From contig CBFFRP010000263.1 of assembly GCA_965644295.1 (NCBI GenBank), positions 186,001-250,000 on the forward strand: 64,000 bases of DNA. The letters are read 5' to 3'. A model generated the notes under the pieces. The model ran no database searches. It was given only the letters and a program-made list of their open reading frames with translations, and was not told the DNA's origin. Origin of the DNA: Paraphysomonas bandaiensis (Eukaryota > Protista > Chrysophyceae). A program made the position numbers and the translations under genes. This document shows positions 1 through 64,000 of the stretch, piece after piece; the first letter of the stretch is position 1; every line of letters begins with the position of its first letter.

Positions 1-495
1 ATATTATTACAACAGCGTATTACATACTCGGCTTTTGTTGCTGGACTAACTGGACTCTTCCCTGCGGCATCAACTTTCGACTTGACAGTATTACATGTGG
101 CCTAATATATACAAATGAGATGTACAAACAAACAAACCAGGTCCTATAGTACTTGAAATTTTGTCAAAAGGTCTCCAATTTCACCCACTGCACCATCTAG
201 ATTGGACCCCGCGGAATTAACGGACGCCCTCTGAGGCATCCTAAACTCATTTGAACTGCCGCCTCTATTATTATCAGATGTACCGAAATCAGTAAACGAC
301 ATTTCTATTCTCTAAGCTTAAAGCTTTCGAGAAGGACTACCTCTAAAATATAGAAAACAAATAATATTGCCCTCTGTCCTAATATACCACAAGGAAAATA
401 TAATGAGCGAAACCAGAAGAGTAAGCTGCTGTATAGGTATGCATATACACAGGAAGCATACTGCTGTACAGAGGAGAAAAACCAACCAAACATGT

Positions 496-790
496 GATCG
501 TACCTCTGTATGTATGTATGTATGTATGTATGTATGTATGTATGTATGTATGTATGTATGTATGTATGTATGTATGTATGTATGATCGTACCTCTGTATG
601 TATGTATGTATGTATGTATGTATGTATGTATGTATGTATGTATGTATGTATGTATGTATGTATGTATGTATGTATGTATGTATGTATGTATGTATGTATG
701 TATGTATGTATGTATGTATGTATGTATGTATGTATGTATGTATGTATGTATGTATGTATGTATGTATGTATGTATGTATGTATGTATGCA
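496..790. repeat. (TATG)n microsatellite with two GATCGTACCTCT interruptions
   Basis: Direct reading; explains the HTYI/MYVC ORFs at 305-1018. Confidence 0.97.
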
Positions 791-2747
791 TGGTATACTG
801 GAGTACAGCAGTATGAGGATATGGTCAAGAGGTATGTGGAATTGTCTACTCGTCTCATCTGTGTGGGTGCGATTTTGATGATGTCTTGCCATTAGTCCCA
901 AGCTAAGTGGATCATGAAGAAATTCTTGATCTGGGTGATATCCGGGTACAGATTGATAGTTTAATTCGTCAGCACCCTGCTTTGATCGAAGCTTCGCATT
1001 TCGATAAGCAGAAGTCAAGAGTCAGCGTGACGGGAAAATAACTGAACGGATGTGGAAAAACACAAGCGCAAGACTTTCTAGCAAATGATGAAGTACCTGA
1101 AGACGAGGGTGAAATCTGTAAGGAGAAGAAGGAGGAAGACAACCGAAAACACAATAATGCACGCATGAAGCTGCCAACACGACATCGTTGCATATTTATT
1201 GCATTTGTATTTTGTATAGAACTATGAATGCTTGTGAGATGTTGTTTAGCAGAACTAAGGTTGTTATGACTGGTTTTCGTAAGCAAATGACATATAAGCA
1301 TTAAATTGAATGCTTGGCCAACGTATAATGTTAGCTAAAGCGAATTTTCTTCTGCGATTCAATATGATATCTGGAGTATCACGATTTTTCAAACAACCTA
1401 TTTTCGGCATTTTTTTGCCATTTTAGCCTTCCTCACGTTCTGGTGTCTAGTGTACATGCGGTCAGTGGTCCATGAGTGGCGATCTCCAAAATTATACATA
1501 CATCATCTGTGAATAATATCTCGTTAGTGTCTAGGAATATAGTGATCTATATATATGAATGATAGCGTCAAACACCCCAAGTAAAACACTTTTCTGAGTT
1601 CTTATCTGTATCATCCACACTCTGGACATAATCCATATACCCTAGATATTAATTCCCTGATAATCCAGCAGAATCTTCATTATGCACTATCATGCAACAT
1701 GTTAGAAAGATTTCGCTTTTATTGTGAGATGTGTTTAACCGGAACTATGATCTCAGGTTAAGAGCAGAAGTCATCGCACAAACAGTTTCGTTGTTCGTTA
1801 CGCATCAAACAAAAAAGGTATAGTCACACGTAAGCGCACTGTCATCGTACATGTATATCACACTACATACATACATATATATAATATGGTAATAATGTCC
1901 ATACGACTCTACACAGGCGGGGTAATTACACTGAATTGTTGAGCTTTGCTTTTTGTGAGCAATTAAAATCTGTAGCTTCTAAGATATTTAAATTATATCC
2001 GTTACTCAAAGAATACAGTAGTAGCTAACTGTATTATGAGAACCAATAATATGATAGCCATTGTAGTGATGAAACTGAAATATACTGACTGTGCAAGCTA
2101 GTGACGATGTAAGATCGTAGTAGAAATGGTTGGTGTTGTACAGATAAAAAGAGTTGGTGAACGTCAATGAATGAAGTGTGGTATCTCTTATCAGTTATAA
2201 TTATATAATATTCTATATAAGTGTTTATCAAGGTCTTATTACTTGAAATGCCAATTTCTAACATGAATTCTCCTCACAGCTATTCCTAGTATCATGTTGT
2301 GTGCCAGTTTACAGTAGTGGATGTGATTGTCTGTTCTACTTTCTCTTCAGAACACCTATTCTTACAGGACATTCCCGGCATTGCCGAGACTCTATTGCAA
2401 CCTCGTTGTTATTATCATCTATTTTCTCAAAGAACACTCATGCAATGACTTTTGGTACCAGTTTATTGCTCACATCACCAATTAATTATTTTGGAGTTGA
2501 CATGTAGGTACTACTTCACTGTATAATATATAATATGGCAATAGGAACTGATGTTTAATCCAATACAAAAATAGACTCACAAGAGTTATGGATTGAATAT
2601 TATTGTTAAAAACGAACAAATCAGATTTAGTAGGTATGTTTCTAATAAGAAGTTCTCACTGTAATACAACAACAAAGGGTTGACACTGAGCATCACTATT
2701 AACCTGCCATTATCATATTAATTATTACCTGTGAACTCTTAAATAAA

Positions 2748-5700
2748 CTAGCGCCGTATTTTAATTCCTCCGACAAGCCGACGACCTCTGCATCACATTA
2801 CGTAAACGGAGCTACTAGGACGCGGATTATATATTTCTTTACCTGCCGTTCCCGCCTCCCCTATCTCCAACTCTTACAGATGGTCGTTGTATGCCGAGCT
2901 TAGGAAGCGGCATTTCACTTCTGGACCAATCAGTCTCTGCCTCACCAGTATACTCGGGGTAGTATAATGTGAATATATCCCACACGGAGCGGGGTGTGGA
3001 GAGAACTGAATTGACAGACTCTGGATGAGAGTCTCTATGCACATTTGTGCAATTTTCTGAATCTGAAGTGTCTGAGGAGTCATTTGGTATCGGAGAAGGG
3101 ACTACAGCTCCGATGTTGTTCCTGCGTCATCGATCATTTTTCAAGTGAGATGTCGGAACATAATCACGGATTACAATCACAATTCTTTCATATAAATTCG
3201 AACAAATAAAAATGCCATAATAATAACATCTAGTCATTCAAGATGTAGAAAAAAGTAGCGAGGTTATCGTTACCTCATATCAGCTATATCAACATCTTCG
3301 ATCTGATCATCTGCAGGTAGTGAACGATCTTGCGATCGAAGAATATAGTGTGGAGGGTGTTGATCACATACCACAGCCAAACGCACAGTGTCCCAATTAG
3401 TATGTCCGGTGATAATTGAGAGGCGATGGGCTATCGATTCAAACGTATCGTCTTCGCGAATATAACTCAGACATGGACCAGAGTTTGACAGGACCGGCTT
3501 GGCCAGCTGCAAATAAAGTTCAAAGCTATGAACCGCAACAGGAATAGAACGAATCCGTACTCCCCCGCAGACTGTGGCTTTACCCGACATGAACCTCCAC
3601 TCTTCTGCAGTCACATATTGCACCCCCAAACTTTGTGTCGTATATGAAGCACACTCAGAGCTGAAGTATTCAACCCAACTTTCCGGTACAGTACTCAGCT
3701 GTGCAGAAGGCGACAGAATGCTCTTAACTTGATAATTCCATATGCAAAACGCAATAATGGCTGGTTCAGAGCTACCAATAGGAGGAACTAGTGATGGACG
3801 AATCGATCTGAACCAAAGATAGTCTCTAGATTCAAAAGAATTCGTGTCGCTGTTAAATTCTGGCTCATTGTTAGTCGCATCTAACTTTGGCCTTACATCT
3901 CTGGTGTGCTCATTCGCACCTTCCATTCGCCGCTTGGTGCATTTCTGCAACATCCCGTCAGATGCAATACCCGTCTCAAGGACACCCGTGGAGCTAGTAC
4001 TGGGAATACTGCTTTCACGCAATATTTCTTCAGAACGATCTCTATCTGCAGGGCTGCCACCAGTATCCTCATCTGCGAGGCATATATGATGCCGCACAAT
4101 CTGCAGTAGCTCAGACATTTGCAAAGCTTCATCTTTAGGAATATGGAGAAAGATTTTATTGTGGGCGACGAATTCGTCCGGTACAGGTGTAATTCTTTCC
4201 GGCCAAGTAATATCTCGGTAGACGGGTATGAGGTCCATAACGTCAGATATATTGCGGCCCTTCCACTGCTCTAAGTATAACTGTGCAGCCTGGGGAAATA
4301 TCCGCTCAGATAGCCATTCCTCACGCTGAGACCTCATGCGGTGGTCAACTAGCACAATTTCCATCCCACGCACCATGGAATTACCAGAAATTGGGAAGGG
4401 AACACATCCGATCTCCAAATAATACTTACCCTTACTCACAGAATTCATAAATTTCTCCAGAGACACCTTTTGACGAATGGACATAAACATTGACTTCTCA
4501 GAATTCATTTTTGTAGTCCTACCAACAGCTAATCGGCGGTGATCTGGGAAGCGCAGGTGCTTGGACACCGCCTTCGGGACATAAACGCACGACATATCTT
4601 TGGAGAGAGTAATTACAGCTTCACGATTAAAGAAACACTCTACGGGCTGATCATTTTGTGGAATCCCGTTATTCAGAGCTTGTATCCATAATCCGACATT
4701 TCTACGAAAGTAAGGGCTAAAGCTAAAATCACTGTGGGGATATATATGCACCAATACTTTATAAGCTTCGAATTTCAAATATTGCTTAAGCTTTGAGACA
4801 GGTGGTACACTTGTCTCGTCTTCCTCATCACCTGAATGAAGTAAGGTTGGAGGCAGACAGCTGATTATGTCTCCACACTCCACATCAGCATCTTTCAAGT
4901 ACATATCACTGTGCTTATCAATCTCTTTCACATTAAGAGGAGACATCACATTCACAATATCCACGTCCTGCCACGCTGAAGGAACAGATAGATTGAAGTG
5001 TTCAAACGCAGAAGTCAATAGGGCTTGTCCTGTAGAATGCAGAGTCGACACACTTTCGTTTTCTTCTAGAATGACATGCCCGATGTACGTCAAAGGAATA
5101 GCAGCAGCACAGGCCTCTGAGTCAGATCCAGTTGGTGACGCAATCAACGGCGAGTGAGGGAGAGTAAAATCTTCGTCGAATATTTTGAAAAAAATTACGT
5201 TGGAGGTACAAGAGCTTTGGTTAATAGACTCACTCAGAGCGCCGAGTACTTCGCGTGAAAGATCTTCCAGCATGACAATGAGTTCGGTGCGATATCCCTG
5301 TTGCAGTTTTTTGAAAGGAATCCTCCCCTTACCAATACCACAACCTTCACAAGGATCAAAAGTTAGTGTAAACTGAGGAGGCTGTAGATATTGTGCAGCT
5401 GTCTTGAGAATCTCTTTTTCTTTAAGACGAATAGATGAAATTTGCTCCACTAGCTTGGCGTCATTTTGCTCCTGGAACACGTGAATGAAGTAGTATGCTC
5501 CTTGATCATCCACAGGAGTCAAGAGGTCTCCAAAAGTGACCACGCTTCGTACACGAAATACGCCATTAGAACAGCATGTTCCCTTCCAGAGTTCTGAACA
5601 CAGATACGAATTTCAATAATAAAGGCGTGCAAGTGCGTTGACATGAAAAAACAATCAGTACCTATCATATCAGGTGAGGTATTCAGTTCATCGGCAATAG

Positions 5701-8121
5701 CGAGCAGTAGACCGAGATGGAGGCCACCTCTAATGAAATTGATCGATCTCACATTTCGCTGGCTGATGAAGTCTTCATCTGGAGTGATTTCATAGAACAT
5801 GGCAATGTCTTCTTCAAGAAAATAGTTGACTGATACGAAGCATTCGATATGCTTTTGCACCATCATCATTTCCACTTTTTTCATTCTCTCTTCCTCGAGT
5901 CTTAAATTCAGCTCACGTGGTATCTCCACAGGTGACATCATCTGCTACGCGGTCAGTGACGGTGTTAATTCTAGCATAATAAGAAGTTGTACTGGACCTG
6001 TGCTGCTTCTGTCTCTCTGATATAAACAAGCATATACGCTGAGCTGAATCCTGCACCACTCTCCTCGCCGTAACACATCTCTACAGCCTCCCTGCGATCT
6101 GCAGGAAATACATTTTCGTCATCGAATTTGTACCACTTCCCGCGTGTGCTCTTGTCCTTCCCGAATACGCCATCCCAAAACGCATCCTTACCCGTAGGGC
6201 GAATGAATGCGTAGTAGTGCCCACCGTAGACATCCCCCTGCATAGTGCTTAGCACAGTAACAATCACACTCAGCCGAACCACTTACTGCATGAACGAGTA
6301 CACTATGCAGCTGAAAAACGTTGTTCGACACTAGCCCCTCCTCTCCCTCCGTCGTGTCCTTCGTCTCAGGAGAGTCCACAAACTCATTGAGATCCAAACG
6401 CAAGGGAAATTCAAACCGATCGTGAATTTTAGCGAATCCCTAAGTAGAATGCATATAAACACCGTATAAGCTTACTTTGGGCCAAATGTGCGCATATATA
6501 TTACCATTCGCCGCATGTCGAACTCAAATCGTTTGAGATGTATCGTTAGGACGGGAGGAAGCTCTGTAAATATCACGCCTTTCTCAGCATCCTGCTTTCC
6601 CCGCCTAATACATTGTAGAAAAAAGTAAACCTTGGTAAAAGACACAATATGTGGTGCAATAAAACGCACCCTTCTCCTGCGTCGTACTGGTTTTCTCCCG
6701 ACAACATTTCCTTTGCGATGTACTTCCTAAATGACTCGTACACATCCTTGCAGCCTTTTACGTCAAGCTATACATACATAATAGTAACAAGACTTCCGAC
6801 GCATATGACAAGTAAACTCCAAATTGCCCCACTTTGGACTTCGCGATTAGATTGCAACACCACTAACCTGTATGTCATAAAAGTCCTCTTCCCGTGAGCT
6901 CTCATAGGCAATATTTACACAGCGGATGTAGCTCCTGACTTTACCAGCAAACAATTTCTTCACAATGCCATCTGCAGGTGTGCCCTTCATACACTCCTCC
7001 AATTTATCTAGAAGTACTCGGAGCATTTCCTGCACATCCTGCTGCTGGAATGCTTCATAGCTATCCCACCCAAAGGCATGGGTGAGGTCCTTAGTAGAGA
7101 CAGGCCCCGTGCTGGTCTGGGTGTGCTATGAGAACAATCCACAAAAATACATGACGGTTGTATTAAGGATACACAGTATATAAATACACAGTATCACATC
7201 CTTTGTGACAGTACAATTAGGAAACATTACCTGGAGTTGGTTGAAAACATTCTGCAGAGCAAGTGTAGTGGACTCGTCGTATATCTCCTCTGCGAACGGG
7301 ATGATATAAACGCCTTTTCTGAAGGCATTGACGTGGTACAACATCTGCAATATTACGATGAGCCATTACACGCTGAATATAGTGTAAGCCATTACAGGCT
7401 TTCGATATAGGCACCCTGCGCGGCACAAATTCGACAAACACACCTGCAGTAGTGCATTGAGGTAGCACGTTGCTCCAAGATTCTCCAGTCCGACCATGTC
7501 GGTATGCCTTTTAGAATTGTAGTCGAACGGGACATTAGTCAGCGGAATAGGTAGCGCCTGTAGACGCACTTTCACTATAACATATTCATCGGGGGTCACA
7601 AAGTTATGCACATTCGAGCGAATGAAATTCGCATCTATAAGTGCTCGCCCTCTGTCTTCACTATCTCTCTCAGTTTTCACATACACGTAACTGACAACCT
7701 CAGAAGGTATAAAAATATCCGAAGGAGCCGATGGAAGTGGCAAAATAGTAATCGAAAACTTGACATTTAACTTATATCCATCAGGTAACTGATTGCAATT
7801 GTAGAATCCGACATATCCCTTGATTTCATGTTGTGTAATCCGCAATAGTACTCCCCAATCAGCCCCCTTCCATCTGTGTAGATTGGTTGTTGGATCTGTG
7901 TCTATATCCTTATCAAAACAACCGTGAATTATCCTCCTGCACACAGACACATACAATATTATGCAATTTATACAATCCAGCTGCATCACTTACGCCACAT
8001 CTAGCTGCTGCTCCCACTCCAACACATCATCATCATCAATATTAAGGTAGATATTATTATCTACCAACTCATCTACTTGATCTGTGGAATCATTATTCGG
8101 ACGAGGGACGTCGTAGTTCAT
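2748..8121 (-). CDS. Ubiquitin carboxyl-terminal hydrolase, USP7/UBP15-like (MATH-like N-terminus, UCH domain, long divergent C-terminus), multi-exon
   Basis: Cys box VGLENLGATCYLNALLQ, QQDVQEMLRVLLDKLEE, PPVLTIHLKRFEFD, His box GGHYYAFIRP, WYKFDD, SAYMLVYIRE. ATG at 8121 with first intron 7937-7993. Last exon 2748-2787 gives ...GRRLVGGIKIRR*, similar to the USP7 C-terminal IKI motif. Confidence 0.85.
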
Positions 8122-8733
8122 GTTATTTATGTATATCTCCGCTCAGTGTTCTAGTTGCATGATACACCAGCAAGATACAGTAAACCACACACTTATGCAC
8201 TGGAATTATACGTGTGGTAGTCAATTTTAATTGGGTTTAGTTGGTATAAGTCCCACACTACTGATGTAATAACAGAGGAGTGTATTGGGCACCTAACACC
8301 AAAACTTAAATAGTGGACCCACCTCAGCCTTATATATGGGCGCCTGCAGTGTAGTGCACCCCGCATGCATACATACAATACACGTACCGTACTATCTATG
8401 CGGTCATTCTCTATGAATCTTGCTGTATACCCCACACATACACACAGTGTGCATGGGTGTGTTCTGTGCATGCAGCACGACAGAACACTGCATGGAACTC
8501 TGGACCATGACTGTATATATGCTGTAGTTGGCATATACCGTTGTATTTCGAACCCCAGTTGTATGCATGTACGATCGTAGTATATAGCAGTGTGTGTATG
8601 TGTATACTGTACTGGGATACTCAGCTCTGTATGTGTGTGGCCCATATGCTGAAATGCACATAACGCACCACTTCAATTCTATTAACTCACACATCACTCC
8701 TCCATACATTGACCACAATTACCCTTGTGCATC

Positions 8734-10552
8734 ATGAACGCAATAGTATTATCATTCGCGCTCCTGTGTAGCATCAGCATGGGTCTGGGTGACGATCCTC
8801 TCCCCTATGGAGTGGTTAACTTCAAGACATCATGTGCGGACACTGTGGAGGAAGATTTCAACACTGCTGTCAGCATGATGTACTCATTCTGGTATTCTGA
8901 GTCACTGATTATGTTTGATGATATTATTTCAAGAGATCCGAAGTGCTGTATGGCTTACTGGGGCGCAGCGATGACTTACAACCATCCCGTGTGGGATTTT
9001 ATTGAAGACGACCGCTTGGAGGCCGCAGGAGAATACTCTAGTAAAGCGACATCATGTGCTACAACTTCATCAATTACTGATAGAGAGTTGGGATACATTG
9101 AATCCTTAGCAGTATACATGAACACCAGTGACCCTACAATTACTGATCCCGCTAAACGATTACAGAAGTACGCAGATGCTGTCAATTGGAAAGTTTACCA
9201 GCCATACGATCCTATCGACGAGAATGCGGGGTATGTATGACTTATTTATATTCGTCTAATATATAATACATAATATATATTAGTGTAATATATGGCCTGG
9301 CTATGATTGGTGTTGGCTACTACTCGGAGACCGAGCCGGAGGATGGTTTCCCCAACCTCATGCTTGCTGGACTCACAGAGGAGCTTATTGTTCGACGAAA
9401 CAAGGAATCACCTGGTGCCCTACACTATGTGATTCACTCATATGACCAACCTGGATATGCTTTCCGTGCGCTTGATGCGGCCTATAAGTATTGTAATGTT
9501 TCCGTTAAAGTACCTCACGCTCTCCATATGCCATCTCATATATTCAGTGATCTTGGGCTATGGGACGATATGATCACTGCTAACACCCGCTCTATGAACT
9601 CCGCGTACTCCACCGCTTCAGAACCAACAGGAGATTGGTACCATGCATCATACTTTCTAGAATTTGGCTCACTGCAGCGTGCAATGGACTGCGATGCTTT
9701 CAACTTGGTACTCACTATGCAAGAGCTGTCCGTCAGTCAACCCCAAGGATTCAGCGCAGAAGCTGCGGTGCGTGTTCCTACCATGTACTATGTTGAAACT
9801 CGAGATTGGGAAACCGCCGCAGACTTCGATCTGAGCAAATTTTACAGTGTTCCAGCTGAAATGTGGGAGAACAACCCGTGGACCGAGATAACCGCGAATT
9901 TCATTGCTACTGCTGCTAGAGCGATACTCAACTTCCCTGCGGAAGACATTACTGCCTCTAGGCAAGCAGTAGATGATGCAAACACAGCTCTACTCAGTGA
10001 CCCCGATTGGACTATTCACCAGTTACCCTACTGGCGCCTGTCATTTAACGTCATGGTGGAGTCTGCGCGTGCTTGGGAAACGTTTCGTGTCAAGTCTGCC
10101 GATGACGGCATCGAGGCGATGGAGGCAGTAAGAGAATTACAAGTAAAGAGCTGGGCTCCTGAAGTGGCCCACGCATGGGATGCTAACGAGCAGCTTGCAG
10201 AAATGTTTCTCTTGCGAGGTCGAGAGGGAGATATCGAAAGTGCCCTGGCTGCCTACGAGAAAGCAATATCGATATATCCGAATAGGTATCGCTCACTCGC
10301 CGGCGCCGCCAAATGTGCCGATATGCTGAAGAATGATATCAAGGCGAGTCGATACTATGGCGATGTAAGTGGTTTATCACAATTTGCCTGTGTCGTTTGA
10401 CATCTTTTATTCAGCTGATTACTCTTACGTCTGGCCCATTCCCGGACATGTCATTGACTGGTTTCGAGAGTGGTACATGCTCCGATTACTCCCCACTGAG
10501 GAGACCAGAGCTAGCGGATGCATATGATTACTTTTCGCTATCCAATAAGTAG
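8734..10552 (+). CDS. Secreted TPR-like alpha-helical protein of a mainly bacterial family (3 exons)
   Basis: Signal peptide MNAIVLSFALLCSISMG; motifs GVVNFKTSC, YSFWY, DPKCCMAYWGAAM, PGALHYVIHSYD, PHALHMPSHIF, YPNRYRSLAGAA, RPELADAYDYF; introns 9232-9283 and 10365-10413. Confidence 0.75.
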
Positions 10553-10926
10553 ATTTTTTCTGTTGTTATTACTGTGTTACCATCTAAGTGGGAGCGCACA
10601 GTTAGTTTATATCAGCACCGACGCATGTGGATGCATATTTATTCGGCCACCGTTCTCGTATTCAAACATACAGTAGATTGTGTGTCACATTGGACAGTTC
10701 CTATTATGGTGCTAAGTTATTATATATTTAATAATATTGTGAGAGATTTTTTACATCAATTTATTTTGTAATGTCGTACATCATTTGTATTGATGAAATT
10801 TCGAGTACAAGTAGCCTCAGCATTGATAATCACAAGGACGCTCATATATGTGCATTGTTAACTCACAACCTCCTGGAAACCCTGCTGGGTGGCGTAACAA
10901 TTAATTGACGCAGGTGTAGGCACAAC

Positions 10927-11012
10927 CAGGGCCTGGTAACCGTTAATGGTAATGCCATCAAAATTACCGGGAACTGGACTACCATATTAATGAGCCATTA
11001 ATACAGGCCCTA
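10927..11012. mobile_element. Tiny hAT-like MITE relic
   Basis: Terminal inverted repeats CAGGGCCTG / CAGGCCCTA; flanks ggcacaac / atcacaac (6/8 match to an 8-bp TSD). Confidence 0.4.
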
Positions 11013-11079
11013 ATCACAACTATCAACTATTATTACTTGCTGTCCTAATTTACAGAATTGCAATTAACTGATACCAAAC

Positions 11080-11248
11080 TACTTGCTCCAGTAACTGCCA
11101 AATGAAGATTTAATCATAATAATAGTAAGAAGAATTACAATGACGATCGTTCAAATGACGATCATGAATCTTCAACAAATGTTATCATAAATTATAATTT
11201 ATAATATATTTCATTGAACAATTTAATTCACATATAATATCGTCTAAT
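11080..11248 (-). repeat. Dispersed repeat copy (TATTAG-starting family, probable solo-LTR relic)
   Basis: Shares TGAAATATAT...GTTGAAGAT.CATGATCGTCAT...CGATCGTCAT with 14545-14805 and 47236-47677. Confidence 0.6.
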
Positions 11249-12085
11249 AAGATGGATCTTTATACTGCCTCGATATCTTGCTCAACTGAAATTTCATTTC
11301 AGAGTCGTCGATTCATGCTCTAAATGCCGAGGAGTCATACACTTGAGCAAATCAGTCATACTTATCTTAGCTCCCCTTAATAATCTTTTAATTTATTGGT
11401 AGTGGCATTCAAGTATCGAGTCAGCTTGTTAAGACGTGCTCACTTCCGCTGTCTATTACCATTAATCAAACTCTGCGTTTTAAGTTAATTGGTACAGGTA
11501 AGCTACATCATCACTTTCAGGTTGTAAGTTAATTGATACGCAAACCTGATCATCATCATGGAATGGAGGCTTTATCCTTTATCTACGAGGTGCACTTTAG
11601 AAATACTAGTGTAACAAAGTAATTAATTTAGAGTAGTTAATTAAGTTCTAAGTGCTGGTGAAAGCAATGTCTCAGGCTACTAACCCGTGATGCTGATTTT
11701 ATATATAGCTATATATTATAAATGTAATACGCACTAATTCAATGGAGTTATCATGTGTAAAAAATGGTAAGTTATAAGCATTGGTGCGATGGTTGATATC
11801 GATGACAAACGTGATTGTTGACGATCCTCTTTCATACATGTTCATCAATCACTTGTGAAAAATTCTCGTATTGTAGCCACAATATAGAAGCATATAAATT
11901 CAAACCAATACTTAATGTTTAATGGTAGCTGCCGCTGTTTACTAAAATCTACACTAGTCTAGCAAACTAACAAACCATAAGCATTACAACCACAGTGAAC
12001 ATATCAATGTTACAAACCATTCGCACTATGGACAGAAGCCTCACTTTGCCTGTATTATCATTATATATACTATCGTGCGAGTCTA

Positions 12086-12869
12086 TTAAATAACCTTTTT
12101 CTCGGATGCGTCTATCTCAGCGACTGAATAAGCTGCAGATGCGAGCTGAGCCAGATTTACCACTTGCTTGATAGCACATCCAGGCAGACACCCATAAAAA
12201 CATAAATTAAAAATCCAGGGATGGGGATAGAATTTAAGAGTATATAGAAGGACGTAAAAGAGTTCCGCGCCAATGCAGCAGTAGGCGAACAAGAAGGGAA
12301 CAGCGTAGTACCATCTCAGGATAAAATTGCGCTTCTCAAGGGTTTCACTCGCTTTATGATGACCGGATACGCTGTGTACATCATAAGTAAATAAAACAAA
12401 CATTAAAATCTCTGACCTCATGACATGGAACCAGTGGCTGAATATATCTATGCAAATAAGGAGCACAATGCTAAACTTCCAGTCAGGATACAAGTGTGAC
12501 AGCATGAAGAGAAAGCCACATGTGGAGACTCTATCAGTTACCATATCCAAAATGCCCCCAAACTTAGAGCCTGTGACAGGGATTAGGGACAATGCAATTA
12601 TTATCACTGTACATACTCTGCTTGCACGCACGAGCCACAAAGCCGTCAATAGCATCTCCGCCAAAAGCAAGCAAATAAAACACCAAAGTCAGTTGCCACG
12701 AAGAGAGAGCAAAGTAAAATGACATGAACATGAAGAGTATTCTGGCGTACCCTACAAGCAATCATAAAACAATGACAGTAACAATAATACAGGAGCATAC
12801 ATACATACAACAGCACCTACCAATCAAGTTAGGATAAAAGAGCAATACTGACGATGCGGTGACTGGCAT
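12086..12869 (-). CDS. PIS1: CDP-diacylglycerol--inositol 3-phosphatidyltransferase (phosphatidylinositol synthase), multi-exon
   Basis: MPVTASSVLLFYPNLIGYARI; CDP-alcohol motif DAIDGFVAR...SKFGGILDMVTDR; DIFSHWFH; KQVVNLAQL. Confidence 0.92.
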
Positions 12870-13207
12870 GACTGCGGGTGAATATACAAGTGTAATGAAT
12901 TACTGTTAGGAATGTATGTCTTAAGGTGTATACAACTAAAAAGTTTAATATAGCTGTGAGATGTGGCAGCATGTGGACGATACATATGGTCGATATTTTT
13001 ATATATTCCAGATTTTTAGCTATGCTGTATTCTCAAACAACGAAAAAGGTCGATTTTTTGCCTGGTCGACTAATGTACATACATACAGCAGGTTCCTACC
13101 TACAGTACATCAGTGTATTGATGATCCCATTTAAGGGTGAATCTTACCAAGTTGCATCAACAGACACCACCATGCATCGCTAGTTATTTACCCATTCCGT
13201 CTCAGAT

Positions 13208-14464
13208 ATGAGCAGGATGTTAGGAATTACGTTTTTAGTGTTGCTATGTGTGCTTACTACCTGCCAGCGTGCTTGTGATAAGTACGATGAATTACGAGAG
13301 GCCTCTCTGCCTATAGTTAAGAGGCCGAAGCCAGATAAGTCAAGTGCGATTGGAAGAATATTTGCTAGGTTAGATAAAGTAAATGCAACAAAACATTGGG
13401 ATAAATCACTCCCGATGCCTTACTATCGTTGGGAATGCACCTCAGAAAGTCTTACTGGGAAGCTATGTATATGGATGATGCCCTACGCTTACCTTGTGGG
13501 TATGTCTAAATGCGGGACCACAGCACTTTGCAACAAATTGGAACTCTATCCTCAGATAAAGTTCTATTACACTAAGGAGGTAAATATCTTTTCTAAACAC
13601 CCTCTGGATGATTATTGGTCGGAATTTGAAGGAAAGGTGGTGGAGAGAAGCACCACGATGAATGATCTCGGAAAGTATTGGTTCGATTGTAGTGGTGGAA
13701 CCTACCGAGATTTAAATGCGGCGGCATACTTAAGAAAATATAGTCCTCACACAAAGCTTTTGTTCATTGTCCGAGATCCTTGGCAGAAGCTAGGCTCTTA
13801 TCTGACTATGCTGCACCGGGATGGCAAGTATGCACAGGATTATGTGCGACTAAAGAGAGGATTTCAGCAGATGTACAGGTCTCTGCAACATAGTGAGTCT
13901 CTGAATAGTGCGAAACGCTATGAATCCAGTGTGATAAAGGAGATAGCTTCTCACCCAGTGGTGGGACAGTTCTTGTTTGCAGAGAAGATGATATATTGGC
14001 ATGCTGCATTCGGTACACATCGATTGTTGGTGCTTGATAGCTATGATCTTGAAACTTCTCCTAGAGCAACAATGGTTACTATTGAGAGGTATTTGAGACT
14101 CCCACACAAAAACTTCAGTGATGTTCAACTGTATGGCACGTCTCACAACACAATACGGCCTCTACACGATAGTGGGACTACTTCTAAACCAGAGTCTTCC
14201 GAGGTCGAAGGACTAGATACAACTGCGTATAAACAATTCATATCAAAAGGAAAATTTAAGGTATCACAAGATCCTCTGGGGAAAATTCGTGCAGAGAAAG
14301 CTATGCATCCTAATGCGAGTGGAGCTTCCTTACGAATTCACCCTCCGTATAAGCTAAAAGACAAGGACCTACTCCTGTACACGGAAAAGATATTTGACCC
14401 ATCACTATGCTTGTTTGAAAAGCTATTTAATAAATCTATATTTTTATCGGATCACAAGCATTAG
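13208..14464 (+). CDS. P-loop sulfotransferase-family protein with N-terminal signal/anchor, intronless
   Basis: 5'-PSB loop YLVGMSKCGTTAL, KEVNIF and 3'-PB KLLFIVRDPWQKLGS, as in heparan-sulfate-type sulfotransferases. Confidence 0.75.
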   Translation: MSRMLGITFLVLLCVLTTCQRACDKYDELREASLPIVKRPKPDKSSAIGRIFARLDKVNATKHWDKSLPMPYYRWECTSESLTGKLCIWMMPYAYLVGMSKCGTTALCNKLELYPQIKFYYTKEVNIFSKHPLDDYWSEFEGKVVERSTTMNDLGKYWFDCSGGTYRDLNAAAYLRKYSPHTKLLFIVRDPWQKLGSYLTMLHRDGKYAQDYVRLKRGFQQMYRSLQHSESLNSAKRYESSVIKEIASHPVVGQFLFAEKMIYWHAAFGTHRLLVLDSYDLETSPRATMVTIERYLRLPHKNFSDVQLYGTSHNTIRPLHDSGTTSKPESSEVEGLDTTAYKQFISKGKFKVSQDPLGKIRAEKAMHPNASGASLRIHPPYKLKDKDLLLYTEKIFDPSLCLFEKLFNKSIFLSDHKH

Positions 14465-14491
14465 TTTGAGATATAGACAGGAGTTTTAATA

Positions 14492-14560
14492 ATTCAGCAT
14501 GTAAGAAGAAAGAAGTATTAGGATTCAGCATGTAAGAAGAAAGAAGTATTAGGATTCAGC
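14492..14560. repeat. 31-bp tandem duplication (2.2 copies)
   Basis: attcagcatgtaagaagaaagaagtattagg x2 followed by attcagc. Confidence 0.9.
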
Positions 14561-14805
14561 TTAACACAAGATAGTATCTTTGAGTTATAATGTTTCAATG
14601 AAATATATTATAAACTGAATTAGAGAGAGTATCGGTTGAAGATACATGATCGTCATCGTAGCGATCGTCATTATCAGTTACACTTCTAAGTATTCCGTTG
14701 TGCATGATAGTTATGTTTTGTATATTCATATTTTCTCACTTTACTGTGTTTATCACTTACATTCTAATAATCACAACGTTGTTTTACTGTTACTAAGATC
14801 AATTC
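14545..14805 (+). repeat. Dispersed repeat copy (TATTAG-starting family)
   Basis: Aligns by eye over ~250 bp with the reverse complement of 47430-47677. Confidence 0.7.
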
Positions 14806-15824
14806 TTTATTAGAAGCAATAGTTATGGATTATGTCAATCGGTATTACATATGATGTGACTTGTACCAATGGCGAATGTACAAATAACCAGTAACCTATA
14901 CATTATACACCAATAAAGACTAATTGAAATATTAATTTATAACCGCGAAACAGTACATTAAATTAACAAAGAAATAATACCTAAGTGACACAAAAACATA
15001 TACATTACTTGCACACTCCGTATTCAAGCATGATTGAGGTTGGTTTCATATAACGTGGACTTCTTCAAGAGCCATAGCAGCAACCGACGCACAGTATTCA
15101 GATAATTCATCTCATGTGCAATCTCCTACAAAGAAGATATTCAAATGTCATAAAGCTTTCAGTAGCATGAGTCTTACAAGAATTCCACGGTTCATATCTT
15201 CAAGTTTCAGTTTCTTGTTTGGTCTGGGAAAAATATCTCCGCACGGCTCACCAGTAATCATAGAGTGTCCCCTCTTTTTAATGTTCTGTCGCACTTTATA
15301 TCTAAATAATATTAACTGACGATATATGTCACACCGATTCGTGATACCTGGCAATGGCTCTTATCTTCCACAGTGGAGTGGACGGAATAAGTACCTTAAA
15401 AGAATGCGGTTTGTGTGATTTCATTCCTGATTATAAACTCTCAATCAGTGCGAATAAACTTGGTAACTGCAGGATACGTTATCACTAAATGTTCATATCT
15501 CAAGTCCAGAGGAAGCTGTCAAGCTGAGCTAGGAGTGTGTGTGTTCTACTCCCTCGATCTTCGCTGTTTTGTCTATGGATTAACTGTACAGAACATTCTC
15601 CTACACATGTATATAGGTACACCCGTATACATTGTATAGATGCTGTAGTCCCCGGTTCGAGAAGACATGAGGAGCAGCAGCATCGCAATTGTTCCAGAAG
15701 TGCAGACAGTGATCTCTGTATGTGTTTGTGGTCACAGCATGCGGAATACACGCATATATAATCCAGACACCACTGCACAGTTAAGGCATTTACACTTGAA
15801 TTCGTTCAAATCCATAACATCAAC

Positions 15825-16230
15825 ATGGTAGGTTGCATATGGTGTTATATTGATGCATTATTGACTAGTGTCGCAGTCTCTCGCCCGTAAATTGCTTCCT
15901 CTTGCTGACCGTGTCTTAGTAAGACGCATCCTCCCTCAGACTAAGGTACACATGCACATATACCCACCATACGCCTTGCTCGTATCTAACACATCATTAT
16001 AGACGGCTGGTGGTATTCTTCTTCCTGAGTCCAAGATTGCCAAGTCAAGTGAAGGCGAGGTGCTGTCTGTGGGTCCAGGATACAGAGCTCACAATGGAGA
16101 TCTTGTCGCCCCCTCCGTTTCTGCTGGTGATAAGGTGCTGCTCCCTGAATTTGGTGGAGTTCACCTGAAATCTGAAGGCGAGGAGATTTATCTTTTCCGT
16201 AACGACGAGATTCTTGCAAAAATCGAGTAA
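15825..16230 (+). CDS. HSP10: Chaperonin 10 (HSP10/GroES family), 3 exons, first exon coding only ATG
   Basis: Spliced translation MSLARKLLPLADRVLVRRILPQTKTAGGILLPES...GEVLSVGPG...GDKVLLPEFGG...LFRNDEILAKIE*; absent from the ORF track. Confidence 0.92.
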
Positions 16231-16566
16231 TTTGTTAGTGGGGTTAGGTAGTTGGTCTGTTGGAAATAATAGTGCACCTTGTATTTTTCATACGACGACA
16301 GGCTCCCGCCATAGTATAATAATTTGAGAAGAAGTAGTAAAATATTTAAGTCATAATTTGTGAAGAAATAGAATTTGATTGCACTATTGTTAGCAGACGC
16401 TGTATGGGTGACATCCATACGTAGTCAACAGATTCCTATATATATTGTTCACTACTGAATCACAACATATACAATAATATTTTGATGGATGTAAATATAT
16501 TGCTGGTTAAGATCTCTCACTAGTTTATTACGATATAAACGATTGCCCCATTTCGAGAGCGTACCC

Positions 16567-16887
16567 TATTGACTAAAGACCATTTTCAGATGATTAAGAT
16601 CGTTGTAAGAGAAGTTTAAGTTAGTCAAACTAGATAGATTACTTTATTATGATTGTATACACAATTGTGTGTGTTGTCATGTAGCACATGTCAACAACAT
16701 GATAAATTATTTCGTTCATGTTAACCACTGCTCAACTTCCGTATCTTGAATCGTCATGATATAATACTTCAGTTTCACAGTTATAGCTATATAGCACCTT
16801 TTGACTATTGACTACGTATTACTGTTTTTCACATTGTATTTAACGTATTCTACAGTACTATCTTAGAGAACCATACGTATTCCAACA
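16567..16887 (-). repeat. 3' LTR of copia element
   Basis: Identical by eye to 21756-22076. Confidence 0.96.
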
Positions 16888-17053
16888 CTCCTCCTCAATG
16901 TAGAAACGAGTAATCGTCATTATACTGCAGCTATATATATCATCTAGTCATCTTAGGATAAAACGGATGTGAAAATCTTCATAAAGATACTGTGAACATC
17001 ACACTTCGCTGTAACACAGTTATGTGGGATTCTTACCCACTAAAAACACACCC

Positions 17054-20000
17054 TTAACCTTTCTTGAACCGCTTCTTCTGATTCTTCTCAACTTCATTTG
17101 AAATGCTCCTCTTTTCCCCTGTGATAGTTTCTTCATGGAGTTTAAAGAGCTTTGTAGATAACGCTTTTGTAAATATGTCGGCCGCCATATCCTTAGTCGA
17201 TACATGAATCAATCTGGCTGTAGGAAACCTTCCATTTACGTGTTCCCGAACCCAGTGGTACTTTATCTGAATATGTTTTGATCTTTTGTGATAGACTGGA
17301 TTTTCTGACAGATCTTTTGCACTCTTGCTGTCCATGAAGAATGGGGTTGGCTTCGTCAATGCGAGTCCTAGCTCTCGTAACACCCCCCGTAGCCACACCA
17401 GTTCTTGCATGGCCGCATATTCAGCCATATACTCGGACTCCATACTGGAAGTTGCAACTGTAGTCTGCAGTTTGGACTGCCATGCGATTGCTCCAGCACA
17501 TAAGAATACAATATAACCGGTAGTTGAACGTCTCGTTAGTATATCACCTGCCCAGTCCGCATCACTAAATACATGTAAATCAAACTTACTCCCACTGAAT
17601 TTGATTCCTTTGCTGGTGGTGCCTCTCAAATATTTCAATAAATGAATAGCTAAACGACACGATGCGTATGTAGGATTACTGCTGTATCTCGATAGTAATC
17701 CGATTGCATAGGCGAGATCTGGTCTTGTGTGGAGTGCGAGATACAGGATTGCTCCAATAATACTACGATACGGAAATTTTGAGACCCAGTCCTCCTGTTC
17801 TGATGTAAGTTCCCGTTCTGCAGCTAGTAGTTCTTGTGCATTTGATGGCAACGGAGCTTCCTTATTCTTTCTACTGTTTCCCATGACATGGTTGAATTTC
17901 TGAATCACTTTCTCCGCATACTGTGATTGATCTAGTTTGAACCAGTCTTCGCCTCTCGTGATTCGAATATTTAGGAAACTTTGGCACTCTCCCATGTCCC
18001 TCATTTCAAACGTTTGGCAGAACTTGTTCTTGACAAAAACAAGGAATTCAAAATCCACAGATGCGATTATGATGTCATCTACATACAGGAGTAATAACGT
18101 AAGTTTGCCTTGGTGCCAACGATAATATAAGCAGGTATCTAACACGCATGATCTAAACTGCATTGACTTTATGAATTTATCGATGTGGCGATTCCACTGA
18201 CGCGGTGAGGCTCGTAAACCATATAGTGCTTTGATGAGTTTAAAACACCATCCATTGCTGAGCTCCTCATCTGGAGGTGGGTACATGTAGACATCTTCAT
18301 CTAAATTTGCATAACAAAATGCAGAACTGACATCAAGCTGGTGTACATGCATATGGAACATAAAAGCAATTGCAATCACGAGCCTGATAGTTATCCCTTT
18401 GACAACCGGTGCAAATGTAGATGGCTCCTCCTCAGTTTTCTCCTGAAGATTTCCTAGTGCGACTAGTCGAGCTTTATACTTCTGTATGTTGCCTAGTATG
18501 TCACGCTTGAGTTTGTGAACATACTTACATCTGATTAATTTGACCCCAGATGGTCGACGTACTATCTTCAAAACGCCTCTTCGTAAAAGAGCTTTCTTCT
18601 CTATTCGTCTGGCTGTTCTCCATTCTTCCGCTTGAGGGGACCTCTCCGCCTCTAGAAAACTGTTCGGTTCATGGACGTGTTTATTCTCAGTACTCTCCTC
18701 TGAATCCATGACATTTACATCGGCATCCATTACCTCTATCATGTTAATTTCTCCTAACACTGAAGCATTAGCTAGCCTCCTCCGTAAACGCTTACGTTTC
18801 TCTGCATCCCTTTTAGATACTCTCTGTAGGGTATTAGTACTGTTAGAATTTATAGTATCAGTATATTCAGGTACTCCCTGTTTTACTGCTCGATCAGGTT
18901 CTCCCTGAGCTGCATCTGCATCAAGTACTCCTTGAGTCATATCTTCATCAGGTGCTCCCTGACTAATACCATGGTTAACTAGCTGCTCCTGATGGCTCTC
19001 AGGTGCTGGGATAGTGGACGTACTCCGTCCATCAGTGGTACTAGAAGCGTCCCTCGTTCCCGTATATCCCGTGTATCCAGGCGTATTCCTTGTCATTACC
19101 TGAACATCTTCTATATGTATGGGTACCTTCTGCTCAATGTGGGTTCTCCCCGCAGTTACAAGTGACCGATAACCAACAATGACACCCTTTCTTTCTACCA
19201 CTCTGGTGGTCTTGTACAACAGCCCGTCTTCATCGTCTATGTGAAAAGTCTTCACGAGATGCTGATAATCATTCACCGTCTTTGGTCTAGGTGCTGTTCG
19301 TACTCGAAGAGCGTCGATTTCTGCGTAATATTCTTCGGTGCGGGAAGGTATACTCTCATCTGTGAGTATGTGTACACACGTAATTACCTTATCGGTTGCT
19401 GGGAGATACACCTGGTATCCAACTTTATCTTCCGAATATCCCACTAGGTATCCAATCTTTGATTTATCGTCCCAGTCCTTTCGCCTGTCCGCCTTAGGTG
19501 TCAATATATAAGTTTTGCACCCCCATACTCTAAAATATTTCAAACTGGGTGGCTGACCCGTGACATACTCATATGGGGACATGTATCCTCTGTCCGTCCT
19601 TGTAGGGAGTCTGATCAGTGTATAGCGAGCAGCATGATACGCGTCTAACCAGAATGGAACCGGTAGGCCTGACTGCAACAACATCGCCAACGCCATCTCT
19701 GATGCAGTCCTGAATTTTCGCTCCTCTACTGCATTCATTTCCGGACTATCTGTTGAAGACCAAGTATGTTTGTAGCAGCCTTGTGATCTCAAATAGCTCC
19801 TAAGTTCTTGATTTATGAGTTCTCCAGCTCCATCAGCGTGGTAGTGGTCCACTCTCAGCTTATATTGCCTAATCTCTCCTTCGAACACCTCTCTAAAAAA
19901 CTGAATCACTTCTTCTTTAGTACGCTGGTTTACGCCTTTTACCCAGAACATCCTACTCGGGTGATGAGTTAGTTTGATCACGTAGCGCTCATCACCTCGA

Positions 20001-21772
20001 GCGGGAGTATTCAGAAATACTTGCACATCAGCCGATATGTCCGGCTTGACATCCGTATCCTCCTTTGTGTGAAACGAAACTCTCGTAATCTTTGATCTGG
20101 CACATATGCTACAGAGACAAGATTTTTTTAATGCAGTCTTCGATAGGTGCTTCCTCTGCAGATTTGAGCCCGTGAACAACATCCTTCTATGTGCCTCCGT
20201 TAGAGCCCCTTTGTTGAAATGGCCCATTCTCCTATGCAGCAGTTCCAGCTCGTCCTCACCAGTCCTATCGCTAAGATTTACTTCACAATTACTCGGTGTA
20301 GACACATCTGGAAGCTCCAACAGCTGCTGAGTTGGAACTGCAGTCATTCCATTTTTCATGGGTCCCTCCAGTACCAGCTCACCGGTATTACAGTCATAAA
20401 TTTGGATCCCATACCACACCGTGAATCGATAGCCCATTTCGTTCAGCTTACGTCCGGAGCACAGGCATCGATTGATCTGATCTGAAATTTCTATGTCTCT
20501 CCATGCTCCACGGGAACCCACACTTGTGATATGAATCTCTGATCCCTTCTTAGATCCGTTTATCACCTTTGATGTATTCATATGAGTGTCAAGCATGGTC
20601 ACATCATTCATCAAGAACATTGATGATGAACAGCATGTATCTATGTATGTATAGTGTTCAGCAGTACCAATCATACAACATGTGTCACTTTTATCATATA
20701 TATCAACAGCACAGTCATAAAGCATATTCGCTTCGGACTCCGAGTCAGACTCGGTTCCTCCTCTGCGGATATTCTCGAATGTGAAAACCTTCCCAGATTT
20801 CTGGGGTTTCTTGGTCTTTCCAGTCGAATTTCGGGGACATTCGTTCGCGCGATGGTTTTTGGATTTGCATACTCTGCATCCTGTATATTCCTTACTGCCC
20901 GGTCTTTGTCCCTTCGTTTCCCCCTTTTTCTTCCTACATTGTTCTGTATTATGATTGTGTATTATACCTTTCTTCGAGCAATAAGTGCACTTCCTCTTTG
21001 TAGATACTCTCTCTTTCTTTCGAGGCTTTTCAATATGATTCAGCTCCTCCGTGCTCTTGCGCTTCTTCTCTATGATTTTCCTCCCATACTTGGTGTCGTC
21101 GAACTGTTCGATACGTTTGGATAGCAATTCATATGGTACATCATCGGGCATTAAATACAGGGCATAATTCAAACCGTCATATTCATCACTGATAATTCCC
21201 TCCTTCAGCCTACTAATTTTTGATTCTTCCGTTACCGTTTGGTTATGCGCCTGAAGTTCACGAAGAAGCAGCTCAAAACGCAGTACATACTCTTTCGCGG
21301 TCTCCCCTGGCTTCATCTCGAATGATCCAAACTGAGCAAGCAGAGCACTAATCTTGTTTTGTGTTCCCCCTTCAAAACACGATTTAAGAGTGCTAACCAT
21401 CTCTCTGGCGCTGAACTTATTAACTCTTCCTTCAGCTGCCTTGAACTCCTTGTGCTTCAGATGAAACTTCTGCAGCGCCTTCGGAGATCGCTTCACCGCC
21501 TCTCTGCAGTATGAGTAGGCAATTGCATTCGCCTTCCAATACTTGTCCACCGCTTCTTTGTAGGACTTGGTCTCAAGACTATTCAGGGGTTGAATTCCGA
21601 AATCCTCTTCCTCTGGTGGCCTTTCTAGAGCCACCTCACTCTGCTCCTTTCTCATAAGGAACGTCTCAAAGTCTTCGATCCATTGTTCAACGTTGCTCTC
21701 GTCGAACCATGGAACATCAGCTCTATCCTCCTTCTCTCCTCCGCATTCGCTACCATATTGACTAAAGACCAT
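17054..21772 (-). CDS. Copia gag-pol polyprotein (Gag zinc knuckles, protease, integrase, RT, RNase H)
   Basis: CRVCKSKNHRANEC knuckle, YIDTCCS protease, HRRMGH..CSIC and DDE integrase, LKYFRVWGC, KYKARLVALG, LLYVDD, FSDADWAG..RRSTTG, copia domain order. First ATG at 21772 (the ORF track start at 21817 is TTG). Confidence 0.96.
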   Translation of the reverse strand: MVFSQYGSECGGEKEDRADVPWFDESNVEQWIEDFETFLMRKEQSEVALERPPEEEDFGIQPLNSLETKSYKEAVDKYWKANAIAYSYCREAVKRSPKALQKFHLKHKEFKAAEGRVNKFSAREMVSTLKSCFEGGTQNKISALLAQFGSFEMKPGETAKEYVLRFELLLRELQAHNQTVTEESKISRLKEGIISDEYDGLNYALYLMPDDVPYELLSKRIEQFDDTKYGRKIIEKKRKSTEELNHIEKPRKKERVSTKRKCTYCSKKGIIHNHNTEQCRKKKGETKGQRPGSKEYTGCRVCKSKNHRANECPRNSTGKTKKPQKSGKVFTFENIRRGGTESDSESEANMLYDCAVDIYDKSDTCCMIGTAEHYTYIDTCCSSSMFLMNDVTMLDTHMNTSKVINGSKKGSEIHITSVGSRGAWRDIEISDQINRCLCSGRKLNEMGYRFTVWYGIQIYDCNTGELVLEGPMKNGMTAVPTQQLLELPDVSTPSNCEVNLSDRTGEDELELLHRRMGHFNKGALTEAHRRMLFTGSNLQRKHLSKTALKKSCLCSICARSKITRVSFHTKEDTDVKPDISADVQVFLNTPARGDERYVIKLTHHPSRMFWVKGVNQRTKEEVIQFFREVFEGEIRQYKLRVDHYHADGAGELINQELRSYLRSQGCYKHTWSSTDSPEMNAVEERKFRTASEMALAMLLQSGLPVPFWLDAYHAARYTLIRLPTRTDRGYMSPYEYVTGQPPSLKYFRVWGCKTYILTPKADRRKDWDDKSKIGYLVGYSEDKVGYQVYLPATDKVITCVHILTDESIPSRTEEYYAEIDALRVRTAPRPKTVNDYQHLVKTFHIDDEDGLLYKTTRVVERKGVIVGYRSLVTAGRTHIEQKVPIHIEDVQVMTRNTPGYTGYTGTRDASSTTDGRSTSTIPAPESHQEQLVNHGISQGAPDEDMTQGVLDADAAQGEPDRAVKQGVPEYTDTINSNSTNTLQRVSKRDAEKRKRLRRRLANASVLGEINMIEVMDADVNVMDSEESTENKHVHEPNSFLEAERSPQAEEWRTARRIEKKALLRRGVLKIVRRPSGVKLIRCKYVHKLKRDILGNIQKYKARLVALGNLQEKTEEEPSTFAPVVKGITIRLVIAIAFMFHMHVHQLDVSSAFCYANLDEDVYMYPPPDEELSNGWCFKLIKALYGLRASPRQWNRHIDKFIKSMQFRSCVLDTCLYYRWHQGKLTLLLLYVDDIIIASVDFEFLVFVKNKFCQTFEMRDMGECQSFLNIRITRGEDWFKLDQSQYAEKVIQKFNHVMGNSRKNKEAPLPSNAQELLAAERELTSEQEDWVSKFPYRSIIGAILYLALHTRPDLAYAIGLLSRYSSNPTYASCRLAIHLLKYLRGTTSKGIKFSGSKFDLHVFSDADWAGDILTRRSTTGYIVFLCAGAIAWQSKLQTTVATSSMESEYMAEYAAMQELVWLRGVLRELGLALTKPTPFFMDSKSAKDLSENPVYHKRSKHIQIKYHWVREHVNGRFPTARLIHVSTKDMAADIFTKALSTKLFKLHEETITGEKRSISNEVEKNQKKRFKKG

Positions 21773-22076
21773 TTTCAGATGATTAAGATCGTTGTAAGAG
21801 AAGTTTAAGTTAGTCAAACTAGATAGATTACTTTATTATGATTGTATACACAATTGTGTGTGTTGTCATGTAGCACATGTCAACAACATGATAAATTATT
21901 TCGTTCATGTTAACCACTGCTCAACTTCCGTATCTTGAATCGTCATGATATAATACTTCAGTTTCACAGTTATAGCTATATAGCACCTTTTGACTATTGA
22001 CTACGTATTACTGTTTTTCACATTGTATTTAACGTATTCTACAGTACTATCTTAGAGAACCATACGTATTCCAACA
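21756..22076 (-). repeat. 5' LTR of copia element (TGTTG...CAATA)
   Basis: Bounded by the PBS and the TSD. Confidence 0.96.
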
Positions 22077-23009
22077 TACCCTAGTGAAGTGCTAGTGTTG
22101 ACTAAGCTAAGTAACGTATAGATTATTAATAAAAACCTCAGCGTATTCTTTGTGTGTCGGCACCAAGAAAGCTCTAGCTAGATCTACACTATACTTGTAG
22201 AGCCTATATGAGATTACGAGAAACTCCGCGCATTCTAGGGGAGGGACGGGGGCGGCCAATGTCACACTAGACCTATACTGAGTCATGGATGGTCACGAGA
22301 ATCCCCGCGTAATCTTCGTTAGGTAGTAATGGGAAGATGGGAAGGTACACAGAGTCCTACTAGAATCTGCGAGAATTACTTATATAAAAGTCATGCATAG
22401 TTATGAGAAATCCCGCGTAATCTCAGCAAAGGTTAACACAGGTGGGGGAGACAACAGAATCTGCGCGTGATCTATGTGGTCAGCTAAGTTGGTACACGGG
22501 TGGGTGGGTAGTAGAATCAGTGCTATATCTCGGTGTTTTAGGTGGTGCACCAGCCAGCCTACACTATGGCCACGCCCTCGGAATGGGGCAGCGATATCTT
22601 ATCAACCACCCAATAGCCAATAGTGCAGCGATTATAGTCTAAGTGTATTGCGGGGGCTACACTTGCTCAGCCAGCGCTGTATTTCTGTTATACAATTTAG
22701 AAACTCACATGGCAGCTGTAACTGCATTTTGCTTCTAGTCATATACTTAATTAACTCTAGGAGTACCACGAATCATTGTACATCTACGATAAATGTACCG
22801 TTACACTGCTGATATTTAAAAAAATAATCGGCGATAAGTGACAGCCAGAGTCATGTACATCAATACTAAGGTTTATTACTTTTAAACCGTTAGTGACTAA
22901 CTCAGCCTTGATAGACACACTAGTAGGTATAATACTATTAAACTGAAGGCACATAAGACTATTTCAATCAAGATAAACTAAACGCTAACGAAATTTCAGG
23001 TTGGATCAA

Positions 23010-26000
23010 CTACCCACGACGTTTGCTCAGTCTCCAAGAGTCTGGGGGGTTGTATCGATCGAACAGAGGTTCAATCTTTTGTTGCTGCTTCGCCTTACTG
23101 GGCTTCGTCGGGTCGCCTTGTTTGTAGAAGTTGGGGGCAAGTTCTACCAGCCATTTTGGGTCAATGGAAAGCACGTTTCGCATGTACTCCTTTGTGGTCA
23201 GTACCAGCTCATGATATATTACCCATTCAGGGTTCTTGTTAAAGAGTGCTGAGGAGGGATGAATATAGACAGGTTGCGATTCCACCATAGTCTTGTATCC
23301 TTCCTGAGGATCTTTCTTTGCCGCGTTCGTAAAATATCCGGCCACGATACATTTCCGAACCTTATTGAAATTTTTTCCAGCAGAAACAATGTCCATACGG
23401 TAGCGGTCCAGAATGGTCACCAACTGTTTCCGCACGTCCTGTGCGCGTTTCATAGCCCTGGCCTGCAGGAAATTCTCATAGCACCTGGATTACATGTGAG
23501 CACGCGAAAAATCAGGACGACGTTAACTTACCATGGATTCGAGAACTTGGAGGCTTTCCATGCCTCATACACAGCAAGAAGTGTGAGGTGATCGCCTTCG
23601 GCCTGGTTGAACTTTGCCTTCTTCATGTCAGCTTGAGCAGCTTTTTCCTTCGGTCGGTAAAATGGGCTTTCAACTGAAAGCATTGCCACTACGGTGAGTA
23701 TCTCCTCGGAACACCCAATCTCGGCTGACATAATAAGCATCTTCGACAGTGAAGGCTCCAACGGGAACTCTGCCATTTTTCTTCCCAATCGAGTAAGTAA
23801 GCCTTCATCATCAAGTGCTCCCAGCGTAAAGAGTGACTCAAGTGCGCCAACCATGGTTTGCAATGGGGGGGGGTCCTACGAAACAATGTCAGATATCTCC
23901 CCAAATATAAAACTTCACGTACCATGAAATCAAATCCAAGCAGATCATTGATACCCATCGCCTTCAACTGCAAAACAACGTTGCCAAGGTTGGTCCGTTG
24001 TATTTCGGGTATGCTGCTTGGTAACATTTCATTGGCATAAGCCGCTTCTGTGTAGAGTCTGTAGCATTTACCTGGGCCAGTTCTACCAGCCCTACCCGCC
24101 CGCTGCCTCGCTGAAGCGGCAGATATCGGACACACCACCAGACTATCCATCCCCAACTTGGAGTTAAATGCCTTTTGCTTACAAAATCCCGGATCAACCA
24201 CGTAGTAGATTCCGTCGATAGTCAGTGACGCCTCAGCGATATTTGTCGCAATCACAACCTTGCGTGACCCAGGTGGTGCTGGTTCAAATATTCTGGACTG
24301 CATCTCAGAAGGAAGAGCTCCATATACTGGGAGAATTATGAGCTCCGGCGCTAAATCGCCTAAGGCTTTCATACGCCCATATAGTATTTCGGCGCAGGTA
24401 TCGATCTCCTCCTGACCGGTCAAAAATACTAGGATATCGCCCGCAGGCTCAGAAAGGTGAATTTGCATAACTGTAATAAGAGCCGCCTCAAGATAATCGG
24501 GCTCAGGTTCCTTGCAGTAGAGAATCTCAACAGGGAAAGTACGACCAGGGATAGTAAATATTGGACACTCATTAAAATACCGCGAGAACTTTTCGGCATC
24601 CAAGGTGGCTGATGTAACTATGAGCTTGAAATCCTCGCGGGTACGGAGAAGTTTCTTGAGTAGGCCGAACAAAACATCCGTATGTATAGTTCGTTCGTGT
24701 GCCTCATCTAGCATTATAGCAATGTACTTCGACAAAGTGTTGTCTGCTAAGTACTCACGCATGAGCATACCATCGGTCATGTACTTGATTAGTGTCGACG
24801 GAGAAGTGCAGTCCTCGAATCGTATAGTATACCCTACCTCCTGCCCAAGCTGACACCCAAATTCTTCCGCCACACGCTTAGACACGGACATGGCAGCAAC
24901 TCTCCTGGGTTGCGTACACCCTATCATACCCCGGGATGTGAGTCCCATCTCATGCATATATTGTGTCATCTGAGTGGTTTTTCCGCTCCCGGTTTCTCCA
25001 ATAACAACCAATACCTGGTTGTTGGAGATAGCGTTGCATAGCTCTTCCTTAAGGCGAGCTATAGGAAGGCTCTCACGCTGCTCCCTCAAAGGCTTGCTGT
25101 TTATAATACCATAAGAGAGACCTTTACCTTTGGTCTTAGCCTTCCACTCAGGCATCTCGAAGGACCCACCAACATTGATGCTCCGGAGTTCCTGAGCAAA
25201 GTGTCGCTCACCCTTATCTGGCATTGGATCTTCCCAGGGCTTGCTGAGATCCTTAGGAATTGAGTCAATAAGGTTATTAGCCTGTGCTTGCTTTAGTTCG
25301 CGGCGCTCTTTGGACAACTGTGACTGATGCAGGGCCGCCCGCTGCAGCGACCCATCTGGATTTTTAACAATTCGGACAGGCGACATCTCCCTGGTAACCC
25401 TCGTCTGTCCCCTAAGAAACGCTGGCTCCTCCTCATTGAGCTCTATTTCCACCTCTTCTTCTGTCTCGTGCTGCTGCATTAACCCGTGTCCCCCGTCGCG
25501 GTCGAAAGTAGGATACTCGGTAACCGGAAGGACACCGGAGTTGATTAGCTGTTGCGCCTCCCAGAGCTCCGGTGAAGCCAACCGCTTGGTTGCTCGCTTG
25601 CGGGTCTCAGGACCATCGTCATCCATCAAACGACGTACACGCTCACGCTCCTCCGCACTCAAGTGTTGTGCCGGTAGTTGAGGATTATGCGTATTGCTAG
25701 TGCTACTTGACCCCTTTTCAAGGCTGGCCGCTACAGTTGATCTCTGAGGGAATAGATCTTCACCGGTGTTTTGATCAACTTCTTTCATGGAAAGCGCTAG
25801 CTTAGAGCCAACCACAGAAATAACCTTAACACGGACTCGTTGTCCCCGCTTCACTACCTGGCGAGGATCTCGAACCATCCCCTGCTGGATCTGTGCTACA
25901 TGCACAAGACCCTCCTTGCGGTTAAACCCTTCGAGCTCAACAAAGCATCCGAAGTCCAGAGCATTCGTGACTTTACCCCAATAGATGCCATGCACTTCAG

Positions 26001-26663
26001 GCTCTGCAGGAAGTCGAGCAGGGCGTTTGGAAGGGGGCGACGCACTGCGCCTCCTACGCCGACCGCCATCACGACTGCGACTCCTACGTCGGCCATCATC
26101 TCGGCTGCGACTTCTTCGTCGGCGATCATCACGACTACGACTTCTGTCTCGCCTTCTACTGCTGTCTCTATCATCACTCCTATTTCGTTGGTTTCCCCTT
26201 TCCTTCTCTCTCTCTTTTTCTTCCCGCTTCTCTCGCAACTTCGAAGGGTCAGTCTCCTCGTGCATACCTTGAAGAGGTACTGCATCTGTGTTTCGGAGGG
26301 AAAGTCCAGGAAATAAAATGTCTTGTTGGCTGCGAGGCACTGTCACCGGCTGAACATCGCGTCCAGAAGGTTCATTTGGTTTAGTTATTTTACGTATTAT
26401 ACGATGCAAATTCTCAGCAAAAGATGCGGGAAAATCAGCTCCATTCTCAGAAAGAGCTGTTTGAAAGCTCTTGGGACTATCATGCTCCTCCGCTAAGTGG
26501 ATAATGAACTCTACACACAGTCAGTCATGTCACCTCAACATACTCATATATCACATATATTCATACCTGCAAGAGTCTTCTCACTAAAGCCTAAGTGATT
26601 ATCCAGCTCAGCGCATACTTTAGATATTAATCCAATCCTCTGCAGCTTATCTAGCTCCGCCAT
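23010..26663 (-). CDS. DHX8: Pre-mRNA splicing factor ATP-dependent RNA helicase PRP22/DHX8
   Basis: RS-rich region, S1 domain, [25 protein letters not shown]-terminal [21 protein letters not shown]; ATG at 26663; introns at ~26513-26566, 23876-23922 and ~23485-23532. Confidence 0.96.
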
Positions 26664-27323
26664 GACCTAATGAGTTATATAGAAACACTGACACCCTATG
26701 GGTTGAGGGTATTTCTCGGTGCAGGGTCCACACTCTTCGTGAGGAAATTGAGACCTTGATGGAATTAACTATCACAGTATGTATATATATATGAGGAGAT
26801 GAGGAGTGGTGTGATGCTATTGATGGTGGTATACACAGTACTGCTGTACACATACAACCATATACACATACACTGTATTCCGCCATCTGCTGCTACTGCT
26901 GTACTTTCTGTATGCATCTCCGCTCTTGTTATACACTGTATTCTATTCCTTCGACGTGTTCGTCATGATTGAACTTCGACTTCTGCCTACTTCGCATCAC
27001 TGCATTATACTAGAGCTACACATGTACAGTACTCTGTAGGCTGCAGGTGTATGCATGATATCTGAGCTCACAACTGAAGCTGTGTAGATAACACCAACAC
27101 CACTACAATCACTTACATCTATATCTATAGCTAACATCCACCTATCATATATCCGGATATCCGTCCCATTCGCCTGCTGTCTTAACTGTTTGTGTCGATT
27201 GTTTCCTTCACATGTCTGTGATTGAATTGATTAAAGCATAGCAAACACCGCGTAGCATCAGTCTCATTACACACACATCTAATCTTGTCATTTACATATT
27301 TTTAAAAAGGATTTTCAAGTAGA

Positions 27324-28596
27324 ATGAATAGTTTCAGCGGTATAGTGGAGGATGTGAAACAGTTTTGTTGGAAGCATAGAGCTAAGATTGGTGTGGGTGC
27401 AGTGTGTATTGCAGGGGGGGCGGCTGTATACTATTATTACACTCATAAAGAGACATTAACAGACAATTCAGAAGAAGAACAAGAGAGAAGTAAAGACGCT
27501 GAAGGTGCGAAGATTGATGCGGAGGGCACTAGAATGCTTGTAGCGGTCAATGAGCTGTACGGGTTCGCTATTATATATTTCACACCGACCATAAGAGGCC
27601 GAGTTAAAGAGGTCATCGATGTATCGGAAACCATTCGCCGGTTAAAAGAGCTCAAGAGTGATCACTCTGAAGAGAGTCGGGACGAAAAGGTTACATTGTG
27701 GGATGACATTAAGCTCTCGGCGTTCAGCTCTCTTTTGACGACGGTGTACTCTTTGAGTACGGCGTCTGTGTTACTACGGGTGCAAATGCATATCCTTGTT
27801 CGCGATGCGGCTCGTGTAGGAGAGAGTGACCAACCAGAGGAAGATATTTTTAAGGCTCTCTTGGAGGGCACGTATGAAACTTTTTTTGGGCCAGGGATGG
27901 AGAGATTGGCAAATCTGGCCAAGACTGCAGTGGAATCTACTGTAAGTGAGTGGAGTGTGGAGAGCAAGCTAAGTGTGGATTTTGAGGAAGTATGTGATGC
28001 GTTGAGAGCCATGCGGGGTAGATTGGAAGAAGATCAACAGAATATAGTCAACATTCTTCTCTTACGTAAGTACTGTGTGTTTCTCACTTATCCATTGTAT
28101 AACATATTATTGGTATATATTATTGTTAGCGCGTATAGACGTCAACGGTGATATTCCTGAGGCTGCTGAGAGTACCGGGAATATTGTTGACCAGAACTGT
28201 TCACCAGCAGAAACAGACATTGTGAATACATTATTCTCGCAGACCTGGCAAGTGGTTCAGTCCGTTGCCTTCAGGTCAGCCTTGGCGGAATCCTTTGACT
28301 TAGCTTTCGGAATCGTTCTAGACCACCTGAGAGATACTGCATTCTGTGCTGCAGACTCTCCCAGTGCTCTTCGTACTCTCCCTCTAGCTAGTCTGCTCCC
28401 CAAGATTAAGACTGTCACCGCGCGCCTAATTCCTGAACGTATTGAGCACAACCCCGCAGCTGTAGAGGCTATAAAGTCAATTACTGCCGGAACTCGAGTT
28501 GGGGAACTGTGCCATCGTGTGTACTACTCACCCGAGGCTGTCTGTACGCTTACCCCATCACCATCATACTCACATTCGCAACCTGGTGATGCATGA
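27324..28596 (+). CDS. PEX3: Peroxisomal biogenesis factor 3 (2 exons)
   Basis: Basic and TM N-terminus; LWDDIKLSAFSSLLTTVY...LLRVQMHIL; LPLASLLPKI; intron ~28066-28129. Confidence 0.85.
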
Positions 28597-29271
28597 CTTC
28601 GGTATCGATGACAGTTTTTTGTTTTGCGATCTGGAGAATGTGTGCGCTGTACACTGGTGCAAGGGATACATGTCATTACAGAACATTCTATTCGTTGTCG
28701 ATTGACTGTGGATAGTTTTGTAATAATTTTTTGTTTATTTAAGACAGATACATGATTGTATCTTATATTCCAGTGCTTCTTTCTACTGTCCAGTCTTTTT
28801 TTTTAGGGGCGTACATATTCCCTGTACTTATTAGAGTAGCATAGTATCAACTAAAATAAAACAATGATGATGTAGTGTCTTAGTGATTAGACATACGCAT
28901 TGGTGCTGGTTGTAGATAAAGATCATTCTTTAAATCCGATGTATCATATTTTATTATTTTAGTAATTGCTCTCTGTTGAATGTTGAGTTCTGCAGTATGA
29001 TGCGATATATAGATTGTGCGATTGTGCAATAGAATAGGAATTAACTTATTACTCATACGTGTATCGGGTGAATATAGTTACAAAGAAAGTAAATTCAGTA
29101 CCTGATGTGTGACTATATAATATATTAGCATATATTAGAAGCGGCTGGTGATCATCAGATAAACAGCAGATGTTCACCAGATGTTACATGAATATGTTGT
29201 GAAGTATTAATATTAATAATTATATAATTATTTCCTAGAAGTACATTGTGTGAAACAAGCAAGAAGGTTAA

Positions 29272-29677
29272 GGTTTACGTGTAGAGCAAGGTTAAATTCA
29301 GTGTACTGTCCCGCTCAACAAAGTCGGACTCGCATCTTTTCTTGGTGTTCTGGCTGGGGAATAAGTACCGAAGATATTTCTCCAGGAAACTATCGTGAGC
29401 CGCATACATAGTCAGGAGATATTATTCTGCCCACTCAGTATAGCCAAAGCTTGTGTGTCTTTTGGCCCTGACGAATAAACAATAAACTGGCATCCGGGGT
29501 AGTGGACTGCCTGCTAAAGTCAATCATCAGGGCCGTTCACCTTAAAAGCCTTAAGGACTCTAAAGTCAGCTGCATGCTCACTGTTTTATCTTTGAGTGAT
29601 AGAGCGAAGCTGTTGCACCTTGGTGCCTGCGGTAAAAAGTAGGATATCAGAAAAAATATAGGACTGACCCTTAAACC
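29272..29677. mobile_element. Possible TTAA-targeting (Kolobok/piggyBac-like) non-autonomous element
   Basis: TTAA|GGTTTA...TAAACC|TTAA; GC-richer interior with an internal inverted pair GGCCCTGA/TCAGGGCC. Confidence 0.35.
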
Positions 29678-30171
29678 TTAAACGCCTATATAGCTAATAA
29701 TATGGCATTCACTACAACTTTATTGTATACTTTATACTTCATGCTCAAAGCTTTTGACCTTAACGACTATATGAATTACTTAGTGCTCAAGAAATGGAGT
29801 ACGTATTAAAAAAACAAAGTCCATAATTATTACGTTTCCTAAATAGTGTCATAGAGTGGAATCTATGAAATATATGGCATTTTACTGTAATGAATACTCT
29901 ACACGTACAGCACTGAGAATGGCGACCAATTGCAATACTTGGCTCTTGCACAGTAGATTTCAGTACATTCCCGATTTAACTACTATGATCTGTGCATAAT
30001 AACAAGTGTAATGAAAAACCTAAACTATCTACTACTGTACGAAACTATATGCAATATTTGGGCTTGTAAATCAAGTCGTTCAGTCAGCACATAAGTAGCC
30101 TGACTAAAAATGATACTTCAGTACCGGTTCACGAGTTGCACTCCAAAACTTGACTTCCATCGCGTGGAGTA

Positions 30172-32600
30172 TTAAGCAACCTTTTCTTCTCCGTCGTCGT
30201 CAGCTTCTCTTGCAGGACATCGCTGCCGTAGGATCAGCGAATACTCAATCTGGTTCACAGTTGCCACACCGCAACCACATACCTATACACATTACATACC
30301 GATCAAAATATAGTAGAAAAATATATAAGCAACGGTGGTGTTACACAAACGCGGCAACTGCTACACTATCATTCAGAGGCGTACATTGGTAGGAAGTGGA
30401 GGGTCTGCATATTCCCAATACAACGAGCCATCTGTAGGATCGTGGCGCAAAACCTCGACAGTATTTAACGATACAGAACCATTTACTCCACCTATAAATG
30501 AAATAAGGCCATGCAAAGCAAAAGAGGGTTTGCAGTTAAGCACTCTAATGATGCCACAGTAATAACGCCATAACCCCACAAGTACAAATTAGTGAAAGAC
30601 ACAAAACTCTGTCGTTACAGTTGGTTACCCACCAATAACATAAAGGTCATCGTGAAATACTGTTGCTGAACAAAACATTCGTGGAGAATTGAGAGACCCA
30701 ATGTAACACCTAAGATATAACGTCAATAACAATAAAATCCGCATCAAATAGACGACTTTACCACTCATTGGTTTCTGGGTCATATTGCTCCACAGAGTTA
30801 AGATCATGGGTGCCACTGTTGCCACCTATGGCGTACACTTTGTTGCCATAGGCACACAATCCAAATGACCTCCTAGGCGTACCCATAGGCGCAAGAGGAA
30901 CCCACGTCTACACACAACGTAAAGTTGTAAGAAATGTAAGTGAATGTATTAAAACATGGTTTTATCTTCATGGGTTCTATAGAAGCATTTCGTACAAAAC
31001 ACCGTAATTGCAAAAAGTACAACTTGAATTCCAACTACACCTATATAAACATACTCTAACCTGTCGATCTTTTGAATAGCACTCAGTCGAAGTAACAGTT
31101 TCTGCACCAGTAGTAATCCCACCACATACAAAAATAGCGTCAGCACCTCCTACGCTCATAACAGTTGCTCCACAAGCACTTCGGCTCTCCTGTCGTAATT
31201 CTTTGTTAATATATTGCAATACACCACTATATACATCACTTTCAAACAACCACTATATATACCTGCAGTGGTGCACAATCCATCCACTCGCCAGATAAGG
31301 GGTCATACTTCTCCACACTGACCAGGGCCTGTGGACCACACACTCCGCCGATAACGTATATACATCCGTCATATACGACACTTTCACAGGAACATCGCCT
31401 CTGTCGTAAAGGAGCAAGAGACGTCCATGGACAATTACGAACACTCAGGTCGCGAAGGTCCAATACGTCTACACAGCTGCGGGCGCGATTGCCATCATAG
31501 CCACCGAGTAGATATATCTTCGATTGAATACACACAGCTGCGGCGACAGATCGAGGGTGCGAAAACGGAGGCAGAGTAATCCACACAGATAACACTGGGT
31601 CTAGCATATACACAGTATTATACGGGTTGTGATCATCATGGCCGTTGTCTCCACCCAATACCACGATAGAGGAGTACACCGCATCCTTTCGGGCAACCGA
31701 TTCAAGGGTCTTTACACGGGAAGATTCGGGCAGAGCATGCCAGCGATACGCATCCAAAAGAACCCGTTGATATTCTGATGCCTCCGCTGCGCTTCCCGTA
31801 CTGCTTGTTTCAGGACACAGATATGGACACGAGTGAATATGAACTGCAATATCTCTGGCAGACATTAACTCCATTCTTACAGCTGGCAGCAGAGTCGGCA
31901 TATACTTTTTTCTCTCCGCAGGATTTACATCGATCCACTTAACAACCGCTTGAAAGACAGTACACTCACTACGCACAGAAAGTTTATCATTAAAGATATA
32001 TTCCATTAGTCGTTGTGGTGATAGTTCAAGAAATTTTTTGGAGGAAATAATGTGTTCGAAGTTGCGGCAGATGTAAGTGCGAACAACCTCGCATAACTCA
32101 TGGCAGCTGTACAAGTCAGCGACGTAATGCATATGTAAGCAGGAATCAACAGTCAATATTGACGCTAAGAATGCACAACATTTCTCTTTCAAGCTATCAA
32201 GAAATAGCTGGTTAGCAGAATCAAGAATAGCAAACACATTGTCTTGAGTGATGTCGATATTTTCCCCGTATATATGATCTGTTACAATTCGAAGGCAATC
32301 CTCATCATCCAATGGAAGCACTAGAACACTTTCAGCTACGCTTTCTTTCATTGCTGAGGTCAGGCAAGCTCTGAAATACTCAGAGCTTGCAGCTAAAACA
32401 CATCGATGGGCTCGGACTGACTCACTTCCACACTTGAGAGTGATATCTGTGAGTTTATCCGACATGCGCAGAGTTCTCAACTCACTGTATATGTCACACT
32501 TGCTGTCTTCTCCAGGCTTACTTGCCGATGGAAAGAACTTGTTGTGATCAGTGCGTCTTCGTTTAGGAGATGGCTCTATAGTAGTATCCATACTGTTCAT
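30172..32600 (-). CDS. Kelch-like BTB-BACK-Kelch protein, multi-exon
   Basis: BTB LTDITLKCG..AHRCVLAASSEYFRA, BACK domain, Kelch repeats (IYLLGGYDG, IYVIGG, VEKYDP); last exon ends ...DDDGEEKVA*. Confidence 0.9.
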
Positions 32601-33280
32601 ACAAACACCTCTCAGTATACACACACGGGGTCACTATACAGCATGCAGTGATCAGAGGAGATACACAGAGCTCACAGGCATGTATAAGTATATTGTAGTC
32701 GCTGGATTGCTTTTATCTATGTCTGTATCTGGTTAACCAGAGGAACATGAACGAATTCCATAGAAGAAATAGCTACTACGAGGAAGATAGTGTAGCACTC
32801 CCACCTACAGCAGCATAGTGTACATAGCACTGGTATTTTTGTCCACTGCTACTAGTCGTACATGTATATGTACTGCACTGTACCAGTGTATGTCTATTGC
32901 ATTTTTCATGCCCTTGCTGTACTTTTTACTCATTTTTGAGGGAAAGTGTCAGTTGAGTGAAATTTTCGTGGTTATGAGGCCCATCTTACAACACACTGAC
33001 GGTTTGGAATACACACCCTACAGCATAGAAAATACAGTTCACGATATCTCTAATTTTCGTAGATTTTACTTAATATAATCCAAAATTCAGGAGGATTTAT
33101 AAGAAATAAGAGATTTCACATAAATATACGAGATATATTAATTTGCACCGGAAATATCTAGAATTGACTACAATTCACTGGTCCGGTTCGGGTTGCTTTC
33201 AAAGCACTGCTCCAGTTTCATAAGGATAAATATATGAATAAGTCACTTAATGATACTACCACCCGTTATTAATTGAAAAT

Positions 33281-34539
33281 ATGTTAAGCTTTGATGAGTT
33301 CCATGCTATTAATGAGCGAAAGCGGTCCCAAAAGTCAGAGAAGGCCCGTACAGATGATGATTCTTCGTCAGATCAGGTCAGCTCTAAAGCCCCACCTGAT
33401 TCAAGCAATAATTCAGCCTCCTCGACAACCAAATCATCGTTTGGGCTTGGTGATTTCTTAGAGATGCATGAAACGCAGACTGTACTACTCGTTTTATTGG
33501 TTATGGACACGTTTGCTGCTTTTACAGAGGTAGCAGCTATCGAAACAGTGAAACACATTCAGAGTAACACAATGGAATTATTTTTCAAATTGCTGGAGTC
33601 ATTTACTTCTTTTACTGTTTTCTTTTTTGCCCTTGAAATTTTTGCTCTATTTCTAGCATTCCGACTCAGGTTCATTATTCACCTGGGATATCTTTTGGAC
33701 TGTGCTATTATTGGAGTGCAGCTCTACTGTGCTGTGCAAGGTTATGGGCTGGAATGTAGAATCCTTAATATGTTTCGATTTTGGCGACTTGCGCGTTTGT
33801 TTCAGTCTATGGTGAATGTAGAGAAGGAAGCGCACAGAGATACGCAGGCGCTAGTTGAAGGGCTCCGAACAAGGAAGAAGGCACTGGAGGATAGACTGAA
33901 AGCTGCTCAGGAAGACCTCAAGAAAGAACAGGTAGCATTTTTTGCAGTGTAAATGATATATTTAGGTTCCAAGTTGGTTGGTTATATGCTTAAGTTCGTA
34001 GATGACGGTTTGCATATGGCTGGATCTTAGTACATTGTTTTTGTTTGTGTATAGGAGGCACGCGTATCTGTGGAAGATATGCTCCAGGGCTATAAGGAAG
34101 AGGTAGACACTCTCAATGAAGCACTTAAGATAGCTGCTATGGATATTGCAGAAGTTGCAGAAGCCGAGGATGAGTTCTTTATGAGTGATGATGAGGGTGC
34201 GTGTGTATGAATATATTGTTGTCAGCCATATGCATCAGGGTGACATTATATACTGTACGATACTGGTAGCATGAATCAACATTTGTGCACTCTACATGTA
34301 TGAGATACTAAAACTATTCTACAGATGATGACGACCTGCAGAGTGCATCGGCTGGCCTTGATACCCAGTCAGTTTCTGTGGGTAGTGAGAGTTTTGCGAG
34401 CACAGGTGGTCAGCGTCGGAAAGAAGAGCTTTATCGCGAAGTGTTGAAGGACTCCGCTGCAACCGGACAGGCCGCTGTCAGTGCACCTAGTTCGAAAACA
34501 TTTGTGGTTAAAGAGGATGGAACCTTCGAGAAAAAATAG
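33281..34539 (+). CDS. HVCN1: Voltage-gated proton channel Hv1-like protein with long C-terminal coiled coil (3 exons)
   Basis: Four TM helices, S1 Asp (LLVMDTF), S2 F..E, S3 LLD, S4 RFWRLAR (the RxWRxxR signature); no pore domain; exons 33281-33931, ~34054-34197, 34325-34539. Confidence 0.8.
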
Positions 34540-35556
34540 GGCAAATATTTAGCTGAATGTGTATTTTATTAGTTTGTATTCGACTTGAGTGGATGTGTGA
34601 AATATATTGATGTAGTAGTGGCGTACAATAGTAACGAAACGAAGATCATTCCTTCTCAGATAATGTCGACCGTTTGGATTATGTTATTGTAAGTATCTCA
34701 TCACTCTACACGTCAGTGCAGGGGAAGTTCTTTCAGGGGAAGAATCTTGAAAGCTCTTGCTCTGAACATTTGACGGTTTAGTGTGCTACAGGTTAAGTTA
34801 AGTTTACACTTTCTAGTTTCTAGGTAGCTATGCACTAGCAGTTTATCATGGGATGGAATACAACTGGTTTGGTCGTGGCGATAGTATCATGAGTCATAAG
34901 CAGGTCTGCGAAAAGTGATGTACTCCTTATATTGGTAATTTCATATAGAAAAGATAATAATAAATTTGACGGTGAATAACTTTTGGGAAATATTATTCAA
35001 CCTAGTCAAATTGGTTGAATTACCTAGTCACGCTATTTTTGGTGGAATAACCTAGTCAAAGTAATAAATGACTCAACCTAGTCAACTTTGGTATTCAACC
35101 TAGTCGTTCTTATATCCATTGATTACACACTGTGACTGTCTAAGATACCATCTCGCACCACACAATATATTAGTGGCTTACAGAGCATCACAACAAACAC
35201 TCTAACATAACAATAAGCTCATATATACATATCTACATAACACAGATGTACGTGTATGTCTATCTAGCCTATCTGTAGCATGTATGCATATAGCGATGGT
35301 CCCTGTGAGTGTTATGGGGAGGAGGGTCCATGAAGCTGTGGGCATAACTCACTCTATGATCCGCAGGACATCTTGAGATCTTCATATGCTGGGAGTGATG
35401 GCGCTCATCTTCCTTCACTTCAGCACTGAATGAATGACTTCGATTGCTGCATTGGCTTTCAGGGGTGCATAAATCTCCCTATTTTTAGAAAAAAGGAGGT
35501 TTTCAGGGAACAAACTTCTAAAAGCAGCATCATTGAAGTGGACTGTAGAGCAGCAT

Positions 35557-37409
35557 CAGAACATCAGCATCATGAGTGTGTCATCAGAACATCAGCATCA
35601 TGAGTGTGTCATCAGTCTTACAGCATCATGTGTCATCAGAACATCAGCATCATGAGTGTGTCATCAGAACATCAGCATCATGAGTGTGTCATCAGAACAT
35701 CAGCATCATGAGTGTGTCATCAGTCTTACAGCATCATGAGTGTGTCATCAGTCTTACAGCATCATGAGTGTGTCATCAGAACATCAGCATCATGAGTGTG
35801 TCATCAGTCTTACAGCATCATGAGTGTGTCATCAGTCTTACAGCATCATGAGTGTGTCATCAGAACATCAGCATCATGAGTGTGTCATCAGTCTTACAGC
35901 ATCATGTGTCATCAGAACATCAGCATCATGAGTGTGTCATCAGAACATCAGCATCATGAGTGTGTCATCAGTCTTACAGCATCATGAGTGTGTCATCAGT
36001 CTTACAGCATCATGAGTGTGTCATCAGAACATCAGCATCATGAGTGTGTCATCAGTCTTACAGCATCATGAGTGTGTCATCAGTCTTACAGTATCATGAG
36101 TGTGTCATCAGAACATCAGCATCATGAGTGTGTCATCAGAACATCAGCATCATGAGTGTGTCATCAGAACATCAGCATCATGAGTGTGTCATCAGTCTTA
36201 CAGCATCATGAGTGTGTCATCAGTCTTACAGCATCATGAGTGCGTCATCAGTCTTACAGCATCATGAGTGTGTCATCAGAACATCAGCATCATGAGTGTG
36301 TCATCAGTCTTACAGCATCATGAGTGTGTCATCAGTCTTACAGTATCATGAGTGTGTCATCAGAACATCAGCATCATGAGTGTGTCATCAGAACATCAGC
36401 ATCATGAGTGTGTCATCAGTCTTACAGCATCATGAGTGTGTCATCAGTCTTACAGTATCATGAGTGTGTCATCAGTCTTACAGTATCATGAGTGTGTCAT
36501 CAGTCTTACAGCATCATGAGTGTGTCATCAGTCTTACAGCATCATGAGTGTGTCATCAGTCTTACAGCATCATGAGTGTGTCATCAGTCTTACAGCATCA
36601 TGAGTGTGTCATCAGTCTTACAGCATCATGAGTGTGTCATCAGTCTTACGGCATCATGAGTGTGTCATCAGTCTTACAGCATCATGAGTGTGTCATCAGT
36701 CTTACAGCATCATGAGTGTGTCATCAGTCTTACAGCATCATGAGTGTGTCATCAGTCTTACAGCATCATGAGTGTGTCATCAGTCTTACAGTATCATGAG
36801 TGTGTCATCAGAACATCAGCATCATGAGTGTGTCATCAGAACATCAGCATCATGAGTGTGTCATCAGTCTTACAGCATCATGAGTGTGTCATCAGAACAT
36901 CAGCATCATGAGTGTGTCATCAGTCTTACAGCATCATGTGTCATCAGAACATCAGCATCATGAGTGTGTCATCAGAACATCAGCATCATGAGTGTGTCAT
37001 CAGTCTTACAGTATCATGAGTGTGTCATCAGAACATCAGCATCATGAGTGTGTCATCAGTCTTACAGCATCATGAGTGTGTCATCAGTCTTACAGCATCA
37101 TGAGTGCGTCATCAGTCTTACAGCATCATGAGTGTGTCATCAGAACATCAGCATCATGAGTGTGTCATCAGTCTTACAGCATCATGAGTGTGTCATCAGT
37201 CTTACAGCATCATGAGTGTGTCATCAGAACATCAGCATCATGAGTGTGTCATCAGAACATCAGCATCATGAGTGTGTCATCAGTCTTACAGCATCATGAG
37301 TGTGTCATCAGTCTTACAGTATCATGAGTGTGTCATCAGTCTTACAGCATCATGAGTGTGTCATCAGTCTTACAGCATCATGAGTGTGTCATCAGTCTTA
37401 CAGTATCAT
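35557..37409. repeat. 28-bp minisatellite (~66 units) with two alternating variants
   Basis: CAG[AACAT|TCTTA]CAGCATCATGAGTGTGTCAT. Confidence 0.97.
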
Positions 37410-37578
37410 CATGGTCATGTGCATCGAGACTGCCTCACTGGCGCATGCGCAATTGTAGACCCCGGTCCTCAAAACTGTAAGCGCATGGATGTTATAGTCC
37501 AGGGTAGAAATGAGGTTCATTGGTAAGTATAACGACTCATGGATTATTCATCATTAACAGCGAATAAATTTTTATAGG

Positions 37579-38136
37579 TACGTGAACTCAAAGAGGAACT
37601 TGTTCATTATTGAACATACGAGGGAGAACAGAATGTGCAAATCTTATATAGATATGTTTCATTCCGTCAAAAGGAAAGATCGACTTGCAGTACATCACTT
37701 GAGAGGTATGGGTAGTACATTTCTTTCTTAATTATATTTCTTAATATTGCCACCAGGGGACATTGATGTGAAGCACATGTCCAGCTCGATCAGGCCTGCT
37801 AGGAAACGCGGCCGGCCTCGCAATGCAGCAAAAGCTTTAATCAATGATGAATCCATTGATGTCATGGCCCTCAAGCCAGGGAACTGGAAGAATACGTACG
37901 TTCGCCACCCCCAGTACCTGAATGGTATGTGCGTAGATTACCGCGTAGTGCCAAATCACAAGAATGAAAAACTCCTTCGATGGCAGTGTCGGTTCTCGGA
38001 TGCCCCTGATGACATACTTCCACACCCTGAGATTGTTGGGTTCGATGTCCATGAAATGAAGGAGGCTGTCGAACTTCACCGGACTTGGTCACGAGAAACT
38101 GCGCATTTCTCGTTCGATTGCGAAGACGAAATGTGA
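37579..38136 (+). pseudogene. 3' remnant of a MULE-type transposase (degenerate SWIM region plus RKRGRP motif)
   Basis: Splicing 37706-37756 gives ...MCKSYIDMFHSVKRKDRLAVHHLRGDIDVKHMSSSIRPARKRGRPRNAAKAL...; lies inside the TIRs. Confidence 0.55.
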
Positions 38137-38503
38137 TGCATTGCATGTGTACAATAGATGCATTTGCATTAATTGATGGCTAGAGTATGCTCCCATGTTT
38201 GAGTAGAAGTTATTATTTTTGACTAGGTGAATACCTTAAAACACCTAGTCAACCTAGTCATTGTAAACTGAAAATATGAATTATTAAATGACTAGGTTTT
38301 TCACCTACTTGACTAGGTTTTTACACCAATTTTGGTGTGACTAGGTAGTTCAACCATTTTGACTAGGTTGAATAATACATCCCAATAACTTTTAAGGTAC
38401 TCAATTGATCATTCTATACTTAAATCTGTATTTTCTTATGCGCTATGCTTGCCATGTGATTAGGAGTTCATAGATTACACAGAACCACTTGTACTCGATT
38501 CCA

Positions 38504-39223
38504 CTACCATGGTACGATATTTAGAAATCCGCAATCAACATGACAGCAAAATATTTGAAACTCTTTCATACAATTTACAAGACCAAACTCGTGACGAAGA
38601 CATAAGTACTTATGCCGGATAAAGTCTTCTTTAAAACAGTCAGGAAAGTCTTGACAGCCACATTTGTAGCACAGAAGGTTTAGTGTGAGTAATTCCTAGA
38701 GCGAATATTACTTCTGGAATAATGTGGGAATAGTATTTACCGGAATTTTGAACGTTGTGTGACATGTCATGTTAGATCCAATCGTGCACGGACCTAAGCA
38801 AAATATTTGCGTTGTTAACAATTCAGGAAGACCAAACTTGTTGTAAATACAGCAACAAACGCCATCGCATATCCAGTCGGACAGTAAGTCAGGAAAGTCT
38901 TGAACACCCCATTTGAAGCAAAATATTTTCAGCTGAAGTGCTTGTGGAATCTTGTAAATTGGAGAGCAGGTGGGATTACCACCACCACCGTTCAGCATAT
39001 ACTGCATCGTAATAGTTTCAGAAACATCTACACTTTCGCCAGTTTTGTACACTTTGTCACTTGTAAAGAGTTTGACAATCGAGATATCCGGGATTTTCTT
39101 CTCGATTTTTGATATGACATCATCGACTTGTAGAGATGGTACCTCCAACGAAAAGATGTCACCACATGTGGATTCAACTCGAAGTAAATGAGTTGTGTCG
39201 AAAGGCTGTATCACAGACACCAT
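38504..39223 (-). CDS. Ubiquitin-like domain ending LNGG fused to two Cys-rich repeats (2 coding exons)
   Basis: Intron 38696-38740 joins ...TFKIP to ELLTLNLLCYKCGCQDFPDC...FGL..QIFCC...PW*, which repeats QALQLKIFCFKWGVQDFPD...FGL..QIFC. Confidence 0.65.
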
Positions 39224-39772
39224 ATCCGCTACACCATTATCACTTTCATATGAGTCAGATATATCATATCTATCTTACCACGTTATCAGACAAAATATAG
39301 GAGACGCTTAGAAACACAGAGAGTATTATATCATAACGAAGTAAAGTCCTTGTGGGTCATGAGTGACAGTGATTGGAACAGGCAGGTGATGGAGTTCTTA
39401 GAGCGAGATCAGATAGCAACAACTGGAGTATGTCACTGTATGTTATTTCGCCATCTTCTATCCAATTAGACTATTAGTAAACTTTCTGATAGGCTGAAAT
39501 ATTGTGAGTGGACTATTGGATAGAAAATATGTTGTTTTCAGATGGTGGGGACAGAAAACCACAATAAATATTCAGAAAGATGGGGTTTCTGGAGAAAATT
39601 GAATTCTGCAGGACCTGCCATATAAATTTAAGCATAGTGCTGTAAGCTGTAATGATGTTATATACACTCTCTATCACAGCCGTGGTGGATTCGATGACCT
39701 GTAAGCCTGATACATCTCACTATCCCTACTTCTTCACCATTGTGTAATAATCATACGTACTAGTTGGTCACC

Positions 39773-41630
39773 ATGAGAGCTGTCCTTGGAAGTAGATCAT
39801 TCTGCGTAGTGATGTATATCTTACATGTATTGGCTGATCCTCTGAGCCAGTGCACTATACATCCAGACAACAACTTACACACTGTGAGTTCGACATCGAG
39901 TACACCAGTGAGTGTTTCTTTTACGAATGAGGGAAATGCTGACCTGGATGTCCTGTGGCTCTCCTCCAGCGGAGCGGAGACCTCTATGGGTTATATGGAG
40001 CCTCAAGATACGTTATATTTTTCTACATATAGTGGTCACGCATGGCGAGTGAGGTTCGTGTTCAATTATACTTTTCTATCCCTAACTTTGAGTAGGCTAT
40101 TGGTATCTCGGGATGTAGTATTTGAAGTCACACTTCCCGAAGGCGTGTCTGGAGATACTGAGTATTCTGTTGGAGGGGATTGCGTAGGTGGCAAGAGTGA
40201 GGAGGATCCAGACGAGAAGTACTTTGCCGATTCACTGTTTAGGACTAGTAGATCCTACGAATTAGTTAGTAATCCTGACGAAGTAGATGCTAAAGTTGCC
40301 ACATCGCCTTGCTCAGATCTGGGACTCTCTGATTGGGTGAGTCGTAGTGTGGCCGTGCCAGGGTACCACGTCTTGTGTGTCGTAATGGAGGAACCTCCGG
40401 CGAGCGCACAGCATACAGAATGGGGTATGGACGTAGAGGCCTGGCGAGAAGGATATCGTCCGGTAAACCAGAACGCTGGACAGGTTTTCATGGGGTCCAG
40501 GTAGTTCCTACTACTACGAGTTCTTTTGATCGTCTGATTTGTACTTTGTGCTTGACCATAGTATAATGGATATACGCCAATATATTGAGGAGCTTCTTGG
40601 CTTTCGCCGCACAGATAAGTTCCTGGATAATGCGAGAAGCGCCATACGCCGCAGATTGACCACGAGGGGAGTCCGAGGGTCTGGTACGGAATATGCCTGG
40701 GCACATCTTCCACATGCGTGGGCTATGTTCACCCCAACTCGAGATCGAATTCTCTCAGCTGCAGATCTCTATAGTTCGCTGCAGAGGGAGGAGGGGCGTG
40801 CTCGCGGTCTAGTGCTAGTGTTTGAAGGTGGTCAGTTCATATATCCCGGCGTGGAGGTAGGGTTCAACAGGTCGATTTGGATAAGTGATGCCGAGATGGA
40901 ATTCACACTCACTACCCTTTCTGTTCGGCCTTTAGTTTTTGGGATCGATAACTTCTTGAAACCGGAAGAAGTGGAGTATATTGTAAGTAATGCCGCACCA
41001 CATATGCAAGATAGTCCTGTGAGTCTTATGGACAAAGACAAGGGGAAAAAAGCAACGGAGTTCAGGACCTCCCAACTTCTATTTATGTCTTCTGCAAAGT
41101 ATCCCGCTCTGTCTCCTCTGGATGTTCGGGTGGCAGGACTTACGGGGTGTAAGATGGAGCAGCAGGAGGCTGTACAGGTGTTGAAGTATGAGGTAGGACA
41201 GTATTATCTTCCTCACCTTGACTTCTGGGATCCTCAGTACTACCAAGATCCGAGTATGGTCCGCTCGTCAAGGGCTGGTCATCGTAATAGACTCAGCACT
41301 GTCTTCTGGTACATGAGTGACTGTGAAGGTGGTCACACTGCTTTCCCCAATGCCCCAGTTTCGGATCAAAGGGTTTCCCAGGTGCTGCTGGCAGAGGGGG
41401 AAGAAAATAGACAAATACTAGCCGGAGGGGCTATCGATAATTATAGGGGCACCATGGAGTGCCCCTATGGTCTACGAGTTCCACCCAAGAAGGGTAATGC
41501 GATTCTGTTCTACTCGTTGTTGCCAAGTGGAGACGGTGATGCTCTTTCCCAACATTCTGCATGTGCGGTAAAACAAGGTACGAAATGGGCAGCCAATAAG
41601 TGGGTGTGGAACGAAAAGGCTAGAAGCTAG
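39773..41630 (+). CDS. Secreted prolyl 4-hydroxylase alpha-like 2OG-Fe(II) dioxygenase with N-terminal VHL-beta-like domain
   Basis: RPLVFGIDNFL, FRTS, QVLKYEVGQYYLPHLD, NRLSTVFWYM, GGHTAFP, HSACAVKQGTKWAANKW; N-terminal FTNEG..LDVLWL..G.E...TYSGHAWRV. Confidence 0.85.
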
Positions 41631-42751
41631 ATTATTTGTACATGATTGTAGCCTAAATATAGCGTTGGAGGAAGTTGGATACGATGCTTTATCTGAGTGG
41701 TAATGTGCAGTATATGAGCGCCAAGTATATATACGTATAGTTTACTTGTAATTTAAGAAGCTGTTTCATGTCAAGCATGTTGTATACAGTATACATCATT
41801 TATCGTGCTTTTGGAATTTGTTATTTGGAAACTAGGATAGTGTTAAAGCAATAGACAATACTGATATTGTTTTTTCATAGTTGAAAAAATTCAAAGTATT
41901 CTAGGCTGTATATATACAGCCTATGATTAGATCATTCTGTTAAATCTTTCATCAACTTCAGTAAATTAAGAAATAAAGACGTCTAAATTCTAACACAATA
42001 ATATTAGTAATCTAAATCTAAAACTATAACAGCATAGCTACTACACTGTCATATTGTGAATAATGAATAATAACACCAAAGCTTCACTCAAACAAAAAAA
42101 TGAACGATAAAGGACAGGACACAAGACTTCTTTTATCAACCAAAGGAACGTCAATACTGGTATTAGATATTAGATTAAGTTATAGATAACTTTTATATGG
42201 CTGGTACATTCGTAGTAGGTGTCCCAGTGTTGGCTGTAAAAGCCAAGAGTAGAGGTCTACCTAGTCTGTCTAGCATTCAACTAGCCACTATATTGGTACA
42301 GGTTCTTAACGCCTATTGCTAAATAATAAGACTTTCAATATAGACTCTTTGCAGTCAAATATACCCTTCACAATGCATGTCAGTCGGTGGGCTGGGTTCT
42401 TTCAACACTAATACTCTTCAACGGGTGCCGACAGCCATCAGCAACAGATATATATATATATATAAAGTCAATACTAGCTTCAGGTAAGGTATTTCGTAGT
42501 TTATCAAGGGCTACTAGATGGATGTGACATGTACTGGTGAAGCCTGTCAACACTGGTTGCTGTCATTCACCGTGCACAGCGAGAACACTTGAAACATGAA
42601 TGTCAAATATCTTATCCTAAAAGAAGTAGTTCGACTAGATCAGTTTCGTCAGCGGTTGGCCATAGATATAACTCCATGTAACAGCAATACTATGAGTATG
42701 AGGGAGAGGATAGTAAGATAACCGGTGTATCAACAAGAGTTTATTTTGAAT

Positions 42752-43525
<774 letters not shown>

Positions 43526-43901
43526 TATATGATATTCTAGTTATATAAACTCCAACTAATCTCCTAACTTCAAATCTACAGTATGACTGAACTACAAGTA
43601 CAGTATTATGGTATACTAGTATAGGTATACGGTAGGTATACGGTAGGTATTTAAATGTTTGAAAACACCATACGGCATAGGCGTGTGTATCCGTACACAG
43701 TCGACTCTATACGGTATACAGCCCCCGTCATATCTACACGGATACCAGATACAGATACAGAGTGTATGGTATACTGCTGTGTACTGCAGCACGGACACAG
43801 CTCAGCTCAGCTCCACTGCATGCATAAATATTCAAACTTAACTCCACAGCACACCTGACTGCTGCTTTCACCTGATAGTATCCCACTATCACACTATTAA
43901 T

Positions 43902-46900
43902 ATGTCTAGCGAATTAAACGGCAGTGTGTCTTACAGTGATACTCCAGTGCAGAGTGTGGTCAATGACAGTGAATCACAGTCACAATCCACACCGCATGTG
44001 TTCCAAGAAGCAGTGTTGAGTAAAGACGTACAGACTCTATGCAAATATTTAAATGATAAAGATCTTTATGATAATGTAGTGAGTGGTTGTGGTGATCTGT
44101 TAGGTAAGGCGGAAGAGGTGGTGAGTGAGTGGAGGCAGTCACAAGGAGTGGGTGATGTTGTCGACATATGGCAACCTCAATACAAGCAATGGTACTGTGC
44201 AAAGATCACCGACAAAGTTGATGAATCGACCTATTTGGTGCACTATCTAGGGTGGCATAAGAAGTTTGATGAGAAACTAGTGCTGAGTGACTGCAACTTT
44301 TTACCACCTCATACTATGACAAGGGAGCGCAAAAAGCCTGCTGGCAAGAAGCCAAGGCGAAGTAGCATTGTGATAGAGATCGTTCCTAATGAATTAGAAA
44401 ATGGTAACAATGGTAGTGTGGAAAGTAATGGGATCCCCGAGGCTACTGAAGTAGGGGGGAAAAGGCTTAGGAAACGACAGTCTGAGCCACTGTCAGAAAC
44501 TTCATCCCAAGTTGGTAGCGCCTCAAAGAGAGGTCGAAGGCGAAGCAGCACTAAATCAAAAGACGAAGATGGTTTAGTGGAACAAAGCGAATGGGTATGC
44601 AATATCTGTTATCAGCTGGAGGCCCCGGATGACTCGGACCTACTCATTTGCGAGGGTGGGTGTAGGCGACCTTTCCATATGGGATGCTTGGGTTTCTCCA
44701 AGGTAAAATGCTTTGTACCTGTTCTATTTGTGTATATATGCTAACAATTGTAATGTAGGAGGAACAACAAAGGTTTATGGAGGCACAATCCGAAAGCTGG
44801 ATCTGTAGTGATTGTCAAGCTGGGCGACATACTTGCTTCATATGCAATGACGAGGGAGATGACGGCAAAGTATTGTATTTGAGTTGGTGTGAATGCCTTA
44901 CCCTTACGATCTGTAATATCTTAGGAGGTGGTCAGATGTGGATGTGGCCACTGTGGGAAGTATTACCACTTCGGATGTCTTACTACTCAAGCAAAACACT
45001 ATCACATACACCGCAAGGTGAGTTCAAGAATGCAACATCTCTGCATTGTGGGCGTGTGATATCGACATGTATTAGCAATTGGAATGCGTTTTCTATCTAC
45101 TCTGTATTTGAGCTGTTTATGCATATAGAAAAATTCCGTCGAAAGTTCTTTACCATCGGAGCATGCTCCGCCAGCAAAAGCTGACCAGTCATCGAATAAT
45201 GGGATGAGTAAGCGAGTCATTCGGCGACCGTGTCGTTATACGGATGAAATAGAAGAGATGTCCCTTCCCGAAAGGGAAGACGATGAAGTGGAAGGGGGAT
45301 GGGGGGATCTGGAGCTGGTCAAGTGTCCGCATCACTACTGCGACACATGTCATGAGTTCTATGTAAGTGCCTCAGAAGCATGGTGTCTTGTATGCACGTA
45401 ATCTCATATCTGATTATATGTATATCGCAAAACAGAGAAACGAGAAAGGGTTATATTCCCGCCCGTTATTCAAATGCTTTCGGTGTCCAAAGGCCTTCCA
45501 TGTCAATTGTATCCCGCCTGATGCGCGGTACAATGCCCATTTGTTGCTGTGCGGTGATCACAAAGACGAAGCTCTACCAGCACTGGTATGTTCTAGTTAT
45601 GTTGCATGTGTAAGGAAATTGATATATGGTGCTTTGAATGGGATATATACGTTTTCAAGTTTTAATATTTCTTGGCAGGAGGTGGTTCCCAGAGAAGCGG
45701 TTGAAGGAAAAGGAAGCAGCTTCAGCTATGTATATGACCAGCTGCCTTTACCAACTTCCCCCCCGTCTGTTTCTGAGCTGGCCGGTTCCCACTTTAGATT
45801 TCCGCTTAGCCTAAAGAAAGATATAAGTGCACACCCCCCACCTTTTAAGATGATATTTTCGAATGACTATGAGCCTCTAAGACGCAATGAGGCTGAAGAT
45901 GGCCCAGCAGAAGTTCCAGTGGGGGTGCCAATGCATACCCCGGATGTAGCCTGCTCCTGCGTGAGCCAGTGCAGTGAAGATTGCCTAAATAGGATATCGA
46001 AGATAGAGTGCTGTGAAATGGGATCTTCATCTATATGTGCTGTCGGTGAGTCCATATTCACTTTGGTGATTTTAGTACATTGTATAATATTTAACTGTGT
46101 GACTCAGGTAAGGGATGCGGAAACCGCTTGTTTACAAATAGAGAATACGTCAAGGTGCAACCCTTTCAGGAGGGAGAAATGGGATGGGGATTGCGAGCGA
46201 GAGAAGATGTTTCTTGTGGGTCTCTTGTGATTGAGTATGTAGGAGAGGTCGTGACAGAGGCACAAATGCGTAGACGCATGACCATGCAGCGAAAGCTCTC
46301 CCCCAGCGATCATGACTTCTACGTCATGGAGATAGGTATCGTTGCCGTTGTATAGTACTGTTTGAATTTATTGCGCACTTGCTCTTGTGTAATTATAGAG
46401 AACGGGCTATATGTGGATGGCAAACGGAAAGGAAATCTGTCCCGCTTTATAAATCATTCTTGTGACCCGAACTGTGAATTAGTGGTGAGTAGCATGTGGC
46501 CAATGTATATTTACTCTCTGTCTGATCACGTATATGTTGATGGCAGCGATGGGTAGTGCGTGGGCGGATGCGTATTGGTATATTTGCGATCAAAGACATC
46601 CAGTCCGGTGATTCGCTCTCATATGACTACCAGTTTGATACGCAAGAGTCTGAAGCATTCAAGTGTCATTGCGGGGCGGCCACTTGTCGAGGGACAATGG
46701 CTCCAAAGAAGAAGAGCATTGGTAGTAAGGACATGCTCTCACGAGCAGACAGACAACGCATGATTGCAGCGGGAAGGCGCCGGGAGGACAAGGAGACTCT
46801 TAGACAAGAGGAGTGGAAGAGAAGCTTTACAGGACGCATGCTACCAGGTGACGGTATATTGGAAGTAAAGAACGGCCCCCCCAGAGTGTGCCTTGTGGAT

Positions 46901-47053
46901 GCAAGAGACCAACACCTGTTTCTAGTAAGAAACACAAGGTAATTACACAACTGCTCTACACATTCAATTCTCCTTACTAAAGGCCTCTGTAGGAACGGAA
47001 TGGACTTTGTCAAAAGACGCCATCTGATGTCTTTGAAAGCATCTTCTGCATAA
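43902..47053 (+). CDS. NSD/ASH1/SET2-type histone-lysine methyltransferase (chromo-barrel/Tudor-knot, PHD fingers, AWS, SET, post-SET), multi-exon
   Basis: YLVHYLGWHKKFDE; CNIC..CEGGCRRPFHMGC; CSEDCLNR; MGWGL, EYVGEV, SRFINHSCDPNC, YDYQF, CHCGAATCRG. Confidence 0.88.
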
Positions 47054-47235
47054 GATGTCATGGATGGTTAAATGTAGTGAATAGTTCTTTGTGTTTCTCA
47101 ACACATTGCAGTACGTATACAGCGATTGGGTTTTCATGCTCGTAGATGATACTAGGCTAGTAATAAAGAATACTATATCAGGAAGTATTTTTGTGTTGTA
47201 AAGCACTATTGGGTTCCGCTGTGCGATATGATATA

Positions 47236-47677
47236 TATTGTGCTACCGAACTGAGTTAATAGTGTGCAGTGTGAAAACCAACCCGCAGTAGAACAGGGTA
47301 AAATTAGTGTTCTAATATTTCACCGACTAAATTTTGGTAGTTCACCTAGAAACCTTGAGATAACTTGTGCTTTAACTGCTAGGCTTAGTTTTATTGGTAG
47401 TTCACCTACCAAGCATATTCTTTGTTTTCAATGCAGATTTAAGCTTAGTAGTAATAGTAAGAAGAATGTTGTGATTATTAGAGCGTAAACTGATGCACAC
47501 AGTAATGTATAAAAGTGAATAATAATGCAGAACATAACTATCATACACAACGGATTAGCTAGAAGTATAGCTAACTGATGATGACGATCGTTATGATGAC
47601 GATCAAGTATCTTCAACAGATACAATCATTAATTCAGTTCATGATATATTTCACATATTATATATACTATCCTAATA
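47236..47677 (-). repeat. Dispersed repeat copy, possible solo LTR with TATTA...CAATA ends
   Basis: Homologous to 14545-14805 and 11080-11248; no TSD found. Confidence 0.55.
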
Positions 47678-49577
47678 TTTTCAGCATTTTTCTACTTATA
47701 TGCTTAGTGAATACATGTATAGAAAAGTATAGTAGATATTAGATATTCATGGCCTTGATATTGACGGCGCAAAACGAGCGCTTGCACCGCGAGTAGACAT
47801 AAGAGCCTCAACCGTAAACTAGGTCTTCAGAATTGTTTTGCGTGAAGGTTCATCCTGCAGTGAGGGTGATTCTTATTTAGCGAGTGTATAAAGGGTAGAG
47901 ATAACTATTATATTACAGTTGTTCTGGTCTCCAGAGGCGGTTTGGTCGATTGAAAACTTATTTACAACGGGAGACGCGTAAGATACTGGCTTAGAAAAGA
48001 TCGTGGCTCATGAACCCAAGACAAACCAGCCCGATTATTGGCATTTTGTTTGGAACTTAAAAACTCAACAATTCAAGCAACTTAAAAGTTGTTTATCCTT
48101 ACCAAGCTCAGAAGTCATGGATAAATTCTGGCAGTAGTTTTCCCATTTTACCATCTATATAACACCTAACCATTAATTGGCTGGTTAAATTTAATATAGC
48201 ATCTTAGGATGTATAGCTACTGATCATAGGTACAAACCCATTATCTGTTAGCATAGATATTTTTGCAACAAGTTATAGTTCAGAAAAAGTCATTCTAAAA
48301 TCTAGAGTAGAATTAAAGGCTATTAATAGGCAATTATTGCCAATTTATGCTTGATTAACAATAGCAATATAATTGTTGGACATCATCTGTCACCAATTAA
48401 CTGTTACGCAAGCCTGACAACTATTGCACAGCACAATATTTTGGTGATTGCAGAAATCAATAGATGAGATAGATTATAGATACATCAGGGCGAGCATGAT
48501 GGATAGAGAATTCTGGGGGATATGTATCGGAGATAATTCTCCGGAAAACTAACCTGAGACGAATATTCATCAGATATTGTTCCTTGTGTGGTACAAGGGA
48601 CACTACTATAAGTGTCACTTGTGTAGACGTCTTTGGCCATTGAGAAATGAACAGGCGTCTGGGAATGGGCTCACCTCAACAAGGGCATCCGGGCTGTTCA
48701 TCTTAATAAAGACTCACAATCCTGTTATCAGCAGATGTCAGGTAGTCAGGTATATCACTATTCTGCTTGCTCACTGCGTTTGCTTTGAGCAATGGAGCAA
48801 AAGTGGTTGCACCTTGGTACTTGCGGTGACGCACAAACAGCTTTCGTAGTGCCAAATAGTAGGATATCATAGTTAAGCAATAGTTAGTTAAATTGCTTTT
48901 TGCTACATTAGTTTGGACTCTTACCCGTCTATTGCTAATAATACGACATTCTCTACGACACGGTTCGTCATGCTGGTGGTATGCTTGTCAACATTTAACC
49001 CTTCTTGTTCTGTCGAACTAACCTAATATTGTTGTCACCGATGATTGTAATCCGTCACTACAAGGGGGGGCACGTTAAACCGGTACGGTATACCCCTCCT
49101 CCTCCTACCAACGTACTGTGTTTTACTATCTGGTAATGTTAAAATTGTAATGTAAGAGATGTACCCTCGTAGAGTAATAAGATATATGTGGGACTAGTCT
49201 TGTGTGTACAACATGATATATAACACAATATATACAAGAAAACTTCGAAAGTGCAATCAATGTGAATGTTCAATTGGATCAATTCCAATGACTTCACGTA
49301 CATTGAATGGACAAGGCGATAAGTCATGTCATTACGACTGCCCGCTGACGTAGCCATTTGAAAACTTGCTTATTACACCACTGCAAATACTTTGACCCAT
49401 TGATGAGTCCATATTCAGACCAGTGACCAGACAACGTAACTCATCAAGCGTGACAAATCGAATAAGATTTCTCAACAAACTGTTGACATTGCACACTCTA
49501 TGTACACATGCAATGGCACACCCCCAGATTAATCATTGGAGTATACAGAATAGCACTGGAATGTGCCATTTTGAAGT

Positions 49578-50315
49578 TTATTTTTCATCGTACTTTGAAT
49601 CAGCAATGTCATCCTCGTCGTCGTCATCCTCACCTTTCTTTGAGGATACCACTTTCCGCTCCGAGCGCTTTGAGTCAGCCTTGCTGTCTGCTCTAGCAAC
49701 AGTCTTCCCCTTCGTCTGCTGTTGTAGCTTTCCGTGCTTTGACATCACTTTGTAAAACGACTCATAATCGGCAGATGCAAGTAGACAGTCGATAAAGTAT
49801 TGTAGGTACTCTTCATTTGTCTCTTTCTGCGCGTCACGAACCTCCCTGTAGAACTCTTCAATAGTACAGTCCAATGACTCCACATAGGTTGTTAACGTGT
49901 CCTTTAAAAAATATATGAGCTACATGCAAATAGTATACTTACTACAGCTGTTACCTCATATATTTTCAAATAGTCTTGAAATAATGAGTAGTAAACAAGG
50001 TCATGTTCGCCGCCTTGAACCAAAGGAGGGGCATCAACGAAATCACCGGCATGGTCCTTAAAAAACTTACGAAATATATCTTTGAATAGCATAGTGTTAC
50101 GGTGTCAGTTAATAGAGTTGCATTCATATCTACCTAAAAAATTGTTGCTCCAGCAGTAGTCAGCAACTTGTCTAATTATTCCTGTGGTAGGCATATGAGA
50201 AATGAGATGGTGATGAAATTCTAGTGAATCTGTTTGAACTATACACTACACGGACTGTAATGGAGTGAAGACTATGAACTGCTATAGAATGATTATGATA
50301 TTGACTATGGAACAT
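49578..50315 (-). CDS. ARL2-binding (BART) domain protein, ARL2BP/CFAP36-like; start uncertain
   Basis: FRKFFKDHAGDF...EHDLVYYSLFQDYLKIYE...FIDCLLASADYESFYKVM. Confidence 0.75.
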
Positions 50316-50620
50316 CTCCGCTCTTCTGTCACCCACATAGCTACGAATACATGCATACGTGGATCTACCATACAGAGAGCGAGCGAATACATATAGTGTA
50401 TAGATACCGGCTACATGTCTCCGTTTAGTACGGGCTACCAATTGTACGGTCGTACCGGCAATGTATGAAACCGCCGCATGTAGCAACTGCTTGATATGGT
50501 CATACTATACTTATACTGTACACTGTATAAGGCTATGAGCACTGGAACCTCAGCACACGTGAGTTAATTACATCACATACAAGTTACTTTGCTTGTGCGT
50601 TATATCTATATAAGTTAAGC

Positions 50621-51424
50621 ATGTTGAATCAAGTTTCTTTGGTGAAATATAACACCCCAACACTTGTCAGTACAACTGGTGACAAGAAAGGAAAGAAGAA
50701 AGGCGCACCTGCAGCCGAAAAGAAAACAACTCAAACTGAAGATATTCTAAATTCTATATTGCCACCTAGGTGATAAGCACCTTATAATAGTCACTCTATT
50801 GCCATGTAATTTGTTGTATAGAGAATGGACTGAGGATGGACAGCTCTGGGTGCAATATGTATCCAGCACCCCGGCCACGAGGTTAGAAGTTATAAACCTC
50901 CAGGAACAGCTGGACAACCAACTTCAGCAAAGACAGGCCCGAGAAACTGGCATATGTCCTGTCCGAGAAGAGTTATACTCTCAGTGCTTTGGTTAGTGCT
51001 TTCACCTATAGCTTGCGTATGTAATTTTGTTTGCTCGACAGACGAATTAATTAGACAAATCACAATAAATTGTGCTGAACGGGGTCTATTGTTGCTTCGT
51101 GTCCGAGATGAAGCGCGAATGAGAATATCTGCATATGAGACATTGTATGAAAGCAGCATTGCTTACGGTATTCGCAAAGCACTGATGGCGGAGCAACGAA
51201 AAATGGAGCTCGAATCTAGTATCTCCGAACTGAAGACGTCAAAACAAGACCTGGAGTCGCAGGTGGACAACCTTAAGAAAACAATTGAAACCACTCAAGC
51301 CCGCGCGCTTGAAAAGCGACAGGCAGAAGAGAAAGCTCACGCGGAGGAGGTTGAAAGGATACAGAAAACGAACGAGCAGCTCAAAACAACACTGGAGACA
51401 ATGCTCTCCGCACCAAAGAAGTAG
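50621..51424 (+). CDS. DNALI1: Axonemal inner-arm dynein light chain p28 (possible extra exon from ATG 50535)
   Basis: SLVKYNTP, EDILNSILPPREW, QARETGICPVREELYSQCFDELIRQITINCAERGLLLLRVRDE. Confidence 0.95.
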
Positions 51425-52054
51425 ATTACGACACTGCCACATGCTCTTTATTTTGAGCTAATTTATAACTTTATGTATTGTAATAAACTTGTGCTGAATA
51501 ATGATATATTCGAGAATTTTATAGCTCTTGGGTTCTCTTACCTTTATGCGTTAGTTCTGATTTTAGATTTTAGGTGCACATTCTGAGTAAATAGTAAATA
51601 TGTAGTAGTCTAAATTTCGCGTCTACTAGAGGGCATATTAGTGCTTTTATATATGGCGCTTCCACGCTCGGTAAATGCTATTTGCAGGTGTTATTGTCAG
51701 CAGTTGAACCTATTACCTATAGATCAGCTGTAGATATATATCATTTCCTCAGCCGTTGCCTAAGTAATGCTGAAGGAGGAGGATTACACTCATAGCGAAA
51801 CTGTATATTGAATGTAATACAGCTAATGTAACAGTTAACCGTATAGTATTCAATATTCGGGTTATTTTCCACTTCCCACAATAAGGAATTGCTACTCAAC
51901 TATTTAGTTACTAAGTTACTACACTACGTATTGTGCTTTTAGCTACTGACCCTGTAGTAAACAATGCTTTAGAGAAGCACACGTGGAAATAAATAAAACG
52001 AATATAATACATAAACATAGCTAAACTTGACCATATACAGTAATTGCACATATA

Positions 52055-53247
52055 TCAGTGCACACGACGAAATTCACAGACGCCCTCCGGTCCAATTTCA
52101 AAGTCGCAGCTACTCGTCTCCATAAGAGGGGATTTCACTAAATGCATACGCCGTACATCTTCTCCAGTGTTATGATCCGATTGTGTGTCGGTATGCATCA
52201 CCACGCGGGAGGTAACGCAATGATGCCACGACGATCCTAGAGCAGGAACGTATAAACCTTCTCTGTCAGTAATTAGATCGCCCATACTTCCTCCTCCATC
52301 TGCACCATTACCATATGAAGATACGACTTGATTCGTCACTATGACACAGCATCTGCACAATTCAGCTAGCTGCTTGAGAGTAGATGCCTGAGCAAGGACG
52401 TATACCTCTTTATCTAGTTCGGTTAATCCCTCTTTCCTTGCAAGAGCAGCAATAGAATCCACTACCACCTATATATAAACCAAATGCATCAAACTAAAAC
52501 CTTTTGAATACAACTGACAACATAAATATTCAGTAGATTGTCTACTGCAAATGTGTGCACAACAGATGAAGTCGTACCAGAGATATACTGTGTTCCACAA
52601 CAAAATCTTGTAGACCATCCACCTCTGCCTTGAGCTCTTTGCATGACAAAGGTCGCCGGACTGAAATTCGACGAAGTAGAGAATCCATTCTGTGTGGGGC
52701 ATCGTCGGTCCACCTTGGGGAGAATGCACGAGGCTCGCGGGTCTGTACTATTTCCTGAAGTCGAGCTGGAGAAAACTTCAACTCGGTGTCTATGTACACC
52801 ACCCCGCCACGACCCACAGCATCCGCTTGTAACAACGTGGCAGCACAACATCCCATGCAGAGTTGACTCTTTCCAATTCCAGGGGGACCACACACCTCAC
52901 TAATAGTGCCCACTATCAGACCACCTCCCATCATTTTATCCAAAATATTAACACCTGTTGAGGAAAAAAATGAAGTATTTTGTCTGTCTTGAAGTATTGT
53001 GAGTGCAGTCTTGGGATGGACCATGCTTGATGCTGCTGATGACAACAAGCTCTGGACATCGTAGTAGCTGAGATCTGCTATCGTCATCAACTGCAAAATC
53101 GATGCATCGAATAAATCCTGATTAAAATATAACAACAAATCACGTGCTGTATAGTCTATATACCCTGCTGGTACGAATACCGCCTTGAATTAACCGCAAA
53201 GTAACTGCAGGATCAAGCTTTAGTCTCTCGATTTTCCTGCTGGCCAT
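52055..53247 (-). CDS. RAD51B: RAD51 paralog B
   Basis: MASRKIERLKL start; STGVNILDKMMGGGL; Walker A GPPGIGKSQ; VVYIDTELKFSPARL; VVDSIAAL; VIVTNQV; PALGSSWHHCVTSR. Confidence 0.85.
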
Positions 53248-53757
53248 GTGATGATATATACGAGGCAGCTATAGATTTATAATAGCAAGTGGAGCCTGCC
53301 AATCCCTGAGTCAATATTCATAGAATACGATGATATGGACACATATAATTCTTGTATTTGTTGGCTCATATTTCAATGATGGCCTTGGTGAGTGTTGTGT
53401 GTTTGTACACTGCTATAATCGACCCATAGACTCGGCATATAACCCTAAGCAACAAACTGAAAACACCCGGAGATGGGGAAAACAGGCTCCCCGTAATTGT
53501 TATCTCATGTTCACGAATCAATACTTTTTTCTTATAAATAATTGGTCAACACCCGTTCTAGATTCTTCACTTTGCCACTTGGCAGTGTGTGAGTTTGTTC
53601 GTATGGAACTTCCTGCTTGTTGATGTTGCAGATTGAGGATTTACATACACACCTAGCTAAAATATAAGTACAGTACTGTACATAGTTATATAGAGGCATC
53701 ACTATTCTCTTAGTAAACAGACTTTCGATCCATTAAATCATATATTGTTTCCTGAGC

Positions 53758-54834
53758 ATGAAATATACATCAGTAATGAAGAGTGTAGTCCCTTTATTCT
53801 CCCTATTAATCTGTATGGGCACAGCAGTGGCTCATGATAAGGTCCTGCTCTCTAATATACAAGTACTGACCTTTTATAAAGACAGCTACACCACTGGACG
53901 AAGATCAAACCCTCTTCCTCAAATAGAATGTGAGAGTGGATGTTATAATTATTTTCCTGAAGAAATTCAGTGTTACAATCGTGAGTGATGAGATATCAGT
54001 TAGCGACCTGTCACCTCATATATATATGTGTATAGGTGGATCTGATGGATTCGATGTGAATTGGAAATGCGAATCTACCCTACCAGATGGTGTTAAGTTA
54101 TCTAGGGTAACTGTTGGCTGTGAAGGGTATGAATGTGAGGTATTAGCCTTGTGTCAGTAATATTGTGTCATGCAGATACGACTATCCAGACGATCCCTAT
54201 GTACTGAAAGGTTCCTGTCAGGCAATAGTTTCTGTACAAGGTGCTCCACAACGAAGTTATACTAGCTACCACAGTTATGAATCCGGCTCTCAAAGAGGCA
54301 GTGGCCGCCACTCCAGTGAAGGAGGAATGTCTCTTGGCACCGTGCTAGTTGTTGCAGGCATTGCGTTCGTCATATACAAAATATTCAACCACTTCCGCCT
54401 ACAACAGCAGCAGTATGCAGGGGGGGCTCGCCCTGCTTCAGGGTATGCACGTCCAATGGGAGGAACAGGTAATTTCGGTTCTGGATTCGGATCTGGCTGG
54501 GGCTTCGCTCCTGGAATGGGGTTTGCCCCTGGCATGGGGACGGGAGGAGGGTTCTGGTCTGGATTGGGTATGGGAGGGCTTTTAGGGTCAATGATGTCGA
54601 GAAGGTGACGTCTTGTACAATTTGCCTTTTGAGTCTGTAACAGTGTTATTCATCAGGGGTGGGGGATGGTTTGGTAATTATGGGGGATATAGAACGGGGT
54701 ATGGGGGATACAGCACTGGAATGGGTGGAATACAGTCGAACAATTCCTGTGCCTTCTCTAATGACGGAAGAAGTAATAGTTCAAGCAGCGGAAGAACAAG
54801 GCAATCAACATTCGCTACCACTCGACGGAGATAA
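53758..54834 (+). CDS. SARAF: Store-operated calcium entry-associated regulatory factor (TMEM66/DUF1183), multi-exon
   Basis: DKVLLSNIQVLTF..TTGRRS.PLPQIEC; QCYNRGSDGFDVNWKCE; CEGYDYPDDPYVLKGSC; GGGFWSGLGMGGLLG; FATTRRR*. Confidence 0.92.
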
Positions 54835-55078
54835 CTTCATGTTGCTCACATCTTACAACTGATATTATTTAAAGGCTTAATTCTTCATGTATTGTGTACT
54901 TAATTCTTAGCAGTAGCATAACATACTGTAAACAATGTAATACATCGGATTTATTACTATTCCCGTTTGTCGGAATGGTTTCGAAATGATCACTTGTAGA
55001 GGGCCCAAATTATGATACTGTGAACTATATATCATCAAGGTCTATCTATACATAGACCCTATTATATGAATAAGAGAA

Positions 55079-55167
55079 ACGAGTCAGTAGTATTAACTAT
55101 CAGCACTGACACTATGTAGAACGAAAGTTATGCCCACTTGTGGCAGAGCGCTCCACATCATCCCCGT
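55079..55167 (-). ncRNA. Box C/D snoRNA, SNORD59/snR54-like (18S Am guide); leftmost of 25 copies, repeating every 166 bp
   Basis: Minus strand ACGGG-G-ATGATGT...TAACTTTCGTTCT-A-CATA-GTGTCA-GTGCTGA-TAGTTAATACTA-CTGA-CTCGT: terminal stem, box C, 13-nt antisense to 18S AGAACGAAAGUUA, degenerate D', C' and D. Confidence 0.78.
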
Positions 55168-58100
55168 ACTCCCATTCAACATACAAATCATACATAACAA
55201 GGATATATATTGTACACATAGACCCTATTATACGAATAAGAGAAACGAGTCAGTAGTATTAACTATCAGCACTGACACTATGTAGAACGAAAGTTATGCC
55301 CACTTGTGGCAGAGCGCTCCACATCATCCCCGTACTCCCATTCAACATACAAATCATACATAACAAGGATATATATTGTACACATAGACCCTATTATACG
55401 AATAAGAGAAACGAGTCAGTAGTATTAACTATCAGCACTGACACTATGTAGAACGAAAGTTATGCCCACTTGTGGCAGAGCGCTCCACATCATCCCCGTA
55501 CTCCCATTCAACATACAAATCATACATAACAAGGATATATATTGTACACATAGACCCTATTATACGAATAAGAGAAACGAGTCAGTAGTATTAACTATCA
55601 GCACTGACACTATGTAGAACGAAAGTTATGCCCACTTGTGGCAGAGCGCTCCACATCATCCCCGTACTCCCATTCAACATACAAATCATACATAACAAGG
55701 ATATATACTATACACATAGACCCTATTATACGAATAAGAGAAACGAGTCAGTAGTATTAACTATCAGCACTGACACTATGTAGAACGAAAGTTATGCCCA
55801 CTTGTGGCAGAGCGCTCCACATCATCCCCGTACTCCCATTCAACATACAAATCATACATAACAAGGATATATATTGTACACATAGACCCTATTATACGAA
55901 TAAGAGAAACGAGTCAGTAGTATTAACTATCAGCACTGACACTATGTAGAACGAAAGTTATGCCCACTTGTGGCAGAGCGCTCCACATCATCCCCGTACT
56001 CCCATTCAACATACAAATCATACATAACAAGGATATATATTGTACACATAGACCCTATTATACGAATAAGAGAAACGAGTCAGTAGTATTAACTATCAGC
56101 ACTGACACTATGTAGAACGAAAGTTATGCCCACTTGTGGCAGAGCGCTCCACATCATCCCCGTACTCCCATTCAACATACAAATCATACATAACAAGGAT
56201 ATATATTGTACACATAGACCCTATTATACGAATAAGAGAAACGAGTCAGTAGTATTAACTATCAGCACTGACACTATGTAGAACGAAAGTTATGCCCACT
56301 TGTGGCAGAGCGCTCCACATCATCCCCGTACTCCCATTCAACATACAAATCATACATAACAAGGATATATACTATACACATAGACCCTATTATACGAATA
56401 AGAGAAACGAGTCAGTAGTATTAACTATCAGCACTGACACTATGTAGAACGAAAGTTATGCCCACTTGTGGCAGAGCGCTCCACATCATCCCCGTACTCC
56501 CATTCAACATACAAATCATACATAACAAGGATATATATTGTACACATAGACCCTATTATACGAATAAGAGAAACGAGTCAGTAGTATTAACTATCAGCAC
56601 TGACACTATGTAGAACGAAAGTTATGCCCACTTGTGGCAGAGCGCTCCACATCATCCCCGTACTCCCATTCAACATACAAATCATACATAACAAGGATAT
56701 ATACTATACACATAGACCCTATTATACGAATAAGAGAAACGAGTCAGTAGTATTAACTATCAGCACTGACACTATGTAGAACGAAAGTTATGCCCACTTG
56801 TGGCAGAGCGCTCCACATCATCCCCGTACTCCCATTCAACATACAAATCATACATAACAAGGATATATATTATACACATAGACCCTATTATACGAATAAG
56901 AGAAACGAGTCAGTAGTATTAACTATCAGCACTGACACTATGTAGAACGAAAGTTATGCCCACTTGTGGCAGAGCGCTCCACATCATCCCCGTACTCCCA
57001 TTCAACATACAAATCATACATAACAAGGATATATATTGTACACATAGACCCTATTATACGAATAAGAGAAACGAGTCAGTAGTATTAACTATCAGCACTG
57101 ACACTATGTAGAACGAAAGTTATGCCCACTTGTGGCAGAGCGCTCCACATCATCCCCGTACTCCCATTCAACATACAAATCATACATAACAAGGATATAT
57201 ATTGTACACATAGACCCTATTATACGAATAAGAGAAACGAGTCAGTAGTATTAACTATCAGCACTGACACTATGTAGAACGAAAGTTATGCCCACTTGTG
57301 GCAGAGCGCTCCACATCATCCCCGTACTCCCATTCAACATACAAATCATACATAACAAGGATATATACTATACACATAGACCCTATTATACGAATAAGAG
57401 AAACGAGTCAGTAGTATTAACTATCAGCACTGACACTATGTAGAACGAAAGTTATGCCCACTTGTGGCAGAGCGCTCCACATCATCCCCGTACTCCCATT
57501 CAACATACAAATCATACATAACAAGGATATATATTGTACACATAGACCCTATTATACGAATAAGAGAAACGAGTCAGTAGTATTAACTATCAGCACTGAC
57601 ACTATGTAGAACGAAAGTTATGCCCACTTGTGGCAGAGCGCTCCACATCATCCCCGTACTCCCATTCAACATACAAATCATACATAACAAGGATATATAC
57701 TATACACATAGACCCTATTATACGAATAAGAGAAACGAGTCAGTAGTATTAACTATCAGCACTGACACTATGTAGAACGAAAGTTATGCCCACTTGTGGC
57801 AGAGCGCTCCACATCATCCCCGTACTCCCATTCAACATACAAATCATACATAACAAGGATATATATTATACACATAGACCCTATTATACGAATAAGAGAA
57901 ACGAGTCAGTAGTATTAACTATCAGCACTGACACTATGTAGAACGAAAGTTATGCCCACTTGTGGCAGAGCGCTCCACATCATCCCCGTACTCCCATTCA
58001 ACATACAAATCATACATAACAAGGATATATATTATACACATAGACCCTATTATACGAATAAGAGAAACGAGTCAGTAGTATTAACTATCAGCACTGACAC

Positions 58101-59062
58101 TATGTAGAACGAAAGTTATGCCCACTTGTGGCAGAGCGCTCCACATCATCCCCGTACTCCCATTCAACATACAAATCATACATAACAAGGATATATACTA
58201 TACACATAGACCCTATTATACGAATAAGAGAAACGAGTCAGTAGTATTAACTATCAGCACTGACACTATGTAGAACGAAAGTTATGCCCACTTGTGGCAG
58301 AGCGCTCCACATCATCCCCGTACTCCCATTCAACATACAAATCATACATAACAAGGATATATATTACACACATAGACCCTATTATACGAATAAGAGAAAC
58401 GAGTCAGTAGTATTAACTATCAGCACTGACACTATGTAGAACGAAAGTTATGCCCACTTGTGGCAGAGCGCTCCACATCATCCCCGTACTCCCATTCAAC
58501 ATACAAATCATACATAACAAGGATATATATTGTACACATAGACCCTATTATACGAATAAGAGAAACGAGTCAGTAGTATTAACTATCAGCACTGACACTA
58601 TGTAGAACGAAAGTTATGCCCACTTGTGGCAGAGCGCTCCACATCATCCCCGTACTCCCATTCAACATACAAATCATACATAACAAGGATATATATTACA
58701 CACATAGACCCTATTATACGAATAAGAGAAACGAGTCAGTAGTATTAACTATCAGCACTGACACTATGTAGAACGAAAGTTATGCCCACTTGTGGCAGAG
58801 CGCTCCACATCATCCCCGTACTCCCATTCAACATACAAATCATACATAACAAGGATATATATTGTACACATAGACCCTATTATACGAATAAGAGAAACGA
58901 GTCAGTAGTATTAACTATCAGCACTGACACTATGTAGAACGAAAGTTATGCCCACTTGTGGCAGAGCGCTCCACATCATCCCCGTACTCCCATTCAACAT
59001 ACAAATCATACATAACAAGGATATATATTGTACACATAGACCCTATTATACGAATAAGAGAA

Positions 59063-59151
59063 ACGAGTCAGTAGTATTAACTATCAGCACTGACACTATG
59101 TAGAACGAAAGTTATGCCCACTTGTGGCAGAGCGCTCCACATCATCCCCGT
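59063..59151 (-). ncRNA. Box C/D snoRNA, rightmost (5'-most on the minus strand) of 25 copies
   Basis: Identical to the copy at 55079-55167. Confidence 0.78.
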
Positions 59152-59692
59152 ACTCCCATTCAACATACAAATCATACATAACAAGGATATTATACTCGTA
59201 TATGTATATCTCAGAGATATTCTCACTCAACATGCATCGCATATATGATTTGTACATTGTTGGGGTCTCTACATATATAGACTGCTGCTGTCCACTCTAC
59301 TCTCTCTGTTCCTCTCTGTATGTACAATGTGTGACGCTCTACGAGTGCATTGAGCACTGCGCATACTCAGTGGCATCCCTGCTCAACCATCAAACTCCTT
59401 CACTATATAATCAGCATTACCAGCAAACTGAAAGTGCTCTAAATATCATAGTTTTTTGTGTAAAATCCAGGTTATTGTACACTAAAAACGATCATGTATG
59501 AACAATGAACGCAGACTCGACTGCTGCTGTAGAGTGGTGCATGATTCCTCTGCCTGTACTGCGTATCAAGCCAATTTAAACTAGCTCCTTGTAGGTGACC
59601 CTTATTACGATTAAACCTTACCAATTGATAGCGTACTGCATGCCATGATATACCGCCTCCCGCACTGTTAACCTGCTCATTTACCAGTATCC

Positions 59693-62449
59693 ATGTCATC
59701 TGAAAGCCCTCATAGCGATCACATTCGCTCCATATTCGACGAAACAGACCCAAGAATTCGATCAGATATTCTTCGAATTATTGTTGAGGTATTGTATGTT
59801 ATTCATATCTTAGAGGATGTTGATTATGTGTCGGTGAAGCATTTAAATAGAGAGAAGCTATACAATGCAGCCACAGTGTTGGAAGATGAGATCAGCTCTC
59901 GTCTCGTGGGGCTGAATGCGAAAAGGTTCCGCTACTTCTGCGTTGTCTCAATACCCTAGATTAATTCATCATTAGATTAAAAGTACTTAAGTTTCATAAA
60001 ACGATTCTCATTGGCGATTGGGATGAATGCCTCAAGGTCTGCAACCACCTGGCAACAATATATGCTTAACGTGTACCTCAGTTGCTGAGTTCTCTAGTCC
60101 CGAAACCAAGCCTTCGTTGTTTTATTTATCACATATTACGCCAGCAGTACTTGGAATTGATTGATATTGGCGATCACGAAAGAGCATATTCGTTTCTTAT
60201 GAAACATTTGAAACCACTGGAAGATATTGCTATTGCACAGGTTGTCTAAACTGTCACTGAAATTGAACATATTTATAGCTTGGATACAGGGACAAGGTGG
60301 CAATGAATTCAAAGAACTTTGCTACTTGCTAACATGTAAGTCTGTGGGAGAATCTGACCATCATACATTCAGGTATGCCGCTGTATAACGCAGAATGTTG
60401 GAATTTATCGTGATATAACTCAACATTCACGCGTATAGTTGCCACGATTACAATCAGGAATCATACTTATATGTGTTTACTGGCGTGTAGGAGATGGAAG
60501 CACTACTACCACCAGCGTGAATTGGTGGCAGATGAGCTGGTCGATGCTCTTTACCGTCATCTTCAGGCTGAGGGTGGTGTTTTTGACATCTGTCCGCCCC
60601 CTATGGTTACCGCATCTGCACACTCCTTGGCTACTCTAGTACAGCGGGAGAGCTCACACGGACGGAAGGGCGGAGAAAGTGGTAATGGAAGAGCTGCTCA
60701 TTCCCACAGCAGCAGACTGGTGCGGTTACTCAAGCAGAGTTATGCCTTTCAAGCAAAGCAGACAGCAACACCTGACTGCAGAGAATTACACGCGGAGTCC
60801 AGCAACTGTTCACAGGAAGCTGTGAATGGCAAGAAAGATTTTGATCCAGTGCCACTTGTACGCCGCGTGATGGAGGACTACGTGCCTGTCGCGCACCCTA
60901 CATCCCTTCAATGTGTGATTTCGACCAAGCAGCATGTGCAGGCGCATAGTCGGGAACCTGCCCAACGGCTCAGTGCTGTGCAAGATGCTAGGGTTTCCTG
61001 TTCAACGTTTTGTCGAGGATCTTCAGATAACCAGTGTAGAGTAATTGGTGGTATCGATGGAGGGCTCTTGGCTCAGTGGCGTATTGATCTCTCGCGATGC
61101 AATGGGGATGTATCGCCGGTTATAGAGCCAGTATATAGTATGATACTACCTGGGATGTTCTCTGAGGATTCATCAAAGGATGGAAAGCGTACATCTAATA
61201 GAAAGCGTCGATTTCAGGGTAACAAAAAAATTCGTGACATTTGCGTAGATGAGTCAAGCAGTGTATTGGCGACCGCTTCCTCAGACGGATGTGTGAATAT
61301 CCTCGCCAGAGCTTCTGAAGGGGAAGGATGGTATCAACACTCTGGGAGACTTACAGTGCATCAGGTAAAAGATGATTCTGAATATCTTAATGTATTTCGA
61401 ACGTAGTGTATGCTGCGAATTTGTTGCGGATTACCTTTGGCATGCTAACGTCAAATATACTTATTGCAGGGAGACTGCCAAGCCGTGCATCTGTATCCCG
61501 AGGGCAATTACCTAGTATCAGGAGGTTTCGATAGAAACATCTCCGTCATTGATGTAGAGACACTTTCGATCACCAAGACTTTTAGGGGTCACAGTGGAGC
61601 AGTCACTCAGGTTGGATGCAACAGGTATCATTACTAGTTTTATTTTATCTCTGACCAGTTCATGCCATTGTGATAAATTAAAGGTCTGGGAATTTGGTGT
61701 ATTCATCCTCTCGGGATGGGACTGTGAAGTTCTGGGACATGTTGTCAGGTATAATGCTACGGTCTTGCGTCGCGTTCGTATCGACTAAAATTGGCTACTA
61801 GGCTCCTGTGTTCGCACATTTTCGCCAAACAGTAGAACTTCATCTACCCAATCAGCAGGGCGAAGCATCACCGAGGTTTTTTCCGTGATTCGTTATACGC
61901 GTTGTGAATAAATAGTTTTCGTGGCTAGGTTACATCTGCTGTTATGTCATTTGATGGGTTGCACATGTTGACTTCATCACGCTTTTCTCCTTGCCGTCTT
62001 CTGGATATGAGAACTGGACAAGTGGTGGCCAAATACATCTCACCCAACGGATGTGGTAGCATGAGCCCTTTTTATAGACCCACCTTCTGTTCCAGTGATA
62101 CGGTATGATTTATAGGGTACCAACCTACTTCTGTTAAGAATTGTATGCCCAGGGTGTGGTAGCTGGGGCTGCCAATGGGAGCGTCTCACTTTGGCCAACG
62201 CATTCCGGTAGAAACCCCACTACTCTAGAGCTATCGCACTATGCTGATGGCAACCACAACTCCTTCATGGAACATATATCGAAGTTAGAAGTAACGCGCT
62301 GTGGATACGATAGATTTACTGGAGTAGTCAGTGCATTGACAAGTGATGGCGTTGCATTATGGAGCACTAATAGACACCAGAGTCCCCATGTTGTTGACGA
62401 CCCTAAAAGTTGCGAATTTCAACCTCTAGGCAGTAGTGTTACCACATAG
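59693..62449 (+). CDS. LisH/CTLH plus WD40-repeat protein, multi-exon
   Basis: ILRIIVE-HLNREKLYNAATVLEDE (LisH); ILIGDWDEC, ILRQQYLELI (CTLH); WD repeats LATASSDGCV, YLVSGGFDRNI, FRGHSGAV, SSSRDGTVKFWD. Confidence 0.75.
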
Positions 62450-62625
62450 TCGTGTCTTCTGCTTTGATAATAGTTCCATGTTTCATTCTTGTTGTTATGA
62501 GTCATAATATATATTCATTATATTGCCTTAAACTGAATTCTCCTGAAATACACCCCACCATGGTAGCACTGGTGTGAAAATATTCATTGCCGTGCGTCCT
62601 ACTAGCAGAAGATAGATTTCAACAG

Positions 62626-63244
62626 TATTGACTAATGACCATTTTCAGATGATTAAGATCGTTGTAAGAGAAGTTTAAGTTAGTCAAACTAGTCATGAGA
62701 AAACTATTACCGGGGTTAAGAGAAGTGTGTCAACCAGAGTTGAGGAGCAGCAGAAGAAGCGACCCCGAAGAGGTTAAAGGTGTGTTTTAGTGGGTGAGAA
62801 TCCCACATAACTATATATCTAGTTGACTGCTAGTTATATATGTATCTTGATAAGATTTCACATCTATTTTACCTATGAGACTAGTTTATAGCATGAAGAT
62901 CACTGTACTCATTGTTGTTTTCGTATCACTGCATTCTACATTGAGTGGGAGTATTAGAATATGGACTGTATCCTAGTATATTCAATGTGGTACTTGAAGA
63001 CAATGTACGAGAATACAGTGAAGTATGGTGATGTGTAGATGCTGTTATGATATTGAGAAAACTGAAATAGTTTGCTCTTTCAAGATATGTTTAGTAGCGA
63101 AAGGTCTACAGAAGTAGTGATTTATGCATGGCACAAAACGAGCTTGTGTTGTTTAACACAATTTGTGTAAACGATATTAATAAATCTATCTAGTCTAACA
63201 ACTTAATCTCTCTTTGATCTAAGTAAAATGAGCATTTCCCAACA
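62626..63244. mobile_element. Copia chimeric relic: inverted 67-bp LTR tip of the 16.5-22 kb family fused to pol tail, PPT and 3' LTR of a sister family
   Basis: 62626-62692 matches 16567-16633 (1 mismatch); 62694-62777 (+) encodes HEKTITGVKRSVSTRVEEQQKKRPRRG*; PPT GAGTGGGAG; LTR 62952-63244 TATTAG...CCAACA. Confidence 0.8.
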
Positions 63245-63446
63245 CAGAACACAGAACAACAGGAAAAAGTGCGAGTCCGAGTTCGTTGAGGGTGGGAGGA
63301 GTTGGTGGGCTATTCTCGTGTGATTGTATACTGTTTATACTGTTGCTATAAGGTGTAGTGTCCAGGTGGTGATGTGAATGTTGTATTGAATCAACAATAT
63401 AAGTCAATAACTATGCACTGACAAGTGAAACTTCGTATTATATTTT

Positions 63447-64000
63447 CTAAGATCTTAAAAATTGTCCCAAGTGATGAACGATGCTGTGTCCAAAATTCTC
63501 ATCTGAATACCTATCAGTCGATTTTCGACCATGTAATCTAATATCCATAGCATCTTCCGGGCTATTTTGTTCTAAATTCAATGCCTTGGCTATACATTCG
63601 GCGTACTCACCCTCATCAGTGGCTAAAAATCCTGTTTTATGGCCTTCAAAGGGCTGAATAATATCCATAGCTGGCCCGCCAGAATTATGTGCAACAACCA
63701 ACATTCCGGCTGCCATCATTTCCACCACAGATATTCCAAAATGTTCGTTCCACATGGTGTGCAATCCAATTGAAGATTCACTAAGGTATGCTTCAAGCCT
63801 GCATACATCATTTATTTTCATCATGTACGCAAAACTGTACAAGGCCACCATACCTTTCAAACGGCGCATTCACTACAAAATCTACACTGTCAGTTATTCC
63901 TAATGAAGAAGCATTTTTACGTAATGTTGAAAGAATATTTTCGTCGGCTTCATTTCGACAACTTCCCAGCAACACAAGTCTCACGTCTTTGTATCTGCAC
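63447..64000 (-). CDS. ALG11: Alpha-1,2-mannosyltransferase ALG11, C-terminal part (runs off the window)
   Basis: IGLHTMWNEHFGISVVEMMAAG..VAHNSGGP; upstream exon LVLLGSCRNEAD. Confidence 0.9.

Follow-up and report, generated by a model that had tools for sequence, protein, structure and literature searches.

Array structure and genomic context

The window, meaning the whole 64-kb stretch of DNA that was analysed, contains at 55050-59190 a 166-bp tandem repeat with 24.9 copies, 99% matches and 0 indels (Tandem Repeats Finder, TRF). An exact-string search found 25 letter-identical copies of an 89-nt minus-strand RNA at an exact 166-bp spacing, the outermost ones at 55079-55167 and 59063-59151. 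The two methods agree with what an earlier note on this DNA had proposed, a 166-bp satellite composed of 25 tandem copies of one box C/D snoRNA. The genes are arranged head-to-tail on the same strand and are separated by 77-nt spacers. The locus comprises the following features (evidence in brackets):

55050..59190, minus strand: whole tandem array, 25 complete snoRNA genes (TRF, unit-by-unit comparison, genome search)
55500..55576, minus strand: one 77-nt spacer between snoRNA copies (sequence, unit comparison)
59191..60470, minus strand: upstream intergenic region, candidate promoter for a precursor (ORF map, Pfam, sequence)
54835..55049, minus strand: downstream intergenic region, candidate 3'-end role (ORF map, Pfam, sequence)

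The upstream region is common to the array and to a divergent plus-strand WD40-like gene starting at 60471. The downstream region holds one minus-strand AATAAA, near 54956, and borders on a convergent SARAF-like gene, at the 3' end of the latter. No promoter or terminator motif common to the flanks of this array and those of a U14 array in the same genome (see below) was found. A genome search placed the array at one locus only and detected elsewhere one snoRNA-only copy, on contig C247.

Unit-by-unit comparison showed that inter-unit variation is confined to the spacer, where it affects unit positions 12-15 and, in the tail of the final unit, a single G>A. With 4-5 variable sites, the variant-free RNA part is a weak sign of selection (P about 0.02-0.05). 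The homogeneity of the array would be kept by concerted evolution.

Anatomy of the repeated RNA

The copy at 55411-55499 is representative. Its elements follow one another in the order ACGGG, G, AUGAUGU, UAACUUUCGUUCU, A, CAUA, GUGUCA, GUGCUGA, the 12-nt second guide, CUGA and CUCGU:

55411..55499, minus strand: representative 89-nt box C/D snoRNA, 1 of 25 identical (exact-match count and coordinates)
55487..55493, minus strand: box C, AUGAUGU, 6/7 of RUGAUGA (sequence)
55450..55462, minus strand: D' guide, 13 nt (complementarity to 18S 968-980)
55445..55448, minus strand: degenerate D' box, CAUA (one nucleotide past the guide)
55432..55438, minus strand: C' box-like GUGCUGA (sequence)
55420..55431, minus strand: second (D) guide UAGUUAAUACUA, 12 nt (sequence)
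55411..55419, minus strand: box D CUGA (55416-55419) and 3' stem half CUCGU (sequence; pairs with ACGGG at 55495-55499)

The terminal stem ACGGG/CUCGU has 5 bp and is followed by one unpaired G before box C, a spacing compatible with a K-turn. The last U of box C faces the A directly before box D, and the two can pair. The elements, their order, the K-turn spacing and this U facing A had all been described before and were all present. The RNA thus has the hallmarks of the box C/D class: box C near the 5' end, box D near the 3' end, a terminal stem and a guide. Thermodynamic folding gave z values of -0.3 and -1.25 and was not informative, which is the rule with C/D RNAs.

Rfam did not assign the unit to a family. 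At the gathering threshold the 64-kb window had no match to SNORD59 or any other family. With E up to 10, the sole match of two units was to sR2, at 10.5 bits. For the SNORD59 model RF00273 the whole genome gave only noise (best E 0.36), all of it outside the array. C/D covariance models transfer poorly across phyla, and we read these results as membership not shown rather than as evidence against a snoRNA.

Predicted target in 18S rRNA

The D' guide is complementary to the organism's own 1796-nt 18S by 13/13 Watson-Crick pairs at one place only, 968-980, and 0/2000 shuffled guides reached a 13/13 match. The target segment is the conserved AGAACGAAAGUUA; the guide had been assigned to this segment from the snoRNA side, and the organism's own 18S proved to hold the target exactly. 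One A separates the guide from the D' CAUA, and the fifth nucleotide upstream of D' pairs with 18S A971 (context AGA[A]CG), the predicted 2'-O-methylation target of the array snoRNA by the +5 rule. Going by the numbering, A971 would correspond to Am974 of yeast (snR54) and Am1031 of human (SNORD59). snR54 has been paired with Am974 and SNORD59 with A1031 (PMC5344495, PMC3766210). The description of the unit as SNORD59/snR54-like therefore stands as far as the target segment and the guide-D' register are concerned, which are the same, and fails at the level of family models: since no Rfam model scores the unit, it is the target by itself that speaks for family membership.

The guide also recurs in metagenomes. 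A 12-nt guide core, AACUUUCGUUCU, followed by 1 nt and CUGA or CCGA in the same register, was present in about nine distinct snoRNA-like metagenome matches, against <1 expected, and the relatives with a canonical CUGA D' keep the register of the array guide. Scoring of terminal stems did not separate the snoRNA-like metagenome matches from background. The metagenome comparison excluded two contigs labelled human-gut.

For the second (D) guide, the best match to 18S was 9/10 at 1009-1018, with a mismatch at +5 and at chance level (160/2000 shuffles). A 10-mer genome search with this guide returned about 160 matches, none clearly in rDNA, in an assembly where the LSU is incomplete or fragmentary.

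Three further genomic 14-mer matches to the D' guide, on contigs C127, C281 and C346, are without boxes and were put down to chance. Identity or complementarity to 18S was also seen for three other 13-15-mers of the window; these belong to coding or unstructured sequence and do not represent snoRNAs.

A single copy in a CCT3 intron

CCT3, a chaperonin gene, harbours a second, single copy of the snoRNA within a 287-nt intron, which is the classic snoRNA gene arrangement. The distance to the 5' splice site is 120 nt and that to the 3' splice site 70 nt. This copy is identical to the array RNA at 85/89 positions, and the flanks are without similarity. The outermost stem pair, A:U in the array, is G:C in the intronic copy, a compensatory change, and the stem extends there to 9 bp. 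All boxes and both guides are intact in the array consensus and in the CCT3-intron copy. Judged from sequence comparison, an intronic paralogue with a changed stem pair makes a real snoRNA very likely, and we consider it highly probable that the array is one of box C/D guide genes.

Other snoRNA arrays in the genome

The genome contains at least three amplified snoRNA arrays. Besides the one described here, there is a second in which U14 is repeated about 57 times and a third, in one PEPCK intron, with 10 copies of another guide. The spacer of the U14 array is organized like the present one: GTATGT precedes box C by about 28 nt, CAG/GG follows box D at 31 nt, and there is a ATATATAT tract as well. 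The sole other U14 copy is a solo array unit. The spacer of the PEPCK-intron array is AG-free. Because 10 copies share one PEPCK intron with such a spacer, several snoRNAs must be releasable from one precursor in this organism.

Proposed mode of expression

Box C/D snoRNAs are stable RNAs of about 70-120 nt to which fibrillarin, Nop56, Nop58 and Snu13 bind. We propose that the array snoRNA would be assembled into a fibrillarin-type snoRNP, in which the 13-nt guide would pair with 18S 968-980 and direct 2'-O-methylation of A971. The array would be transcribed from the upstream intergenic region into one long Pol II precursor running through the spacers. Endonucleolytic cuts in the spacers, followed by exonucleolytic trimming to the snoRNP-protected terminal stems, would then free the individual RNAs, a release route like that of plant, algal and trypanosomatid polycistronic clusters. 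To this account as a whole, a box C/D guide array for A971 expressed as one polycistronic precursor that is cut and trimmed, we give about an even chance. The missing Rfam score and the degenerate D' and C' boxes were counted against it.

Read data were searched with three array units and the upstream flank as query. A probable RNA run contained a 196-nt contig, the length of a complete 166-nt cycle with its spacer plus k-1. This contig had a depth of 27.6, and another that represents only the single-copy CCT3 intron had one of 28.4. That the run is RNA is a guess, and the data are assembled contigs, which drop rare forms and cannot show ends, strand, level or transcript length. As the two depths are equal, pure DNA carry-over is an unlikely source of the full-cycle contig. 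The same query found no array sequence in two further RNA runs, of which one was poly(A). All together, these data weakly support expression of the array.

The chief rival to a polycistronic precursor is a host gene like that of SNORD115/116, in which each unit would consist of a ~40-nt micro-exon and a ~126-nt mini-intron (GTATGT ... TAATAG) with one snoRNA. The snoRNA would then be freed through splicing, debranching and exonucleolytic trimming, with a possible second role as branch point for box D, which lies within UACUGAC. The spacer contains, besides an A/T-alternating tract, the motifs that such a gene would need: GTATGT 23 nt before box C and TAG/GG 25 nt after box D. Introns of this genome indeed use GTATGT, GTAAGT or GTACTT and YAG/G, and the U14 spacer is of like layout. 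However, chance GT/AG motifs are common in AT-rich spacers, and the probable RNA run contains the unit in unspliced, full-cycle form, with no exon joints among its contigs, which drop rare forms. Moreover, the PEPCK-intron array must be processed without per-unit splicing, given its AG-free spacer, so this route is not needed. We favour the polycistronic precursor and regard a host gene of mini-introns as possible but rather unlikely.

It could also be argued that the array is a silent or near-silent satellite that began with a snoRNA gene copy and grew by unequal crossing-over, with the CCT3-intron copy as the working gene. A canonical intronic copy could suffice, the array copies are too alike for selection to be measured, and the two RNA runs without array sequence would fit. 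Yet boxes and guides are intact in array and intron copy alike, in unrelated flanks and with a compensatory stem change between the two. At least three different rRNA guides have been amplified in the same manner, and the unit depth in the probable RNA run is not explained by DNA carry-over. Arrays can also be argued to be the working genes because the only other copy of U14 is itself a solo array unit. A silent satellite is, on this evidence, improbable.

We hold it very improbable that the units are separate genes, each driven by the A/T-alternating tract as a promoter of its own and giving a monocistronic transcript. Every unit does have this TATA-like tract, whose position about 35-40 nt ahead of the snoRNA 5' end would suit a promoter; one like it stands before the first unit, and the spacer of the U14 array has one too. 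But the spacer words, tract included, form one continuous cycle in the probable RNA run, spacer variants lie directly beside the tract, and no terminator-like signal was seen past the stem. Such an arrangement is also impossible for the intronic arrays of the same genome.

Copy number in sequencing reads

In a DNA-like run, the k-mer depth of array words was 4400-4900, compared with 68-80 in the single-copy flanks. The ratio is about 55-70, and k-mer depth gives about 55-60 array copies, compared with 25 in the assembly. Spacer variants had a frequency of 35% in this run and of 7/25 in the assembled units. The array stretch was also found in several runs from four organism labels and in seawater metagenomes. 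Near-identical tandem repeats are error-prone in assemblies, but an expansion of the 25 copies from 1-2 real ones, which the earlier note had named as the danger to its reading, is almost certainly not what happened here, because array-word depth lies far above that of the single-copy flanks, spacer variants occur at matching frequency and the stretch is present in several runs. An rRNA-guide gene amplified to 25 identical copies, as had been suggested, is supported by the 18S match, the CCT3 paralogue and read depth.

Comparison with known snoRNA gene systems

Yeast snR54 and human SNORD59A/B are likewise box C/D RNAs of similar size, with a guide upstream of a degenerate D' that is complementary to 18S AGAACGAAAGUU, and the second, intronic copy in a housekeeping gene is a further likeness. 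The D' and C' boxes of snR54 are non-canonical (PMC8413462). In contrast, there is no detectable sequence homology, box C ends in U in the present RNA, and the snR54/SNORD59 genes are single or two-copy rather than an array of 25-60 copies.

Plant and green-algal clusters (Arabidopsis, rice, Chlamydomonas, Ostreococcus) share with the arrays of this genome the same-strand snoRNA genes, the short spacers and the intergenic or intronic position. There, a common precursor is processed without one-intron-one-snoRNA splicing (PMC7671301). In such clusters there are usually 2-10 snoRNAs, most of them different, or else a few isoforms, whereas here one gene is repeated 25-60 times, with an identical RNA and in satellite-like form.

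Tandemly repeated, polycistronic snoRNA clusters reportedly occur in Euglena gracilis. [quoted passage not shown] In both groups, however, the units usually contain several different snoRNAs, and kinetoplastid precursors are trans-spliced and polyadenylated. In the present organism introns are short and cis-spliced in the ordinary way, the 1796-nt 18S is conventional and snoRNAs occur within introns; we infer that the organism is unlike a euglenozoan.

Mammalian SNORD115/SNORD116 resemble the array in that dozens of near-identical C/D copies lie head-to-tail, one per intron of a non-coding host transcript. These snoRNAs are orphans with no rRNA targets, in kb-sized, imprinted units, whereas the array has a perfect, canonical rRNA target and a 166-bp unit, and no spliced product was seen in the contigs of the probable RNA run.

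The earlier description of a tandem C/D guide array as very unusual was overstated in view of the two further arrays in this genome and of the tandem or polycistronic snoRNA genes of trypanosomatids, plants and green algae. Tandem and polycistronic snoRNA genes being already known, what is new here concerns scale, homogeneity and taxon rather than the principle.

Satellite-like arrays as possible genes for core guides

Among the sequences that repeat-maskers class as satellites there can be the principal genes of essential rRNA-modification guides, and masking repeats of this kind would make the genome seem devoid of U14 and snR54-type snoRNAs. Canonical guides in 25-60 identical copies, together with a classic intronic copy, provide a natural system for snoRNA dosage, which also suits the study of the concerted evolution of RNA gene arrays and of snoRNA release from repetitive precursors, in a lineage whose snoRNA biology is almost unstudied.

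We tentatively suggest that core rRNA-modification guides may be kept here as homogeneous, satellite-like arrays of 10 to about 60 copies, both intergenic and in introns of housekeeping genes, and that these may be expressed as part of a lineage-wide dosage or amplification strategy, with per-unit mini-introns or an upstream element as a possible processing signal; the examples are this guide, U14 and the PEPCK-intron guide, and we hold the suggestion less likely than not. We know of no lineage-wide strategy of snoRNA amplification of this sort described outside Euglenozoa.

An upstream element of GTAT..TGAATG-like sequence is shared by several loci, where it lies 10-15 nt before the 5' stem.

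A tandem array of one box C/D RNA

The repeat array at 55050-59190 was described by Tandem Repeats Finder with a period of 166, 24.9 copies, 99% matches and zero indels. An exact-string search recovered 25 letter-identical 89-nt segments on the minus strand, in exact 166-bp steps (55079-55167 to 59063-59151). Unit-by-unit comparison confined the differences to unit positions 12-15, in the spacer, and to a single G>A within the tail of the final unit; in the first unit, the initial 18 positions are replaced by unique flank. An earlier note thus placed the array correctly and gave the right unit length and number of copies. The array lies between genes.

Genes near the array
52055-53138, minus strand: RAD51-paralogue-like ATPase gene, by eye only
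53758-54834, plus strand: SARAF-domain gene with a Gly-rich tail (Pfam, 9.6e-16), ending near 54834
60471-61406, plus strand: gene for a WD40 / Vps41-like beta-propeller protein (weak match), starting at 60471

On the minus strand, a promoter may be located in the 1.3 kb that precede the array, and a single AATAAA, with a putative role in 3'-end formation, follows it at a distance of about 95 nt.

Elements of a representative copy, from sequence reading, 5' to 3' (all minus strand)
55411-55499: whole RNA; the elements below lie within it
5' stem half ACGGG, then a single G
Box C, AUGAUGU, after the stem and the G
Non-guide stretch of 24 nt, between box C and the guide
Guide UAACUUUCGUUCU, then a single A, before D'
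D', CAUA, one nt past the guide
C'-like GUGCUGA, six nt past D'
Second guide, 12 nt, between C' and box D
Box D, CUGA, then 3' stem half CUCGU, at the RNA 3' end

The termini can be laid out as a 5-bp canonical stem, a three-nt bulge (G, A, U), tandem G-A, U/U and G/C, with the atypical last U of box C opposite the A just before box D. As read from the sequence, this spacing fits a C/D K-turn. Thermodynamic folding was uninformative, as is expected for C/D RNAs.

The guide matches the organism's own 18S rRNA

The eukaryotic genome assembly, 62.5 Mb in 669 contigs, contains an intact 18S gene of 1796 nt, full-length by Rfam (extracted piece L007:534-2329). The complement of the guide occurs in this 18S once only, at 968-980, with 13/13 Watson-Crick pairs, and none of 2000 shuffled guides did as well; the target segment predicted by the earlier note is therefore exactly present. 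Counting five nt upstream of D', the predicted methylated residue is A971, the second A of AGAACG. Yeast Am974 has been paired with snR54 (PMC5344495) and human A1031 with SNORD59A/B (PMC3766210). The numbering offset, 971 vs 974 in an 18S of 1796 vs 1800 nt, is consistent with equivalence to Am974. Presumably, both sites fall in the same 18S segment as the 968-980 target. The name 'SNORD59/snR54-like' thus holds for function, predicted here from target and guide; it does not hold for model membership. Indeed, searches with sequence models failed to place the RNA in an Rfam family, and we do not file it as a member.

We also scanned metagenome contigs for box C, the 12-nt guide core and CUGA, in this order and with gaps between them; two contigs labelled human-gut (L033, L077) were set aside. 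Matches were mostly due to chance. About nine distinct sequences had the guide core, one nt, then CUGA or CCGA, where fewer than one was expected by chance. The register of the array RNA, which has a weak CAUA, thus belongs to a recurrent natural type of snoRNA. The snoRNA-like matches with the same 18S guide were on L037, L052, L057, L070, L086, L118, L119, L137 and L148, and may be relatives in other protists; no tandem array was found on these nine contigs. Several also had a U-terminal box C (AUGAUGU or UGAUGU), and one recurrent group had CGCTCT right after box C, as in the RNA of the window.

For the second guide no convincing target was found in the 18S, where the best match is at chance level, or in the incompletely assembled LSU. 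This match (55420-55429 vs 18S 1009-1018, L007:1542-1551) pairs 9/10 positions with the mismatch exactly at +5 (160/2000 shuffles). It lies 29 nt downstream of the D' target and, at this chance-level score, could represent accessory base-pairing. In the assembly, the rDNA is broken up and rearranged (contigs C68, C188, C196, C437, C516, C525, C551 and C653; pieces L001-L007 and L020-L024): of the 18S copies inspected, no more than two were intact, and several others are truncated or internally deleted. LSU pieces adjoin the 18S 5' end, and a single sarcin-ricin-loop match was obtained genome-wide.

A single-copy paralogue lies in a CCT3 intron

A genome search with one unit returned the array and one other place only, C247:48823-48909. 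This copy is 85/89 identical to the array RNA. Homology is limited to the 89-nt RNA, and the 70-nt flanks on either side showed no significant similarity to the array flanks. Of the four differences, two together change the outermost stem pair, which is A:U in the array but G:C in the C247 copy; the stem of the latter is extended to 9 bp. The copy resides in a 287-nt GT-AG intron between exons that match Cpn60_TCP1, with TCP-1 subunit gamma as the best PDB match (E 3e-43, vs 1e-23 for epsilon). With the 5' splice site 120 nt away and the 3' splice site 70 nt away, it occupies the classic position for an intron-encoded C/D snoRNA. Given this RNA-only conservation, the compensatory stem change and the canonical host intron, the RNA of the array and of the CCT3 intron is very likely a functional snoRNA.

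Other guide RNAs are amplified in the genome

Full-length matches to the Rfam U14 model (49 bits, E 4e-8, below the gathering score) occur at 58 places, and 57 of these form an array of 255-bp units at C434:87990-102345 (L025, L027, L151, L152). One solo unit, spacer included, lies beside a transposase-like ORF (C413:12659-12771, L026). In this 18S, the match to the U14 guide lies at 403-415. Moreover, a 1.4-kb intron of the ATP-type PEPCK gene on C281 contains an array of another C/D RNA.

C281:507546-508856 (L155:347-1657), minus strand: PEPCK-intron array, 131-bp x 10

The terminal stem of this RNA is 6 bp long, its 12-nt guide matches 18S 1373-1384, and the array spacer is without any AG dinucleotide. 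Counting the array of the window, homogeneous arrays thus exist for at least three rRNA guides, in intergenic as well as intronic settings. Amplification does not extend to every C/D RNA, since U3 occurs as three dispersed copies that score above the Rfam cut-off (C423:162509-162710, C288:375673-375874 and C359:4619-4820).

In organisation, the array resembles the polycistronic or tandem snoRNA clusters of trypanosomatids, plants and green algae, as well as those of Euglena; its copy number is similar to that of the mammalian SNORD115/116 arrays. None of these combines, as the present array does, a single canonical rRNA guide with 25-60 identical copies and a 166-bp unit. We found no report of snoRNA arrays in stramenopiles or diatoms in the incompletely covered literature. 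The array does not represent a new principle; its value is for annotation and for work on how snoRNAs are made in an unstudied lineage.

Transcription and processing of the array

Sequencing runs were examined as Logan contigs. One contig of X10, a run guessed to be RNA, is 196 nt long at depth 27.6 and corresponds to a full 166-nt cycle plus 30, so all words of the unit are present, those of the spacer among them. For a contig that is specific to the CCT3 intron, a single-copy place, the depth was 28.4. DNA carry-over would give roughly 25-60:1, and the array words therefore probably derive from RNA. This suggests that the spacers are transcribed. X10 showed no joints, and two other RNA runs had no contigs matching the array. 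These data are weak; they lean to a read-through precursor and lend no support to spliced micro-exons.

We favour a polycistronic precursor route. One Pol II precursor would span the whole array, endonucleolytic cuts in the spacers would separate the snoRNAs, and exonucleolytic trimming up to the snoRNP-protected stems would yield the individual RNAs. Precursor processing of this kind occurs in plants and green algae (PMC7671301) and in trypanosomatids (PMC6562600). By its intronic position, the PEPCK array implies that this organism must be able to free several snoRNAs per precursor without one-intron-one-snoRNA splicing.

The chief alternative is a host gene in which each mini-intron would hold a single snoRNA. 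Box C is preceded by GTATGT at 23 nt, box D is followed by TAG|GG at 25 nt, the U14 array spacer has the same layout, and genuine introns of the genome use such splice sites; however, no spliced form was present in the read contigs. Promoters in each unit, for which an A/T tract about 35-40 nt upstream of each snoRNA might serve, are less likely than the polycistronic precursor, and so is a silent satellite, given the X10 words. A loose common motif (GTAT, 0-2 nt, then TGAATG, TGAAAT or TGAGGG) was seen 10-15 nt upstream of the 5' stem at window 55500-55525, in the PEPCK (L155) and U14 (L025) array spacers and at the CCT3 copy (L019:2000-2018); it could be a processing signal or an AT-rich chance occurrence.

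An assembly artefact is also less likely. Run X2 looks like DNA because its depth is uniform over intergenic and intronic sequence (79.9 at the unique upstream flank, 67.6 in the CCT3 intron). Array words reached 4371-4937, a ratio to single-copy of about 55-70 which, k-mer depth not being a copy number, we used only to reject assembly expansion. The array is thus at least as long as assembled, with perhaps about 60 units. The difference between the 55-70 or so units implied by depth and the 25 assembled may reflect under-assembly, haplotype or strain polymorphism, or unassembled copies elsewhere. At unit position 15, in the spacer, an A>G variant was carried by 35% of reads, vs 7/25 assembled units.
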